Assembly (NCBI GenBank): GCA_041690135.1
Contig: JAWLHY010000008.1
Span: 1 to 64,000, forward strand
DNA from: Armatimonadota bacterium
GTDB taxonomy: Bacteria > Armatimonadota > SYMT01
Direction of reading: 5' to 3'
Length of the DNA: 64,000 nt
Position numbers and translations under genes: made by a program. Under the pieces are notes generated by a model. The model saw nothing but the letters and a program-made list of their open reading frames with translations. It did not search any database and had not been told where the DNA came from. Of the stretch, positions 1-64,000 are shown piece after piece. How positions within the stretch are numbered: position 1 is the first letter of the stretch; each line of letters begins with the position of its first letter.

Positions 1-1
1 C

Positions 2-88
2 GGGAAACTTTCCTGGATCCGCACCGCGCGGGAATGGTTCGCGCGGCAGCTGCGGCTGTATGGTCGTGCAGCCCCAGCTTGCTTATGA
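2..88 (+). CDS. Possible 3' end of a gene truncated by the window edge
   Basis: Open frame GKLSWIRTAREWFARQLRLYGRAAPACL ends at TGA 86-88, converging on the sulfatase; too short to identify. Confidence 0.3.
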   Translation, partial: GKLSWIRTAREWFARQLRLYGRAAPACL

Positions 89-100
89 AGTACACTCAGC

Positions 101-168
101 CCGAACACCTGAACACCCGAACACCCGAACACCCGAACACCCGAACACCTGAACACCCGAGCACCTGA
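101..168. repeat. Tandem 8-mer array C(C/T)GAACAC, 8 units
   Basis: Read directly: ccgaacac ctgaacac ccgaacac x4 ctgaacac ccgagcac. Related arrays on the opposite strand at ~45393-45428 and ~49849-49893. Confidence 0.95.
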
Positions 169-172
169 CCGC

Positions 173-1540
173 CTATTCCGGCGGATACCACGGAACCCGT
201 CCCGACCGCTGGATCTGGAGGCGTAGCGCGGCGGAGAGGTCCCGGAATACGGCCGGCGTGCTCCGTGCCTGGTCCGTCTGTTCCATCGGGTCCGTCTTCA
301 GGTTGAAGAGCTGCATCGGCTCGAAAGGGCTGTTGTGGACCAGCTTCCAGTCTCCCCGCCGGGCGGCGTGGATGGTCTTCCCCTGGTAGCGGGGTCCTCC
401 TTCCCGGCGCGTGAAGAATACGGTCCGTTCGGGTCCGGTCTCCGGGCTGCCCCGAAAGGCATCCAGCAGGCTGACGCCGTCGATCGGGTGCTGCACCCGG
501 CCGCCGGCGGCCTCGGCCAGGGTGGGGAAGAGATCCATGGCGAGCCCCATCCGCTCCGTGCGCCCCGGGCGGATCTTTCCGGGCCACGCGGCGAACATGG
601 GAACCCGGATGCCGCCTTCGTACACGTCTTCCTTGGCGCCGCGGAGAGGCCCGTTGGAGGCGCCCACGTTCACCTGCCCCCCATTGTCACTGGTGAAGAC
701 GACGAGCGTGTTCTCGGGGGAAGTCTCGCGCAGCGTCGACAGGATCCGCCCCACACCCGCATCCATGTGCTCGATCAATGCCACCAGCCTGGCGCGCTTC
801 TCCGCAATCCCCGGCTGTCGCTCCTTCACCTTTCGGACCCACTCGTCCGGTGGCTGGATGGGGGTGTGGGGCGCGTTATAGGCCACGTAGAGGAAGAAGG
901 GCTGGCGTTTCCCCTCCCGACTTCGCAGGTAATCGCATGCCCAGTCCGTGAAGAGATCGGTGGCGTGTCCGGGCGGATCGATCTCCTTCGTGTTGCGCCG
1001 CATGTAGTTGTTCCCGTGCCGCCGGTGGGTGACGTAGTCGTCCATCATGTCGCCCAGAAAGCCGTGGAAGTGGTCGAAGCCGCGTTCATTGGGAACGTTC
1101 GGTTTCTCCAGGCCCAGGTGCCACTTGCCCACCATCCCCGTGGCGTAGCCCGCCTTCTTCAATGCCTGCGGGAGGAGCACCGCTTTCGGGTCCAGGTAAC
1201 CCCAACTGTTTTCCGGGTGAGTCCGGATGACGCCGGGGACGCCGACCAGATCCGGGTAGCGACCGGTGAGCAGCGAGGCTCGGGTAGGGGAGCAGACCGG
1301 CGAGTTGGCGTAGAAGCGATCGAAGGTGATCCCCTGGGAAGCCAGGCGGTCCAGGTGCGGCGTGCGCATGTCTTTCGCGCCCTGGCAGGCGAGGTCCCCC
1401 CATCCCAGGTCATCCGCCAGGATCAGGACGATGTTCGGGCGCTCCGGCGCTTGAGAACGGGCAGTTCCGGCACTTGCGGCTACGAGCGATCCGGTCAGCA
1501 GCAAAGCCCCAACTGCCCGGAATTGGGCTCCAGTGAACAC
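173..1540 (-). CDS. Secreted sulfatase (formylglycine-dependent, arylsulfatase family)
   Basis: RPNIVLILADDLGWGD, CSPTRASLLTGR, GKWHLG and SDNG motifs; signal peptide. Start placed at GTG 1540 (uncertain); the ORF-track extension to 1804 looks non-coding. Confidence 0.92.
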   Translation of the reverse strand: MFTGAQFRAVGALLLTGSLVAASAGTARSQAPERPNIVLILADDLGWGDLACQGAKDMRTPHLDRLASQGITFDRFYANSPVCSPTRASLLTGRYPDLVGVPGVIRTHPENSWGYLDPKAVLLPQALKKAGYATGMVGKWHLGLEKPNVPNERGFDHFHGFLGDMMDDYVTHRRHGNNYMRRNTKEIDPPGHATDLFTDWACDYLRSREGKRQPFFLYVAYNAPHTPIQPPDEWVRKVKERQPGIAEKRARLVALIEHMDAGVGRILSTLRETSPENTLVVFTSDNGGQVNVGASNGPLRGAKEDVYEGGIRVPMFAAWPGKIRPGRTERMGLAMDLFPTLAEAAGGRVQHPIDGVSLLDAFRGSPETGPERTVFFTRREGGPRYQGKTIHAARRGDWKLVHNSPFEPMQLFNLKTDPMEQTDQARSTPAVFRDLSAALRLQIQRSGRVPWYPPE

Positions 1541-1791
1541 GAAATCACGAAAGAACGAAGGCACGAGGTTCCCCCAAAAAGATGGTGTGGTGCGGAGCAC
1601 GAGGTTCGGTTCGCACTGCCGCGAATGGATCCCTGCCTGTGGTAACAGCCCTGCCCGCACCGGACGGCACTGCTGAACACCGATATTCAAGAAGGATGAG
1701 CCGGGTCCAGGCTGCAATTGGACTCTGGCTGATGATCCGTGCGGATGGCGGTTGGTGCCCTTCCTTCCGACGAGTTTGCGAGGCAGATGAA

Positions 1792-4089
1792 ATGATGCGT
1801 TCAAGATTCTTGGGGTTGCTCCTCGGCACTCTCCTACTGGGTGGGGGCATCGCCTCGGCCGGCGGAGCGGGAGCGCCCGCCACGTTGCCGGGAACGCAGC
1901 CCCTGTCCATGGAGGGGGATATCGCTTCGCACCTGGTGGATGGGGTGGACCGATTCTTGCTGCGGGAACTGGACCGGTCCGCCGAGCGCCGAGAGCGCCT
2001 CTGGAAGCCTAACGGCTCTTCGGTGGACGCCTACGTGAGATCGCTGGGCATGGAGCGGCGACGCCTGGCTTTCATGCTGGGCGTCCGCGACAAGCGCGTG
2101 ACCTTCGAGGAGCCGGAGTTAGTGGCTACGCCTCGCCGCCCTGCGGTGGTTTACCATGGGTCGGGCTACGAAGCCCTGGCGGTTCGCTGGCCGGTATTCG
2201 CGGAAGTCTATGGAGAAGGGTTGCTTCTCCAGCCGGTCGGCAAGAAGCCCGTGGCCGACGTGGTGGCGATTCCGGACGCGGATATTACCCCCGAGCAGTT
2301 GGCGGGCCTGGTGCCCGGAGTGGCGCCGGAGTCCCAGTACGCTCGCCGTCTGGCGGAGAGCGGTTGTCGGGTGCTGGTCCCCACGCTGATTGACCGCAAA
2401 GTCGAGCCCCGGAACGGTCGCGCCCGCCTCACGAGCCGTGAGTTTCTCTACCGTCCGGCGTTCGAGTTGGGCCGGCACCTCATCGGTTACGAAGTACAGA
2501 AGGTCCTATCGGGCGTAGACTGGTTCGCCCGGGAGGCGGGAGAGGGGGCGGACCCCCGCATAGGCGTGATTGGGTGGGGAGAGGGCGGAATGCTGTCGCT
2601 CTACGCGGCTGCGCTCGATACCCGCATCGATGTGGCCTGCGTGAGCGGCTACTTCGATGATCGCCGGAGCCTCTGGCAGCAGCCGATCGACCGCAACGTG
2701 TTCGGACTCCTGGAGCGGTTTGGCGATGCGGAACTGGCAGCCCTGGTCGCGCCGCGGTCCCTGGTGATCGAAGCGGCCCGCGGACCGGAGTTGACCCTTG
2801 CCGGACAGGGAGGCGCCCCGGCGCGGCTGATATCTCCCGCGCTGGAGGCGGTGAAGAAGGAGTTTGCCCGGGCCAAGCGCCTGGTGCCGCCGATCGAGGC
2901 GAAGCTCCCCTTCACCCTGGTTGAGAGCGGCGCCGGCCAGGGGCCTTACGGTTCCATGACCGCGCTTCACGCATTGCTTCAGGGACTACTGCCCGGTGCC
3001 GAACTCGCGCCGGATGGCGGCTTGCCGACTGGGGTGGGACCCGTGGTCGATCCCGGTGTCCGTCAGACGCGGCAAATTCAGGAGATCGACCGGTATAACC
3101 AGGCACTGTTGGAAGAGAGCCCTCGGGTGCGTCAGAGTTTTATGAGCCGGCTCGATACCAGTTCGCCCGCAAACTTTGCCCGTACCGGCGATCAGTACCG
3201 GAACATGTTCTACGGGGAGGTGATCGGCAAGTTCGAAGAACCGGTCCTGCCGGCGAAACCCCGCACCCGGAAGTCTTACGATACGCCGAAGTGGACCGGT
3301 TACGAGGTCGTGCTGGATGTGTTCCCGGACGTCATCGCCTACGGGGTCCTCTTGCTTCCCAAAGACATCAAGCCCGGGGAGAAGCGCCCGGTCGTGGTGT
3401 GCCAGCATGGGCTCGAAGGGCGGCCCAGCGACGTGATCACCGGTGACAAGCCCGCCTACCACGACTTCGCGGCGAAGCTGGCGGAGCGCGGGTTCATCAC
3501 CTTCGCGCCGCAGAACCTGTACCTGTTCGGCGACCGGTTCCGCACGCTCCAGCGCAAAGCCAATCCTCTCAAGAAGACCCTCTTCTCCATCATCACACCG
3601 CAGCACCAGCAGATCGTCGACTGGCTGAAGGCGCAGCCGTTCGTCGATCCCCAGCGGATCGCCTTCTACGGCCTCAGCTACGGAGGCAAAACGGCGATGC
3701 GGGTGCCCGCGCTGGTGAAGGACTATTGCCTGTCGATCTGTTCCGCGGACTTCAACGAATGGGTCTGGAAGAACGCCTCCACCCGGAGTCCCTACAGCTA
3801 CGTATGGACCGGCGAGTACGAGATCTTCGAGTTCGACCTGGGCAGCACGTTCAACTACGCCGAGATGGCCGCCCTCATCGCGCCCCGCCCCTTCATGGTG
3901 GAGCGCGGTCACCTCGACGGCGTGGCCCCGGACGAAAAGGTCGCCCACGAGTTTGCCAAGGTGCGGAACTTCTACTCGGTCCGGCTCAAAATGCCCGACC
4001 GTTGCGAGATCGAATGGTTCAATGGACCGCACACGATCAACGGCAAAGGCACTTTCGACTTCCTTCACCGCCATCTCAACTGGCCATAA
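1792..4089 (+). CDS. Secreted tandem alpha/beta hydrolase (dienelactone hydrolase/acetyl xylan esterase-like)
   Basis: Signal peptide MMRSRFLGLLLG; C-terminal nucleophile motif GLSYGG; N-terminal half has a degenerate GWGEGG; both halves contain ALxAPR. Confidence 0.8.
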   Translation: MMRSRFLGLLLGTLLLGGGIASAGGAGAPATLPGTQPLSMEGDIASHLVDGVDRFLLRELDRSAERRERLWKPNGSSVDAYVRSLGMERRRLAFMLGVRDKRVTFEEPELVATPRRPAVVYHGSGYEALAVRWPVFAEVYGEGLLLQPVGKKPVADVVAIPDADITPEQLAGLVPGVAPESQYARRLAESGCRVLVPTLIDRKVEPRNGRARLTSREFLYRPAFELGRHLIGYEVQKVLSGVDWFAREAGEGADPRIGVIGWGEGGMLSLYAAALDTRIDVACVSGYFDDRRSLWQQPIDRNVFGLLERFGDAELAALVAPRSLVIEAARGPELTLAGQGGAPARLISPALEAVKKEFARAKRLVPPIEAKLPFTLVESGAGQGPYGSMTALHALLQGLLPGAELAPDGGLPTGVGPVVDPGVRQTRQIQEIDRYNQALLEESPRVRQSFMSRLDTSSPANFARTGDQYRNMFYGEVIGKFEEPVLPAKPRTRKSYDTPKWTGYEVVLDVFPDVIAYGVLLLPKDIKPGEKRPVVVCQHGLEGRPSDVITGDKPAYHDFAAKLAERGFITFAPQNLYLFGDRFRTLQRKANPLKKTLFSIITPQHQQIVDWLKAQPFVDPQRIAFYGLSYGGKTAMRVPALVKDYCLSICSADFNEWVWKNASTRSPYSYVWTGEYEIFEFDLGSTFNYAEMAALIAPRPFMVERGHLDGVAPDEKVAHEFAKVRNFYSVRLKMPDRCEIEWFNGPHTINGKGTFDFLHRHLNWP

Positions 4090-4258
4090 CCGAAATAAAC
4101 CGCGTCGCCCACACCCGCAAGCGGATACCCGGCACCCCGCAGAGCGCGCAGAGCCGGCGCAGAGGATGTATCAACGGCGAGTAGGACCGGAGTTTTAACC
4201 GGGTGCGTCTCGTCCTGAAACCTGGGCCACCTAAGAGGATTGGAAGGGCAAGGACTCC

Positions 4259-4756
4259 ATGCGAATTCTGAGGTGGTTATTGGGATCAACTTTCGAGGAA
4301 ATCTTCGCGGATGCTCAGCGGCACGAGGACTGCCTGCGGATGCCCGTGCCGGAAGAAACGCGAGCGCAACTGTCCCAGCTACTTTGGGACCTGGTGGAAG
4401 AGAACCTCCCGGACGGAGAGTTCTGGAGGCGCTGGTCCGGCCTTCCGCGGCAGCGGGGAGGCTCGTACGCCCCGCTCGAAGTGGTGGTGCAGCAATACCT
4501 GCAACTCCGCCGGGACCCCTACGCCCGGCATTTCAGCCACGTATCGTTTGGTGCGACAGCCGACCCCCGCTACCTGTCCTTCCGGAAGTGCCTGCGGGAG
4601 AAAACTGCCCAATTAGGGCCGCCAGCCGGGCCCTCGACCGTGCGCTTGCCACTCCCTGCCGGGCACGCTGAGCAGTCGGCCGTCGACCTGCCGCTGACGT
4701 CCGATGCACCCGCGTCCGGAATCTCCGGCGCAGGAAAGGTGGTCAAAGACAAGTAG
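4259..4756 (+). CDS. Hypothetical protein
   Basis: 165-aa ORF with an upstream AAGGA and protein-like composition; no motif recognised. Confidence 0.6.
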   Translation: MRILRWLLGSTFEEIFADAQRHEDCLRMPVPEETRAQLSQLLWDLVEENLPDGEFWRRWSGLPRQRGGSYAPLEVVVQQYLQLRRDPYARHFSHVSFGATADPRYLSFRKCLREKTAQLGPPAGPSTVRLPLPAGHAEQSAVDLPLTSDAPASGISGAGKVVKDK

Positions 4757-4913
4757 CGGAAGCATGCCTCACCCGGCAGCACAGGTGCGAGTCCAAGACC
4801 CGGCGGTGACAGAGCTTCCCGCCCTACATCTTCTGGTGCAAGCACAGGGGCTCTACCGGTATCTCGATGCTACTTCCGCTGTGCGTAGCGAGCGTCCACG
4901 AGCACTGTCATTC

Positions 4914-5663
4914 TTAGCGCGGCGGGTTCCAGAGGTCCGACAGCAGGCGCTCCATCATCGGGTCGTGCTGTTTCAACTCGGCGCGGACGAACGGGTAGAA
5001 GTCGTTGGTCCCGAAGAAGGCCTCCGTCGCCTCCGCGAAATACTCGCGGTCGTTGGTGAGCGCGTAGGCCCGCTCCGTCTTGCCGTTGATCCGGAGCACG
5101 GCCTCGTAACGCTTCGCCTCGGTGGCCGCGCGGAAGGCCTGCCGGATCCCGGCGTGATCGAACCCCAGGACCTGGTCGTGGTAGGCATGCGCCAGTTCGT
5201 GAAGGATCATGGCCGGCTGCTGGATGGACCACTCCAGGAAGCGGGAAGCGTTCCCAATCTCCACGCCCTTTGCCTTGTCGGGGTTGTAGCCGTTGTCGCG
5301 CAGCCACTCCCGGCTGGGATGGTATTCCGCGCAGGGCGCCGAGCCATCGTCCACCCCCAGCCAGATCGGTACTCTCTGCAGCCGCGCGCACGCCGTCGGG
5401 GGAACGACCCGCCGGATTTCGAACAGCTTGGTCTCCAGTAGCCGCAGCGCCCGGCCACCGAGTTCCGCCTGTTCCTTGAGGAGTGCCCGGTTCACGCGGA
5501 CAGTCCAGCCTTCAATGGTCCGGGTCTCGTAGGCCTCGGTCGGCACGAGTCGGATTTTCTCCGTCGCACTTGCGCCCCACGGTGTAGCGCCGGCCATGAG
5601 GCAGGCCCCGAAGAGCAGAATGGTGGCCATTCCCTTTCCGAGGGCGGTGCGTCCCGATTGCAT
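4914..5663 (-). CDS. Secreted zinc metallopeptidase (HExxH...E, MtfA/lethal-factor-like)
   Basis: ILHELAHAYH plus downstream YALTNDREYFAEATEAFFG; signal peptide; start either 5663 or 5630. Confidence 0.82.
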   Translation of the reverse strand: MQSGRTALGKGMATILLFGACLMAGATPWGASATEKIRLVPTEAYETRTIEGWTVRVNRALLKEQAELGGRALRLLETKLFEIRRVVPPTACARLQRVPIWLGVDDGSAPCAEYHPSREWLRDNGYNPDKAKGVEIGNASRFLEWSIQQPAMILHELAHAYHDQVLGFDHAGIRQAFRAATEAKRYEAVLRINGKTERAYALTNDREYFAEATEAFFGTNDFYPFVRAELKQHDPMMERLLSDLWNPPR

Positions 5664-5802
5664 ACTTGTTGACATTATGTTGTTGGCAAATTCGATCGCG
5701 GAGAGTTGCACTGCCCGCGCGGGGTACCCGCGAAATGAGTGGTTCATGCGCGGTCCAACTGCAGCCGATCCGTACGGATCAACCAACAGAATCCTGCATG
5801 GG

Positions 5803-6900
5803 TTAGGGTCGCTTCTGTCCCGGTGCTGGTGGGAGTGGCACACCACTCAACTGGAAAGGTACCCGCTTCGGATCTGCTTTCGGTCTGAAGAGGTAGATCG
5901 CCACCTTCGCCAGTTCCTCTTTGTCGTGAAGAGCGCCAAACTTCATCAATGCCTGGCAATCGAAAGTGACCACTGGAGGCAATGGCTCGTCGGGTCGAAA
6001 GTGACCGGACAGGAAGTAGCGGTTGAACTTCCTGTTTTGCATGCTGGGCAATCCCCGCCCACCCGGCCCGGCGGGGCCGTCGCCCGTAAAGGTGCTGTTG
6101 AATTTCCCGCCACCCCGCCCTACGGTGAGGGACCCGGTAAACCTGCCCTGGAGAGCGGGAAAGATGTTACCTTCGGTGTCGTGGAGGTCTACCTGGAATT
6201 GCGGAGGCAGAATCCGATCGTGGGTTACCTCCGCACCCCTGAAGTTGGCGGTAACGGTGAAATTGAGCTCGCTTTGCTCCGCTCCCAACTCCACCGGGTC
6301 CACCCGTAGGGTGTAGCCATCCACCTTCCTCTCTACAGCCTGCCTTAACTCCTTGCCGCTGATTTCCATCTTTTGGAGAGGCCCTTCGGCCTCCATGAGT
6401 TCGCCTTTCACGACTTTCAAACTCTGAGCCCGGTCGTTCGGCAAGTTGAGCAGTAGGCGGAACTCTTTTTCGCCCGGTTGCGGGAGTAAGACCGCCCTTC
6501 CGTTGGGTAGGCGTTTGAAACTCGAGCCCGGCGACGGAGGGACCCGGTATTCGTGGCCAGTATCGTCCACGATCGTAAGCGGCCCGCCTATCCCCTGGAA
6601 GCGAATTCCATCCTCCCGCGTGGATGGCGTCACACGAAGGCCCAGCGAGGCCACTGCCTGCAACGGCATCTCCTCGTTCCCCGCTGGCCGGCGATACCTC
6701 TGAACGTTGTTCTTCTCGAACCCGACCGAGTAGCCACCGGCCCGGGTAGAAATCAACTGTTCATCTGGAAGTGCCCGCTTCGTGCTGTTTTGGGCTCCGG
6801 CCGGCCCACCTAGCCCGGCGATGAGAGCCGCCAGCGGCGGTGCACATGCCACAACCGTCGCGGATCGTAAGCGATTGGTTCTTGTCCCCATCATACTCAT
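5803..6900 (-). CDS. Hypothetical secreted protein
   Basis: AGGAGG directly upstream of ATG 6900; signal-like N-terminus ending PAGAQ; beta-rich; no family recognised. Confidence 0.7.
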   Translation of the reverse strand: MSMMGTRTNRLRSATVVACAPPLAALIAGLGGPAGAQNSTKRALPDEQLISTRAGGYSVGFEKNNVQRYRRPAGNEEMPLQAVASLGLRVTPSTREDGIRFQGIGGPLTIVDDTGHEYRVPPSPGSSFKRLPNGRAVLLPQPGEKEFRLLLNLPNDRAQSLKVVKGELMEAEGPLQKMEISGKELRQAVERKVDGYTLRVDPVELGAEQSELNFTVTANFRGAEVTHDRILPPQFQVDLHDTEGNIFPALQGRFTGSLTVGRGGGKFNSTFTGDGPAGPGGRGLPSMQNRKFNRYFLSGHFRPDEPLPPVVTFDCQALMKFGALHDKEELAKVAIYLFRPKADPKRVPFQLSGVPLPPAPGQKRP

Positions 6901-7175
6901 CCTCCTAAGGCGGCAGTGCGGTAGCTGTCGCTTCGGTGTCTCAACGGTCCAGGCAGGCATCCCCATCTTTACTCGGGTATCTCTCATTGAAAGACGCTTC
7001 AGGTCGCAGGATAGTTGCGGAATTACCTCGCTCCATTGGGTGGTGATGGGCGCCTTCGCAGATTCCCGATTCCCTTGCCACTTGAGAGCGGTTCCGTACC
7101 TCACAGGAGTTTGCCGGCCGCCGGGCGTATCTAGGAGCGTCGGACGTCACGCGCCGGCATCGTGCGACTTCGCGG

Positions 7176-9824
7176 GTGGCCATGGCACACGAAAAGACTT
7201 CTTCTCCCAATCCTCGCGCCGGAGTGGCGCTGGCGGCGGGCCTCGTGGTTTGCGCCACGGCGGGCCTGGCCCTTGCGGCTCCTCCCAAGTTCCGTAGCGC
7301 CCAGCCCGCGGCGGCCGAAAAGGTCCAGGTGCCGGCGGCGCGGGTCAGTGCTGCCGAGGCCGCCCAGCGCGTGCTGGCGACGCACTGTATTGCGTGCCAT
7401 GGGGAGAAGTCGCAGATGGGCGGACTGCGCCTCGACACGCGGGCGGCCCTGTTGAAGGGAGGCAAACGCGGTCCTGCCTTCGTCGCGGGCTCTCCGGAGA
7501 AGAGCCTTATGCTAAAGGCGGTCCGTCACCAGGGGGAGGTCAAGATGCCCCCCGGCGGCAAGCTCTCCCCGGCGGAGATTCAAGCCCTCACCCAATGGCT
7601 AGCCACCGGCGCCGTGTACCATACACCCACGCCCCAGGCCCCACGCGTGGGTGGTCAGGCCCCGGCACCCAATGCCCAACACCCGACGCCCAACGCCCCC
7701 AACCCACTCTGGGCCTTCCGATCGCTCCAGCGACCGCAGGTCCCGCAAGTCCGGAACCGCTGGTGGGTGAAGAACCCGATCGATGCCTTCGTGTTGGCGA
7801 AGTTGGAGCGCCAGGGGCTGAAACCCAGTCCTTACGCCGACCGCCGGACCCTGATCCGGCGGGTGTCCCTGGACCTGACCGGACTGCCGCCCACGCCGGA
7901 GGAAGTCGACGCATTCCTCAGCGACCGGAGCCCCAACGCCTACGAGAAGGTGGTGGACCGCCTCCTCGCCTCGAAGCATTACGGGGAGCGCCTGGCCATC
8001 AAGTGGCTCGACTTGGCCCGTTATGCGGACAGCGACGGCTATCACGACGATACGGACCGCTCCATGTGGCCGTATCGCGACTACGTGATCAACGCCTTCA
8101 ACCGGAACAAGCCGTTCGACCAGTTCACCATCGAGCAACTGGCCGGAGATACGCTGCCGAACGCCACGGACGAGCAGAAGATCGCCAGCGCTTTCAACCG
8201 GTGCGGGCCCACCAGTTCCGAAGGTGGGGCGATCCCGGAGGAGTACCTGGCCAAGTACGCGGTCGACCGGGTCAATACCACCACCAGCGTCTGGATGGGG
8301 CTCACCTTCGGCTGCGCCGAGTGCCACGACCATAAGTACGACCCGGTCACCACGCGCGAGTACTATCAGTTTTTCGCCTTCTTCAATCAGGTGCCGGAGC
8401 AGGCCCTTTACCGGGGCGCCGACGCCCCACCGACACTGTTCCATCCCACTCCGGAACAGAAGAAGCGCCTCGATGAGCTGGCGAAACTGATCCCGCCGGC
8501 GGAGGAGGAGGCAAAGCCCCGGACCGGCGTGGCCGATCCCAAGGCGGAAATGGCCCGGGTCGCCGAGGCCAAGAAGAAGCTCGAGGCCCTCACCAAGGAA
8601 CGCGCCGAGGTCGAGAAGCATTCCAAGGTGCGGATCATGGCGGACGTCCCCCAGCGCCGCCCCACGCACATCCTGGTGCGCGGCGACTACGCCAAGAAGG
8701 GTGAAGAGGTCCAGCCCGCCGTCCCTGCTGTGCTGGGAAAATTGCCGGAAGGCATCGCTTCTCCTCGCCTGGCCCTGGCGAAGTGGCTGGTGGATCCCTC
8801 TAACCCCCTCACCCCGCGGGTCACGGTCAACCGCTTCTGGGAAATGGTTTTCGGCCATGGACTGGCCCGCAGCTCCGACGACTTCGGCTCTCGCGGCGAG
8901 CGACCCACGCATCCCGATCTTCTCGACTGGATCGCCAGTGTCTTCGCTTCGCCGGAGCGAACGGAAGGTGAGAACGAGGCAGTGGGTGCGCCGCATCCAG
9001 CAGGCACCGCATCCAACCTTCAACCTTCAACCTTCAACTTTCAACCAGAATCTGGGCTTGGCTGGAAAACGAAGGAACTGCTAAAGCTCATTGTCATGAG
9101 TGCTACCTATCAGCAGTCGTCCCGGGTGACGCCCGGGTTGGTGGCGAAGGATCCGGATAACCGGCTACTGGCGCGCGGTCCTCGGTTCCGGATGCCGGCG
9201 GAAATGATCCGCGACAATGCGCTGGCGATCAGCGGGCTACTCGACCGGGAGCGAGCGGTGGGCGGACCCAGCGTGAAGCCGTACCAGCCGGGCGATCTCT
9301 GGCGCGAGCTGAGTGCGGGCGACCAGGAAGCCAAATCTTACGTCCAGGATCACGGCCCCGACCTCTATCGCCGCGGCCTCTACACCTTCTGGAAGCGCTC
9401 GGTCCTCTTCCCGGCTTTCGCGGTGTTCGACGCGCCGAAGCGGGAAGTCTGCACCGTCCAACGCCCAATCACGAACACGCCGCTGCAGGCCTTCGCCACG
9501 CTGAACGACACGGCCTACGTGGAAGCGGCAAGGGTGTTTGCCCAGCGCATCCTTCAGCAGGGCGGACCAACGGTGGACGCCAGGCTCGACTACGCCTACC
9601 GTCGCGCCCTCGCCCGCCCCGCCACCCCCGCGGAGCGTCAGGTTCTGACGCGGATATTGAACCGCTCGCTGGCTCACTACCGGGCCGACGCTAAGGGGGC
9701 GACGCAACTCGTAAGCGTGGGTGAATTCGCCCGGCTATCGGAGTTGGACGTGAGCGAACTCGCGGCGTGGACCTGCGTATGCAACGCCCTCCTGAACCTG
9801 GACGAAACGATTACGAAGGAATAG
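7176..9824 (+). CDS. Planctomycete-type cytochrome c protein (PSCyt1 + DUF1549 + DUF1553)
   Basis: CIACHG heme motif, NPIDAFV, RRVSLDLTGLPPT, WLDLARYADSDG, CAECHDHKYDP, NTPLQA. Confidence 0.93.
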   Translation: MAMAHEKTSSPNPRAGVALAAGLVVCATAGLALAAPPKFRSAQPAAAEKVQVPAARVSAAEAAQRVLATHCIACHGEKSQMGGLRLDTRAALLKGGKRGPAFVAGSPEKSLMLKAVRHQGEVKMPPGGKLSPAEIQALTQWLATGAVYHTPTPQAPRVGGQAPAPNAQHPTPNAPNPLWAFRSLQRPQVPQVRNRWWVKNPIDAFVLAKLERQGLKPSPYADRRTLIRRVSLDLTGLPPTPEEVDAFLSDRSPNAYEKVVDRLLASKHYGERLAIKWLDLARYADSDGYHDDTDRSMWPYRDYVINAFNRNKPFDQFTIEQLAGDTLPNATDEQKIASAFNRCGPTSSEGGAIPEEYLAKYAVDRVNTTTSVWMGLTFGCAECHDHKYDPVTTREYYQFFAFFNQVPEQALYRGADAPPTLFHPTPEQKKRLDELAKLIPPAEEEAKPRTGVADPKAEMARVAEAKKKLEALTKERAEVEKHSKVRIMADVPQRRPTHILVRGDYAKKGEEVQPAVPAVLGKLPEGIASPRLALAKWLVDPSNPLTPRVTVNRFWEMVFGHGLARSSDDFGSRGERPTHPDLLDWIASVFASPERTEGENEAVGAPHPAGTASNLQPSTFNFQPESGLGWKTKELLKLIVMSATYQQSSRVTPGLVAKDPDNRLLARGPRFRMPAEMIRDNALAISGLLDRERAVGGPSVKPYQPGDLWRELSAGDQEAKSYVQDHGPDLYRRGLYTFWKRSVLFPAFAVFDAPKREVCTVQRPITNTPLQAFATLNDTAYVEAARVFAQRILQQGGPTVDARLDYAYRRALARPATPAERQVLTRILNRSLAHYRADAKGATQLVSVGEFARLSELDVSELAAWTCVCNALLNLDETITKE

Positions 9825-9886
9825 TGCGTGTTGCGTATTGCGTATTTCGAACCCGCTCGCACCGCTGAAAGGGGGATAGCAACGCC

Positions 9887-9976
9887 ATGACGTACGAACA
9901 GTGGCTGGATACGGTGCCGGAGTGCATCACCCGAGATCCGCTCTGGAAACGACCGTGTTCGAGACTCAGAGGGTGA
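9887..9976 (+). pseudogene. Truncated four-helix-bundle (23S rRNA IVP-like) gene remnant
   Basis: GGGGG RBS then MTYEQWLDTVPECITRDPLWKR, resembling the N-terminus of a four-helix-bundle subfamily as I recall it; stops after 29 aa; flanked by inverted heptamer repeats. Confidence 0.55.
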
Positions 9977-10087
9977 GATCATTTACGACGCGGGCGGATG
10001 GGACCCTTGTTGACAGCCGGGCCTTGGTTCACCTTGCGCCCTTCTGGGCACGGACAGATACGCAATACGAAATACCAGGTTCTGACA

Positions 10088-11545
10088 ATGACGCACCTTG
10101 ATGATCATTTACTTGCCCTAACACGACGTGCCTTCTTCGGACGTTCAGCGGCTGGGATCGGAACGCTGGCCCTAGCATCGCTACTGGGGGAAGGCGCGCC
10201 GGCCGAGGCGGCTCCGAAGACCGACCCGCTCGCCCTTCCGGGGGCCATGAAGCGGCTTCACTGGGCGCCGAAGGCGAAGCGGATCATTTACCTGTTCCAG
10301 TCCGGCGGGCCGTCGCACATCGACCTGTTCGACCACAAGCCGAAGCTCCACGAGCGGAATGGGATCGAACTGCCCGACTCGGTGCGGATGGGTCAGCGGA
10401 TTACCGGCATGACCTCCGGACAGAAGTCGCTGCCCGTCGCCGCGCCGGTCTTCAAGTTTGCGCGCCATGGGAAGTCGGGCGCCTGGGTGAGCGAGTTGCT
10501 CCCGCACACCGCGAAGATCGTCGATGAGCTCTGCCTCATCAAGACGATGGAGACCCACGCCATCAACCACGACCCGGCGGTGACGATGATCCAGACCGGC
10601 AACCAGCAGCCAGGTCGCCCGACCCTGGGGGCGTGGATGTCTTACGGCCTGGGCAGCGTGAACCGCGACCTTCCGGGTTTCGTGGTGCTCCTCTCCGGCC
10701 AGACCGGCCAGAACCTGCACACGCGCTACTGGGAAGCCGGCTTCCTGCCCACCATCCATCAGGGCGTGCAGTTTCGTTCCAATGGCGACCCGGTGCTCTT
10801 TCTCGCCAACCCCGCGGGCATGACTCCGGGTATCCGACGGGGAGTCCTCGACGGCATCCGCGAGTTGAACCGGTTGAAACTGCGGTCCGTGGGAGACCCG
10901 GAAATCGCCACTCGCATTGAGCAGTTCGAGATGGCTTACCGGATGCAGACCTCTGTTCCGGAACTGATGGACGTCTCGAAAGAACCAGAGAGCACTTTCC
11001 AGCTCTATGGGGAGGAAGCGCGCAAGCCGGGGTCCTACGCCGCGAACTGCCTCCTGGCGCGCCGCCTGGCGGAGCGAGGCGTGCGGTTCATCCAGCTCTA
11101 TCACCGGGACTGGGACCATCACGGCAGCCTGCCCGGTGGCATCCGCAGCCAGGCGAAGCAGACGGATCAGGGCTCCGCGGCGCTGGTGATGGACCTGAAA
11201 CAGCGCGGGCTGCTGGACGACACCATCGTGATCTGGGGTGGGGAGTTCGGTCGTACGATTTACAGCCAGGGAAACCTGACGAAAGATAACTACGGCCGCG
11301 ATCATCATGGCCGCTGCTTCTCGGTCTGGGTCGCAGGCGGCGGCTTCAAAGCGGGCTACACCCATGGTGAGACGGACGACTTCTGCTACAACATCGTCCG
11401 CGACCCGGTGCATGTCCACGATTTCCACGCCACGATCCTCCACCTGATGGGAGTAGACCACACAAAGCTGGTCTACCGCTTCCAGGGCCGGGATTTCCGT
11501 CTCACCGACATTGCAGGCGAAACCATCAAAGGACTTCTCGCTTGA
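10088..11545 (+). CDS. DUF1501 family protein (Tat-exported, sulfatase-like fold)
   Basis: TRRAFFG Tat-like motif, AKRIIYLFQSGGPSHIDLFD, WGGEFGRT, GRDHH, GRDFRLTD. Confidence 0.93.
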   Translation: MTHLDDHLLALTRRAFFGRSAAGIGTLALASLLGEGAPAEAAPKTDPLALPGAMKRLHWAPKAKRIIYLFQSGGPSHIDLFDHKPKLHERNGIELPDSVRMGQRITGMTSGQKSLPVAAPVFKFARHGKSGAWVSELLPHTAKIVDELCLIKTMETHAINHDPAVTMIQTGNQQPGRPTLGAWMSYGLGSVNRDLPGFVVLLSGQTGQNLHTRYWEAGFLPTIHQGVQFRSNGDPVLFLANPAGMTPGIRRGVLDGIRELNRLKLRSVGDPEIATRIEQFEMAYRMQTSVPELMDVSKEPESTFQLYGEEARKPGSYAANCLLARRLAERGVRFIQLYHRDWDHHGSLPGGIRSQAKQTDQGSAALVMDLKQRGLLDDTIVIWGGEFGRTIYSQGNLTKDNYGRDHHGRCFSVWVAGGGFKAGYTHGETDDFCYNIVRDPVHVHDFHATILHLMGVDHTKLVYRFQGRDFRLTDIAGETIKGLLA

Positions 11546-13152
11546 TGAACGTCGAAGTCTTGATCGTTGGCGCCCGGATCGTCGATGGCTCAGGCAATCC
11601 CTGGTACTACGGCGACGTGGCCCTCTCCGGCGATAGGATCGCCGCCATCGCGCCCCCCGGCAGTCTCGACCGGTCCGAAGCTGGAGAAGTCATCGAGGCG
11701 GCGGGAAAGGTTGTCTGTCCCGGGTTCATCGACATCCAGAGCCACTCGATCGCGCCCTTCATGACCGATGGCCGCTCTCTGTCGAAAGTGACGCAGGGGG
11801 TGACCACGGAGATCATGGGCGAGCTCTGGACGCCCACCCCTTACGGCGGCCGGCGGCGCGAGCCGTTCACCTGGGCGGACCTCCCCGCGGAGATCGAGAG
11901 CCAGATGCGGGGCTGGACCCGCTTCCGGCACTGGCTGGAGTTCCTGGAGCGGCGCGGCGTCTCCGTGAACTTCGGCTCCTTCGTGGGCGGCGGGACCGTC
12001 CGGGAGTACGCCAAAGGATGGGACGCGGGTGACCCCACGCCCGAGGAACTCGAGGTGATGCGTCGCGTCACCGCCGAGGCGATGGAAGAAGGCGCCTTCG
12101 GAATCGCCACCGCGCTGATCTACCCGCCCAACTGCTACTCCCCGGACTCGGAGCTCACGGAGGTCGCGCGGGTCGTCGCGGAGTACGGCGGCATCTACGT
12201 CACGCACCTTCGCTCGGAAGGCGACCGCCTCCTGGAAGCGCTGGAAGATGCGCTGACCCTCAGCCGGGACTCCGGCGCTCCGCTGGAGATCTACCACCTC
12301 AAGGCCACGGGGAAGCCGAACTGGCCCAAGATCCCGCAGGTGATCGAACGGATCGACCAGGCGCGGGCGGAGGGGATCGACGTCACCGCGGATATGTACC
12401 CCTACGTCGCCAGCGGCACGGGGCTCACGGTGCTTCTCCCCGACTGGGCCGCGGAAGGCGGAAAACTCTGGGAGAACCTGGAAGACCCCGCCACCTGTGC
12501 CCGGATCCGCGACGAGATGACCCGCGTGGAGGCACTGTCCTCGGCCCGGAGCCCGGCCCGAGACTACGTGGTGCCGGTGAACTTCCGCCGTCCCGAGAAT
12601 CGCCCGTATATCGGCAAGAACCTGATGGAGATCGCCGCGATGCGGAACCAGGAGTGGCCGGATACGGTCATCGAGCTCCTGCTCTCCGAGCGCCACCGGA
12701 TCGGGACCGTCTTCTTCACCATCAGTGAAGAGAACCTCCGGCTCCAACTGCAGCAGCCGTGGATCAAGATCAGCACGGATGCCGGCGGGATCGATCCCCT
12801 GATTCAGGACAATCCCGTCCATCCCCGGGCCTACGGGACCTACACGCGCGTGCTGGGGAAGTACGTGCGGGAAGAGCGGGTGGTCTCGCTGGAGCACGCG
12901 GTCCGCACCATGACCTCGTCCGTCGCGGATCGGTTGGGGATCCGCGACCGGGGGCAACTGCGAAAGGGCTGGTTCGCCGACGTGGTGATCCTCGATCCCG
13001 CGACCGTCACGGATCGCTCGACCTTCACGGATCCACATCACCTCTCAGTCGGCATCGAGCAGGTATGGGTCAACGGCGAGCGGGTCGTGAACGGGGGCCA
13101 GCACACGGGTGCGCTACCCGGTCGCCCTCTGTATGGAGCGGGGATGAAGTAA
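11545..13152 (+). CDS. N-acyl-D-amino-acid deacylase (amidohydrolase family)
   Basis: IVDGSGNPW, PGFIDIQSHS, THLRSEG, HPRAYGTYTRVLG, GWFADVVILDP. Confidence 0.88.
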   Translation: MNVEVLIVGARIVDGSGNPWYYGDVALSGDRIAAIAPPGSLDRSEAGEVIEAAGKVVCPGFIDIQSHSIAPFMTDGRSLSKVTQGVTTEIMGELWTPTPYGGRRREPFTWADLPAEIESQMRGWTRFRHWLEFLERRGVSVNFGSFVGGGTVREYAKGWDAGDPTPEELEVMRRVTAEAMEEGAFGIATALIYPPNCYSPDSELTEVARVVAEYGGIYVTHLRSEGDRLLEALEDALTLSRDSGAPLEIYHLKATGKPNWPKIPQVIERIDQARAEGIDVTADMYPYVASGTGLTVLLPDWAAEGGKLWENLEDPATCARIRDEMTRVEALSSARSPARDYVVPVNFRRPENRPYIGKNLMEIAAMRNQEWPDTVIELLLSERHRIGTVFFTISEENLRLQLQQPWIKISTDAGGIDPLIQDNPVHPRAYGTYTRVLGKYVREERVVSLEHAVRTMTSSVADRLGIRDRGQLRKGWFADVVILDPATVTDRSTFTDPHHLSVGIEQVWVNGERVVNGGQHTGALPGRPLYGAGMK

Positions 13153-13200
13153 GGAACCGTCAATGAATAACCGCTCCATTGTTCCCAGCCCGTACGGGCT

Positions 13201-13278
13201 TCGCCGTGTGTAGCCGGGGCACCCACTTGTGGGTCGTCACTCGCCCAGTTGTAGCGGTTTTTGTTTGGCCGTCCCTAA
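13201..13278. repeat. GTAG-type REP-containing dispersed repeat, copy 1
   Basis: gtagccggggcacccacttgtgggtcgtc; near-identical inverted ~78-bp copy at 41214-41291. Confidence 0.85.
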
Positions 13279-13581
13279 CTACTTCTTATGCGCCCGCCGG
13301 TATAGTTTCTCTTTGACCGGCTCACCTCCCACCAGGTGCCTCTCGACAACGGTCTCCACGTCCGCCTCCTTGACGCCGGAATACCAGGTGGCGTCGGGAT
13401 AGACCAGTACTATGGGGCCGTGGGCACACTGGTCGAAACAGTCGATCTCCAGGACCTTGGTCGTGCGTTTCAGGCCCCGGTCATCCAGGGCCTCCTTCAA
13501 GGCCTTGCAGAGCTTTTTGCTGCCTCGCTTGCGGCAGTCATCGCCTGAACAGACGAGGATGTGACGGTCTGGAATAGGCAT
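13279..13581 (-). CDS. Thioredoxin-like [2Fe-2S] ferredoxin
   Basis: HILVCSGDDC...DCFDQCAHGPIVLVYPDATWY...HLVGGEPV. Confidence 0.9.
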   Translation of the reverse strand: MPIPDRHILVCSGDDCRKRGSKKLCKALKEALDDRGLKRTTKVLEIDCFDQCAHGPIVLVYPDATWYSGVKEADVETVVERHLVGGEPVKEKLYRRAHKK

Positions 13582-13825
13582 GGATGGCAGGTGTCCCAGA
13601 ACGGGCTCCCGCACGGCTCAAGGCGCTGCGCACGTGCGGGAGTGGCGGTCGGCATCTCCAGTGTAGCAACCGGACTTTGCCCCGGCAAGATATAGCGGCA
13701 AGATTTTTAGCTGAGCCTAAACCTCTAGCTTGCAGGGGCCATGCCCTGCTCAACCCACGCCCTCTATCCTCTTCGTCCCGCCATCCTTAGCCCCTATGGC
13801 AGTTCAGTTTCCTCACTACGCGGTA

Positions 13826-13930
13826 CTCTGTCGCCCTTCCAGGGCTTTCCTTGTGCGGGCGCCATGTCCGGGGGTCTGCACACCCCTGCCCACATGCGGG
13901 CGCCCGATCTCTCGCCGCCCCTCCGGGGCT
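13826..13930. repeat. CGCCCCTCCGGGGCT-type REP-like element, copy 1
   Basis: ctctgtcgcccttccagggct...gcgggcgcccgatctctcgcc...cctccggggct; diverged inverted copy at ~17019-17118. Confidence 0.65.
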
Positions 13931-14015
13931 ACCGACGGACTCCTACCGAAAACTGAACCGCGCTTCTTATCTCCCGCCTTTTTTATCCTTATCTTCCCGC
14001 CTCCTTTATCTATCT

Positions 14016-14813
14016 TCAGGCCATCGTCAGGCTTACCGGGCAGATGTCGGTATAGCCCGCGCCGGCCTCTGCCAGCCAGGGCCGAGAGTCGAATAGCACG
14101 TGGCGGCTTTCGGAGTCCGCCGCATCGGTATCCTCGCGCCGGAGGTCCTCCAGAGAATCCCGGAAATGGTCCGGAATGAAGTGACGCTCGTTGGGGCAGA
14201 GCCAGTCGTAGATATTGACCAGCGCACACAGGAGTCGCCAGTGGGGTCCGACCTGGTGGAGGAGGTGATCCCAGTCCAGGCTGCCGCGCGTGCCGCGGAT
14301 GACGTTGATGATGTCCGGCCAGTCGCAGCGCCTGAGCTGGAACACGAACAACTTCATCCAGCAGAGGTCGGCCGCACTCACGAACTGGACGGGAATGCCC
14401 ATGAACTCACCCGAAGAAGCGCGCTCAAACCAACTCCGGTCCACGTCGTCCGCCTTGTTTGCCAGGCGCCAGATCAGGTCCACGATGACGTCGTCTCGTT
14501 CCGTGCGGAAAATCCACTCCCGGTCATACGGCTCCCGCTCGAACATATCCCGCATTCCGATGGAAGTGACCGCCTCGATGGCGATCTCCCGGTGCTCCGG
14601 CAGGATCAATGCATCCAGATCCTTCGTTCCGCGCCAGAATCCGGTATAGTGAACGAGCCCGAAGGCCCCGGCCAGCAGGAACGGGACGCCTTCTTCGTGC
14701 AGGGCACGCAGGGCACGTGGGAACCAGGTCTTTTCTTGTAGCCTGAGCGCGACTTCCAACCCCCCTACCGGTTGATCATAGCCGTCTGTTTTGCTTCCCA
14801 TGGTTCGTTCCAT
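14016..14813 (-). CDS. Nucleotidyltransferase family protein
   Basis: FLLAGAFGL...RGTKDLD (G-x-DxD polymerase-beta-like motif), VDLIW, RCDWPD. Confidence 0.78.
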   Translation of the reverse strand: MERTMGSKTDGYDQPVGGLEVALRLQEKTWFPRALRALHEEGVPFLLAGAFGLVHYTGFWRGTKDLDALILPEHREIAIEAVTSIGMRDMFEREPYDREWIFRTERDDVIVDLIWRLANKADDVDRSWFERASSGEFMGIPVQFVSAADLCWMKLFVFQLRRCDWPDIINVIRGTRGSLDWDHLLHQVGPHWRLLCALVNIYDWLCPNERHFIPDHFRDSLEDLRREDTDAADSESRHVLFDSRPWLAEAGAGYTDICPVSLTMA

Positions 14814-14957
14814 TCCGAATACCAGGCTCTTATTGGGGCCCCGTTGCCCCTGGGAGGCTCGCTTTTGGATCTTGCCTCCAAACCTGTGCATGGGCTATAC
14901 CCTGAAAGTTCAGAAACCCATCATGCCGCCTACCGATAGCGGCGATAGGCTAAGGAA

Positions 14958-15797
14958 GTGGACCTGTTCAAAGCACTAGGGAGAATTGAGATCGGAGCCG
15001 GCCTCGTCCAGGTGCTGGACGTGCTGGTGGTGGCTGCCATCTTTTACAGCCTCATCATGCTCGCGCGCGGCACGCGGGCCTGGAAGATCCTGTCCGGGCT
15101 GGCCGTGTTCGGGGGCATTTACCTGCTTTCCGACCTGCTCCACTTCCGTACTTTGAACTGGCTCCTGCGGCAGATCGTTCCGCTCGCACCGGTCGCGCTG
15201 GTGATCCTCTTCTATCCGGAGCTCCGCTACGCGCTGGAAGAGGTGGGCCGGGTGCAGTTCTGGCGCAACCGGCTCTCGCTGCTGCCCAAGGAGGATGTGC
15301 AGCGCCTGGTGGGGGAGATCGTGCGGGTGGCCGGCACGCTCTCGGCCCGTCACACCGGGGCGCTCATCGTGATCGAGCGAGAGGAAGGGCTGGACGACCT
15401 GATTGCCACCGGCACGCCGCTGGATGCCGAGGTAACGAGCGAACTCCTGGCGACCCTGTTCTACCCCGGCACCGCCCTTCATGACGGGGCGGTGATCGTC
15501 CGCGGCGACCGGGTGGTGGCGGCCGGCTGCGTTCTGCCACTCACCGACCGGCCCGATATCGGCAGCGACATCCACACGCGGCATCGTGCCGCCATCGGCG
15601 TGGCCGAGCGTAGCGATGCACTGGTCGTCGTCGTTTCGGAGGAGTCCGGCACCATTTCGCTGGGGGTGGGGGGGCACCTGGTGCGAGGCTTGAAGCCGGA
15701 CGTGCTCCAGCAGCGCCTGCTGACGGAACTCCAACCCGCGGGCGGGCGCGAAAGCCGTCTCCAGGTGGGTATTCCCAGGTTCCGGCGCAGGAAGTAG
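14958..15797 (+). CDS. cdaA: Diadenylate cyclase CdaA
   Basis: Three N-terminal TM helices, FYPELR, GALIVIER, LHDGAV and HTRHRAA catalytic motifs; followed by a YbbR gene and glmM. Confidence 0.95.
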   Translation: MDLFKALGRIEIGAGLVQVLDVLVVAAIFYSLIMLARGTRAWKILSGLAVFGGIYLLSDLLHFRTLNWLLRQIVPLAPVALVILFYPELRYALEEVGRVQFWRNRLSLLPKEDVQRLVGEIVRVAGTLSARHTGALIVIEREEGLDDLIATGTPLDAEVTSELLATLFYPGTALHDGAVIVRGDRVVAAGCVLPLTDRPDIGSDIHTRHRAAIGVAERSDALVVVVSEESGTISLGVGGHLVRGLKPDVLQQRLLTELQPAGGRESRLQVGIPRFRRRK

Positions 15798-15807
15798 AAT
15801 CAGCGGG

Positions 15808-16788
15808 ATGCAGGCACTGAAACATAACTGGCACTGGAAGATCATCTCCCTGTGCCTGGCCATCATGGTGAACTTCTACGTCCGCGCCCGCCGGGAAGAC
15901 ACGCTCTTCAATGCTGTACTCCTGCCACTGAGCATCAACGCTCCCACCGGGCAGCGGATCGCCGAACCCTCAGCGGACTTCCGGGTACGCGTCGACGTGG
16001 AGGGCCCATCCGATCTCGTCCGGTCGATCATCGAGAATGATGATCTCCGCCTGAAGTTCGACGAAGCGCTGCTGCAGCCCGGCAAGCGCGTGCCGGTGCC
16101 GCTCGAAGTGGAGTATCCCGATCGTTATAAGGGTCGGCTCACGGTCGACTGGCGGCCGCGAGTGGTGCATGTTCAACTCGTATCGGATACCAAGCGCCAG
16201 TTTCCCATCGTAGTGCAGCCGCAGAACCGCCTGCCCGGCTGGGAGTTCCGGGAGATACCGAACGCCAAGCCGGAGCGAGCCACGGTGAGCGGACCCGAGC
16301 CGGCGGTGATGAAAGTAGCGACCGTCGAAGCCCCATTTACCCTGGACGAAAACCCTCGGATCGCATTGCCGGTGACACTGCGCGCGCTGGACAAGGAAGG
16401 TAACGACATTACGGACCAGGTCCGGATTCAGCCCGCGCAGGTGATGGTGACCGGCATGCAGGACCCCGTGGTCCTCCAGAAGCGTGTCCCGGTGCAGCCG
16501 GTGTTCCAGATCCCCGGCGGGATGAAGGTCCAGAGCATCGAAGTGGTGCCCTCTCACGTGCGCATCGTGGGGCCACAGCGCGTCGTCGGCTCGATCTATG
16601 TGCTCAATACCGATCCCATTCCGATCGCGGATGGCGCTACCCGGGTGGAACATGAGGCGGTGGTGGAAGCTCCGGGACAGCGCGTCGAAGCCACACCCGC
16701 CCGGGTTCAGGTGAAGATCCAGTTCCAGCCGATCGAACCGCCCCCGCCCCCGGTCCAGCCGACGCGTCCGGAAACCAATCCGCAGTAA
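15808..16788 (+). CDS. cdaR: CdaR/YbbR-domain regulator
   Basis: N-terminal WKIISLCLAI anchor, repeated V-x-GP YbbR-like beta modules, and canonical position between cdaA and glmM. Confidence 0.85.
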   Translation: MQALKHNWHWKIISLCLAIMVNFYVRARREDTLFNAVLLPLSINAPTGQRIAEPSADFRVRVDVEGPSDLVRSIIENDDLRLKFDEALLQPGKRVPVPLEVEYPDRYKGRLTVDWRPRVVHVQLVSDTKRQFPIVVQPQNRLPGWEFREIPNAKPERATVSGPEPAVMKVATVEAPFTLDENPRIALPVTLRALDKEGNDITDQVRIQPAQVMVTGMQDPVVLQKRVPVQPVFQIPGGMKVQSIEVVPSHVRIVGPQRVVGSIYVLNTDPIPIADGATRVEHEAVVEAPGQRVEATPARVQVKIQFQPIEPPPPPVQPTRPETNPQ

Positions 16789-16825
16789 CCTTCCGTTTCG
16801 TCGCGTCCTAATCCGGGATACCTCA

Positions 16826-16858
16826 AAAAGGCCATCCGCTCCGTAGGGGAGCGGATGG
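16826..16858 (-). terminator. Hairpin with an oligo-U tract on the minus strand
   Basis: ccatccgctcc/ggagcggatgg 11-bp stem preceded by AAAAA on plus. Confidence 0.5.
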
Positions 16859-17018
16859 GTAAACGGGCCTATCCGCCCGTCGATGCCTCGCCGGAAGACT
16901 GGCCTTCCTGCCTGGAAAGAGCAAAAGGATCGGGTGCACGCATACCGCCTGGAGGCAACCCCTGTTGGGTAGCGGAGGCCTATACCGGATGCTGAAGGTC
17001 CGGGTAGAGTAGCTGCCT

Positions 17019-17118
17019 GGCCGCGGAGGGGCGAGAGTGATCGGGCACCCGCGTGCGTGTGCGCTCCGCGGATTAGTAACTGAATACAGCAAAGAGCCCC
17101 GGAGGGGCGACAGAGCAC
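17019..17118. repeat. CGCCCCTCCGGGGCT-type REP-like element, copy 2 (inverted)
   Basis: Reverse complement reads ctctgtcgcccctccggggct...gcgggtgcccgatcactctcgcccctccgcggcc, matching 13826-13930. Confidence 0.65.
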
Positions 17119-17152
17119 AAAGACCCGTCTCCGGTTACGAAGCCAAACCCAG

Positions 17153-18541
17153 ATGAAAGAAGATCCCAAGTTCGGTACCGACGGGGTCCGCGGCGTCGCC
17201 AACGCGGACCTTTCTGCCTTCTTCACCTTCCGCCTGGGCCGGGTGGCGGGAAACATCGTCGCCGGACCGGATGAGCGCCGTCCGGTCCTCCTGGGTCGGG
17301 ACACGCGGCTCTCCGGCGACCTGCTCCGGTGCGCCCTCTCCTCCGGATTGCTCTCCGTTGGTGTCGACGTCGTCGACCTGGGCGTGCTGCCGACGGCGGG
17401 GGTGGCCTACCTGACCTGCCGAGAGCGGGCGGCGGCGGGCGCCATGCTTTCCGCGTCACACAACCCCGCGCCGGACAACGGCATCAAGTTCTTTGGTCCC
17501 GACGGGCGAAAGATCGCGGACGAGACGGAGACCGCCATCGAACAGGCGATCGACGATTGGGAGACGTTCGCGTCTCCCACCGGCGGGGATCTGGGACGTC
17601 TGCACTCGGGCACCGACCTGGTCGAGCAGTACGTGGATTATCTCGTTGGGTGTGCCCCCATGCGGCTCGACGGGCTCCGCGTGGTGATGGACTGCGGGCA
17701 CGGGGCGGCGTATCAACTCGGACCGCGCGTGGCCCGAGCCCTGGGAGCAGAGGTTATTCCACTCGGCTGCGAACCGGACGGCCTGAACATCAACGCCGGC
17801 TTTGGGGCCTTGCATCCGGAGCGCGCGCAGGCTGCGGTCCGCGAGCACGGGGCCGATCTTGGTGTCTCTTTCGACGGGGACGCGGACCGTGCCATCTTCT
17901 CCGACGAGCAGGGCGCTCTGGTCGATGGGGATCGGGTAATGGCGCTCTGCGCGATCGCCTGGAAGGATACAGACCGTCTTCCCGGCAACCAGGTGGTCGG
18001 CACGGTGATGAGTAACGTGGGACTAGAGCGCGGCCTGGCCGACCGGGGAATCCGGTTGCTTCGCTCGGCCGTCGGCGATCGGCACGTGGCGGACATGATG
18101 CGCGCCGAATCGGCGGCGCTCGGGGGGGAAAAGAGCGGCCACATCATCTTCTCCCGCCTCGCCACCACAGGCGACGGGATCCTGACGTTTCTTCAGGTGG
18201 CCGCGGTGCTGCTCGAGTCGGGCCGTCGCCTTTCCGAGTTGGCCGGGCAGATTCAGGAATACCCGCAACTGCTGGTGAATGTACCGGTGTGGCGGCGTCG
18301 GGGCTGGCGAGATCAGCCGGACCTCTGGCGCTCCGTGCGGGAGGCAGAGGCTCGCCTGGGCGAGCGGGGACGGATCCTGGTGCGCGCTAGCGGCACCGAG
18401 CGGATCATCCGGGTCATGGCCGAAGGGCCGGATCATGAGGAAGTCCACGAGATCGTCCACACCGTGGCCGCTGTCATCCGCGACAAGATGGGGTCTCCTC
18501 CGGAAGGGGTTTCGGCGGACGACGAGGAGGCCGACGTCTGA
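17153..18541 (+). CDS. glmM: Phosphoglucosamine mutase
   Basis: FGTDGVRG, SASHNP, FDGDADR, GGEKSGH, VRASGTE. Confidence 0.96.
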   Translation: MKEDPKFGTDGVRGVANADLSAFFTFRLGRVAGNIVAGPDERRPVLLGRDTRLSGDLLRCALSSGLLSVGVDVVDLGVLPTAGVAYLTCRERAAAGAMLSASHNPAPDNGIKFFGPDGRKIADETETAIEQAIDDWETFASPTGGDLGRLHSGTDLVEQYVDYLVGCAPMRLDGLRVVMDCGHGAAYQLGPRVARALGAEVIPLGCEPDGLNINAGFGALHPERAQAAVREHGADLGVSFDGDADRAIFSDEQGALVDGDRVMALCAIAWKDTDRLPGNQVVGTVMSNVGLERGLADRGIRLLRSAVGDRHVADMMRAESAALGGEKSGHIIFSRLATTGDGILTFLQVAAVLLESGRRLSELAGQIQEYPQLLVNVPVWRRRGWRDQPDLWRSVREAEARLGERGRILVRASGTERIIRVMAEGPDHEEVHEIVHTVAAVIRDKMGSPPEGVSADDEEADV

Positions 18542-18561
18542 CCTGATAGCACTTCACCCTG

Positions 18562-20118
18562 ATGAACGTCTGTGCCGCGGACCAGATGCGCGAAATCGAC
18601 CGCCGTGCGGTCGCCGAGTTCGGCATGCCCTCTCTGCTTCTGATGGAGAACGCGGGGCGGGCGGTCGCGGAACGGGTGTTAGCTCGTTTACCTCGTAGCG
18701 GTAGCGTCGATCCGCTCGTGCGGGTGTTCTGCGGAAAGGGCAACAACGGCGGCGACGGTTTTGTGGCGGCGCGCCACCTCTACAATCGCGGGGTGCGGGT
18801 GGAATGCGTTCTGGCGGGAGAGCGGGAAGAGGTCCAGGGCGATGCCCGGGTGAATTTGGATCTCCTGGTTCCCCTTGGAATTCCGGTCTTCGCTCTGGGT
18901 GAGAGCGAGACGTCCTCTCCCTCTTTCCTGGTGGATGCCCTTTTGGGCACCGGGTTCCGCGGGAAGCCACGGGATCCGATCGCAGATTGTATCCGCCGAG
19001 TCAACGCGTCTGGCCTGCCGGTTGTCGCCGTGGACGTTCCTTCCGGACTGGATGCCGACACCGGACGGGCCGGTGCGGAATGCGTGCGCGCGCTGGAAAC
19101 GGTCACCTTCGGGCTTCCCAAGCTGGGGCTGGCGAGCTATCCCGGCCGGGATCTCGCGGGCGAAATCACCGTGGCCCACATCAGCTTGCCGCGTCCGTTG
19201 CTGGAAAAAGCAACGCTGCAGGCCGAATGGATCGCTGCCCCCCGGGCCGCTGCCCACTGGCCGGAGCGGGTCGCCACGGCTCACAAGGGAGATTCGGGTC
19301 GCCTCTTTGTGCTGGCTGGTTCTCCAGGCTTCACCGGGGCGGCAGCCATGACCTGCGAAGCGGCACTGCGCGCCGGAGCCGGGTTGGTGACGCTTGGCAT
19401 TCCCTCCAGCCTCAACGCCATTCTAGAGGTGAAGCTCACCGAGGCGATGACGCTGCCGCTGCCGGAGACGGACACGCAGGCCCACAGCCCCGAAGCATTG
19501 GACCGCCTGCGGGACCGCCTGGCAGATGCCGACGCACTGGTGGCCGGTCCCGGCTTCGGGCGGGACCCCCGTTCCGGCGAGTTGTTACGCGGCCTGTTAC
19601 GAGACTCCGCCACTCCGGCGGTCATCGATGCGGATGGGTTGAACCTGCTCTCTCCCGCGGATGAGCGGACCTTTCCGAGCCATTGCGTGATCACCCCGCA
19701 TCCGGGGGAAATGGCGCGCCTCCTGGGAACAGAGATTGCCGCGGTGCAGTCCAACCGGTTGGAAGTGGCTCGCTCGGCTGCGTCTCGATTCGGCTGTGTG
19801 GTCCTTCTCAAGGGTGCGGCAACGGTAATTGCGGCCCCGGACGGTCGGGTGGCCATCAATTCCAGCGGTGGGCCGGCGCTGGCCACCGGCGGCTCCGGGG
19901 ACGTGTTGTCGGGAATCCTCGGTGCGGCCCTCGCGCGGGGTCTGGAACCCTTTGAGGCGGCCGTTGCCGGCGCGTTCCTCCATGGCCTGGCGGGGGAAGT
20001 CGCCGCGGAGCGCTTCGGAGCGCCGGGTGCCATCGCGGGAGACGTGATCGTCGCGATCCCCGAGGCGTTGCGCCGCCTGCGAATGGGGGAAGTCGCACTT
20101 CCGTATCGAATACTGTAA
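18562..20118 (+). CDS. nnr: Bifunctional NAD(P)H-hydrate epimerase/dehydratase
   Basis: LMENAG, CGKGNNGGDG, VDVPSG, HKGDSG, DADGLN, ITPHPGE, LATGGSGDVLSG. Confidence 0.95.
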   Translation: MNVCAADQMREIDRRAVAEFGMPSLLLMENAGRAVAERVLARLPRSGSVDPLVRVFCGKGNNGGDGFVAARHLYNRGVRVECVLAGEREEVQGDARVNLDLLVPLGIPVFALGESETSSPSFLVDALLGTGFRGKPRDPIADCIRRVNASGLPVVAVDVPSGLDADTGRAGAECVRALETVTFGLPKLGLASYPGRDLAGEITVAHISLPRPLLEKATLQAEWIAAPRAAAHWPERVATAHKGDSGRLFVLAGSPGFTGAAAMTCEAALRAGAGLVTLGIPSSLNAILEVKLTEAMTLPLPETDTQAHSPEALDRLRDRLADADALVAGPGFGRDPRSGELLRGLLRDSATPAVIDADGLNLLSPADERTFPSHCVITPHPGEMARLLGTEIAAVQSNRLEVARSAASRFGCVVLLKGAATVIAAPDGRVAINSSGGPALATGGSGDVLSGILGAALARGLEPFEAAVAGAFLHGLAGEVAAERFGAPGAIAGDVIVAIPEALRRLRMGEVALPYRIL

Positions 20119-20195
20119 GAGGAAATTCGTCACGCCTTCCTAAAGAACTTCTAATCAAGGCGGATGGATTTGCGGGCATTCTCCCGGAGAACGGC

Positions 20196-21683
20196 ATGAA
20201 ACGTTACCTGGTGTCACTCACCCTCGCTGCGACCTGGATCGCGGTCGCTCCCCCCGCGTCCTCGGCGCAGGGCACGGTGCCGGCGGAAGGCCAGCCCAAG
20301 CCCGCCGCTGCCGGCACAACTGCCACAAAGGCCCCCGAAGGCGCGAGCCCTGCTGCTCCGACCTCCGGCGGCGCGACTAAGGTCACGGTGCGGGTGCCTT
20401 CCGGCGGAAGCTACACGGCCTACGTCCAGGAGAACACCACCGCCGCTCCAAAGACGATTCAAGACAAGGGCGAGCTGGATCTGCCGGCCGGCGCCAAGAC
20501 CGCTACGGTCTATGTGCTGGATACCAAAAGCGGCTATGCGGCCCGCAAGGCGGTGGAGCCGGGAAACGCGGCACAAGAGCTCGGTTTCGCCTCTCCCGAT
20601 TTCAATCTGGTGCAAAAGGTGCGGGTAACGGTAACCGGCAAAGACGAAAAGCCGGTGGCCCGCGTCAGCGTGAGCCTCACGGACAGCGGCAAGAACACCT
20701 ACCGCAAAATTCTCCCGCCGGCCTCCAAGGGGGTCGCGGAATTCGATTTCGTGACGAGCGGGGCGGCCACGGTCTCGGCTACTCCGGAAGGGGGAAACGC
20801 CACCACCAAAGAGATCACGGTCGACCTGCCCAAGAACGAGACGATCCAGACGATCTCCTTCGCACTCCCCGAAGTGACCGACGTGGTGGAGCCGGACCCC
20901 GCACCGGCGGCCGCAACCGATGAATCGGCGGCCGCGAATGCGCCCGCAGCGGCTCCGGCAGCGCCGCCGGCCGCGGCCCCGGCCGCCGCACCCGCTGCCC
21001 AGCCGGCCGCCCCAACGCCGCTTCCGGCGGCCCCTGCTTCCGGCGGATCGGATTGGGGTGGGACGCTTATCGGGTTTATCTTCCTGGCCGCCATCGCCTT
21101 TGGCGGTTACACCTACATGCGGAACAAGGGCATTACGGCGGAGATGTTGCTCCAGAAACTGGGCGTGCAGCCGGATACCGCGGTGGCGGGCGGCGGTAGC
21201 CTGGCAGGTGCGAACACCGGCGTTATCCCCGCGCCCGGCCCGGCTCCCGCTTCGCCCCCCGTGGTGGCCGACCCCAACCAGTGCCCGTTCTGCGGTCAGA
21301 TGAAAGACCCGTCCGGAGGCTGCGCCTGCACTGTGACCCCCGGAAGCCTCAGCGCGCCGGCCCCAGGTTTCGGAGTCGGCCCGGCCGGAGCGAGCAGTGG
21401 CCCTCGCCTGGTGGGGATGTCCGGAACCTATATGGGGCAGGTGTTTCCCCTTTCCGGGACCGCTGTGATCGGTCGCGACCCATCGAACGCCGTCCCCCTG
21501 GATCGGGACAACACCGCTTCCCGCCGGCACGCCCAGATCAGCGATGCGGGGGGCGCCTACCAGCTTCAGGACCTCGGTTCTTCCAACGGGACCCTGGTCA
21601 ACGGCGCCCGGGTCAGCGAGATCGTGTTGAACCCCGGAGATGAAGTCGCGATCGGCGGGACCCGCTTCCGCTTCGAGGTATAG
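20196..21683 (+). CDS. Single-pass membrane protein with exported beta domain, Cys4 module and C-terminal FHA
   Basis: Signal peptide; Ala/Pro linker; TM TLIGFIFLAAIAFGGY; CPFCGQMKDPSGGCAC; FHA motifs IGRD, SRRHA, SSNGT. Confidence 0.88.
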   Translation: MKRYLVSLTLAATWIAVAPPASSAQGTVPAEGQPKPAAAGTTATKAPEGASPAAPTSGGATKVTVRVPSGGSYTAYVQENTTAAPKTIQDKGELDLPAGAKTATVYVLDTKSGYAARKAVEPGNAAQELGFASPDFNLVQKVRVTVTGKDEKPVARVSVSLTDSGKNTYRKILPPASKGVAEFDFVTSGAATVSATPEGGNATTKEITVDLPKNETIQTISFALPEVTDVVEPDPAPAAATDESAAANAPAAAPAAPPAAAPAAAPAAQPAAPTPLPAAPASGGSDWGGTLIGFIFLAAIAFGGYTYMRNKGITAEMLLQKLGVQPDTAVAGGGSLAGANTGVIPAPGPAPASPPVVADPNQCPFCGQMKDPSGGCACTVTPGSLSAPAPGFGVGPAGASSGPRLVGMSGTYMGQVFPLSGTAVIGRDPSNAVPLDRDNTASRRHAQISDAGGAYQLQDLGSSNGTLVNGARVSEIVLNPGDEVAIGGTRFRFEV

Positions 21684-21686
21684 GCT

Positions 21687-23255
21687 ATGTCGCCACTCCG
21701 GGTTCTGCGGGGTTTCATCTTCGGCGGCCTGGGAGGCGCGCTGGCATGGGTGGTGGTGGAGGCCCTTTTTGGCCTCCACCGGCTCGACAACGTGCGTCCG
21801 GCACCGCTTACCTCTCCCCAGGAACAGGGCCTGATCGGGGCGACTCTGGGCCTGTTCATCGGCGCCTTCCTGGGTGTTTCCGAGGGCATTGCCGAGGGAA
21901 CGGCAGGCCGTTTCCGCCGGGCACTCACCACCTTCCTGATCACCGGTGGATTGGGGGGCTTCATCGGCCTCTACTTCGGCCAGATCGTCTTTTCCCGCAT
22001 GGGCGGCCGTGTCGATATGGGCGAACTGGGCCTGGCCGACTTCTTCCCGCAACTGCTCGCGCGCGGCATCAGTTGGATGCTGATCGGCTTGTTCCTGGGC
22101 CTGGCTCTGGGCGTGCCCAACCTTTCTTTCCGGCGGATGTGGAACGGCGCGGTGGGCGGCGCGCTGGGCGGTTTCCTGGCCGGGGCCATCTTTCAGTTGA
22201 TGGGCTACACCGGGGTTTTTCGGGGCACACAGGGCCGGCTGGTCGGGTTCATCATTCTGGGTGCGGTGGTGGGCTTCTTCATCAACCTCATCGCCGAAGC
22301 GCTCAAGAAGGTGTGGGTGAAGGTACTCATCGGCCGCAACGAAGGGCGAGAGCACGAAATCGATACCCAGATCGCCTACATTGGCCGGGACGAGCTGGCC
22401 GAGGTGCCCGTCTTCCTCGACCCCGCCGTGCCCAAGCGGATGGCCAGTCTCCGTCTCAACGGTGGGCGATATTCGCTCTTTGCGGAAAGTGATCGCCTGC
22501 CCATAGCCGTCAACGGTCAGCCGCTGACGCCGGGTCAAGTGCTACGGGACGGCGACGCCATCCAGTTCGGCCGCGTGACCCTCGGATATTACGAGAAGGC
22601 CACCGCCACTGGTCGGGCGCGTCCCGTCGACTCCGTGGCTCTGGCCGACTACAGCGCGCCCTCCATCGTCCCCGGCGCCACGCCGATCCCCACCGGTCAA
22701 GATGTGTGCGCCTTCTGCGGCGAGCGGAAAGACCTCGCCACGGGCGCATGCGCCTGCACAGTTCCCGACACGGGGGGATACGCGCCCCAGCCGGTTGGGG
22801 GAATGGGGGCCTACGACACGGCCTCCTATGGTCAGCCGGCCCCAATGGACTATGCTGCCGCCCACTCCGCGCCTATGGGTTACGGCTCACCCGGTGGCGA
22901 CCCAGCCTACGCCGCCACCATGGTGGACCCGGGCTACGGGGCAGCTCCCATGGCCGGACCCGGAGGGGGAGCTCGCCTCGTCGGGATGGACGGTCCCTAC
23001 GCCGGGCAGGTATTTCCGATCGTGGGAATGGAAACGGGAATCGGCCGGGACCCCGCCCAGGACATCGCCATCTCGTCGGACGGCACCGCGTCCCGTCGCC
23101 ACGCCCGGATTCTGTGTGACAACGGTTCCTGGTTCGTGCGCGATGAGGGGAGTTCCAACGGTACCTGGGTGAACGGGGTCCGGATTCAAGAGCAGCCGCT
23201 CTTCCCCGGCGACATGGTGAAAGTGGGTGCGACGAACTTCCGCTTCGAGGTCTGA
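21687..23255 (+). CDS. Polytopic membrane protein with degenerate FHA, Cys4 module and canonical FHA
   Basis: About 6 Gly-rich TM helices; first FHA-like IGRDE lacking SxxH; CAFCGERKDLATGACAC; IGRD, SRRHA, SSNGT. Confidence 0.88.
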   Translation: MSPLRVLRGFIFGGLGGALAWVVVEALFGLHRLDNVRPAPLTSPQEQGLIGATLGLFIGAFLGVSEGIAEGTAGRFRRALTTFLITGGLGGFIGLYFGQIVFSRMGGRVDMGELGLADFFPQLLARGISWMLIGLFLGLALGVPNLSFRRMWNGAVGGALGGFLAGAIFQLMGYTGVFRGTQGRLVGFIILGAVVGFFINLIAEALKKVWVKVLIGRNEGREHEIDTQIAYIGRDELAEVPVFLDPAVPKRMASLRLNGGRYSLFAESDRLPIAVNGQPLTPGQVLRDGDAIQFGRVTLGYYEKATATGRARPVDSVALADYSAPSIVPGATPIPTGQDVCAFCGERKDLATGACACTVPDTGGYAPQPVGGMGAYDTASYGQPAPMDYAAAHSAPMGYGSPGGDPAYAATMVDPGYGAAPMAGPGGGARLVGMDGPYAGQVFPIVGMETGIGRDPAQDIAISSDGTASRRHARILCDNGSWFVRDEGSSNGTWVNGVRIQEQPLFPGDMVKVGATNFRFEV

Positions 23256-23393
23256 TCGCCCCCGCCGGTGTAACGCCCTGGCCATCCGCCATCGCGGGGA
23301 GCCTGTTGCTCCGGGGGGGAACCATGCTATACTGCGGCCAACACGGGCCGGACCCTTCCCGGGATTCCGGTATGCGGGAAATGCGGTGACCGA

Positions 23394-24170
23394 ATGGCGG
23401 AACCACGCGTGGAGTTGGCAAACGCGGTCCAGGAGGCGCTGGACTGGCTGGGCATGAGCCCGGAAGACGCGGCGCCGGTGATTGGAATGAACGCGCGGAC
23501 TCTCGCGGCCATGGCGCAGGGCATCGTGCCGATGCGAAGCCTGGTGATCAAGCTGGCCGCCGGCATGGAGCGGCTGCGGCAGACGCGCCCCGGCGCTGCC
23601 GATTGGTGGGGCGACGTGGATGCGTGGCTCAAGATCGCCGGTTATCCTCCCCGTCGTGAAGCCTCCGAGCAAGAACACGAGGCGGGTGCGCCTGCGGGCG
23701 CAGCTTCCTCTGGGGTGACCTCTTATCGCCTGGGAGGTCCCGCGGGTTCCCGTCCGAGCCGCCCCGCCGACACCCTCAACGGCAACGGGCGCTATTCTTC
23801 ACCCCCACAGCCGTATTCGGGTGGATCGCCTGAGCGAACCGGAAGCACCGTCGCCCGGAACAACGGGCCGGCCGTGGCTTCTCCGCCCCCCGCCCGTCCG
23901 AACGGCGGCGTTCCGGCATCCCATCCGGCCGCCGACTCTCCCGTCGCGGCCGAAGCCTATCATCCGCAGTATGAGCGGCTGGCGTGGGGCGACAGCTTCG
24001 TCCACGTCTTCTGGATTCTGGATGGCAACGACCGTCGCGTCTTTCAGATCCGGGTGGCACCCAACTACGATTACAAAGCGAGAGCCGCCGAGGTCAAGCG
24101 AGACCTGGCGGCTCTTACGCGTTCCCAGTTCGACCGCAAATACGGCCGCTTCCGCGTCGACCATCGCTAA
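23394..24170 (+). CDS. Hypothetical protein with possible N-terminal XRE-like HTH
   Basis: GMSPEDAAPVIGMNARTLAAMAQG resembles an XRE HTH; disordered middle; small C-terminal globular domain. Confidence 0.6.
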   Translation: MAEPRVELANAVQEALDWLGMSPEDAAPVIGMNARTLAAMAQGIVPMRSLVIKLAAGMERLRQTRPGAADWWGDVDAWLKIAGYPPRREASEQEHEAGAPAGAASSGVTSYRLGGPAGSRPSRPADTLNGNGRYSSPPQPYSGGSPERTGSTVARNNGPAVASPPPARPNGGVPASHPAADSPVAAEAYHPQYERLAWGDSFVHVFWILDGNDRRVFQIRVAPNYDYKARAAEVKRDLAALTRSQFDRKYGRFRVDHR

Positions 24171-24706
24171 AAAAGTACGTTCCTGTCGAGCCGCATAAGG
24201 TACTCCGGGGCCGGCTCGCCCCGGACCTGAACCGTCTTAAGGTAACGGAACCCCACCTTTTCGTAGCACCGGATGGCGGCCCGGTTATCCCGATCCGGCC
24301 CGATCACGCAGCAGGTGACGCCCTGTTGCGGAAACACGACTTCCCGGAGGAACCTCCGGATGACCAGCCCCCCCAGGCCCCGGTGAACCCACTCGGGCTC
24401 ACCAAGGAACAGGTCGATCCCCGCCGCTCCCGCCTCCGCCTGGATCTGCTCCGCGTAGTCCGAATAGTCTGCGATCCGATACCACTGGATGTAGCCGAGG
24501 GGTTGGTCATCCAGCAGAATGAGGAACGGATACGTGAGCACCTCGCCGCGAACGTAGGGACCGTACTTCACCTGGGTTCCCTCGAACGTCAGCGGCTCCC
24601 GCCACCACTCCAGCACGTGAGGCTGGTTGAGCCACCGGTGGAGCACTTTCAGGTCACCCTCTCCCATGGGCCGGAACGAAATCCGATGGATATCCTGTGG
24701 TTCCAA
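24167..24706 (-). CDS. GNAT acetyltransferase, AAC(6')-Ib/RimJ-like
   Basis: GAGGAGG then TTG 24706; WLNQPHVLEWW, GYIQWY, GIDLFLGE, HRGLG, NRAAIRCYEKVGF. Confidence 0.85.
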   Translation of the reverse strand: MEPQDIHRISFRPMGEGDLKVLHRWLNQPHVLEWWREPLTFEGTQVKYGPYVRGEVLTYPFLILLDDQPLGYIQWYRIADYSDYAEQIQAEAGAAGIDLFLGEPEWVHRGLGGLVIRRFLREVVFPQQGVTCCVIGPDRDNRAAIRCYEKVGFRYLKTVQVRGEPAPEYLMRLDRNVLF

Positions 24707-24998
24707 GCTGACCCTCCTCTTGGTGCGCGCAAACGATAGTGGGAGCCGAAGGCCTCCTGGATGAGGGACGGGGAGCCCAACCATACAAGAGCGCATAAGT
24801 GGCCAGACCTTGGAAGCCGTAAGGGAGGTCAGACTCCCCCAGGATTGGGGGGTGGGGGGCCGAAAGCGCGGAAGCTCGCACCCAATTGTTGCCCAATGAG
24901 CCTGACTCGCCACGTGCTGATCTTTATCCTTCTCGCTGTCCTCGCTCAGCGCGGTCCTTCGCTATCCCCACTGCACAATCTTAATCCCAATCCGGTTC

Positions 24999-25940
24999 TC
25001 AATCAGCCAGGGGCAGGCGCTGCCGGTGCTGGAACAACTCCTTCCATGGGTCGAGCCCTCGCTCGAGACGCATCGGCACCGAGTCGAGATCAAAGTCTTG
25101 TATCGTGGCGCCGGACTCCAGCTCCTCCCAGGTAATCGGGCAGGAGACCGTGGCCCCACGGCCGGCGCGTGCGGAGTAGGGGGCGACGGCGCTTTTGCCC
25201 AGAGCGTTCTGCACCCAGTCCAGATAAACCTGTCCCTTCTGCCGCTTCTTCAGGGCCCGCTCAGTTGTGGCGATACTGGGGATCCGCCCGGCCACCTCTT
25301 CGCAGACCTTCGCGGCGAACTCGCTGACTTCCGTGTAGGTGGGTCCGGGCTTGAGGGGAATATACAGGTGCAGACCGCGCGACCCCGAGGTTTTCAGGAA
25401 CGGGTCGAGACCGTGCTCCTGGAGCACTTGCCTGCTAACCTGGGCCACTTCCACCACACTTTCCCACTCCGTATCGTGGGGGTCGAGGTCGAGCACCAGC
25501 CAATCAGGTCTCTCCAGTGATTGAATGCGAGAGTGCCACGGGTGCTGCTCGATGTTCCCCAGGTTCACCAGGTAGAGCAGCGCCGCCGGAGTGGAGTAGA
25601 CGGCGTAGTCGCGCGGCGTGCTGTCGTGGGTAATCCGGGCGGCCTTCAGATACTCCGGACCGGACTCCAGGTCGTGCTGAAAGAAGGAAGCCTCTCCCAC
25701 ACCGCGTGGAAACCGCTTGAGAATGGTGGGCCGATCTCGCACGAGCGGCAGCAGCACCGGCGCGACCCGGAGATAGTACTTCAGGAGCGCGCCCTTGGTA
25801 ATCCCTTCTTCCGGCCAGTACACCCGGTCGAGACTGGTGAGCCGCACCCGCGCAGACCCGCACCGGAGCACCAGGTCCCCACTGGGGGTTCCCATTTCCA
25901 TGAACTCCGCCGCGGTCACCGTGTCCGTTCCGGAGGGCAT
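24999..25940 (-). CDS. Stand-alone LigD-type primase-polymerase domain
   Basis: KRFPRG, FFQH, HPW, PDWLVLDLDP, KTSGSRGLH, VYLDW.QN, APYSAR, VSCPITW; start uncertain. Confidence 0.9.
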   Translation of the reverse strand: MPSGTDTVTAAEFMEMGTPSGDLVLRCGSARVRLTSLDRVYWPEEGITKGALLKYYLRVAPVLLPLVRDRPTILKRFPRGVGEASFFQHDLESGPEYLKAARITHDSTPRDYAVYSTPAALLYLVNLGNIEQHPWHSRIQSLERPDWLVLDLDPHDTEWESVVEVAQVSRQVLQEHGLDPFLKTSGSRGLHLYIPLKPGPTYTEVSEFAAKVCEEVAGRIPSIATTERALKKRQKGQVYLDWVQNALGKSAVAPYSARAGRGATVSCPITWEELESGATIQDFDLDSVPMRLERGLDPWKELFQHRQRLPLAD

Positions 25941-26051
25941 GGCCTGCCGTTCGATTTCAGCGGGACCGACTTCAATCAGATGTGTTAGCATCATCCTATC
26001 GTGCCCCTGCAGGCGCGCAGGCCAAACAGCACCTCACCACCACACTTTCCC

Positions 26052-26930
26052 ATGGACCCGATCCTGATCCTTGCCAACCGCTCCGCCGGCGCCCAGTCCC
26101 GCATTCGAGGCTCCGGCGTGCTGGAGCAGTACGCCCGCGAGGTGGGGTTGGAGCCGGAAGTGATGTACACGCGGAGCCCGCGCCACCTGCGGGAGTTGCT
26201 CCGGCAGGAAGTGATCGGTCGCCGCGACAGGGTGGTGGTGGCCGGAGGAGATGGAACGGTGCGCGCCGCGGTGCAGGAGTTGGCCGGGAAGGACGTGGCG
26301 CTGGGCATCCTACCGCAGGGGACGGCCAATAATTTTGCCGGCGCGCTCCGCCTCCCGCTGGATCTCCCGTCCGCCTTCCGGGTGATTGCGGAGGGCGACA
26401 CGCAGCAGGTCGGGCTGGGAGTAGCCAACGGCGAGTACTTTACCGAGGCCGCCGGGGTGGGGGTGTTTGCGGAGCTGCTGGCCCTCACCGGAGCCGAACA
26501 CCATCCCCGGGCCGCTTTCCGAGCGCTGCGCTACCTGGTGAAATGGACGGTCACTAACCAGCCGCTGTGCGTGCACCTGACGTTGGACGGAGTCACCGAG
26601 GAGGTAGACGCGCTGAGCGTGACCATCGCCAACAGCTTCCTGCTCGGCTACCGGATCCCCATCGCGCCCCACGCCCGCTTGACGGATGATGTGCTCGATG
26701 TGGTGATCATCGGCCCGCTTCTCCGCCGGGAGTTACTGCCGTATTACCGGGCGGTGCGGACGCAGACGCACGGAAATCTTCCCAAGATCCGGACTGTGCA
26801 GGCGCGTCGGATCGAGGTTGCCACCCGGCATCCCGTCCCGATCCACATCGACGATCACACCTCCGGCCAGACGCCGCTAGAGGTGCACACGGAGCCCCGC
26901 TGCCTGAAGGTGCTGGTCGATAGGCTCTAA
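26052..26930 (+). CDS. Diacylglycerol/lipid kinase family protein (YegS/DgkB-like)
   Basis: ANRSAG, VAGGDGTV, LPQGTANNFA. Confidence 0.9.
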   Translation: MDPILILANRSAGAQSRIRGSGVLEQYAREVGLEPEVMYTRSPRHLRELLRQEVIGRRDRVVVAGGDGTVRAAVQELAGKDVALGILPQGTANNFAGALRLPLDLPSAFRVIAEGDTQQVGLGVANGEYFTEAAGVGVFAELLALTGAEHHPRAAFRALRYLVKWTVTNQPLCVHLTLDGVTEEVDALSVTIANSFLLGYRIPIAPHARLTDDVLDVVIIGPLLRRELLPYYRAVRTQTHGNLPKIRTVQARRIEVATRHPVPIHIDDHTSGQTPLEVHTEPRCLKVLVDRL

Positions 26931-28243
26931 CGTTTCTCCAGTGGGGCAGCGAAGCGGCTCATCGCCGGGAGAAAGACCGGCGCCAGCTCTCGCCTGCCGG
27001 CGGCCGCCGCGTGCCATGCCGGGAGGAGGTCCTCGCGCAGGACGTCCGACCAGGAGGGGAAATCGCTTTCGGCTCTCCGGCGGGCGGCCTGGGCCATGTC
27101 GCGGCGCCACTCCCCATCTCGCCAGAGCCCTTCGACGGCGGCCGCCCACACCGCCGGGTCATGCGAGGTAATCCCGAGGCCGTCGATCCCCGGCCGGGCG
27201 ACGGCGCCGGCGGATCCGCCCTCCGCCGACACCACCACGGGCAGGCCCGACGCCATGGCCTCGCACACCACGTTCGGATGGACCTCCGTGGTCGAAGGGA
27301 AGACGAATAGGTCCGCCCCGGCATAGAGGGAGCGAAGGGTCTCCTGGGACACCGGACCGCAGATTGTGGCCAGTGGACCGAGTTTCTCCGCCACGGCCGC
27401 GCGTTGGCCGCCCCGGCCGGCGAACAGCGCGTGGATGGGAATACCTTTCTCGGCGAGACGGAGTACCGCCTCGGCGAGTACGAGCGGGCTCTTACTATCA
27501 TCGACTCGACCGGCGAAGAGCACCAGGAACCGCCCGGCCGGAAGCCCGTAATTGTGCTCGAGCTTGGCCCGGTCGCGGTGTCCGGGGTGGAAGAACTCCA
27601 GGTCGATGCCCCGGCGCAGCCTGCCGGCCCGACCCCATCCCAACTCCTGCACGATCAGGTCGTAGTCCGCATCGCTCGACCCCAACCCGTATGCGCACCG
27701 CCGTAGATGCTTTCGGAAGCGCCCGGAGATCAGTCCGGCCAGGTAATCCGGCATGCGGAGTCGCTGGATCAAAAGGCGGGTCAACGCGGAGGCGCCCCCC
27801 AGGCGGCGGATGGCATTCTCCGTGAAGATGCGGGTGTACTTGACGGTGTCGGTGTGGGTGGAATGTACCAGGGGTGTGCCGGTCCGGCGGGAGTGGCGGG
27901 CCGCCGTTTCGGTAAAGGCGAAGCAGGGCTCCGTGGTGTGAAGCACGTCGGCGCCGTTGAGAGCCTGCCGCAACCCGCGGTGGAAAGGGGCGAGATCGGT
28001 ATGGTCCGGCACCCGGAGGAAGGAGAGGCGCCGGGTACTCAATACGGGCCGATGGACGACGTACCGGACGTTGTCCGCGACCTGCCGCCGCGTATTCTCC
28101 TCGCCGAGCACGTGGAGCGTCAGGTCCAATTCACCGTCGAGAGCGGCGGCCGCGGCCGCGAAGCGTTCCCAGCATTTCACGTGACCGCCAGCCTCGGGAA
28201 CCAGTTCCAGATTGATGAGGACTGAGACTCGGATGGGATGCAT
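26927..28243 (-). CDS. Glycosyltransferase family 4 (GT-B)
   Basis: HTD, RGIDLEFFHP, FAGRVDDSK, FVFPSTTEVHPNVVCEAMASGLPVV. Confidence 0.9.
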   Translation of the reverse strand: MHPIRVSVLINLELVPEAGGHVKCWERFAAAAAALDGELDLTLHVLGEENTRRQVADNVRYVVHRPVLSTRRLSFLRVPDHTDLAPFHRGLRQALNGADVLHTTEPCFAFTETAARHSRRTGTPLVHSTHTDTVKYTRIFTENAIRRLGGASALTRLLIQRLRMPDYLAGLISGRFRKHLRRCAYGLGSSDADYDLIVQELGWGRAGRLRRGIDLEFFHPGHRDRAKLEHNYGLPAGRFLVLFAGRVDDSKSPLVLAEAVLRLAEKGIPIHALFAGRGGQRAAVAEKLGPLATICGPVSQETLRSLYAGADLFVFPSTTEVHPNVVCEAMASGLPVVVSAEGGSAGAVARPGIDGLGITSHDPAVWAAAVEGLWRDGEWRRDMAQAARRRAESDFPSWSDVLREDLLPAWHAAAAGRRELAPVFLPAMSRFAAPLEKR

Positions 28244-28336
28244 TCCCAAACCTCCACGGGGACAGCTTCGTCGCTTACGTGGTATCTCCAGGGTAACGCT
28301 TGCTTTACGAGCAAGGACGTGGGTGTCCGCCTCAGT

Positions 28337-28984
28337 TTACCCCCTCTCGCTCGCGCGCGACCGCCGTTCCGGTTCGCGCCGCCCTTCGGAACCCCACTGG
28401 CGCCGGATGATCCTCCAGAGGAACGCCCCCACGATGATCGCGACGACGCCGTAGGTGACGGGATCCAGGTACTGCTGGACAGCGCCGTAGTTCTGGCCGA
28501 GGATCCGGCCCGCGTAAGCCAGCAGCGCCGTCCACAACCCCGCACCCAAGGTAGTGAGGAGCAAAAAGAGCGGAAGGCTCATCCCATTGGCACCCGCCGG
28601 AATGGAGATAATCGACCGGACGGCCGGAACCAGGCGGCAAAAGAACACGACGACGGTCCCGTGACGGTCGAACCACGCGTTGGCCCGATCAATGTCCTCC
28701 GGAGAGACGGCCACCCAGTGGCCGTACCGGTCCGCCCAGTCTCTCAGGCGGTCAATACCGATCCAGGCGCCCAGGTAATACAGCGGTAGTGCGCCCAGCA
28801 CGGCACCGGCTGTTCCGGCCAGGATCACTCCCCAGAAGGAAAGGTCCCCGCGGGTGGCGACCATCCCGGCAAACGGCATGATCAACTCGCTCGGAATGGG
28901 CGGGAAGATGTTCTCGATGAACATCAAGAGAAGGATTCCCACGTAACCGAAGCTGCGGATCATATCCGTGATCCAATCGACCAT
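28337..28984 (-). CDS. DedA family membrane protein
   Basis: ENIFPPIPSELIMPFAG, FCRLVPAVRSIISIPAG. Confidence 0.93.
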   Translation of the reverse strand: MVDWITDMIRSFGYVGILLLMFIENIFPPIPSELIMPFAGMVATRGDLSFWGVILAGTAGAVLGALPLYYLGAWIGIDRLRDWADRYGHWVAVSPEDIDRANAWFDRHGTVVVFFCRLVPAVRSIISIPAGANGMSLPLFLLLTTLGAGLWTALLAYAGRILGQNYGAVQQYLDPVTYGVVAIIVGAFLWRIIRRQWGSEGRREPERRSRASERG

Positions 28985-29126
28985 CGCCCCTCCCGGAAGC
29001 CGCTTCGTGCGGCCCCGCCCATCGTGGCGTACCGCAGCCCCTCTTACCCGCTCTGGCTCCATGGCACACGCCAACCGCAGCGTTTGCCTATTGGGCGCTC
29101 CCGGTATTACGCGGTGGAGGGAGCCT

Positions 29127-30209
29127 ATGCAAGCAGAGGAACAGACACCCGCGGGTTCTCCGGAAACGCTCCGGGTGATGACGTTCAACATCCTGTTCCG
29201 CTCGGCGCGGAACCCGGCAGGGTCCTGGTCGGAGCGCCGCTCGGAGGTACTGCGGATCATTCGCGAGTTGCAGCCGGACGTAGTCGGCATCCAGGAAGCC
29301 ATGGACGATCAGCTTCGGGACCTGAGGAATGGTCTTCCCGAGTACGAGATCATCCCCGGTCATCGCACGGGACGCAGCAAGCTGCCCTTCTGGTCCGCGA
29401 CGCTGAGCCCTGCCCTGTTTGGCGCGGGTTGGGCGGTAAGCCGGAACCGGGAGGAGAGCACGGTTGCTCGCATCGCCGGTCCGGCCCTCTTCCTGGGCGC
29501 CGCGCTTCCTCTGGGCGCCGCGCTGGCGGGCTGGACGGCCAGCGGCGCCGCGTTGGTCAAGGGCGCCTTTTGCCCCATCCTATACCGCCGGGACCGCTTG
29601 CGCCTGCTCTCCAGTTCCGATGTCTGGCTTTCCGAGAAGCCTGACGATCCATTGACGCTGCTGTTGGGGACCTGGATTCCGCGTGTGGCAAACCGGGCGC
29701 GCCTGGCCACCCTGGACGGAGAACACGAGTTCACGTTTTACAACGCGCACATCGACTACATGCCGTACGTGACGGACGGGAGCCTGGAAAAGCTTCGCCG
29801 AGTAACGGATGAGGATTGGGATGGGTCGCTCCAGGTCCTGGTGGGAGACTTCAACAACGATCTGGATAGCCGGGAGTGCGCCTATCTGACGGAGCCCGAC
29901 GGAACTGGTGTGGAAGCTCCTGGATTTCAAAGCGCCTGGTGCGAGGCGCAAAAGCGGATCGGTCCCGAAATCACCCTGCACCATGGGTTAGGTCTGGAGA
30001 GCCCGAAGCAGGAGCGAGCGGACCACATCATGTGCCGGCCCGTCCCGGAGATCTTGCAGGCGGTCACGGTGGAAGATCACTCGGACAGTTGCTATCCTTC
30101 GGATCACTTCCCGCTGGTTACGGATTTCCGGTTGGCGCGGGCCGCGCAGGCTGAGGAGGGTGGGTTGGAGACGGAACGGGAAAGGGAGGCGCTGCCGCGA
30201 GCCGCGTAG
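29127..30209 (+). CDS. Endonuclease/exonuclease/phosphatase family protein with a hydrophobic insertion
   Basis: VMTFNI, DVVGIQE, NAHID, GDFN, DHI, SDHFP; GGAGG RBS. Confidence 0.88.
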   Translation: MQAEEQTPAGSPETLRVMTFNILFRSARNPAGSWSERRSEVLRIIRELQPDVVGIQEAMDDQLRDLRNGLPEYEIIPGHRTGRSKLPFWSATLSPALFGAGWAVSRNREESTVARIAGPALFLGAALPLGAALAGWTASGAALVKGAFCPILYRRDRLRLLSSSDVWLSEKPDDPLTLLLGTWIPRVANRARLATLDGEHEFTFYNAHIDYMPYVTDGSLEKLRRVTDEDWDGSLQVLVGDFNNDLDSRECAYLTEPDGTGVEAPGFQSAWCEAQKRIGPEITLHHGLGLESPKQERADHIMCRPVPEILQAVTVEDHSDSCYPSDHFPLVTDFRLARAAQAEEGGLETEREREALPRAA

Positions 30210-30249
30210 AACGGGTAACCCGTTGGACGAGACTTCGCGGGAGTTGTGA

Positions 30250-31848
30250 ATGACGCGCCGTTGCCTTTTTCCCCTGCTGTTGGTTGCGACCGGATTGCTG
30301 TTCGGTAGCGTCCGCGCGGAGGATCCGGACCTGATCCTCCGCGGCGGGCGCGTGATCGATGGAACAGGTAATCCGGCCTACTTTGCCGACGTCGCGGTCC
30401 GGAACGGCCGGATCGTCGCCATCGGTCGGGACCTCCCGGGGAACGGCCAGGTGCTCGACGCGCGGGGGCTGGTGGTGGCGCCGGGGTTTATTGACGTGCA
30501 CACCCACGCCGAGAACCTGGCGGAGATCCCGCGGGCCGAGAATTTCGTCCGCATGGGCGTGACCTCCATCGTGACCGGGAACTGCGGCGGCTCGGCGCTG
30601 AACGTGGACCGCTTCTTCCGCGAGGCGGAGGCCGCCAAGGTCGCGGTGAACGTCGCCACGCTGTTCGGCCACAACACCGCCCGGCGGGCAGCGATGGGCG
30701 GAGCCTTCCGCCGGGAGCCGACCGGGCCGGAGATGGCGCGGATGCAAGAGCTTGTCGAGCAGGCGATGAAGGACGGCGCCGTTGGCCTCTCCACGGGCCT
30801 GATCTACACCCCGGGAACCTACAGTAAGACGGAAGAGATCATCCCCCTCGCCCGGGTCGCCGCGAAGTATGATGGCATCTACGCCAGCCACATGCGCAGC
30901 GAGTCGACGGGTATCTTCGACGCGCTTCAGGAACTCTTTCGGATCGCCCGCGAGGCCGGCATCCGCGCGGACATCTCGCATCTGAAGCTTTCCGGCAATG
31001 CCGCGTGGGGCAAGTCCGACCGGGTGCTGGCGGCGATCGAGCAGGCACGCGCCGAAGGGCTGGACATCACTCACGATCAGTACGCCTACACGGCCTCGAG
31101 CACCGGCATCTCCACACTGATCCCTTCGGAATACCGCGAAGGTGGCGGCGACGACTTCCGGAAACGGCTGGCGGATCCGGCGAAGAAGGCGGAGATCGTG
31201 ACCGCCATGAAGGACAGCCTGAAGCGCTCGGGTCGTAAGGACTACAGTTACGCCGTTATCGCCAGTTACCGCACCGACCGGTCCCTCAACGGCAAGCGGG
31301 TCCCCGAGGCAGCCCGGATCAAGCGCGGCTCCGACTCGCTGGATGACCAGATCGAGCTGGTCCTGGAGATCCAGCAGAACGGGGGCGCGAGCGGTGTGTT
31401 CCACGGGATGAGCGAAGAGGACCTCCAGGCTTTCATGCGCCACCCGCACACCATGGTCGCTTCGGACGGTGGTCCGCGGGTGAATAACGACACGGTGCCG
31501 CACCCCCGCAGTTACGGCAACAACGCGCGGGTTCTCGGTCGATACGTGCGCGAGCTCAAGGTGCTTCGGCTGGAAGAGGCCGTCCGCAAGATGACCTCCT
31601 TGCCCGCAACGACCTTCCGTTTGAAGGACCGCGGCCTGGTGCGAGAGGGGGCGTGGGCCGACCTGGTGGTGTTCGATCCGGCGAAGGTCCGCGACGTGGC
31701 CACCTTCGAGGACCCGCACCACCACGCCGAGGGGATGGTCCACGTGCTCGTCAACGGGGTGCCCGTCGTGCGTGGTGGCGAGCAGACCGGCGCGGGTCCC
31801 GGCAAGGCCCTCCGCCACATCCCGGCCGCGGGTTTGGCCACTCGCTAA
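30250..31848 (+). CDS. Secreted N-acyl-D-amino-acid deacylase
   Basis: Signal peptide; PGFIDVHTH, SHMRSE, HPRSYG, ADLVVFDP. Confidence 0.9.
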   Translation: MTRRCLFPLLLVATGLLFGSVRAEDPDLILRGGRVIDGTGNPAYFADVAVRNGRIVAIGRDLPGNGQVLDARGLVVAPGFIDVHTHAENLAEIPRAENFVRMGVTSIVTGNCGGSALNVDRFFREAEAAKVAVNVATLFGHNTARRAAMGGAFRREPTGPEMARMQELVEQAMKDGAVGLSTGLIYTPGTYSKTEEIIPLARVAAKYDGIYASHMRSESTGIFDALQELFRIAREAGIRADISHLKLSGNAAWGKSDRVLAAIEQARAEGLDITHDQYAYTASSTGISTLIPSEYREGGGDDFRKRLADPAKKAEIVTAMKDSLKRSGRKDYSYAVIASYRTDRSLNGKRVPEAARIKRGSDSLDDQIELVLEIQQNGGASGVFHGMSEEDLQAFMRHPHTMVASDGGPRVNNDTVPHPRSYGNNARVLGRYVRELKVLRLEEAVRKMTSLPATTFRLKDRGLVREGAWADLVVFDPAKVRDVATFEDPHHHAEGMVHVLVNGVPVVRGGEQTGAGPGKALRHIPAAGLATR

Positions 31849-31882
31849 CGGCAAAACTGTTTTGGAAAGAGATCGGCAATAG

Positions 31883-33667
31883 ATGCGAGATAGTGCGGGC
31901 ACCCAAACCACTCAAGCGCGGGCGGATCGCCGACTTCCTGCGGACACCGTCCCCCGTTATCGTCGTTGGGGGGCGGCAGCGGCGCTGACCGCACTGGCCG
32001 CAGTGGCTTTACCGGTTTCCCGGCCCGCATCGGGACAGGTGGGTCCCGTGTACGCGCCCCACGGCATGGTCGCATCTTCCAGCGAGATTGCCTCGCGGGT
32101 TGGGGCGGACGTTCTCAAGCGGGGAGGCAACGCGGTGGATGCTGCGGTGGCGGTGGGCCTGGCCCTGGCGGTGACCTACCCCACGGCGGGGAACCTGGGC
32201 GGCGGCGGCTTCATGGTGGTGCGGATGGCGGACGGGCGCGCGGCTGCCCTGGACTTCCGCGAAATGGCGCCCGCCCGAGCGCACCGGGACATGTACCTCG
32301 ATCCGAAGACGAAGGAGGTCCTCCCAGAAGCCTCCACGGTGGGCTACCTGGCCGCCGGGGTACCGGGTACCGTGGCTGGCATGGCGCTTGCGCGGGACCG
32401 GTACGGCACGCGGAAGTGGGCCGACCTGGTGGAGCCGGCTCGGAAGCTGGCGGTGCGCGGGTTTCCCGTGAGCCACGATCTCGCCGCGGAGTTGAAGGCG
32501 CACCCGCGCCTTGCCCGGTTCGCGGAAAGCCGCCGGGTCTTCCAGCGGAACGGGAAGTTTTACGAGCCGGGTGAGACCTTCCGGCAGCCTGACCTCGCCG
32601 CCACCCTCGGTCGCATCCAGCGAGTGGGACCGAGTGAGTTCTACCAGGGGAAGACGGCCCGCTTGCTGGCGGAAGACATGCAGCGCCACGGCGGACTGAT
32701 CTCCCTGGAGGACCTGAAGAGCTACCGGCCCGTGGTCCGCACGCCGCTCCGGGGGACCTACCGCGGTTACGAGATCGTGACGATGCCCCCTCCCAGCTCT
32801 GGCGGCATCGCTCTGCTGGAGATGCTGAATCTGCTGGAGCCCCTGGGTCTCCGCGCGATGGGTCACAGTTCGTCCCGCAAGTACCACGCTCTGGTCGAGG
32901 TGATGCGGCGAGCCTTTGCGGACCGGGCGGAACATCTCGGCGATCCCGATTTCGTGCGCGTCCCTACCGCCGGTCTCACCTCCAAACGGTACGCGTCCGA
33001 CCTGTTCAAGACGATCGACTGGGACCGCGCCACTCCCAGCGCGCGGGTCAAGGCCGGCGCTCCCGCCCGGTACGAGTCGCTCCAGACGACGCACTACAGC
33101 GTGGTGGACCGGGCGGGGAACGCCGTCTCCACTACCTACACCCTCAACGCGGGGTACGGCAGCGGCGCCACGGTGACCGGCGCCGGCTTCCTGCTGAACA
33201 ACGAGATGGACGATTTCACTTCCAAGCCGGGGTCACCCAATCAGTTCGGGCTTCTCCAGGGCGAAGCAAACGCGATCCAACCACGGAAACGTCCACTGTC
33301 CTCGATGACCCCGACGATCGTGCTCCGGGAAGGGAAACTCCGGTTCGTCACCGGGAGCCCGGGTGGTCCCACGATCATCAACACGGTGCTCCAGACCGTG
33401 ATCAACGTCGTGGATCACGACATGAACCTGCAGCAGGCCGTCGCCGCCCCGCGCATTCACCACCAGTGGATGCCGGACGAGATCCGCCACGAGCCCTATG
33501 GGTTGGCAGCCGATGTCCGGGCCGCGCTGGAGAAGATGGGGCACCGCTTCGCCCCCTCCGCCCGGTATATCGGCGACGTGCAGACCGTGGCGGTGGATCC
33601 GAAGACCGGCTGGCGGATGGGCGCCTCCGACCCCCGCAGCCCGGACGGCGGCGCCGTGGGTCATTAA
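31883..33667 (+). CDS. ggt: Gamma-glutamyltransferase
   Basis: GGNAVDAA, DFRE, PPPSSGG, TTHYSVVD autoprocessing Thr, NNEMDDF, RPLSSMTP, GSPGG. Confidence 0.96.
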   Translation: MRDSAGTQTTQARADRRLPADTVPRYRRWGAAAALTALAAVALPVSRPASGQVGPVYAPHGMVASSSEIASRVGADVLKRGGNAVDAAVAVGLALAVTYPTAGNLGGGGFMVVRMADGRAAALDFREMAPARAHRDMYLDPKTKEVLPEASTVGYLAAGVPGTVAGMALARDRYGTRKWADLVEPARKLAVRGFPVSHDLAAELKAHPRLARFAESRRVFQRNGKFYEPGETFRQPDLAATLGRIQRVGPSEFYQGKTARLLAEDMQRHGGLISLEDLKSYRPVVRTPLRGTYRGYEIVTMPPPSSGGIALLEMLNLLEPLGLRAMGHSSSRKYHALVEVMRRAFADRAEHLGDPDFVRVPTAGLTSKRYASDLFKTIDWDRATPSARVKAGAPARYESLQTTHYSVVDRAGNAVSTTYTLNAGYGSGATVTGAGFLLNNEMDDFTSKPGSPNQFGLLQGEANAIQPRKRPLSSMTPTIVLREGKLRFVTGSPGGPTIINTVLQTVINVVDHDMNLQQAVAAPRIHHQWMPDEIRHEPYGLAADVRAALEKMGHRFAPSARYIGDVQTVAVDPKTGWRMGASDPRSPDGGAVGH

Positions 33668-33766
33668 CGCGTTGCCTACCAGGCTGGTTTCGGTGTCCAA
33701 AGCTCGCTCATTGCCAGGGATCCCGTAACCTCTGGCTCCTGAACTAACGGGATGATCTCAGCCAGC

Positions 33767-34001
33767 GCACCGGTAGGATGTAGGGCAGGCTCTCGGATGC
33801 CTGCCTCGTCCTGGGTTAGAACCGGTCGTGCCGTGTGGCACTCCGCACCGTCGATAGGTGAGAGGATTGTATTGCATGGACCGGTTCCGCTGGTGTGCTC
33901 CTTTGTACTCGCGGCGTGCCGGGGCCTCATCCCACACGGCACGACGGGTGTTTGCCCAAGGCCAGGCGGGGACGGAGATCCCGCCTTACATCTACCGGTG
34001 C
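33767..34001. repeat. REPIN-like inverted repeat element
   Basis: gcaccggtaggatgtagggcagg pairs with cccgccttacatctaccggtgc; internal gtcgtgccgtgtgg pairs with ccacacggcacgac. Confidence 0.75.
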
Positions 34002-34089
34002 AAATACAAGGCTTATGTCGTCCACCACTAGCCAGTTCAGCCGCGGGGCGGAGGGGGGCGTTGACAACCGGATCCCTGTATCAGGTGAC

Positions 34090-34809
34090 CTATCGGATTT
34101 GCGGAACCTCTTGTCCCAGCGCAAGCCCCCGGATGTTCTGCGACATCTGCTGTAGGCGATAAGTCAGCTTTCGCTCGCCACGCTGCGACTCCGGGCAGGG
34201 GAGGTTCTGGTCGAGAGGAACAAGCTCCCAGCCCCGTCGCAGTGCCCGAGCCATGAGGAAGGGTCGCCAGCCCCAGCCGAGGTCGTTCGGCGCACCAGCG
34301 AGCTCCTCCGCCAGTTCCCGGCGCAGCAGAAACGGACCGTAGACATAGTCCGCCTGCTGTCCCAGCACCTCCCCGAAGAGCTCGTTGGTGAGTCGTTCCG
34401 TCAACTGCTGCTCGGAGGGAAAGGTCGCGAAGCTCTCCGGGCTTCTTGACGGCATCACAAGTCCCACTGCTTCACCGGCGTTCTCGGCGAAGGCGAGCAC
34501 GTTGGGCAGGCGGTGCTCGAAGAACCATCCCTTGTCCGGCTCCGTGTACAGGATCCACTTCGCGCCGTGTTCGTGGGCCGCCTTGAGCGATCCGCGCACC
34601 TGGGCCAGCGGACCGGGACTGGGTTCGTAGGGTACCAGTTCCAGGTGTGGAAGCCCCGTAAGGCGTGCGGCGAACTCCGGCGTGGAACGCCCGTGCGCGC
34701 TGTAGATCGGCCGGCCATACCTGGATAGAGCCTGAAGGGAATCGTGAACGAGCGCCTCTTCTTCCTCATCCAGGGCGCGACTCATCGTCGCCGTTGCAAA
34801 CGAAAGCAT
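34090..34809 (-). CDS. Hypothetical protein (possibly GT-A-like)
   Basis: 239-aa ORF abutting pgl; WILYTEPDK and YGP motifs are only loosely GT-A-like. Confidence 0.65.
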   Translation of the reverse strand: MLSFATATMSRALDEEEEALVHDSLQALSRYGRPIYSAHGRSTPEFAARLTGLPHLELVPYEPSPGPLAQVRGSLKAAHEHGAKWILYTEPDKGWFFEHRLPNVLAFAENAGEAVGLVMPSRSPESFATFPSEQQLTERLTNELFGEVLGQQADYVYGPFLLRRELAEELAGAPNDLGWGWRPFLMARALRRGWELVPLDQNLPCPESQRGERKLTYRLQQMSQNIRGLALGQEVPQIR

Positions 34810-34820
34810 CGTGCGGGTAC

Positions 34821-35900
34821 TCAGGCGATTGCAAGCATCTTGAAGCAGATGGGGGCCGGGGCCTGCTGCACCGGGCCGGTGGGAGTCAGGTTTCCCGTCT
34901 CGGCATCGACCCGGCAGACGTGGAAGTTATCGGAATTCTGATTGCCGATAACCATCCAACGCCCCGAAGGGTCGAATTTGAAGTTCCGCGGCCACTTTCC
35001 GCCGGAGGGATAATGGCCGCGAGCCGTCAGACGGCCGCTGGCGGGGTCGATGCCGTAGATGGCCAGAGTGTCGTGACCACGGTTCGAACCGTACAGGATG
35101 CGTCCGTTGGGGTGAACCAGGATCTCCGAGGGATAGTTTTCCTCAGTGAAGCCGCCGGGGAGGGTGGTAATCGTCTGGATCTCCTGGAGGGTGCCGTGTT
35201 CCGCGTCGTAAGCGAATGCCGTCACCGTTGAGTCCAGCTCGTTGATGACGTACGCATACTTCCCGTTCGGGTGGAACGCGAGGTGGCGTGGTCCCGCTCC
35301 CGGCTTGAGCGGCGCCGAGGAGGGTTCGTTCGGGGAAAGCACGCCCTTTTCCGGGTCGAAGTGGTAGACCAGCACCTTATCGACGCCGAGATCCACGGCC
35401 AACGCGAACCGGTTGTTGCTGTCGAGATTGATCGAATGGGCGTGCGGCCCCTCCTGGCGCTCGGGGTTTATGCTGGAGCCAACGTGCTGGAATACGGAGG
35501 ACGCCGGGCGCAGTTGCCCCTCCGCGTCCAGGGGCAGGCAGGCCACGCTCCCGCCCATGTAGTTGGCGACCAGGACGTTCTTCCCAGTACGGTCGACCAC
35601 CACATGGCACGGCCCCGCGCCTCCGGATGGCTGCTGATTCAGCAGGGTCAGCGCACCGGTGCGTGCATCCAGGGCGAAAGCGCTGATGGCCCCAGTTCGC
35701 TCCCCCCGGAACTCGCCGATGGCGTTGACGGCGTAGAGCCGCTGCCCATTGGGATGGATGGCCAGGAAGGTGGGGTTGGCGGCTTCGGCCGCCAGGGCGA
35801 AGTCCTCAACGCTGCCGGTCGCATCGTCGAACCGGAACCGGTAAATCCCTTTGCTATCTCCGCTGGTGCTGGTGCCCACGAAAACCCAGAATTGTGCCAT
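34821..35900 (-). CDS. pgl: 6-phosphogluconolactonase (YbhE-type beta-propeller)
   Basis: ANYMGG, RQEGPHAH, GAGPRHLAFHP, SNRGHD, GKWPRNF. Confidence 0.88.
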   Translation of the reverse strand: MAQFWVFVGTSTSGDSKGIYRFRFDDATGSVEDFALAAEAANPTFLAIHPNGQRLYAVNAIGEFRGERTGAISAFALDARTGALTLLNQQPSGGAGPCHVVVDRTGKNVLVANYMGGSVACLPLDAEGQLRPASSVFQHVGSSINPERQEGPHAHSINLDSNNRFALAVDLGVDKVLVYHFDPEKGVLSPNEPSSAPLKPGAGPRHLAFHPNGKYAYVINELDSTVTAFAYDAEHGTLQEIQTITTLPGGFTEENYPSEILVHPNGRILYGSNRGHDTLAIYGIDPASGRLTARGHYPSGGKWPRNFKFDPSGRWMVIGNQNSDNFHVCRVDAETGNLTPTGPVQQAPAPICFKMLAIA

Positions 35901-36017
35901 AGTCCTGCCCTCCTCCCCTAACACTTGGATGCCTCACGCGAACCCACCTTCGGTCTAACGGCCGGTGCGCGGTTTCTGCTATCATCTGAGAACTCGTACT
36001 TCGCAGGACTCTTTTCC

Positions 36018-37703
36018 ATGGCCATCAGCGATACCATCAAGAAGGGCGTGATTCGCGCCCCGCACCGCTCCCTCCTCCGCGCCACCGGCGTCGTGCAGTC
36101 GGAGGCCGACTTCGACAAACCGTTCATCGCCGTCGCCAACTCGTTCGTGCAGATCGTGCCCGGCCACGCCCACCTCGACGTGGTAGGCCGTAAGGTCCGG
36201 CAGGCAATCCGGGACGCGGGCGGCGTTCCCTTCGAGTTCAACACCATCGGCGTGGATGACGGCATCGCGATGGGCCACATCGGGATGAAGTACAGTCTCG
36301 CTTCGCGTGAACTGATCGCCGACTGCGTGGAGACCATGCTGCGGGCGCACTGCTTCGATGGCGTGGTCTGTATCCCCAACTGCGACAAGATCGTCCCCGG
36401 CATGATGATGGCCGCGGCGCGGGTCAATATCCCCGCGATCTTCGTGAGCGGCGGGCCGATGAACGCCGGCAAGACATCGAAGGGCGAGGTCATCGATCTC
36501 GCGACGGTCTTCGAAGCGGTCGGAAAGGTCTCAGCGAACCGCCTTTCGCTGGAAGAACTGACGGATATCGAGCAGAACGCCTGCCCGACCTGTGGTTCGT
36601 GCTCCGGCATGTTCACGGCGAACTCGATGAACTGCCTCTGCGAGGCGCTGGGGTTGGCGCTCCCCGGCAACGGCTCCATCCTCGCGACCGATCCGGGGCG
36701 GGACCGGCTGTTCCAGGCCGCCGGCCAGGCGATCGTTCAACTCGTGGAGAGGAACATCCGGCCACGGGATATCCTCACGCCCGCGGCCTTTGAGAACGCC
36801 TTTGCCCTGGACGTGGCGATGGGGGGCAGCACGAACACCGTGCTCCACACCCTGGCGGTAGCCATCGAGGCCGGCACGCCGTTCGACCTCCGCCACCTCA
36901 ACGAGGTCTCGGCGCGTGTGCCCTACCTGTGTAAGGTCGCCCCCGCCGGCAAGTACCACATGGAAGACGTGGACCGCGCCGGCGGCATCAGCGCAATCCT
37001 AAAGACCCTGGCCGGCAAGCCGGGGACGCTGAACCTGGACTGCATTACCGTCACCGGCCGCACGCTGGGCGAGAACATCGCCGAGGCGGAAGTGAAGGAT
37101 CCGGACGTTATCCGGCCGCTCGACAATCCGTATTCGGAGCGGGGCGGGCTGGCGGTCCTGTTCGGCAATCTCGCCCCGAACGGCGCCGTGTTGAAGACCG
37201 GAGCGGTGGCGCCCAGCATGCACCGGTTCGCCGGGCCGGCGGTCATCTTCGAATCGGAAGAAGCCGCCGCCCAGGGCGTGCTGGAAGGCCAGGTGAAGAG
37301 CGGGGACGTGGTCGTGATCCGCTACGAAGGCCCGCGCGGCGGGCCCGGAATGCAAGAGATGCTGGCGCCCACGGCCAACATCATGGGCCGCGGGCTGGGG
37401 GAGTCGGTCGCCCTGATCACCGACGGTCGCTTTAGCGGCGCCACCCGCGGCGCCTGTATCGGCCACGTCTCCCCGGAAGCGGCGGCGGGTGGCCCGATCG
37501 CCCTGGTCGAGCCCGGCGACACCATCGCCATCGATATCCCGAACCGCTCCTTGACCCTCTGCATCAGCGACGAGGAACTGGAGCAGCGCCGCGCCGCCTG
37601 GAAGCGCCCCGCCCCCAAGGTCAATCATGGCTACCTGGCGCGTTATGCCGCCCAGGTGACCAGCGCCGACACGGGCGCCGTCCTGGCAACGCCGGAACTC
37701 TAA
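36018..37703 (+). CDS. ilvD: Dihydroxy-acid dehydratase
   Basis: [54 protein letters not shown]. Confidence 0.97.
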
Positions 37704-37710
37704 TTTCCCC

Positions 37711-37750
37711 GCCGGGGGAGTGCTCTGCGAAAGATCAACACTCCCCCGGC
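37711..37750. terminator. Hairpin downstream of ilvD
   Basis: gccgggggagtg/cactcccccggc 12-bp stem, no U tract. Confidence 0.4.
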
Positions 37751-37885
37751 CTGGGAACGGCAACCCTGGAAGTAATGCGGCCCGCCGAAGACGAAGAAAC
37801 TATCGTCATCTTCGACCTCTCTCAGTGCAAGAGGTCCGGGCACCGTAGAGAGCATCCGGAGCGAAGTGTTTCCAGGAGTTCGGGT

Positions 37886-39769
37886 ATGAGGGCAGTAGGG
37901 GTTTTTCTGGCACTGGTCGGCGGCGCGGCGCTGGCGGCGCCGGCGGTCGGGGACAAAGCCGTGGCGACGGCCCCGCCACCGTCCGAATCACGGATCGACT
38001 GGACCGAAGCACGCCAGCACTGGTCCTTCCGTGCCCCGCAAGCCCGGCCGCGACCGGCCGTAAAACGCAAGGACTGGCCGCGGCAGCCCCTGGATTGGTT
38101 TGTCCTGTCCCGTCTGGAGCAGAAGGGGTTTGCTCCGGCTCCCGAGGCTGACCGGCGAACACTGGTCCGGCGACTCACCTACGATCTCACCGGTTTGCCC
38201 CCGACACCTGAAGAGGTCGGCGCCTTCCTGGCGGACGCCCGCGATGGTGCCTATGAGCGGCTCGTCGACCGGCTGCTGGCCTCGCCGCGCTTCGGAGAGC
38301 GCCTCGCCAGCATGTGGCTGCCCCTGGCCCGCTATGCGGAGGACCAGGCCCACCAGGTCGGAAACGACACCAAGTTCTTCTACCCGAATGCACACCTTTA
38401 CCGGCAGTGGGTGGTCGATGCCTTCAACCGGGATCTTCCCTACGACCGCTTCGTCCGCCTGCAACTCGCGGCGGATAGCCTCCGGGATGAAAAGGGTAGT
38501 TCGTCGTCGGAGTTGGCGGCGCTCGGGTTCCTGGGCCTGGGCCCCAAGTACTACAACCGCAACCGGCTGGACGTAATGGCCGACGAATGGCAGGACCGGG
38601 TCGATACGGTCACCCGCACTTTCCTGGGCCTAACCGTGGCCTGCGCGCGGTGCCACGACCACAAGTACGACCCGGTGACGATGCACGACTACTACGCCCT
38701 GGCCGGGGTGTTCGCCAGCACCAAGATGGTGAACAAGGCGCCGTCCGGGGTAGTCGCCGCCAATACCGAAGCCGCGAAGTTTCCGAAAGACGCGCTCCAC
38801 ATCGTCGAGGACGACAAGCCGCAGGACCTGAACATTTTTCTCCGCGGAAATGTGGAGAACAAGGGTCCGGTAGCCCCCCGCCGCTTCTTGCGCGTGCTCT
38901 CCGATGCGGATCCCGAGCCTTTCCGGCAGGGCAGCGGCCGGAGCGAGTTGGCGGAAGCGATCGTGGCCCCAGGCAACCCGCTTACGGCGCGGGTGATGGT
39001 CAACAGGCTGTGGGGCCAGGTCTTCGGCAACCCGCTGGTCGGCACCCCCAGCAACTTCGGTCTCCTGGGCGATCAGCCCACCCATCCGGAGTTGCTGGAC
39101 GACCTGGCAATCCGCTTCGTGAAGAACGGGTGGTCCGTGAAATCGGCCGTGCGGGAGATGGTCCTTTCCGCCACCTACCGCCAGAGTTCGGTGGTTGCCG
39201 CGGCGCCGCAGCCGGTGGCCAAGGGTAAGAAGCCGGTGGATCCGATGACCGCCGATCCGGCGAACGCGCTGCTGTGGCGGATGAACCGCCGCCGGCTCTC
39301 CGTCGAGCAGTGGCGGGACAGTGTGCTCTTCACGTCCGGGCAGCTCGATCTGACGGGGGGACCGTCGCTGGAGTTGACGGACCCGGCCAACCGCAAGCGC
39401 ACGTTGTATGCCCGCATCAGCCGCCTCAAGCTGGACGACTTCCTGACGCAGTTCGACTACCCGGACGCCAACGTGCATGCCGAGAAGCGCGCGGTGACGA
39501 CCACTCCCATGCAGAAGCTGTTCGTACTGAACAGTCCCTTTGCGCAGGAACAGGCGAAGGCTCTGGCGGCGCGCCTCACCGCCGACGCAGGTGAGTCCGA
39601 CCCGTCGCGGGTCACCCGGGCGTACCAGCTCCTCTACGCGCGCGAACCAACCGCCGCCGAGCTAGACCTGGCCCTGGCCTACCTTTCCGGCCCAGCGGAA
39701 GGGATGCCCCGTTGGGAGCGTTACGCGCAGGTGCTGCTGGCCGCCAACGAGATGATGTATTTGGACTGA
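37886..39769 (+). CDS. DUF1549/DUF1553 protein without the PSCyt1 domain
   Basis: HWSF, RRLTYDLTGLPPT, CARCHDHKYDP, HPELLD; AGGAG RBS. Confidence 0.92.
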   Translation: MRAVGVFLALVGGAALAAPAVGDKAVATAPPPSESRIDWTEARQHWSFRAPQARPRPAVKRKDWPRQPLDWFVLSRLEQKGFAPAPEADRRTLVRRLTYDLTGLPPTPEEVGAFLADARDGAYERLVDRLLASPRFGERLASMWLPLARYAEDQAHQVGNDTKFFYPNAHLYRQWVVDAFNRDLPYDRFVRLQLAADSLRDEKGSSSSELAALGFLGLGPKYYNRNRLDVMADEWQDRVDTVTRTFLGLTVACARCHDHKYDPVTMHDYYALAGVFASTKMVNKAPSGVVAANTEAAKFPKDALHIVEDDKPQDLNIFLRGNVENKGPVAPRRFLRVLSDADPEPFRQGSGRSELAEAIVAPGNPLTARVMVNRLWGQVFGNPLVGTPSNFGLLGDQPTHPELLDDLAIRFVKNGWSVKSAVREMVLSATYRQSSVVAAAPQPVAKGKKPVDPMTADPANALLWRMNRRRLSVEQWRDSVLFTSGQLDLTGGPSLELTDPANRKRTLYARISRLKLDDFLTQFDYPDANVHAEKRAVTTTPMQKLFVLNSPFAQEQAKALAARLTADAGESDPSRVTRAYQLLYAREPTAAELDLALAYLSGPAEGMPRWERYAQVLLAANEMMYLD

Positions 39770-39816
39770 GGTTGAGAGAAATGGACAAGGGAAACCGACC
39801 TCGTTGCGAGGGGCCG

Positions 39817-41202
39817 ATGGACGCGCCTGTGAACCGGCGGGAGTTGCTTCAGCGGATGTGCGCCGGGTTCGGGACACTGAGCCTCGCCGGGCTCATCGAG
39901 GATTCCGCATCCGCGGCGGAGAAGGCGCGCCTGCCGCATATCGCGCCCCGGGCAAAGCGGGCCGTGTTTCTGTTCATGAACGGCGGTCCCTCGCACGTCG
40001 ATACCTTCGACCCCAAGCCGGATCTGGAGAAGTTTGCGGGGCAGCAGCCGACCGGTGACCTGTATCGGAAGAACAAAGGGTCCGGTTACATGCCGTCTCC
40101 CTTCAAGTTCGCCCGGCACGGCCAGAGCGGCATCGAGGTGAGCGAGTCGCTGCCGAATCTGGCCCGCATCATCGACGATTGCTGCGTCATCCGCTCCATG
40201 CGTACGGACGTTCCGAACCATGAGCCGGCGCTATTGCAGATGCACACCGGCAACATCCAGCCGATCCGGCCCTCCCTCGGATCCTGGCTGCTGTACGGCC
40301 TCGGGACCGAGAACCGGAACCTTCCCGGCTACGTGGTGCTGCGGCCCACGCCGAAGATCGTGGTCGGTCCGGCGCTCTGGAGCAACAGCTTTCTCCCCGC
40401 GGAATACCAGGCGGCCAGCGTGGTGACGCAGGACATGCAGGTCGAGAAGCTGATTGCCAACATCCGCAACCCGCGCCTGAGTCCGGGAGAGCAGCGGGAA
40501 CAACTCGATCTACTGGAGCGGCTGAACCAGATCCACCTCGCCCGCCGGCCCGGTGATACGGAGCTGGACGGTCAGATCAAAGCCATGGAGACCGCCTTCC
40601 GCATGCAGTCGGAAGCGATGGAGACCTTCGACATCAACCGCGAACCGGCACACGTCCGGGAGAAGTACGGCGATACAGCCTTCGGCCGTTCCTGTCTGCT
40701 GGCCCGGCGGCTCCTGGAAGATGGGGTACGCTTTGTCACCGTATATTACGTGAATAACGGCAACCAGCCGTGGGACACGCACCAGAACCACAACCAGAAC
40801 CACCCGAAGCTGTGTGCCGACAGCGACCGCGCCTCCGCCGCCCTCATCGAGGACCTGAAGCTGCGCGGCCTCCTGGACGACACGCTGGTGATCTGGTCCG
40901 GAGAGTTCGGTCGCACGCCCTATGCCGAGCAAGCCGACCCCACGAAAGTGGGCCGCGACCACCATCACACTGCCTTCTCAACCCTGCTGGCCGGTGGTGG
41001 GGTCAAGGGCGGGACGGTTTACGGAGCCTCGGACGAGTTTGGGATGAACGCCGTGGAGAACCCGGTCCACGTCCACGACCTGCACGCGACGATCCTCCAC
41101 CTGATGGGACTGGACCACGAGCGGCTGCGGTATCGCTACAGCGGCCGCGATTTCCGCCTGACCGATGTGTTCGGCAAGGTGGTGAAGGACATTATTGCCT
41201 GA
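39817..41202 (+). CDS. DUF1501 family protein
   Basis: NRRELL Tat-like motif, FLFMNGGPSHVDTFDPKP, GEFGRTP, GRDHH. Confidence 0.93.
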   Translation: MDAPVNRRELLQRMCAGFGTLSLAGLIEDSASAAEKARLPHIAPRAKRAVFLFMNGGPSHVDTFDPKPDLEKFAGQQPTGDLYRKNKGSGYMPSPFKFARHGQSGIEVSESLPNLARIIDDCCVIRSMRTDVPNHEPALLQMHTGNIQPIRPSLGSWLLYGLGTENRNLPGYVVLRPTPKIVVGPALWSNSFLPAEYQAASVVTQDMQVEKLIANIRNPRLSPGEQREQLDLLERLNQIHLARRPGDTELDGQIKAMETAFRMQSEAMETFDINREPAHVREKYGDTAFGRSCLLARRLLEDGVRFVTVYYVNNGNQPWDTHQNHNQNHPKLCADSDRASAALIEDLKLRGLLDDTLVIWSGEFGRTPYAEQADPTKVGRDHHHTAFSTLLAGGGVKGGTVYGASDEFGMNAVENPVHVHDLHATILHLMGLDHERLRYRYSGRDFRLTDVFGKVVKDIIA

Positions 41203-41213
41203 GGGGGTGGACC

Positions 41214-41291
41214 TTAGGGACTGCCAAACAATAACCGCTAAAGTTGGGCGAGTGACGACCCACAAGTGGGTGCCCCGGCTACACACGGCGA
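41214..41291. repeat. GTAG-type REP-containing dispersed repeat, copy 2
   Basis: Inverted match to 13201-13278; followed by a direct duplication gcccacacccactc(t/c)gtgggtacccgg. Confidence 0.85.
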
Positions 41292-41401
41292 CTGCCCACA
41301 CCCACTCTGTGGGTACCCGGCGCCCACACCCACTCCGTGGGTACCCGGGCGTAAACCTGCGTCGGTTGGAAACGATGTAGCCGTTATTCCTTGGCGGATC
41401 C

Positions 41402-42907
41402 TTAGTCCGCCCCAGTGGTTGCGGGCTCAGGAGATTGGGTCGTAGGCTCCGTGTCGGGGGTGGGGGTGGGCTTTTTGGGCTCGGCCGTGCCGACGCGGAC
41501 CACGCCGCTGAACGGGCGGTAGTAGTCGCGGGTCACCACTTCCTGACGGATGACCTTTCCGTCCTTCTTCACCACGCGGCTTACGGTCACCCGGCGCCCG
41601 TTCTTAGCGGGTTCGACCACCACGCGACGCCCCTTGGGAAGCCGAGAGTCGTTGATCGACTTGTAACTCGCGGGGATGGTGGAGATCCGGCTGCTGACGA
41701 GGTTGATCTCCAGGTCGTCGTCCGGATGCCCGTGGATCAGCACCACGCAACGGCTGCCCACCACCTTGGCGTCGATGGCCACGGGATGCTGGAACCGGTT
41801 CTTGAACCGGAAGTCGATCACGCCGTCAACGACGGTGGCATCGCGTCCGGCCGGGACGTAGGCAACCGGGAACGCGTGATGGCGGCGCCGCACGATCTGC
41901 ATATCCGCCATCAGGGCGGCGTTGTACAGGGTGCTGCTCACCTGGCAGATACCGCCTCCCGTTCCAGGCTGCAGCTTCCCTCGCACGATGACGGGGGCTT
42001 CCTTATACCCGGCACTGGGAACCCGCGGCCCTACAATGTCGTTGTAGGAGAACTCGTCGCCCGGCAACAGGACGGTGCCGTCGATCGCCTTGCAGGCCAG
42101 TTGCACGTTGTGGATGCGGTTCCGGCTGCTCCCGCCCATGCTTGTGCTGAACCCGGTCAGTCGGGCGGTAATCGGCTTCAGGTCCTCCAGAGTGATCCGG
42201 GGCTCGGAAGTCCGGAGAGTCGCCTTGATTTCCATTACCGGCACCGATGCGAGCCAGGATTTGGTGTTGGCCTCCACGTCCAGAGATTCCGTTATCTTCT
42301 CGCGAAGAGCCGCGTCGTCTAGGAGCGCCTTGATCTGGGCCGTCATGGCCGCCGGATCTAGTTCCTTTCCGGGTTTCGGCGGGATGGCGGTGAGTTTGCC
42401 GCCTACGGTGGTCATCCGGGCATCGCGAGGATCCGCACCGATCCGGATCGAGAAACGGCGGAGAGCCTTCGCCACGCCTTCCTCTGCGAGCGTGACTTCC
42501 AGGGGAACCCGGCGTTCGTCCGGGCCGGTGAAGCGCTCACGGATCTTATCCAGCAGGTTGTCGGGAGTGGCGTCCGCTTCGAACAGAGCCGCCAGCGCTT
42601 TCTCGATGTCCACCCGTGCCCCGAGCTTGAGCGCCGTCGTCTTCTCGAGCGACTTCCCGTAGCGGACCCCGAGAGGGATGCCCGTGATACGCGCGGCATA
42701 CCCCTGAGCGAGCTTCTTCACCTCTTCCGGGGTTTTGCCTTCCACCGGAATATCGGCCAGGAACGAGGAAGGGCGCGCGACTCCGGTAGGGGTGGGCTCC
42801 GACCAGGCGCCGATACCCAGCGCCCCGGCCAGCACGATCCCGCACCCGGCAACTCCACCCGCGCCCCAGCGCAGACCAGCTATGTATCCCCTGTGTCGGC
42901 TTGCCAT
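41402..42907 (-). CDS. VanW family protein with PG-binding and G5 domains
   Basis: NRIHNVQLA, GGGICQVSSTLYNA, YVPAGRDATV, DFRFKN; N-terminal TM anchor. Confidence 0.92.
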   Translation of the reverse strand: MASRHRGYIAGLRWGAGGVAGCGIVLAGALGIGAWSEPTPTGVARPSSFLADIPVEGKTPEEVKKLAQGYAARITGIPLGVRYGKSLEKTTALKLGARVDIEKALAALFEADATPDNLLDKIRERFTGPDERRVPLEVTLAEEGVAKALRRFSIRIGADPRDARMTTVGGKLTAIPPKPGKELDPAAMTAQIKALLDDAALREKITESLDVEANTKSWLASVPVMEIKATLRTSEPRITLEDLKPITARLTGFSTSMGGSSRNRIHNVQLACKAIDGTVLLPGDEFSYNDIVGPRVPSAGYKEAPVIVRGKLQPGTGGGICQVSSTLYNAALMADMQIVRRRHHAFPVAYVPAGRDATVVDGVIDFRFKNRFQHPVAIDAKVVGSRCVVLIHGHPDDDLEINLVSSRISTIPASYKSINDSRLPKGRRVVVEPAKNGRRVTVSRVVKKDGKVIRQEVVTRDYYRPFSGVVRVGTAEPKKPTPTPDTEPTTQSPEPATTGAD

Positions 42908-42929
42908 GTACTACTGAAGTCTATACAAC

Positions 42930-44405
42930 TCACGCGCGCCGCCAGGTAGATCCATCCTTGCGATCTTCCACAACGATTCCCAACTCACCCAGGCTCTGGC
43001 GCAGTTCGTCGGCCCCCGCGTAATCCTTGTTCCTGCGGAGTGCCTGCCGGGCGGCAAGCACCAACTCCACGAGCGGCCCCGTAAGATCATTCTCGGCGGC
43101 TCCGCCGGCCTGAGCCAGTTCCAGACCGAGTACTCCACACAGATCCAACATGGCGGTCCGCGCGGTCTCGGCCGCGGCAGCGCCGGCCGGAGTCTTCTCG
43201 GCGGCGGAGGCCGTGAGTTGATTCATCTCGGTTGCCAGGCCGAAGAGGACCGCCAGGGCCGCGGGGGTATTGAAGTCGTCGTCCATCGCCTCCTTGAAGC
43301 GATCGACCACGGTGGCCACGTGCTCATCCAGGCCCTTTGCCTTCTCTTCGTCACCGGTGCCTTCGGGAAGTTGCAGGTACCGCTCTGCGCTCTGGAGAGC
43401 GATCTTCAGGCGGTCCATGGCCCGTCCGGCCTCCTGCAATCCCTCATCCGTGTAGTCCACGGGGGTGCGGTAATGTTTGCTGAGGACCCAGAAGCGGACC
43501 AGGGGCGCTCCGTACTTCCCGATTTCGTCCATGATGACGCGGAAGTTCCCCTTGCTCTTGGACATCTTCTCGCCGTTCACCATCACGGTGCCGTTGTGCA
43601 TCCAGTAACGGGAGAACGGCTGGTGGGTGGCGCACTCGGACTGGGCGACTTCATCCTCGTTGTGGGGGAAGACGTTCTCCACGCCCGCTCCGTGGATGTC
43701 CAAGGTCTCGCCCAGGTACTTCATCGCCATGGCGGAGCACTCGATGTGCCAGCCGGGAAAGCCGACGCTCCAGGGGCTTTTCCAGCGCATCAGGTGCCCC
43801 GTACCCTCCGCATTCTTCCAGAGCGCGAAGTCGGCCGGGTGGCGCTTTCCGCTGCCTCCCTCCACGTCGCGGTGGCCCGATTCCTGCTCTTCCAGGCGGC
43901 GGTTAGAGAGCTTACCGTACTCCTTGAACGACTCGACGTCGAAGTAGACGCTCCCATCGACCACGTAAGCGTGACCGTTCTCGATCAACCGCTCGATGAG
44001 CGCGATCATTTCGGGGATATGCCCGGTGGCCCGGGGCGAGATGTCCGGCCGGAGGCAGTTGAGCGCATCCATCGCCCGGAAGTACTCGCGGGTAAACGTC
44101 TCGACGAGCTGCATCGGCTGCACGCCGCGCGCGCGTGCACGCGCCGCCACTTTATCTTCCGCGTTCTCATCCACGTCGCCCTGGAGATGCCCCACATCCG
44201 TGATGTTCTGGACGTACAGGGTGTCGTAACCCGAGTAGCGGAGATAGCGAACGGCCACGTCGAACCCGATGTAGCTCTTGGCGTGCCCCAGGTGCGGGTA
44301 GTCGTAAACGGTGGGGCCACAGACGTACATATTCACCCGTCCTTCGTGAAGGGGTTCGAAGACCTCTTTCTGTCGTGTGAGGGTGTTGTAGATGCGCAAT
44401 GCCAT
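42930..44405 (-). CDS. cysS: Cysteine--tRNA ligase
   Basis: YVCGPTVYD, HLGH, DFALWK, GWHIECSAM, KMSKS, DDFNTP, ADELR. Confidence 0.97.
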   Translation of the reverse strand: MALRIYNTLTRQKEVFEPLHEGRVNMYVCGPTVYDYPHLGHAKSYIGFDVAVRYLRYSGYDTLYVQNITDVGHLQGDVDENAEDKVAARARARGVQPMQLVETFTREYFRAMDALNCLRPDISPRATGHIPEMIALIERLIENGHAYVVDGSVYFDVESFKEYGKLSNRRLEEQESGHRDVEGGSGKRHPADFALWKNAEGTGHLMRWKSPWSVGFPGWHIECSAMAMKYLGETLDIHGAGVENVFPHNEDEVAQSECATHQPFSRYWMHNGTVMVNGEKMSKSKGNFRVIMDEIGKYGAPLVRFWVLSKHYRTPVDYTDEGLQEAGRAMDRLKIALQSAERYLQLPEGTGDEEKAKGLDEHVATVVDRFKEAMDDDFNTPAALAVLFGLATEMNQLTASAAEKTPAGAAAAETARTAMLDLCGVLGLELAQAGGAAENDLTGPLVELVLAARQALRRNKDYAGADELRQSLGELGIVVEDRKDGSTWRRA

Positions 44406-44500
44406 GGGAGTATCCTGGTCCGGTACGTCTGTAACGTCACTTACGAGAAAGCTTAGCCACGAAGGCCTCGAAAGTATACCACGAGTGATGCCGCCGGGTA

Positions 44501-44614
44501 CACGGGGCAAGCACGTCCGAATGTGATACTCATCTTTCGAGTTGCGGCACCGGTTCGACGGTTCGGCCCGTTCAAACCGACCCACATTCAGACGTTTTCA
44601 CGCTTGTTCCCGCG
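44501..44614. ncRNA. Candidate structured RNA (three-way junction), unassigned
   Basis: Nested stems with G-U wobbles that favour the minus strand; no known family recognised. Confidence 0.3.
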
Positions 44615-44666
44615 GGGATTCCGCCCTCAGGCCCGATAGACCGTCCATCTGTAAGGAACCAAGACC

Positions 44667-45311
44667 ATGGAAGCGACGTCCGCACAGACGCTGCCCCGGC
44701 TGAACGAGCCGGCTCCCGATTTCAGCGCTACCAGCACCCAGGGCCCGATTTCACTGTCCCAGTACAAGGGAAAGTGGATCGTGCTCTTCTCGCACCCGGC
44801 CGACTTCACCCCGGTCTGTACCACCGAGTTCATCGAGTTCGCCCGCAACTACGAAGAGTTCGAGAAGCGCAATGTCCAGCTGATCGGTCTCAGCATCGAT
44901 AGCATCTACGCCCACATCGCGTGGGTCCGCAACATCGAACAGAACTTCGGCGTCGACATCAAGTTCCCGGTCATCGCCGACCTGGACATGAAAGTCGCCC
45001 AGCTCTACGGCATGATCCACCCGGGCGCGGCCAGCACCGCTACCGTCCGTTGCGTCTTCATCATCGATGACAAGGGCATCGTCCGTGCGATGGTCTACTA
45101 CCCGCTGACCAATGGGCGCAACATCGACGAGATCATTCGCCTGATCGACGCGCTGCAGACCCACGAGGCGCAGAAGGTCGCCACCCCCGCCAACTGGCGG
45201 CCCGGCGACAAGGTCATCGTCCCGCCGCCGCTGACCCAGGAAGGCGCCGAGGAGCGCTGCAAGGCCGACTACGAGATCACGGACTGGTACTTCGCCAAGA
45301 AGCAGATCTAG
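44667..45311 (+). CDS. Peroxiredoxin (Prx6 type)
   Basis: FSHPADFTPVCTTEF, YYPLTNGRNIDE, TPANW. Confidence 0.95.
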   Translation: MEATSAQTLPRLNEPAPDFSATSTQGPISLSQYKGKWIVLFSHPADFTPVCTTEFIEFARNYEEFEKRNVQLIGLSIDSIYAHIAWVRNIEQNFGVDIKFPVIADLDMKVAQLYGMIHPGAASTATVRCVFIIDDKGIVRAMVYYPLTNGRNIDEIIRLIDALQTHEAQKVATPANWRPGDKVIVPPPLTQEGAEERCKADYEITDWYFAKKQI

Positions 45312-45337
45312 GTTTCGGTCCGATCACTCGATCAACG

Positions 45338-45371
45338 AAGAGAGCCTCCCCTGTTCTGGGGAGGCTCTTTT
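45338..45371 (+). terminator. Rho-independent terminator, possibly bidirectional
   Basis: aagagagcctcccc-tgttct-ggggaggctctttt between convergent genes. Confidence 0.75.
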
Positions 45372-45392
45372 CATTTGAGCATTGGGCGTTAG

Positions 45393-45428
45393 GGTGGTCA
45401 GGTGTTCGGGTGTTCGGGTGCTCGGGCG
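45393..45428. repeat. 8-mer array GGTGTTCG (reverse of the 101-168 unit)
   Basis: ggtggtca ggtgttcg ggtgttcg ggtgctcg. Confidence 0.8.
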
Positions 45429-45612
45429 CCCCTGTTTGGGGGGGGGGACGTTGGGCAATCAGGCCACCCATCGGTTGGTGAACGTATAGGCTTTGGGCAT
45501 CGGCTACCGCAGTCTTGAGCTCGGAAGGTCATGGGGAGGAGCGAGAGACTAGAAGCAACTTCCCCGATCTCGCATTTCCACGGTAGAGGTGGTCCGCCTC
45601 GAACACTGGCGT

Positions 45613-46464
45613 CTATCCGGAGCACGGCAGCCACTCCTGGAGTTGCCTGGCTCCTTCTATGACCAGTTCATCCCTGGCCTCCGCGGATACCGTGGGTACG
45701 CCGTAGAGGTTGAGGGACAGGGCACCCCGGTACCCGTGCTTCTCGAGTGCGCGGAAGGTAGCGGGGAAGTTGACTTCGCCCTGCCCGATGGCTCGGTGGA
45801 AGTCACTCCGGGTGGCGTCTCGCAGGTGGACGTGGAACAGGCGATCCTCCACGATTTCCAGGAAAGCCGAGATGGGAATCCGCAGGTAGTGCAGGATGGC
45901 AGTGTCGAGGGTGATCCCCAGGCGCCGGTCGGGGAGCTCGTCGAGGAGGCGACGGAGCTTCTTCTGGCTGTTGAGTACGTCCCCCACGTCCAGCTTGACG
46001 GCCAACCGGACGCCTGTACTGGAAGTCCGACCCAGGATCATCCGCAGGGCACTGGTGGCGCGCGACCAGGCCGCATCCCACGCATCAACGTCGGTGCTGC
46101 CCAGCGACGTACTGACCACGCGGGCCCCCAGAGTGCGGGCGAGCCGGATGGCGGAGATGGTGTACTCGACCGCCTCCTCGCCGCCTTCTTCCTCCATGCG
46201 CGGAAGGTCCGGATGCTCCGCCGCTAACGCGACAACGGAGATGAGCGTGGGTTCACCGGCGGGCATGCCGGGTTGCAGCTTACCAGGTGGAAAAGTCGAA
46301 AGTTGGGTGCGGAGAGCGGCTGCGTCCACGGTGCGCGGATCGGCGTGGAGGGAACCGAGAGTGGCCGCCAGATCGAGGGCGGTGATGCCGGTCGAGGCAG
46401 CGACCTGGAGCGCCTCGTCGAGCGGTCGGTCGTGCCACATCTGGGTATTGAGCGCTAGAACCAT
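45613..46464 (-). CDS. Sugar phosphate isomerase/epimerase (xylose-isomerase-like TIM barrel)
   Basis: TLDTA, HVHLRD, IGQGEVNF, GYRGALS; some usual metal-binding Glu residues appear replaced (AVKLD, SLNL). Confidence 0.8.
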   Translation of the reverse strand: MVLALNTQMWHDRPLDEALQVAASTGITALDLAATLGSLHADPRTVDAAALRTQLSTFPPGKLQPGMPAGEPTLISVVALAAEHPDLPRMEEEGGEEAVEYTISAIRLARTLGARVVSTSLGSTDVDAWDAAWSRATSALRMILGRTSSTGVRLAVKLDVGDVLNSQKKLRRLLDELPDRRLGITLDTAILHYLRIPISAFLEIVEDRLFHVHLRDATRSDFHRAIGQGEVNFPATFRALEKHGYRGALSLNLYGVPTVSAEARDELVIEGARQLQEWLPCSG

Positions 46465-46543
46465 AATTGGAAAGGGGATTGTTGATTCGGCGGACGGTGA
46501 AATGCTCTGCCGGACGTGGAAGAACTGAGCAGGAGTTCTACCG

Positions 46544-47272
46544 GTGAGTTTTACCCTCGTTCAGCTATCCGCACTGGTTTTCCCCGTTCTCGCAGTGCTT
46601 TTTCTCCGCGCTCGATCGGCCGACCGTACCCACGCGCCTCTCGCATGGTCGGCGTATGCCCTGGGCGCGGTGACCCTGATCCCCGCCGCCTGGCTCGGCC
46701 TCCGTGCTGACGCGACCGTGCGCCTTGTGGATGACCACTACCTCCGCGGCCTGGCGGAGGCTTTCCTCAGTGCCGCGCTCCCGGAGCAACTCGTACGATT
46801 CCTCGTGGTCTGGTGGTTCTGCGAACGGGCGAAGGTCGCCGGCAAACGGATCGACCCGGTAGTGTGCGGCGCCTCCGCGGCGCTGGGCTTTGCAATGGTG
46901 GAAGGGTGGCTACACCCGATCGAAGATGATCAGTTAGGTGCACTTATAGGCGCCGGGGTCGCCATGGCCAGCCATGGCTTCGACGGTATGATCCTGGGCT
47001 ACTTTGTCCGCCGGGCTCTCGATGACCCCGAGCGCAAGCCGCAGTTCCTCGCACTGGCACTGGTCGTGCCCCTTACCCTGCACACGCTGTACGACTTCAC
47101 GCTGATGACCGAGATCCCAGCCCATCCGGCCCAAGCCGCAGCCGGAACCTCCCCCGCGGCGATGCTGCTGACCGGGCTTTCGCTCGGAATCCTGATGATG
47201 GAAGCCGTTTGGGCCATCCACCTCCTGGGCACCCTCCGCCATCCTCAGCCGGGTCCTGCATTGCGTCAGTGA
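46544..47272 (+). CDS. PrsW family intramembrane metalloprotease
   Basis: AALPEQLVR, ALGFAMVEG, SHG, LHTLYDF; the EE motif is altered to EQ. Confidence 0.78.
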   Translation: MSFTLVQLSALVFPVLAVLFLRARSADRTHAPLAWSAYALGAVTLIPAAWLGLRADATVRLVDDHYLRGLAEAFLSAALPEQLVRFLVVWWFCERAKVAGKRIDPVVCGASAALGFAMVEGWLHPIEDDQLGALIGAGVAMASHGFDGMILGYFVRRALDDPERKPQFLALALVVPLTLHTLYDFTLMTEIPAHPAQAAAGTSPAAMLLTGLSLGILMMEAVWAIHLLGTLRHPQPGPALRQ

Positions 47273-47481
47273 CGGTAGTGGGGCCGACCTACCGCAAAGT
47301 AGACGAGGGCCCCGACGCAGTTCAAGAAAAGAATGACCAGCACCCAGATGAGCTTGGTTCCCGCGCGATAGTAACGGTCTTCCGGAACGCGGATGGCATC
47401 CACCAGTGCCGCCAGCGTGATAATCCAGGGGATCAACCCGGCGCCGATCAAGAGCAACTCAGCAGGACCCAGCTCGAACAT
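47266..47481 (-). CDS. Small membrane protein, PLDc N-terminal domain
   Basis: ALVDA...KLIWVLVILFLNCVGALVYFAVGR. Confidence 0.85.
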   Translation of the reverse strand: MFELGPAELLLIGAGLIPWIITLAALVDAIRVPEDRYYRAGTKLIWVLVILFLNCVGALVYFAVGRPHYRH

Positions 47482-47598
47482 GCGAAAGAACCCTCTCATG
47501 GGATGTGGTCACCCCGAAGTGGCGCCATTCCACTTAACGGTGTATGTTGCCTCTGGTTGCGCCTCGGTCACCGCACCGCAGGGGAAGTGAGTTCCTTG

Positions 47599-48051
47599 CT
47601 ATGAGTTTTTCACCCCTCCCATCTCCAAGCCAGCCGCGAAGCCGCGGAGAAAGGCTCGGCTCGTCTCCTTTTCGACACCGGGGACGCGCACCAGAACGCT
47701 TTCGATCGGCACTCCCTGCGTGAGGAGGTATGCGGCGTAGACCGTACCGGCCCGCCCTCCGCCGCCCATTCAGTGGATGAGCACAGCCGGGTCCAATTCG
47801 GAGCGGCGCCGGATGAGGTCCAGGGTGGCGCCCAACCCCTCGGGCAGTGGGGAAGCAAAGTCGCGGATGAGGAACGGGTGCCACTCGATGCCGCGCTCCT
47901 CCATCCGCGCCTGGACTTCCGGGCTGACCGGATGCAGCGAGACGACGGCGCGGATGCCCTGATCGTGCAGCCAGTCGACCGTCTCCGGGGTCTCGGGGAC
48001 CCCGGAGAGCGCGACGCGGCCTTCTTCTTCGAAGCGGAAGTTCTTTACCAT
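47599..48051 (-). CDS. Dual-specificity/tyrosine phosphatase with in-frame UGA at the catalytic Cys (probable selenoprotein, 150 aa)
   Basis: GIRAVVSL, RDFASP acid loop, then VLIH-TGA-MGGGGRAGTVYAAYL, which is the HCX5R P-loop; frame stays open to TAG 47599-47601. Confidence 0.85.
47732..47769 (-). promoter_or_regulatory. Putative bacterial SECIS element
   Basis: After the UGA: stem GGCG-GGCCG / CGGUC-(UA)-CGCC closing a GUA loop that starts 23 nt downstream. Confidence 0.65.
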
Positions 48052-49014
48052 TTAAGGACGGATGCCGGGGACATTGAGCTTGATGCGGTAGAGCCCGGAG
48101 CGGGCGGTCATGTAGAGGGTTTTGCCATCGGCATCGCCCCAATGGCAATTGGCGGGCACTTCCTCGGGGCGGATCAGGCCGAGGTACTTGCCGGTAGGGC
48201 TGAGGACCCACACCCCGCCAGGGCCGGTGCCGTAGACGTTCCCTTCCTTATCGACCTTCATTCCATCCGGTAGGCCGTCTTGCTTGCTCTGGGTGACATC
48301 GTAAAAGACCTTACCCGCGCCCAGAGTGCCGTCGGCCTTCACCGGGTAGGACATCCAGATCTTGCGGGCGGCGTCGGAATTGGCCACGTAGAGCGTCTTC
48401 TCGTCCGGTGAGAAGGCCAGACCGTTCGGGCGGGTAAGCTCTTTCGTGAGGAGGGTCAGCTTACCGTCCTTGTACCGGTAGACGCCGTTGAAGGGGAGCT
48501 CCTTGGCCGGATCCTGGTCCTGCTTCGGCAGGCCGTAGGGAGGATCGGTGAAGTACATCGCCCCGTCGGACTTGAAGATGACGTCGTTCGGGCTGTTCAG
48601 CCGCTTGCCTTCGTAGCGGTCCACGATCGTGACGTAGGACCCGTCCTTCTCCCGTCGGGAGACGCGCCGTCCGGAGTGCTCGCAGCAGATGAGGCGACCC
48701 TGGGGGTCCAGCGTGTTGCCGTTCGTGTTCTGGGAAGGGTTTCGGAAGTCGGAGACCTTGCCGGCTTTCGGGTCCCACTTGCGAAGGACGTTGTTCGGGA
48801 TGTCGCTGAAGACAAGGAATCCCTCGTGCATCCAGACGGGGCCTTCCGTGAACTTGAAGCCTCCGGCCAGTTTCTCGATCTTCGCTCCTTCCGGAACGAT
48901 CTTCTTGAACTCGGGTGCGTTGAGGTCGATTCCTTCGCCGGAGGCGCCCTCCACCAGGGGGGCGCAGAGGCAGGCGGCAGTCAAGCTAAGACAAAGGAGT
49001 GCGTTGTGCTTCAT
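48052..49014 (-). CDS. Secreted SMP-30/gluconolactonase family protein
   Basis: FTEGPVW, FSDIP, LNSPND, FTDPPYG, PNGLAFSPD, PDGMKVD; signal peptide MKHNALL. Confidence 0.93.
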   Translation of the reverse strand: MKHNALLCLSLTAACLCAPLVEGASGEGIDLNAPEFKKIVPEGAKIEKLAGGFKFTEGPVWMHEGFLVFSDIPNNVLRKWDPKAGKVSDFRNPSQNTNGNTLDPQGRLICCEHSGRRVSRREKDGSYVTIVDRYEGKRLNSPNDVIFKSDGAMYFTDPPYGLPKQDQDPAKELPFNGVYRYKDGKLTLLTKELTRPNGLAFSPDEKTLYVANSDAARKIWMSYPVKADGTLGAGKVFYDVTQSKQDGLPDGMKVDKEGNVYGTGPGGVWVLSPTGKYLGLIRPEEVPANCHWGDADGKTLYMTARSGLYRIKLNVPGIRP

Positions 49015-49213
49015 GGTGAGTCCGGGAGACGGCGTCGGTTCACCGGATCGTCGCGCTGGAGCGTCGAAACCGAGGTAGGAGAGCGAGACGTAGGAGGCGG
49101 TAGCTCGCAGGCGCGAAGTGCCGGCTCCCCCGCTCTCCCTCAGATTGGGGGTGGGGGAAGCCGGCTCCTCCTGTTGAAATGCGCCGTGTTGGGGCGTGAG
49201 CGGCAAACGGCGC

Positions 49214-49726
49214 TCAGGCTGCGATCGCCTCGGAGTAATGGTGGAGGCCGACGGGGTGGGCACGGTGCATCGCCAACTCTGCCCGTCCGAACTCGCCGTC
49301 GGTGTGGACGAAGACCAGGGTGCGCCCCTCTTTGAGCTCCCGATTGTATTCCTCCGCGGCCCGGCGCGGGAGTCCGAGCCCCACCAGAACTCCCGCAAAC
49401 CCTCCCACCGAGGCTCCCCCAACCGCACCCACCATGGCTGCTGCGAGCGGCCCTGCGGCTATCACGATGCCAGCGCCGGGCAGTGTCAGTGCTGTGAGGC
49501 CGGCCACCCATCCAGCCACGCCGCCGAGGATTCCACCCGCGGCCACGCCCGTGGCTCCTCCCTTGATAACATTCACCCCCAGTTCCTCGGCGTAGTTCTC
49601 GGCTTCGCGAGGGTCCGGGGCGAAGATGCTGATGTTGCGGGACGTGAAACCCGCTTCACGCAGGTTCTCCACCGCCTGCACGGCCTTGCCATGCGAATCG
49701 AAGACTCCTACCACCGTCTGTGCCAT
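49214..49726 (-). CDS. General stress protein (YflT-like with Gly zipper)
   Basis: VVGVFDS...AVENL...IS, GGILGG...PGAG...AAGPLAA, Y...LKEG; AGGAGG RBS. Confidence 0.85.
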   Translation of the reverse strand: MAQTVVGVFDSHGKAVQAVENLREAGFTSRNISIFAPDPREAENYAEELGVNVIKGGATGVAAGGILGGVAGWVAGLTALTLPGAGIVIAAGPLAAAMVGAVGGASVGGFAGVLVGLGLPRRAAEEYNRELKEGRTLVFVHTDGEFGRAELAMHRAHPVGLHHYSEAIAA

Positions 49727-49848
49727 TCCCTGTTACTCCTCCTATTTAGGGTTACCGGATAGGGGAATGGTAAAACGGGGTCGGAATTGGGCGTTCAGGC
49801 GGACGATCCGCGAATTGGGCGAGTAGTCCGAATGGGAAGGGCCTTTAG

Positions 49849-49893
49849 CAGGTGTTCGGGTGTCTGGGTGACCGGGTGTTCAGGTGTTCAGGC
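49849..49893. repeat. Degenerate 8-mer array GGTGTTC(A/G)
   Basis: caggtgttcgggtgtctgggtgaccgggtgttcaggtgttcaggc. Confidence 0.75.
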
Positions 49894-49921
49894 GCTCTGG
49901 CGAGATGGGAGGTTTCGCGCT

Positions 49922-50509
49922 CTACTTCAGGGCCTGGGCAGCGGGGCTCAGGAGCACGTAGAGGATGGGAATGGCGGCTCCGAGGAGGACCAGGATTCCG
50001 CCGCGGCCGGCGAGGCCGTTCTTGCCCGGCAGCATGAACATCCCGGAGAGAGCCAGGAACAACAGTCCGATCGCGTAGAGATCGGCGACGACCGTCCAGG
50101 CCTTCTTGCCCCGGTTCAGGTGGAGCCAGTTCGCGGCCCGGAAGAAGGGTCGCGGCTTCTGGCCTTCTTCCACGACACGCCCAGACTCGGGGTTCACCGT
50201 GAGGGTGCGGTTCTCCATCTGAATCCGGAGCTCGTCCGGGGCGTAGCGTTCCACCTGCTTCGGCGCACCTTCGATGCGAAGTTGGTTCAGCACCTCGCGC
50301 GCGGCGTTGGCGTCGTCCGGCGGCAGGGTACCCTGGAGCGTGTGGGTTTGGCGATAGCGGACGAAGTTGGAGTCCCAGTCCGCGACGTGGTTTACCGCCA
50401 GACCGGAGAGGGCATAGACCACAGTGAGACCCACGGCAAGGTAACCACAGTCTCGATGCAAGGAGCGGACCAGCGGACGCCAGCTCACACGGCGGCGCTG
50501 TTCAGGCAT
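49922..50509 (-). CDS. PepSY-associated TM helix family protein
   Basis: RSLHRDCGY...YALSGLAVNH, NWLHLN, LSG.FM; three TM segments. Confidence 0.85.
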   Translation of the reverse strand: MPEQRRRVSWRPLVRSLHRDCGYLAVGLTVVYALSGLAVNHVADWDSNFVRYRQTHTLQGTLPPDDANAAREVLNQLRIEGAPKQVERYAPDELRIQMENRTLTVNPESGRVVEEGQKPRPFFRAANWLHLNRGKKAWTVVADLYAIGLLFLALSGMFMLPGKNGLAGRGGILVLLGAAIPILYVLLSPAAQALK

Positions 50510-51245
50510 ACCGCTCCTCCAGCCAGGGGTCCGCATGGTTGTGATACCCGCGCACTTCCCAGTAGCCCGGTTCGTCGTGGCTCACGAAGCGGATGCCGGT
50601 AAGCCACTTCGCACTCTTCCAGAAGTAGAGGTCCGGAACGAGGGAGCGCACTGGGGGACCGTTCTCTAGGGGCAGCGGTTCACCGTTCAGGCGGTAAGCG
50701 ACGAGGCAATTGGGGGCGATGGCTTCTTTCAGCGGCACGTTGGCCGTGTAGCCGTGCGCGGCCTCGAAGATCACGTGGGCCGCGGAATCTTTCACGCCGG
50801 CCAACTCCGCCAGGTGGGCGATCCGCACGCCCTTCCACTCCGCATCGAAAACGGTCCATCCCGTCACGCAGTGAACGTCGGCCAGTTGCTCTGTTTGCGG
50901 GAGTGCCAGCAACTCGCGGTAATCGAGCTCCAGAGGGTTCCGCACTTCTCCGTAGACGCGCAGGCGGAAGTTGGCGGGATCAGGATCACCCTGTTGGCCG
51001 CCCATCGGGCGCAGCGCCTCGATCAGGCGTTGATTCGGGGGAAGCCGGGTTCGGCCGTCCGCACGAACCGCATCCAGGGCGGCCTGCTGCTTCTCCGGGG
51101 CCGCCGGGCGATAGAGGATGCCGCCAATTGCTACCACCGCACCTGCCGCGGCCAGGCCCAATATCGCACGCCGATCCATTCGCCGGCCGGCGGGGTGTTC
51201 CGCGGGAAGTTGTTCTGGCGGTCTCTGCTCGTCGTGTCCGCGCAT
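50502..51245 (-). CDS. Molybdopterin-dependent oxidoreductase (sulfite oxidase/MsrP-like)
   Basis: DVHCVTGW, GYTANVPL, NGPPVR, YFWKSAKWL, PGYWE.RGYH..ADPW.EERY; DRRAILG Tat-like motif. Confidence 0.9.
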   Translation of the reverse strand: MRGHDEQRPPEQLPAEHPAGRRMDRRAILGLAAAGAVVAIGGILYRPAAPEKQQAALDAVRADGRTRLPPNQRLIEALRPMGGQQGDPDPANFRLRVYGEVRNPLELDYRELLALPQTEQLADVHCVTGWTVFDAEWKGVRIAHLAELAGVKDSAAHVIFEAAHGYTANVPLKEAIAPNCLVAYRLNGEPLPLENGPPVRSLVPDLYFWKSAKWLTGIRFVSHDEPGYWEVRGYHNHADPWLEERYA

Positions 51246-51297
51246 GGCGAAGCGTCCTCCTCCCCTAAATTATCCACCACGCGTGCTAAAGTAAGGT

Positions 51298-53229
51298 ATG
51301 CCTCCTGTGAGCCCCAAACTTTCCACCGTCAGCCAGCACTTCATCATCGGTACCGCGGGTCACGTGGACCATGGTAAGACGGCCCTCATCCGCGCGCTAA
51401 CCGGCGCCGAAACCGACCGCCTCCGGGAAGAACAGGAGCGGGGAATGTCCATCGACCTGGGTTTCGCCGACTTCAAGCTGCCCAGTGGTCGTCACGCGGG
51501 CGTGATCGATGTGCCCGGTCACGAGCGGTTCCTCAAGAACATGCTGGCGGGAGCCGGCGGCATCGACCTGGTGCTACTGGTGATCGCCGCGGACGAAGGG
51601 GTGATGCCGCAGACGCGGGAGCACCTCGACATCCTGAACATCCTGCAGACGCGCCGGGGCGTGGTGGCTATCACGAAGGCGGATCTGGTGGATGAGGAAT
51701 GGCTGGAGCTGGTTCAGGAAGATATCCGCGGGGTTCTCAAGGGCACTTTCCTGGCTCACGCGCCGATGGTCCCGGTTTCCTCCATCACCGGCGCCGGGAT
51801 CAGCGACCTGCGGAATCTGCTGGACCAGATGGCGGAAGACGTGCCGACCCGCACTATCGTGGGGCCGTGGCGGCTGCCGATCGACCGGGTATTTACCATC
51901 CGCGGCTTCGGCACGGTGGTGACCGGGACGCTGATTGCCGGCGTGGCCCGCGTGGGGGATCGGGTGGAAGTCCTGCCGCGGCGAGTGGAGAGCCGCATCC
52001 GCAGCTTGCAGGTGCACGGGGCATCGGTCGACTTCGCCGAGGCGGGCACGCGGGTTGCCGTGAACCTGGCCGGCCTGGAGGTCGAGGACATCGAGCGCGG
52101 CGATGTCGCTTCCCCGCCGGGGGTGTACACCGCCACCCAGGCGCTGGATGCGCGGCTTGACGTGCTGGAGAGCTGCCCGCGCGAGGTGCGAAACCGGACG
52201 CGCGTGCGCGTCTATCTGGGGACGGCGGAAGTTCTCGCCCGCCTCAACCTGCTGGACGCCGAGGTTCTGGAGCCGGGCCAGAGCGGCCTGGTGCAACTCC
52301 GGCTGGAAACCCCTACTGTGGCCGCCAAGGGCGACCGCTACGTGCTGCGGTTCTACTCGCCGATGGACACCATCGGCGGGGGAACGATCATTGATCCCAG
52401 CCCGGTGCGCCACAAGCGGTTCGATGCGGCCGTTCTCGCCAACATGGCGGTGAAGGAGAAGGGTACACCCGAGGAGTTGGTGGCGGAGACGGTTCAGCGC
52501 TCCAATCTCACCCCGATCGCCCCCCAGGCCATCGGGCAGGCGCTGGGCATGCCGCTGGAAGAGGTGCGGAGGCTGGTCGGGGAACTGAAAGAGCAGGGCG
52601 AACTGGTGGGGCTGGAGGGAGAGACGGTGGTCCACCGCCACCGGCTGGACGCGGCGGGCCACCAGGTGGTGAGCACCCTCTCCGAGTATCATGCCGCGCA
52701 ACCCATGCGGACCGGAATGAGCCGCGAAGAGCTGCGCAGCCGCCTATCCCGGCAGATGGACGCCAAGGGGTTCAACCTGATCCTGGGCCGGCTGGAAGCG
52801 GAAGGCAAGATCGTGTCCGAAGGGGGGCGCGTCCGGCTCGCCAGCCACAGCCCGCAGTTCACCCCCGAACAGCAGCGGATCGCGGAGGCCTTCGAGCAGG
52901 GCCTGCTCGCCGATCCGTTCAATGCCCCGTTCTACGAGGATCTCCGGTCCGCTGCCGGCCTCCCCGCGAAGCCGGCGCAGGAAGTGTGGGAAGCCCTGAT
53001 CGACAACGGCCTCGTGGTCCGCATCACTGCGGATGTGTTCCTTCACCGGAAGGCGGTGGACCAGGCCATCGCACGCGTTCGCGAGTACCTGGCCGAGAAC
53101 AAGACGATCACCGCGGCCCAGTTCCGCGACCTGCTGGGCACCTCCCGTAAGTACGCCGTACCCCTGATGGAGTACCTCGATGCGCAGCGGGTGACGCGGC
53201 GACTAGGAGACGCAAGGGAGCTGTTCTAG
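51298..53229 (+). CDS. selB: Selenocysteine-specific elongation factor
   Basis: [35 protein letters not shown], and C-terminal winged helix [14 protein letters not shown]. Confidence 0.97.
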
Positions 53230-53510
53230 CCTTCGGCCCATAAAGATAAGGATTACGATTAGGATTAGGAAAGGACCGCCCGAACTGCAACAGCAGTGCT
53301 TTGGATTGTGTCGCTTTCTCGCGTGCAGTCCGTCCACTCCGGGGTCCTATACCCTTTGCTCCGTCGGGTGTGCTGCGCCGGGGAAACTGTACAAATCCCT
53401 CTGGTGACCGCAGTGGCGCTTGCCCCCCGTACGTCACCTTCTGGCCCTGGAGTTCTGCTGCGAATTCTGCAAAGCGGGCGAACGGGGACAAAGGCGGCGG
53501 TGCGAATGTG

Positions 53511-53615
53511 GACAGCGTTAAAACGCTTGACTACTAGCCAGTGGTCCCGGTTTCCCAGGGCACTGGTGCCAGGTCCCTCCTCGCAATTACGGACAGCGCT
53601 AAAGCCCTAGACTAC
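53511..53615 (-). repeat. Two GTAG REP palindromes in direct orientation
   Basis: gacagcgttaaaacgcttgactac (53511-53534) and gacagcgctaaagccctagactac (53592-53615). Confidence 0.7.
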
Positions 53616-53687
53616 AAGCCGCAGGTTCCGGTACACTGCACGGACTTTGAGGTACCCAAGCGGGTAACTCCGAAGCCTATATGGGGA

Positions 53688-54140
53688 TCATTCCGGCGGT
53701 GTTGACCGATCCGGTAGGATGTCGCGCCAGTGCCGAGTATCAACGAACCGCGACAGGTGGCCCACTTTCTCGGTCGCGACGATTCCTCCGACGGTTTCCG
53801 CCTGTGCAGCAAGGATCACGTCTCCATCCAACGCGTCTCGGCTGGCGGTCGGCACTCCCTGGTTTCTAGCTTCCGCCCAGAACTCGGCAGCCCTTTCCAT
53901 CACGGCTGTATCGATAGGCAGATACGTGAGAGCTAACCGGAGGCGGTTCAGCGCCTCGACGCTCCTTCCGGCACGGATTAGCTCCCGACGCACTTCGTAG
54001 TCTGCGATCTCGGGAACGTAGATCTCTGCTCCTGACGTGAGCAGTTCGCGTAACCAGACCTGGACGGGTTCACTGATATGCGCCCGAGGATGCGTGACCT
54101 TCCCTAATGGCCCTGTATCCAGAACGATGCGCTCAGGCAT
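53688..54140 (-). CDS. PIN-domain (VapC-like) toxin
   Basis: IVLDTGPLG, PEIADYEVRREL, LDGDVILAAQA. Confidence 0.88.
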   Translation of the reverse strand: MPERIVLDTGPLGKVTHPRAHISEPVQVWLRELLTSGAEIYVPEIADYEVRRELIRAGRSVEALNRLRLALTYLPIDTAVMERAAEFWAEARNQGVPTASRDALDGDVILAAQAETVGGIVATEKVGHLSRFVDTRHWRDILPDRSTPPE

Positions 54141-54417
54141 CAAAGAGCACCCGCTCGCCGGTAGCGCGGCGATTTGCCTCTAACCCTGCTTTCAATTCCT
54201 CCCATTCACGGTCGCCTTCCACAGTACGTTCTGTTTTGAGCCATTCGTCCATCAGCGCAATAGCCTGGCGGTTCCGTTCCACCTGTTTGGCCTGTGGGGC
54301 AGTCAATCGTTCCTCAAGGACGCTGCGCGCGAAGTCTTCCGGTGCGCGTCCTTCCTGGGCAGCGGCGAGGCGGAGCCGTTTTTCCATTTCGGGAGTGAGT
54401 TCAATCGTCAGTGACAT
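54133..54417 (-). CDS. Putative antitoxin (ribbon-helix-helix-like)
   Basis: LTIELTPEMEKRL...AAQEG; overlaps the PIN gene start by 8 nt. Confidence 0.8.
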   Translation of the reverse strand: MSLTIELTPEMEKRLRLAAAQEGRAPEDFARSVLEERLTAPQAKQVERNRQAIALMDEWLKTERTVEGDREWEELKAGLEANRRATGERVLFDA

Positions 54418-54467
54418 GGGCCGGGACCTCGCTCCGGATTTTGATTGTTCCCTTCATTTTACCGGAA

Positions 54468-55895
54468 TCAGGCCAGCAGTTCTTTGACGACGTGGCCGTG
54501 AACATCCGTGAGGCGGAAATCGCGGCCGGCATAGCGGTAGGTGAGCTTCTCGTGATCGAAGCCAAGCAGGTGCATGATCGTCGCCTGGAGGTCGTGGACG
54601 TGCACGGGGTTTTCCACCGCCTTGAAGCCGAAGTCGTCGGTGGCGCCGTGCACGTAGCCGCCTTTTACCCCGCCGCCCGCCAGCCAGGTGGTATAACCCC
54701 AGTGGTTGTGGTCGCGACCATTAGCCTTGGCCTGGAGCTCCACCACGGGGGTTCGACCGAACTCGCCGCCCCAGATCACCAGGGTCTCCTCGAAGAGGCC
54801 GCGTTCTTTCAGATCGGTGAGTAGCGCGCCGATCGCCTGGTCACACTGCTTGGCGAGGCGGCGGTGGTTGACCTCAAGGTCGTCGTGGTTGTCCCAGGGC
54901 TGGCCGGCGCCATGCCAGACCTGGACGTAACGGACTCCCTTTTCGATGAGCCGTCGCGCGGTGAGGATCTGGCGCGCCTGGACTCCGGGCCCGTATCGCT
55001 CGCGCACGTGCTGTGGCTCCCGGTTCACATCGAAGGCGTCGGTGGCCGCCATCTGCATGCGGTAGGCAAGCTCCAGGGATTGGATCCGCGCTTCGAGCTG
55101 CGCGTCCTTCTGCCGTTGTTCGAGGTGCCGCTGGTTGAGTAGCTGAACCAGGTCCAACTGTTCCCGCTGGCGCTGCGGGGAGAGGGTGTGGTTCTTGATG
55201 TTTTCGATCAGCTTCTCGATACGGGTCTGCTGGGGATCGATATAAGTACCCTGGTAGATCCCCGGGAGGAAAGCGGAGCGCCAGTTGTTAGACTCCTTGA
55301 TCGGATAGCCCCCCGGGCACATCACCACGAAGCCGGGAAGGTCCTGGTTCTCGGTGCCCAGGCCGTAGAGCACCCAGGAGCCCATGCTGGGGCGCTCCTT
55401 ATTGGAGTCCCCGCAGTTGAGGAGCATCAGGGAAGGCTCGTGGTTCGGCACGTCCGCCCGCATGGAGCGGATGACGCAGAGGTCATCGACATGTTTGGCG
55501 ACGTTCGGAAACAGTTCGCTGACCTCGATCCCGCTCTGCCCGTACTTCTGGAAGGTAAAGGGCGAGCGCATCGCAGCGCCCGTCTTCCGTTCCGTCTTCA
55601 GACTGCCCGCCGGGAGCGGCTGCCCGTGATACTTGGCCAGCATCGGCTTGGGATCGAAGGTATCGACCTGCGACGGGCCCCCGTTCATGAAGAGGTGGAT
55701 GACGTGCTTGATCTTCCCCGGGAAGTGTGGGGCCTGCGGTGCGAGCGGAGTCAGCGACCGCGCATCGGCGGCGGCCGAAGCCTCGTTGCCCAGGATGCCC
55801 GCCAGTGCCAGCGCGCCGAAGCCGGTGCCGCAGCGCGCCAGCAGCTCGCGCCGGGTGAGAAACAGATCTTCCAGTTGTTCGCGATGATGGGACAT
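54468..55895 (-). CDS. DUF1501 family protein
   Basis: LTRRELL, HLFMNGGPSQVDTFDPKP, WGGEFGRTP, GRDHNH. Confidence 0.93.
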   Translation of the reverse strand: MSHHREQLEDLFLTRRELLARCGTGFGALALAGILGNEASAAADARSLTPLAPQAPHFPGKIKHVIHLFMNGGPSQVDTFDPKPMLAKYHGQPLPAGSLKTERKTGAAMRSPFTFQKYGQSGIEVSELFPNVAKHVDDLCVIRSMRADVPNHEPSLMLLNCGDSNKERPSMGSWVLYGLGTENQDLPGFVVMCPGGYPIKESNNWRSAFLPGIYQGTYIDPQQTRIEKLIENIKNHTLSPQRQREQLDLVQLLNQRHLEQRQKDAQLEARIQSLELAYRMQMAATDAFDVNREPQHVRERYGPGVQARQILTARRLIEKGVRYVQVWHGAGQPWDNHDDLEVNHRRLAKQCDQAIGALLTDLKERGLFEETLVIWGGEFGRTPVVELQAKANGRDHNHWGYTTWLAGGGVKGGYVHGATDDFGFKAVENPVHVHDLQATIMHLLGFDHEKLTYRYAGRDFRLTDVHGHVVKELLA

Positions 55896-55908
55896 GGGGG
55901 CTCCGTGG

Positions 55909-58785
55909 TCAGTCGATATACAAGAACTCGTTCGTTAGTAAAAGGGCTTGTGCGTAGGCTTCCCAGGCAGTGAGCGGCTTGCGGGCTTCGGCCTTAACCG
56001 GCCCGGCGAAGTCCGCGGCGGCATCCCAGGCGGTTTGGGTCAGCGCCGGCGCCGGGTCGACAGCATTCAGGGTGGGGGCCCACTGGAACGAATCGAAGCT
56101 GTTGGTGGGGCCGCATTCCACAATGAAGTCGAGCGTGTCTCCCCGCTTCACTTCCACGCGCGCTACACCGGCCTGCGCGGAGGTGTTGAACACTTCCCAG
56201 CGCCCGAGAAGGCCCCGGCGGCTGGAGACGATGAGCGCCCGAATGCCGTCGCCCTGGTTCGACCCGTGGCGGACCTGACCGCCGATGGAGACCACCATAT
56301 CCTGCGGTGCCACCCACCGGCGCACCGCGGAGTGCTGGAGATTGTTGCCGGCGTGGCCGTGGTCGTTGCTGAGAGTGACCCATCCCAGCTTGGGGTCCGG
56401 CAGTTTCGGTCCCCCCTGCCATGCGGAACCGGTGAAGTGGGGGAGCGGCGTGAACCCCTTCAGGCGTTGGGCGCCGGCATCGTACTCGCCGAAGCCATAA
56501 TGCCACGTGGGGACCTCGACGACCATTTCTTCCGGAAGGGCCGCCTGTTTGCGGATGAAGCCCAGCCCGAGGGCAATCTCCTCCGCGGAAGGCGAGCGTC
56601 CGAACAGGACCCGGTACATCTGCCGGATGCGGGCTTCGTCCGTCTTCTGCACGGCGATCCCCTCTCGCTCCACCAGCCCACGGGAGATCCGCTGCATAAA
56701 GCCGTTGTTCAGCATGTAAAGGGCCTGCTGCGGCACCACGGTGTTGTGTCGCTTTGGGCTGTGCTGGTTCGGATCGGCAAAGTCGAAGGTGCGGAACAGG
56801 CCGGGAAGGTTCTGGCGGTCGATGAAGCCATAGAGGGTCCGCCGGTTCCCTTCCTTCTCGCTGAACATGTCGACGGCGCGCCCGCCACGGGTGAGGTCCA
56901 GCATGTTACCTGCCGCGAGCATCGTGTCGCGCATCTGCTCGAAGTCGAGCCGGCGCCGGTTCATCCGGTGGAACAGCCGGTTGTCCGCATCCAGCTTCGC
57001 GCCCTGGGGCGTCTCCGTGCTCGCCATCCGGTAACTATTGGAGAGGACGATGAGGCGGTGAAGCTTTTTGAGACTCCAACCTAAGCCTTCGGCGGGGCTG
57101 GGGGTCGGGGGTTGGGGATTGGGGCTGGCGAAGACGGAGGCCAGCCAGTCGAGGAGTTCGGGGTGCGAGGGGGTATCGCCGCGGACGCCGAAATCGCTGG
57201 AGGTGGCCACAATCCCCTGGCCGAAGTGATGCATCCAGACGCGGTTCACCATCACCCGGGCGGTGAGCGGGTTCTCGGCACTCGCAATGGCTTTCGCCAG
57301 CTCCAGGCGACCGCTGCCCTTCTGGAAGGGTTGCGGTTGGTCACTGGCCAGGACCGTCAGGAAGCGCCGCGGGACTTCGTTGCCGGGGGTGCCGGGGTTG
57401 CCGCGTAGGAAGATGCGCTGGGCGGACGGCTTGGGCGCGTCGTTCAGGACCATCGCGCGCGGCGGCGCGCCGGGGTGGAACGACTTCAACTTCGCGATCT
57501 GGTCCTGGAGCGGCTTGATCTGCTTTTCATCCGCCTTCTGTGCCTGGAGCGCCGCCAGCTTCGCTTCCTGCTCTTTCAGTTCGGCAAGGAATTTCTGATA
57601 GGCATCCGAATCCGCCGGCTCGCCGATTATGGGCAGCTCGCCGGGTTCCTGGGAGTTGGCGAACACGCTGTAGAGGGCGTAGTAGTCGGCGGTCGGGATC
57701 GGATCGTACTTGTGGTCGTGGCACCGCGCGCAGCCGACCGTGAGGGCCTGGAGCCCTCGCGTTACCACGTCGATCCGGTCGTCGATGATCTCGTGGCGGT
57801 TGAACAGGTAGCGGTTTCCAACCGTGAGGAAGCCGAGGGCGGCCAGGTCGCGGGGGTCCTTCAACTCCAACTGGTCGCCGGCGATCTGCTCCATCAGGAA
57901 GCGGTCGTAGGACTTGTCCTCGTTTAACGAGCGGACCACATAGTCCCGGTAGGTATATGCGAACGGATAGCGGCGCTCCGCATCGCCCACCAGGTACCCC
58001 AGCGTGTCCGCGTAACGGGCCACGTCGAGCCAGAGACGGCCCCAGCGTTCCCCATATTGTGGAGAGGCGAGGAGGCGGTCTACCACCTTCGCATACGCGT
58101 TCGGCGACTTGTCGACCACGAACGCCGAGACTTCCGCGGGGGTGGGCGGCAGACCGGTAAGGTCGTAGGTGACGCGCCGGATCAGGGTGCTCCGGTCCGC
58201 CGGCGGAGCCGGGCGAAGGCCCTTGGCTTCCAGCTTCGCGAGAACGAACCGGTCGATCGGGCTAGCCGCCCAGGACTTGTCCTTCACCGCGGGAAGGGCG
58301 GGGCGCCGGACGGGCCGGAAGGCCCAGTGGCCGGTCTTCGCCTCGCCGATCCGCTCCTCGAAACTCTTCTCCGCGGGCGCCGCGGCATCGGCGGGCCAGG
58401 GAGCACCCAACTTCACCCACTCCGTGAAGTCGGCAGCCACCTTGTCCGACAACTTTTCAGCAGGCGGCATCTTCAATCCATTCGCGTGCCGAATCGCCTG
58501 GATCAGCCGGCTCTTCTCGGGATCTCCCGGAACCAGGACCGCGCCCTTGTCGCTGCCCTTCAGGATGCCGGCGCGCGAGTCGAGGCGCAGGCTGGCGAAC
58601 TGGTTCTTGGGCCCGTGGCAGGAGTAGCACTTCTCCGCGAGCACGGGGCGGATGTTCTTCTCAAAGAACTCCAACGCCTGGGGCGACGGGGCGGGCGCGG
58701 GCGCCGCGGGTTCGGCGGCCATTGCGAGGTAGGCGGCCAATCCCTGCGCGGCCAGAACAGTGGAGGTGAAGAGAAGTTTTTTCAT
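55909..58785 (-). CDS. PSCyt1 + DUF1549 + DUF1553 protein with an extra C-terminal beta domain
   Basis: FFEKNIRPVL, CYSCHG, CARCHDHKYDP, HPELLDWLA; insert WHYGFG...AVRRWVAP. Confidence 0.92.
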   Translation of the reverse strand: MKKLLFTSTVLAAQGLAAYLAMAAEPAAPAPAPSPQALEFFEKNIRPVLAEKCYSCHGPKNQFASLRLDSRAGILKGSDKGAVLVPGDPEKSRLIQAIRHANGLKMPPAEKLSDKVAADFTEWVKLGAPWPADAAAPAEKSFEERIGEAKTGHWAFRPVRRPALPAVKDKSWAASPIDRFVLAKLEAKGLRPAPPADRSTLIRRVTYDLTGLPPTPAEVSAFVVDKSPNAYAKVVDRLLASPQYGERWGRLWLDVARYADTLGYLVGDAERRYPFAYTYRDYVVRSLNEDKSYDRFLMEQIAGDQLELKDPRDLAALGFLTVGNRYLFNRHEIIDDRIDVVTRGLQALTVGCARCHDHKYDPIPTADYYALYSVFANSQEPGELPIIGEPADSDAYQKFLAELKEQEAKLAALQAQKADEKQIKPLQDQIAKLKSFHPGAPPRAMVLNDAPKPSAQRIFLRGNPGTPGNEVPRRFLTVLASDQPQPFQKGSGRLELAKAIASAENPLTARVMVNRVWMHHFGQGIVATSSDFGVRGDTPSHPELLDWLASVFASPNPQPPTPSPAEGLGWSLKKLHRLIVLSNSYRMASTETPQGAKLDADNRLFHRMNRRRLDFEQMRDTMLAAGNMLDLTRGGRAVDMFSEKEGNRRTLYGFIDRQNLPGLFRTFDFADPNQHSPKRHNTVVPQQALYMLNNGFMQRISRGLVEREGIAVQKTDEARIRQMYRVLFGRSPSAEEIALGLGFIRKQAALPEEMVVEVPTWHYGFGEYDAGAQRLKGFTPLPHFTGSAWQGGPKLPDPKLGWVTLSNDHGHAGNNLQHSAVRRWVAPQDMVVSIGGQVRHGSNQGDGIRALIVSSRRGLLGRWEVFNTSAQAGVARVEVKRGDTLDFIVECGPTNSFDSFQWAPTLNAVDPAPALTQTAWDAAADFAGPVKAEARKPLTAWEAYAQALLLTNEFLYID

Positions 58786-59049
58786 GCGGGATACGTGATG
58801 TGTATTGCGTAGGCTTACGTGCGAGGGCTTGGGATCTGCCTCGGGCGTACGAGTAATGCGTAATGCGAGAGGTCTATGGCAGGAGTCGGATTGGCTTGGC
58901 AATCTTCCTTCTTAGGATTGCCCGTTGGGACCGTCCTTTGCCTAGGGATGCTTCCTGTATTGTTGTTGCGTGGCTGTAAGGCGCGTGGTATATTCAATTT
59001 TCCTCCCCTGGCAGGCGGATCGCCCGCTCGCCTTACCGGGCAGCAGTCT

Positions 59050-59574
59050 ATGTCTGAGACAATCACGACCCCATCCACCACCTATTGCGTGCGGCGCGCG
59101 CGCGTTACGGACGCGGGGGACATCCAGCGCCTTATCACGCAGTTCGCGGATCGGGACGAGATGCTGCATCGTTCGCTCGGGGAGATCTTCGAGAACATCC
59201 GCGATTTCTACGTGGTGGCTGGCCCGGATGGCGACGTGGTGGCCTGCGGCGGTCTCCACGTCTGCTGGAGCCATCTGGCCGAAGTGAAGAGCCTGGCGGT
59301 GGACGTGGCTCACCAGCGGTGCGGCTTCGGGCGCATGGTGGTCCAGGCGTGCATCGACGAGGCAAGGGAACTGGGGCTCCGTACCGTCTTCGCGCTCACG
59401 TACAAGCCCGAGTTCTTCGCCCGCATGGGGTTCCGCATCGTGGATAAGTCCACCCTGCCGCACAAGGTGTGGAACGAGTGCATCCGCTGCCCCAAGTTTC
59501 CGGACTGCGGCGAGATCGCCGTGGTTTATGACCTGCACCGGACCGTCCCTCCCCTGAACCTGCCTGTCCTATGA
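59050..59574 (+). CDS. Short N-acetyltransferase, N-acetylglutamate synthase-like
   Basis: MLHRSL.EIFENIRDF, LAEVKSLAV, FALTY, LPHKVWNECIRCPKFPDC. Confidence 0.85.
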   Translation: MSETITTPSTTYCVRRARVTDAGDIQRLITQFADRDEMLHRSLGEIFENIRDFYVVAGPDGDVVACGGLHVCWSHLAEVKSLAVDVAHQRCGFGRMVVQACIDEARELGLRTVFALTYKPEFFARMGFRIVDKSTLPHKVWNECIRCPKFPDCGEIAVVYDLHRTVPPLNLPVL

Positions 59575-60104
59575 CTATCCGACCCTACCAACCCACCGAC
59601 CTAGCGCGCATCCAGGAGATCACGGTCAATAGCTTCGGCGGGGTTTCCATCGACCGGAACATCGAAGAGCAGTTCGGCTTCGTGGCCGGCAAGGACTGGA
59701 CCCAGCGCAAAGCCCGCGACGTGACGACGGACTGCGAGGTCCATCCGGAAGGGGTGTTCGTGGCAGAGAGCGACGGCGAAGTGGCCGGTTACATCACCAC
59801 CCGCCTGGACCGCTTCACCGGCATCGGTCGGATCCCCAACCTGGCGGTCGACGAGAAGTACCGGGGCCAGGGCCTCGGTAGCCGGCTGATCGAGTTCGCC
59901 ATCGAATGGATGCGAGAGCAGGGCATGGCAATGGCCAAAATCGAGACCCTCGACCAGAACGAGCGCGGACAGGCGCTCTATCCCCGCTTCGGTTTCCGGG
60001 AAGTGGCCCGGCAGATTCACTACGTGATGCCGCTGGGGCTTTTTCTCACCACGGAGACACGGAGACACGGAGAAGACCACAGAGAAGGAACCGAAGAGGG
60101 CTGA
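59571..60104 (+). CDS. GNAT family N-acetyltransferase
   Basis: NLAVDEKYRGQGLG, N.RGQALY.RFGF; ATGA overlap with the upstream gene. Confidence 0.9.
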   Translation: MTIRPYQPTDLARIQEITVNSFGGVSIDRNIEEQFGFVAGKDWTQRKARDVTTDCEVHPEGVFVAESDGEVAGYITTRLDRFTGIGRIPNLAVDEKYRGQGLGSRLIEFAIEWMREQGMAMAKIETLDQNERGQALYPRFGFREVARQIHYVMPLGLFLTTETRRHGEDHREGTEEG

Positions 60105-60215
60105 AGGCCGAAGCCTAGAGAGTGAATCGATTAGACACATCCGTCTCCCACTGCGAGGTTCCCATTCTATTCCGTTGAGTAACTAGGAGGCGTATGGGGC
60201 GTTATAAGGGGTGCT

Positions 60216-61505
60216 ATGAGAGGCATTGCTCGGCACTCCCATCGAACTCTCCGGTTCAGCATTGCGGCGTTTTGCCTGGTGCTGGTCATCTGCGCAAGCC
60301 TGGCGTGGGCCTGGATCGAATATGTTCCCCCCGCCTCCGGTAGGCCGCGGTATGTCTCTGCTTCCCCTGCCTACGCGGAAGCTCTTACGTTGATGCGGGA
60401 CATCTACCGGCTGCCGAAGCCTCCGCACCCCCAATTCCCTCCCGGTTCCACGGCACCTCTCAAGGAGACCCGCGCCAGGTGGCAGGGACTCCTGAAACGG
60501 ATCCATGCTCTCCACAATGGCGATTGGCGGGCTCACCGCAGTTGGGCCTTTGACGACCTCAAATCCGCCGGAGCGGAACAGGGTAGTTGGATCCTGGGGT
60601 ACTCCCAGGTAGTGGCTGTCGAATGCGAATTGCTCCGAAAGGAGAGCCGCAACCAGGAAGCGCTGGGACTTGCCCTGGACGGGCTGACCACTCATTCCAA
60701 ACTGGCGCATGGCGCCAACCTGGTTCACCGCATATTTGCAATCCACGCTCACCGCATCATTTTCAAACAGGTGGAGCAGCTGCTTTCGTCGCACGTTCGT
60801 GTGGACTGGCGGCAAGCGCTACTCCGATCGCGCGCTATTGCCCGAAGCTGGCCGGCGGTTGCCGAGGCCGAGGGGCTGGATGGCACACCTGCCTGGGACT
60901 TCACTCGGACCGTTTTGGAGGACTTCCGCCGCCAATCGTTGCCTGAGCGCATCCGTAGTCTCCGGGATCTGGGAGTTACCCGTCCCGGAGAGGTCCTCCG
61001 AGCCCTGGTTACGCCCCGCTCGGTGTCGCTCGCTGCGTTGGCTGACTACGAGCGGGAACGCGTAACGCAATTGCGCCGCCCGTTCTCCCTGCGGCAAGAT
61101 CTCCCGCCCCCTGCAGATCCGTGGGTCCTCTCCGGCGGATCGGACGTTTCGCTGTTCACGGTGACCCATTCAGAACTGCAGACCACGGATCTTGCTTTGC
61201 TCGAGGTGGTCCTGGCCGCACTTGTGTTCCAGGAGCGGGCCGGACGGGTTCCGGACTCACTGACGGAGATGGCGCCGGATCTTGTCCCCGAAGTACCGTT
61301 GGACCAATGGGATGCACCGGTGCAGTATCGACTCAAGGCCGGGGAGCCTCTCGTCTACAGCCTGGGCCCCGATGGGGACGACGATGGCGGTCGTCCGATC
61401 TCTGCATCGGAAGCGCGCGAGCCCGGAGCCGACGGAGATCGGGTGTTTGGCCACCTGGTCCGAGCCCGTCCCCTAACTCCACCGAAGACAAAAGGGGAAT
61501 TTTAA
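60216..61505 (+). CDS. Hypothetical membrane-anchored protein with GspG-like C-terminal motif
   Basis: N-terminal TM; helical body; GRVPDSL...DQW...YSLGPDGDDDGG. Confidence 0.7.
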   Translation: MRGIARHSHRTLRFSIAAFCLVLVICASLAWAWIEYVPPASGRPRYVSASPAYAEALTLMRDIYRLPKPPHPQFPPGSTAPLKETRARWQGLLKRIHALHNGDWRAHRSWAFDDLKSAGAEQGSWILGYSQVVAVECELLRKESRNQEALGLALDGLTTHSKLAHGANLVHRIFAIHAHRIIFKQVEQLLSSHVRVDWRQALLRSRAIARSWPAVAEAEGLDGTPAWDFTRTVLEDFRRQSLPERIRSLRDLGVTRPGEVLRALVTPRSVSLAALADYERERVTQLRRPFSLRQDLPPPADPWVLSGGSDVSLFTVTHSELQTTDLALLEVVLAALVFQERAGRVPDSLTEMAPDLVPEVPLDQWDAPVQYRLKAGEPLVYSLGPDGDDDGGRPISASEAREPGADGDRVFGHLVRARPLTPPKTKGEF

Positions 61506-61647
61506 GAAGCAGCAAACGCCTCCCGGAATTGCGCTACCTTGGCGATGTATGCGACTACCCGACGGCTGAAGGGGAACACTGTGCATACCACCGGCGAAGA
61601 GGTGGACAGCGCATAGAGGCCATGAAAGAAACGGGTCTTGCATTGCA

Positions 61648-61692
61648 CGAGGCGATTCCCAGGGCCGACAGGCGGGCCTGGGAATCGCCTCG
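61648..61692. other. Perfect 16-bp inverted repeat
   Basis: cgaggcgattcccagg / cctgggaatcgcctcg. Confidence 0.7.
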
Positions 61693-61990
61693 GGTGCGTG
61701 CGGAAAGTGGATGGAACCGGTCAGTCCGGTGCCAGCGCCGGAGGCAGTTTCATAATGCATAGGCTATCGTGAGCCTGAGTTGAGTATCTTCCGTCAGCTT
61801 CCGGTTGACGGAGGTAGGTGCCTGCTTAACCCGCTGGATTGCTCTCACTGATAGCTCTTCCGCAGGACATCGAAAGCTTCGATGTGACCGATAGGTTCGG
61901 GATGCGTAGGTAGATATAGGCGGTGATGTGCCGCATGTTCCCCTCGCCACTCCTCCGACGGAACCTACTCCGGGAAACAGGAAGATCTGG

Positions 61991-62653
61991 ATGTCAGAGA
62001 CGCGCCCTCGCTGGGGCATGATCCTCGATGTGGAACGCTGCACCGGCTGCCATGCGTGCTCGGTGGCGTGCAAGGTGGAGAACGAAGTCCCCCTCGGCAA
62101 CTTTCGCACCAAAGTCTACTACCACGACCGAGGCCGCTTCCCCCGCGTGCAGCGGGATTTCCTCCCGGTGGTTTGCATGCAGTGCGCGGATGCACCGTGC
62201 ATGCAGGCATGCCCCACCGGGTCGATCGTCCGCCTGGAGAACGGCATCGTCCACATCAACCAGGAGTCCTGCCGTGGGTTCGGAAAGTGCGAGGACTCCT
62301 GCCCTTATGGCGCCGTTTACGTGGACCCGCAGCGGAACATCGCGGACAAGTGCAACTTCTGCGAGCACCGGCTGGAAGTGGGGATGGAACCGGCCTGCGT
62401 GGAGACCTGCCCGGGCGAGGTGTTCATCTTCGGGGATCTGAATGATCCGCAGAGTCGCATCTCCCGGTATGCGGCGGATCATGGGCAAGAACTGAAGGTC
62501 CTGAAGCCGGAGAAGAAGACCGCTCCACAAGTGCGTTATCGCGGCCATCGCCGGGAGATGGAACGGAAGATCCCCGAGGGCCGCAACCACGATCCCCGCT
62601 CTTACGAGATCGAGACCTGGGCCTCGCTCCAGGCGACCTTCGACCCGGAATAG
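61991..62653 (+). CDS. 4Fe-4S dicluster subunit (DmsB/PsrB/TtrB type)
   Basis: CTGCHACSVAC, CMQCADAPCMQACP, CRGFGKCEDSCPY, KCNFC...PACVETCP. Confidence 0.93.
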   Translation: MSETRPRWGMILDVERCTGCHACSVACKVENEVPLGNFRTKVYYHDRGRFPRVQRDFLPVVCMQCADAPCMQACPTGSIVRLENGIVHINQESCRGFGKCEDSCPYGAVYVDPQRNIADKCNFCEHRLEVGMEPACVETCPGEVFIFGDLNDPQSRISRYAADHGQELKVLKPEKKTAPQVRYRGHRREMERKIPEGRNHDPRSYEIETWASLQATFDPE

Positions 62654-62720
62654 GGGCGGCTCTCTCCGCCCGCATACCCCGACCCTGACCCGCTTCTCCC
62701 CAGGAATTGCCCCTCCCACC

Positions 62721-64000
62721 ATGGACCGACGCGACTTCATCAAGACCGGTATCGGCGCGCTTGCCACGCTGGGCGTGGGTGAGCTCATCCGGCTTTCCTC
62801 CGGCGACATCGCCCACGCCGACGTTCCCACGCCCGCGGCCCGGCGCCGTCCCGGCGAGAAGGGCGTGCGGAAGATCCCCCACGACTACCGCCGAGCGCAG
62901 CAGGTCCCGAGTGTCTGCCTGAACTGCTCGACCGTGTGCGGCATCGTCGGCTACGTCATCGACGGCGAGTTGGTGAAAGTCGGCGGCAATCCTGAAGACC
63001 CCAACAACGGGAAGACCCTGTGCGCCAAGGGGCAATCCGGCCCCACGATCCACGGCTATCCGGACCGGATCCTTTATCCCCTCAAGCGGGTGGGGAAGCG
63101 CGGCGAAGGGCTCTGGAAACGGATCACCTGGGAAGAGGCCTACGCGGTGATTGCCGGGCGGATCCGGAAGTGCCTGAACGAGGGGCACCCGGAGCAGGTG
63201 GCGATCCACTACGGCCGCTCCCGCATCAGTGACGTGGTAGACCGCTTCCAAAGCGCCATCGGCTCCCCCGTGGTGCTGAACCACCGGGCCCTGTGCTCTT
63301 TGAACAAGCGTGCCGCCAACTACTCCTGTATCGGGGACACGGACTGGGAGACGGTGGATGCGGAGCATTCCCGCTACCTGCTGAACTTCGGCTCCAACTT
63401 CTACGAGGCGCACCAGGGCTCCATCCACTTCCTCCGGCGGGTGATCCGCGGTCGCTTCGACAACGGCGCCAAACTGGTGACGTTCGACGTCCGGCTCTCC
63501 AACACGGCCGGGCGCAGCGATGAGTGGTTCGCCCCGTTTCCGGGAACGGAGGGAGCCGTGGCGCTGGCCATGGCCCACACCATGATGAAGGCGGGCGAAT
63601 ACGATCGGGAGTTCATCGAGAACTGGACCAACGTCACTCCGGAGGCGCTCTGGGAGTTCCTGAAGCCGTACACCCCCGAATGGGCGGAGAAACTTTCCGG
63701 GCTCCGCGCGCGGGACCTGCGCCGGGTGGCCCTGGAGTTTGCCCGCGCCCGACCCCACTGCGCCGCTTGGTCCAATCGGGGGAGCCACGCTCATTACAAC
63801 GGGCTGAACAACGACCGGGCCGTGGTGCTGCTCAATGCCCTGGCGGGAAGCATCGGCCAGGTGGGCGGTTACTGCTACGGGGAAGCTGAGCGGGTCGATC
63901 CGGTGAAGTTTCCCCGCCGAGCCCGCTGCCTCCGAAGCCGAAAATCCGCACGGACCTGGAAGACCCGCCGGAATGGCCGATCGCGAACCTCTGGCAGAAG
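62721..64000 (+). CDS. Tat-exported Mo/W-bisPGD oxidoreductase catalytic subunit (partial; missing from the ORF track)
   Basis: My translation: MDRRDFIK, CLNCSTVC...LCAKG, DRILYPLKR, ITWEEA, NHRALC, FDVRLSNTA; runs off the window, with a probable 1-nt indel near 63912. Confidence 0.92.
   Translation, partial: MDRRDFIKTGIGALATLGVGELIRLSSGDIAHADVPTPAARRRPGEKGVRKIPHDYRRAQQVPSVCLNCSTVCGIVGYVIDGELVKVGGNPEDPNNGKTLCAKGQSGPTIHGYPDRILYPLKRVGKRGEGLWKRITWEEAYAVIAGRIRKCLNEGHPEQVAIHYGRSRISDVVDRFQSAIGSPVVLNHRALCSLNKRAANYSCIGDTDWETVDAEHSRYLLNFGSNFYEAHQGSIHFLRRVIRGRFDNGAKLVTFDVRLSNTAGRSDEWFAPFPGTEGAVALAMAHTMMKAGEYDREFIENWTNVTPEALWEFLKPYTPEWAEKLSGLRARDLRRVALEFARARPHCAAWSNRGSHAHYNGLNNDRAVVLLNALAGSIGQVGGYCYGEAERVDPVKFPRRARCLRSRKSARTWKTRRNGRSRTSGR

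Follow-up and report, generated by a model that had tools for sequence, protein, structure and literature searches.

In a 64,000-nucleotide stretch of Armatimonadota DNA (hereafter the window), we identified a minus-strand gene that is likely to encode a real selenoprotein. On the basis of its sequence and a structural model, the product is predicted to be a small cytoplasmic enzyme of the VHZ/DUSP23–SsoPTP type that has selenocysteine (Sec) as its nucleophile and most likely hydrolyses phosphate monoesters. The original prediction for this locus, a selenocysteine-dependent phosphatase, is supported by our analysis, and its statements about the sequence were all borne out, with the clarification that the gene lies on the minus strand.

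A UGA codon occupies the nucleophile position of a predicted phosphatase

The gene and its active-site elements are as follows.

47599–48051, minus strand: predicted selenoprotein phosphatase coding sequence of 150 codons including Sec94, translated with TGA as U; TAG stop at 47599–47601
47770–47772, minus strand: UGA codon 94, predicted to be read as selenocysteine, at the site of the catalytic Cys in the H-C-x5-R P-loop
47743–47775, minus strand: P-loop H93-U94-M-G-G-G-G-R100-A-G-T103, aligned to HCALGFGRTGT of DUSP23
47860–47862, minus strand: Asp64, candidate general acid in the loop I-R-D-F, which the profile alignment sets against 'IPDF' of DUSP23

With TGA translated as U, the product has 150 residues (MVKNFRF...VLIH-U-MGGGGRAGTVYAAYL...GVKNS*, U94). 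The TGA, read as the complement of 47770–47772, falls on the P-loop nucleophile codon as had been proposed, and the minus-strand frame remains open for the claimed 56 codons between the TGA and the TAG stop. The acid loop described as intact is also present in the translation (I-R-D-F-A-S-P, including D64). The window protein contains no Cys residues, and there is no second conserved Cys in the family as represented by a 35-sequence alignment.

The predicted protein has a small protein tyrosine phosphatase fold

Among Pfam models, PTP-SAK (PF22784) matched residues 5–120, spanning U94, with 56.1 bits (cut-off 27), and Tc-R-P (PF22785) scored 47 bits (cut-off 27). DSPc (PF00782; 23.4 versus 33.5) and PF00102 (16.7 versus 20.9) remained below their cut-offs, and no NCBIfam model reached its cut-off on the phosphatase. 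A profile search of the PDB returned 25xa (1.5e-22) and DUSP23 (4.6e-14). The AlphaFold model (pLDDT 92.9, pTM 0.88) was compared with the PDB using Foldseek, and the best matches were all PTP-fold enzymes, led by human VHZ/DUSP23 (TM 0.81, E 1.3e-9) and followed by Tk-PTP, ShufPTP and SsoPTP. Together, the Pfam, PDB profile and AlphaFold results place the predicted protein in the small VHZ/SsoPTP-like phosphatase fold, with a curated-family score above cut-off and an Asp at the acid-loop position.

The window protein resembles VHZ/DUSP23, SsoPTP, Tk-PTP and the engineered ShufPTP in its length of ∼150 residues and in sharing the same alpha/beta fold (TM 0.76–0.81). With the VHZ/DUSP23–SsoPTP group, the profile alignment extends over ∼125 residues and includes the H-C-x5-R P-loop, the G-T that follows it and an 'x-D-F' loop whose Asp precedes the nucleophile by 30 residues. 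However, sequence identity to VHZ is only 26%, and the new family differs from this group in several respects: most members of one subgroup encode the nucleophile as UGA (Sec), the P-loop reads G-G-G-G-R-A/S, the family has its own invariant residues (N4, W27, S38, H40 and F134) and an extra conserved C-terminal helix (VEKExQRAFLxGFAAG) lies outside the Pfam phosphatase models.

Within the 35-sequence alignment, H93, C/U94, G96, G97, G99 and R100 are invariant, and at least 90% of the sequences share D64, located ∼30 residues N-terminal to the nucleophile; D64 is the putative general acid, by analogy with the enzymology of VHZ and SsoPTP. Relative to the signature (H/V)-C-x5-R-(S/T), the P-loop matches in its spacing and in its His, Gly and Arg residues, with Sec replacing Cys and Ala replacing Ser/Thr. 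In Cys orthologs, the residue after the Arg is Ala or Ser.

Orthologs carry either TGA or a Cys codon at the same position

The original prediction called for homologs with an aligned TGA and others with TGC or TGT, and both were found. Among eight genome orthologs, the catalytic codon was TGA in two (the genome of the window, G000, and G007, which belong to different families) and TGC or TGT in six. In 11 metagenome loci, TGA was present in eight and Cys in one, and the contig ended before the site in the other two. In the protein database, 36 of 64 relatives were ORFs of 91–96 aa ending in ...L[ILVF]H just before the catalytic residue, while the remainder had HCxGGxGR (27) or a frameshift (1); four further divergent truncated representatives and two C-terminal fragments starting with MGGGGRAGT were also retrieved. 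The stop at the nucleophile codon was TGA in 9/9 DNA-verified forms and never TAA or TAG. Chance is excluded by the recurrence of TGA at this codon across independent assemblies and by the 36/64 database relatives whose ORFs end just before this residue. As read from these sequences, the gene has the Sec/Cys pair at its nucleophile codon that is expected of a bacterial selenoprotein gene.

In a tree of 63 N-terminal halves, 35 of the 36 truncated forms fell within a single 40-sequence group (SH-aLRT 92) that also contained five Cys forms. At least six Sec/Cys state changes are needed on this tree; the well-supported branches force only one, and therefore the number and direction of the switches are not fixed by it.

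An error in which TGC or TGT was recorded as TGA would also give the window its in-frame TGA. A read search returned four runs with small word shares, and the resulting contigs (X1, 47547–47752; X2, 47465–47615; X3, 47300–47446; X4, 47778–47987) stop at 47752 and resume at 47778, so they lie outside 47770–47772. X4 came from an RNA library and had 22 differences, and we draw no claim about expression or habitat from these four runs. The DNA-verified TGA forms comprise nine distinct sequences from separate assemblies with TGA at the same codon, and the window carries the hairpin of the TGA forms, including the codons CGG and GGT that are absent from Cys forms. Because independent assemblies have the same TGA, we consider a sequencing or assembly error vanishingly unlikely.

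Protein-level constraint continues beyond the UGA

The region past the TGA was expected to be under purifying selection if the frame is read through, and this proved to be as strong as upstream: mean pN/pS was 0.56 after the TGA and 0.55 before it (21 pairs from 7 full-length TGA forms). The C-terminal motif VEKExQ[RK]AFLxGFAAG is common to TGA and Cys forms. These comparisons point to conservation at the protein level on both sides of the UGA.

If the UGA were instead a true stop, the locus would be a pseudogene or would encode a 93-residue non-catalytic N-terminal protein, possibly accompanied by a separate 56-residue product starting at an ATG. Public gene calls do give these pieces, as 93-aa ORFs and 55–57-aa fragments starting with MGGGG, and in the window the codon right after the TGA is ATG. 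However, the codon 3′ of the TGA varies among TGA forms (ATG, CTG, CAG, GCG or GCA), hence there is no conserved restart codon, and the downstream frame is open to the same C-terminus under the equal constraint described above. The absence of TAA and TAG from the verified forms also argues against termination, as does the conserved hairpin that follows specifically in TGA forms, and pseudogene decay would not break at the nucleophile repeatedly in dozens of lineages. We therefore regard a true stop as very improbable and favour recoding of the UGA.

A conserved hairpin follows the UGA in TGA forms

Two elements were delineated downstream of the UGA.

47739–47753, minus strand: SECIS upper stem-loop GGGCCG-GUA-CGGUCU, positions 20–34 (numbered from the first base of the UGA); apical loop, 47745–47747
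47732–47765, minus strand: putative longer hairpin whose lower stem would join positions 8–12 to 37–41; in TGA forms, 87.5% of the cells of this stem are paired

The SECIS-like hairpin of the original prediction did not stand out when this one sequence was folded, but is supported when TGA forms are compared. The fold of the 76 nt after the UGA was not significant (z = 0.15; 107/200 shuffles fold as well), a result that is uninformative either way because the DNA is 65% GC. In contrast, for the helix formed by positions 20–25 and 29–34, 48/48 cells were paired over eight distinct aligned TGA forms. Covariation in this helix comprised one compensatory replacement of GC by CG and three replacements of GU by GC, a small count that was reached in 63/500 column shuffles. 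A ninth TGA form (L051) has the same helix with the loop GGA instead of GUA, so that a 6-bp stem and 22-nt spacing are present in 9/9 TGA forms and the loop GUA in all except L051. The full helix was found in 0/7 Cys forms, which paired only 1–4 of the 6 positions.

Loop, stem, spacing and energy (−7.5 kcal/mol) criteria for bacterial SECIS (bSECIS) elements were taken from PMC13188914 (section 5 and Fig. 2 legend). The upper stem alone had energies of −6.6 to −9.4 kcal/mol and reached the threshold in 3/8 sequences, falling short in 5/8. With the lower stem added, 7/8 sequences reached it, the exception being L043 (−6.3 kcal/mol), for which an 8-bp upper stem instead gave −9.4 kcal/mol. By these measures, the hairpin of the window type is predicted to be a bSECIS element. 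Like the bSECIS consensus (E. coli fdhF type), it lies within the coding sequence just past the UGA, with the 6-bp upper stem, the 22-nt spacing and a 3-nt apical loop in which G is first and U next (G in one form). It differs from the consensus in being very short and GC-rich, with an upper stem weaker than −7.5 kcal/mol in the five sequences noted above.

The protein of the window and that of G007 share 53% identity, and in the 13 codons after the UGA, 10/11 identical residues share the same codon, compared with 34/65 in the rest of the gene. The window hairpin uses the synonymous codons CGG and GGT, which are absent from every Cys form, and the GCC codon for the Ala after Arg100 is part of the stem in TGA forms. 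Two candidate Sec-specific features were rejected: the Ala after Arg100 also occurs in 19/27 Cys forms, and the lower stem is paired at 3–5 of its 5 positions in Cys forms, therefore its pairing is due to Gly/Ala codons.

A comparable hairpin, whose G-U-G triloop is closed by G-C, is present in the selD gene of the same genome, an established selenoprotein gene. An Rfam search around the site gave only chance-level matches (E > 4), with no family fitting the hairpin. When the genome was scanned for a TGA followed 14–24 nt on by the hairpin core, six sites were recovered. Only two of these were open on both sides of the TGA, the phosphatase gene and an apparently non-coding Arg/Pro-rich frame on contig C9, and a genome-wide repeat was therefore rejected.

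The genome encodes the selenocysteine machinery and uses TGA as a stop

One component of the Sec machinery is encoded within the window.

51298–53229, plus strand: selB, selenocysteine-specific elongation factor (Pfam GTP_EFTU, SelB-wing_2, SelB-wing_3 and Beta-barrel_SelB)

As originally noted, selB is nearby: its ORF begins 3.2 kb away from the start codon of the phosphatase gene. The remaining genes, whose presence had still to be confirmed, were located elsewhere in the genome: selA (566.6 bits), selD (369.6 bits) and tRNA-Sec (selC; 67.2 bits, cut-off 47) all scored above their cut-offs and lie together on contig C1, and selD has its own TGA. As judged from these matches, the host encodes selA, selB, selC and selD. 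In G007, the second genome with a TGA form (88% complete), tRNA-Sec had no match above cut-off and selD was present only as fragments at contig ends.

Readthrough of the UGA could also occur without Sec, by near-cognate insertion of Cys or Trp or through a local change in the code, although none of the results speaks for this. TGA terminates 4/10 neighbouring genes, and therefore the genome uses the standard code; several orthologs of the phosphatase gene also end in TGA. In addition, the genome has the full Sec machinery and the hairpin fits a SelB-type SECIS model. Non-Sec readthrough is, in our estimation, extremely unlikely, and Sec insertion is the preferred explanation.

Gene neighbourhood differs between ortholog loci

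The phosphatase gene is preceded on the same strand by the following gene.

48052–49428, minus strand: SMP-30/gluconolactonase/LRE-like gene, upstream (Pfam SGL, 8.5e-48)

The stop codon of the SGL gene abuts the start codon of the phosphatase gene (TAA-ATG), so the two are likely operon partners. An SGL gene is directly upstream in 9/18 other ortholog loci. In L013 and L049, the upstream gene is of the ftsY type (SRP54 and SRP54_N), and in L047 the upstream stop-to-stop ORF contains a nitroreductase domain followed by only the C-terminal part of an SRP54 domain. Across the ortholog loci there was no consistent gene partner or clue to the substrate, with SGL in some and ftsY in others. In two lineages, a gene for a 1-Cys peroxiredoxin is found close by.

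Relationship to known selenoproteins

No phosphatase is among the 119 prokaryotic selenoprotein families catalogued in 2026 (PMC13188914, main text and Table 1). The word 'phosphatase' occurs 0 times in the main texts describing BSepDB and deep-Sep, whose supplementary family tables might list the family, and other literature searches for a Sec phosphatase family found nothing. A selenoprotein family with a PTP fold appears to be missing from published catalogues.

The rhodanese fold is also the fold of the Cdc25 phosphatases. Rhodanese-like selenoproteins (PF00581, UxxS/UxxG; Table 1, PMC13188914) are, like the window protein, predicted, and have Sec in place of an active-site Cys in an anion-binding loop. 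They differ in fold and family and transfer S or Se via a persulfide rather than a phosphoryl group; the window protein did not match PF00581. Arsenate-reductase selenoproteins adopt an ArsC/Spx-type fold and depend on a redox partner with a thiol. Their chemistry, in which Sec attacks a tetrahedral oxyanion, is the nearest of those catalogued (TIGR00014, UxxS; NF041106, UxxC; Table 1, PMC13188914), whereas the window protein has a dual-specificity-phosphatase fold and lacks UxxC/UxxS and any other Cys. The catalogued acyl- and alkyl-transfer families are predicted precedents for Sec replacing the Cys of a covalent non-redox intermediate, but they have unrelated folds and do not transfer phosphoryl groups. 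From their motifs, U is presumably the nucleophile in these families.

These comparisons raise the alternative that the phosphatase-fold selenoprotein performs redox or chalcogen/oxyanion chemistry, such as arsenate/selenate-type reduction, persulfide or selenium transfer, or peroxide sensing. Catalogued selenoproteins are nearly all redox or chalcogen/metal-handling proteins (Table 1, PMC13188914), and the rhodanese-like and arsenate-reductase families offer models for such an activity. Moreover, some relatives are named 'DUF442 family' by JGI, the structures retrieved by fold include one of DUF442 (3gxg/3gxh, TM 0.72–0.73), and the peroxiredoxin gene close by in two lineages would be compatible with a redox role. 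Against this, the proteins that match best in sequence and structure (VHZ/DUSP23, Tk-PTP and SsoPTP) are established phosphotyrosine phosphatases, and conservation extends to the Asp of the acid loop and the Arg of the P-loop. The window protein lacks Cys altogether and the family has no second conserved one, so a reductase cycle would have no resolving thiol within the protein. The interchange of Cys and Sec among close orthologs is also as expected where Cys performs the same chemistry. Thus, we consider non-phosphatase chemistry rather unlikely and prefer phosphate monoester hydrolysis.

Proposed mechanism and implications

For recoding, the observations are the UGA codon, a conserved hairpin and the genes for the machinery. 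By the standard bacterial mechanism, SelB carrying Sec-tRNA(Sec) would bind the GC-rich hairpin (6-bp stem, G-U-A loop), which starts 19 nt past the UGA, and this binding would recode UGA94 as Sec. The substrates would most likely be phosphate monoesters, probably phosphotyrosine on proteins. In the first step, the U94 selenolate, held in the P-loop with Arg100, would attack phosphorus while Asp64 protonates the leaving group; the resulting covalent Se-phosphoryl enzyme would then be hydrolysed by water. Relative to sulfur, selenium may protect the enzyme from being irreversibly inactivated by oxidation, and may be the better leaving group when the intermediate is hydrolysed. Its lower pKa would probably contribute little, since the catalytic cysteines of phosphatases are thiolates in any case. 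To our knowledge, no natural enzyme that works through Se-P chemistry has been described.

Protein tyrosine phosphatases are the classic example of enzymes whose nucleophilic cysteine has no redox function. In PMC2673044, they are the negative controls for using Sec/Cys pairs to recognise redox cysteines, a rule that a natural, widespread Sec enzyme with a phosphatase fold would contradict. Close orthologs with Sec and with Cys form a ready pair in which the two residues could be compared as nucleophiles, as leaving groups and in how well they withstand over-oxidation when the enzyme is not a redox catalyst, and a natural Se-P intermediate could become an enzymological tool for 77Se/31P spectroscopy. 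The family also exposes an annotation problem, as dozens of 93-residue 'hypothetical proteins' would be the front halves of selenoproteins, with no NCBIfam model to rescue them. On balance, we incline to the view that these soil bacteria have a natural phosphatase that works through a phospho-selenocysteine (Se-P) and was selected for activity on phosphotyrosine under oxidation that would irreversibly inactivate Cys phosphatases, thereby breaking the redox rule for Sec/Cys pairs.

The phosphatase-fold gene

The gene occupies the interval named in the original prediction, which gave no strand; it lies on the minus strand, directly downstream of a gene of another family.

47599-48051, minus strand: phosphatase gene
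48052-49428, minus strand: SMP-30/gluconolactonase-like (SGL) gene, Pfam SGL, 458 residues

Translation of the phosphatase gene with TGA as U gave a 150-residue protein that ends at a TAG stop and contains no cysteine. As had been proposed, the TGA at 47770-47772 is the nucleophile codon (codon 94), within V-L-I-H-U-M-G-G-G-G-R-A-G-T-V-Y-A-A-Y-L on the minus strand, and the frame stays open for 56 codons after it. The phosphatase ATG abuts the TAA stop of the SGL gene. In the SGL-family protein, the Pfam domain covers residues 193-442 only, and approximately 190 N-terminal residues have no Pfam match.

TGA and Cys forms at the catalytic codon

Orthologs were present in 8 of the 61 Armatimonadota genomes searched, and a profile run against 401 genomes from the phylum recovered the same eight above 200 bits (next best, 92.8 bits). 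Homologs with an aligned TGA and with TGC/TGT, for which the original prediction had suggested searching, both occur: two of the eight genomes carry TGA (the window's own, G000, and G007, from another family) and six carry TGC or TGT. A protein database of 5.8 billion clusters yielded 64 relatives, comprising 36 ORFs of 91-96 residues that end ...L[ILVF]H, one residue short of the nucleophile, 27 proteins with HCxGGxGR and one frameshifted sequence. Exhaustive searching of the 50%-identity representatives added four divergent truncated forms, as well as two 55-57-residue ORFs starting MGGGGRAGT, back halves that were annotated as genes in their own right. Apparently, the family is systematically mis-annotated as 93-residue fragments.

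A metagenome scan found 11 loci, eight with TGA at the catalytic codon, one with Cys (L044) and two ending before the site. All eight TGA loci (L042, L043, L045, L046, L047, L048, L049 and L051) are open to the normal C-terminus. L051 has a one-base frameshift at about 400-410 in the phosphatase gene, upstream of the TGA codon, which is probably an assembly or sequencing error; past it, the frame reads H-U-L-G-G-G-G-R-A-G-T and reaches the normal C-terminus. Across nine distinct DNA sequences the stop at the catalytic codon was TGA in every case (9/9), and never TAA or TAG.

Purifying selection past the TGA, a check named in the original prediction, was evident: mean pN/pS was 0.56 after the codon and 0.55 before it (21 pairs among seven full-length TGA forms, excluding the partial L042). 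The C-terminal motif VEKExQ[RK]AFLxGFAAG is common to TGA and Cys forms. No restart codon is conserved past the TGA, the next codon being ATG, CTG, CAG, GCG or GCA depending on the form. A changed genetic code does not explain these TGA codons, because TGA serves as a normal stop in 4 of 10 neighbouring genes and also terminates several orthologs of the phosphatase gene.

Selenocysteine machinery

The predicted selB, identified by Pfam, lies in the window 3.2 kb from the phosphatase gene. The remaining genes, which had been left to be confirmed, are together elsewhere in the genome.

G000 contig C1, 1149453-1152359: selA, selD and tRNA-Sec (selC) cluster; includes locus L053, 1150800-1151900

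The tRNA-Sec scored 67.2 bits against a cut-off of 47, and selD itself encodes a selenoprotein with its own TGA (motif C-G-G-U). In G007 (88% complete), selA is present, selD is limited to fragments at the ends of contigs, and no tRNA-Sec scored above the cut-off.

A conserved SECIS-like hairpin

The SECIS-like hairpin of the original prediction is kept across TGA forms and fits the bacterial SECIS, although as a single sequence it folds no better than shuffles. Eight distinct TGA forms aligned without gaps over 48 nt past the UGA. Counting from the U of UGA, GCCGGTACGG is invariant at positions 22-31 in all eight, and helix 20-25/29-34 is paired in 48/48 cells; L049 has the single compensatory change, G-C to C-G, and G-U becomes G-C three times. 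The ninth TGA form, L051, keeps this helix and has a GGA loop in place of GUA. The full helix is found in 0/7 Cys forms, which pair at 1-4 of the six positions. Its helix-building codons, Arg CGG and Gly GGT, occur in both TGA orthologs from the genomes, and the six Cys orthologs have neither. At 53% protein identity, the window gene and its G007 ortholog share the codon at 10/11 identical residues within the 13 codons after UGA, versus 34/65 elsewhere.

The hairpin matches the published bacterial SECIS model (PMC13188914, section 5 and Fig. 2 legend): its loop is 3 nt long and opens with G followed by U or G, its stem has 6 bp and the spacing is 22 nt. The upper stem alone gives -6.6 to -9.4 kcal/mol, so flanking pairs are needed to reach -7.5 kcal/mol in five of the eight sequences. 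The covariation count is small, being reached in 63 of 500 column shuffles, and the lower stem is not diagnostic because Cys forms carry it as well. As a same-genome control, selD has a G-U-G triloop hairpin closed by a G-C pair 33 nt past its UGA (GGCGCAG-GUG-CUGCGUC), of the G-U-R triloop type seen in the phosphatase gene. We conclude that 47599-48051 is very probably a real selenoprotein gene.

Fold and predicted chemistry

The read-through protein belongs to the dual-specificity/PTP Pfam clan (PTP-SAK, 56.1 bits; Tc-R-P, 47 bits; cut-off 27 for both), with a match over residues 5 to 120 that spans the TGA. Scores for the classical models, DSPc and Y_phosphatase, were under their cut-offs, and no NCBIfam model reached its cut-off. 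A 35-member profile matched PDB entry 25xa (1.5e-22) and human DUSP23/VHZ (4.6e-14), then ShufPTP, Tk-PTP and SsoPTP, and placed the family's 'x-D-F' loop opposite the IPDF loop of DUSP23. The AlphaFold model from the same alignment (pLDDT 92.9, pTM 0.88) had VHZ (TM 0.81), Cdc14B, Tk-PTP, TpbA, ShufPTP and SsoPTP as its best PDB structure matches. P-loop positions H93, C/U94, G96, G97, G99 and R100 do not vary across the 35 sequences, and D64 hardly does. G000 also encodes a distant paralog (~32% identity; locus L002, contig C12 229065-229415, plus strand) with an ordinary Cys P-loop, V-H-C-K-G-G-Q-G-R-A-G.

The analysis shows recoding signals in the gene, machinery genes in the genome, and a phosphatase fold with an acid loop and a P-loop that has Sec at the nucleophile position. 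SelB would bind the hairpin, leading to Sec insertion; the selenolate would then attack a phosphate monoester whose phosphate is bound by Arg100, Asp64 would act as general acid, and the resulting Se-phosphoryl intermediate would be hydrolysed. The protein probably functions as a phosphatase by way of such a Se-P intermediate. A lower pKa is probably not the advantage of selenium, because phosphatase cysteines are already thiolates; easier reversal of oxidation and a second step with a better leaving group are more likely benefits. The catalytic Cys of a related PTP crystal structure (entry 9e9m) is a cyclic sulfenamide, showing that PTP catalytic sites oxidise readily. An internal selenosulfide redox cycle is disfavoured, as the protein has no other Cys.

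Gene neighbourhood

Neither the window nor the other ortholog loci gave a substrate clue from gene neighbourhood. An SGL gene is upstream in the window and at 9 of 18 other loci; L013 (the G007 locus) and L049 lack it and have an ftsY-type gene upstream. In L047, a TGA-form locus, the nitroreductase-SRP54 joining may be an artefact of ORF delimitation. A 1-Cys peroxiredoxin gene is close to the phosphatase gene in two lineages, which may be coincidence or a redox link.

L013 1155-2063 and L049 421-1323: ftsY-like upstream gene, SRP54_N and SRP54 GTPase
L047 539-1468: upstream stop-to-stop ORF, nitroreductase domain and C-terminal part of SRP54
Window 44667-45311, plus strand: 1-Cys peroxiredoxin (AhpC-TSA and 1-cysPrx_C), 2.3 kb from the phosphatase gene
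L013 2766-3497, minus strand: 1-Cys peroxiredoxin, directly downstream of the phosphatase gene, convergent
Window 49922-51245, minus strand: Oxidored_molyb molybdopterin-binding oxidoreductase overlapping a PepSY-TM-like membrane protein

The last pair adjoins selB, divergent from it, and resembles an MsrP/MsrQ-type system.

Evolution and relation to known selenoproteins

When the N-terminal halves (93 residues) were placed on a tree, a single group of 40 sequences contained 35 of the 36 truncated, TGA-type forms, with five Cys forms nested inside. One truncated form, P0060 (93 aa, metagenome), sits inside a tight Cys clade (P0010-P0015), which may mean a recent switch from Cys to Sec, or simply a nonsense mutation or an error. 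The tree is poorly resolved: it needs at least six state changes, and only a single one is forced by well-supported branches. A history in which the Sec form had one main origin, then some reversions or switches, fits this without being proved by it.

A 2026 review (PMC13188914) tabulates 119 prokaryotic selenoprotein families. Its whole Table 1 contains no phosphatase, and 'phosphatase', 'PTP', 'dual specificity' and the relevant Pfam accessions do not occur in its main text; nor does 'phosphatase' in the main texts of BSepDB, deep-Sep, SelCysML and the 'Eight unexpected selenoprotein families' preprint. The only mention in the GOS paper is a peroxiredoxin selenoprotein that carries a fused PP2C domain. 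In the openly accessible literature, phrase searches found no paper on a phosphatase that contains selenocysteine, nor any that combines CX5R with selenocysteine and UGA. The nearest catalogued in kind (PMC13188914) are rhodanese-like and arsenate-reductase selenoproteins, together with the glutamine-amidotransferase-type and methylated-DNA-protein-cysteine methyltransferase selenoproteins, the latter two being predicted and seeming to have Sec in place of a non-redox nucleophile. This is apparently a new, unreported selenoprotein family within the known PTP fold, and is of high interest to both selenium biology and phosphatase enzymology.
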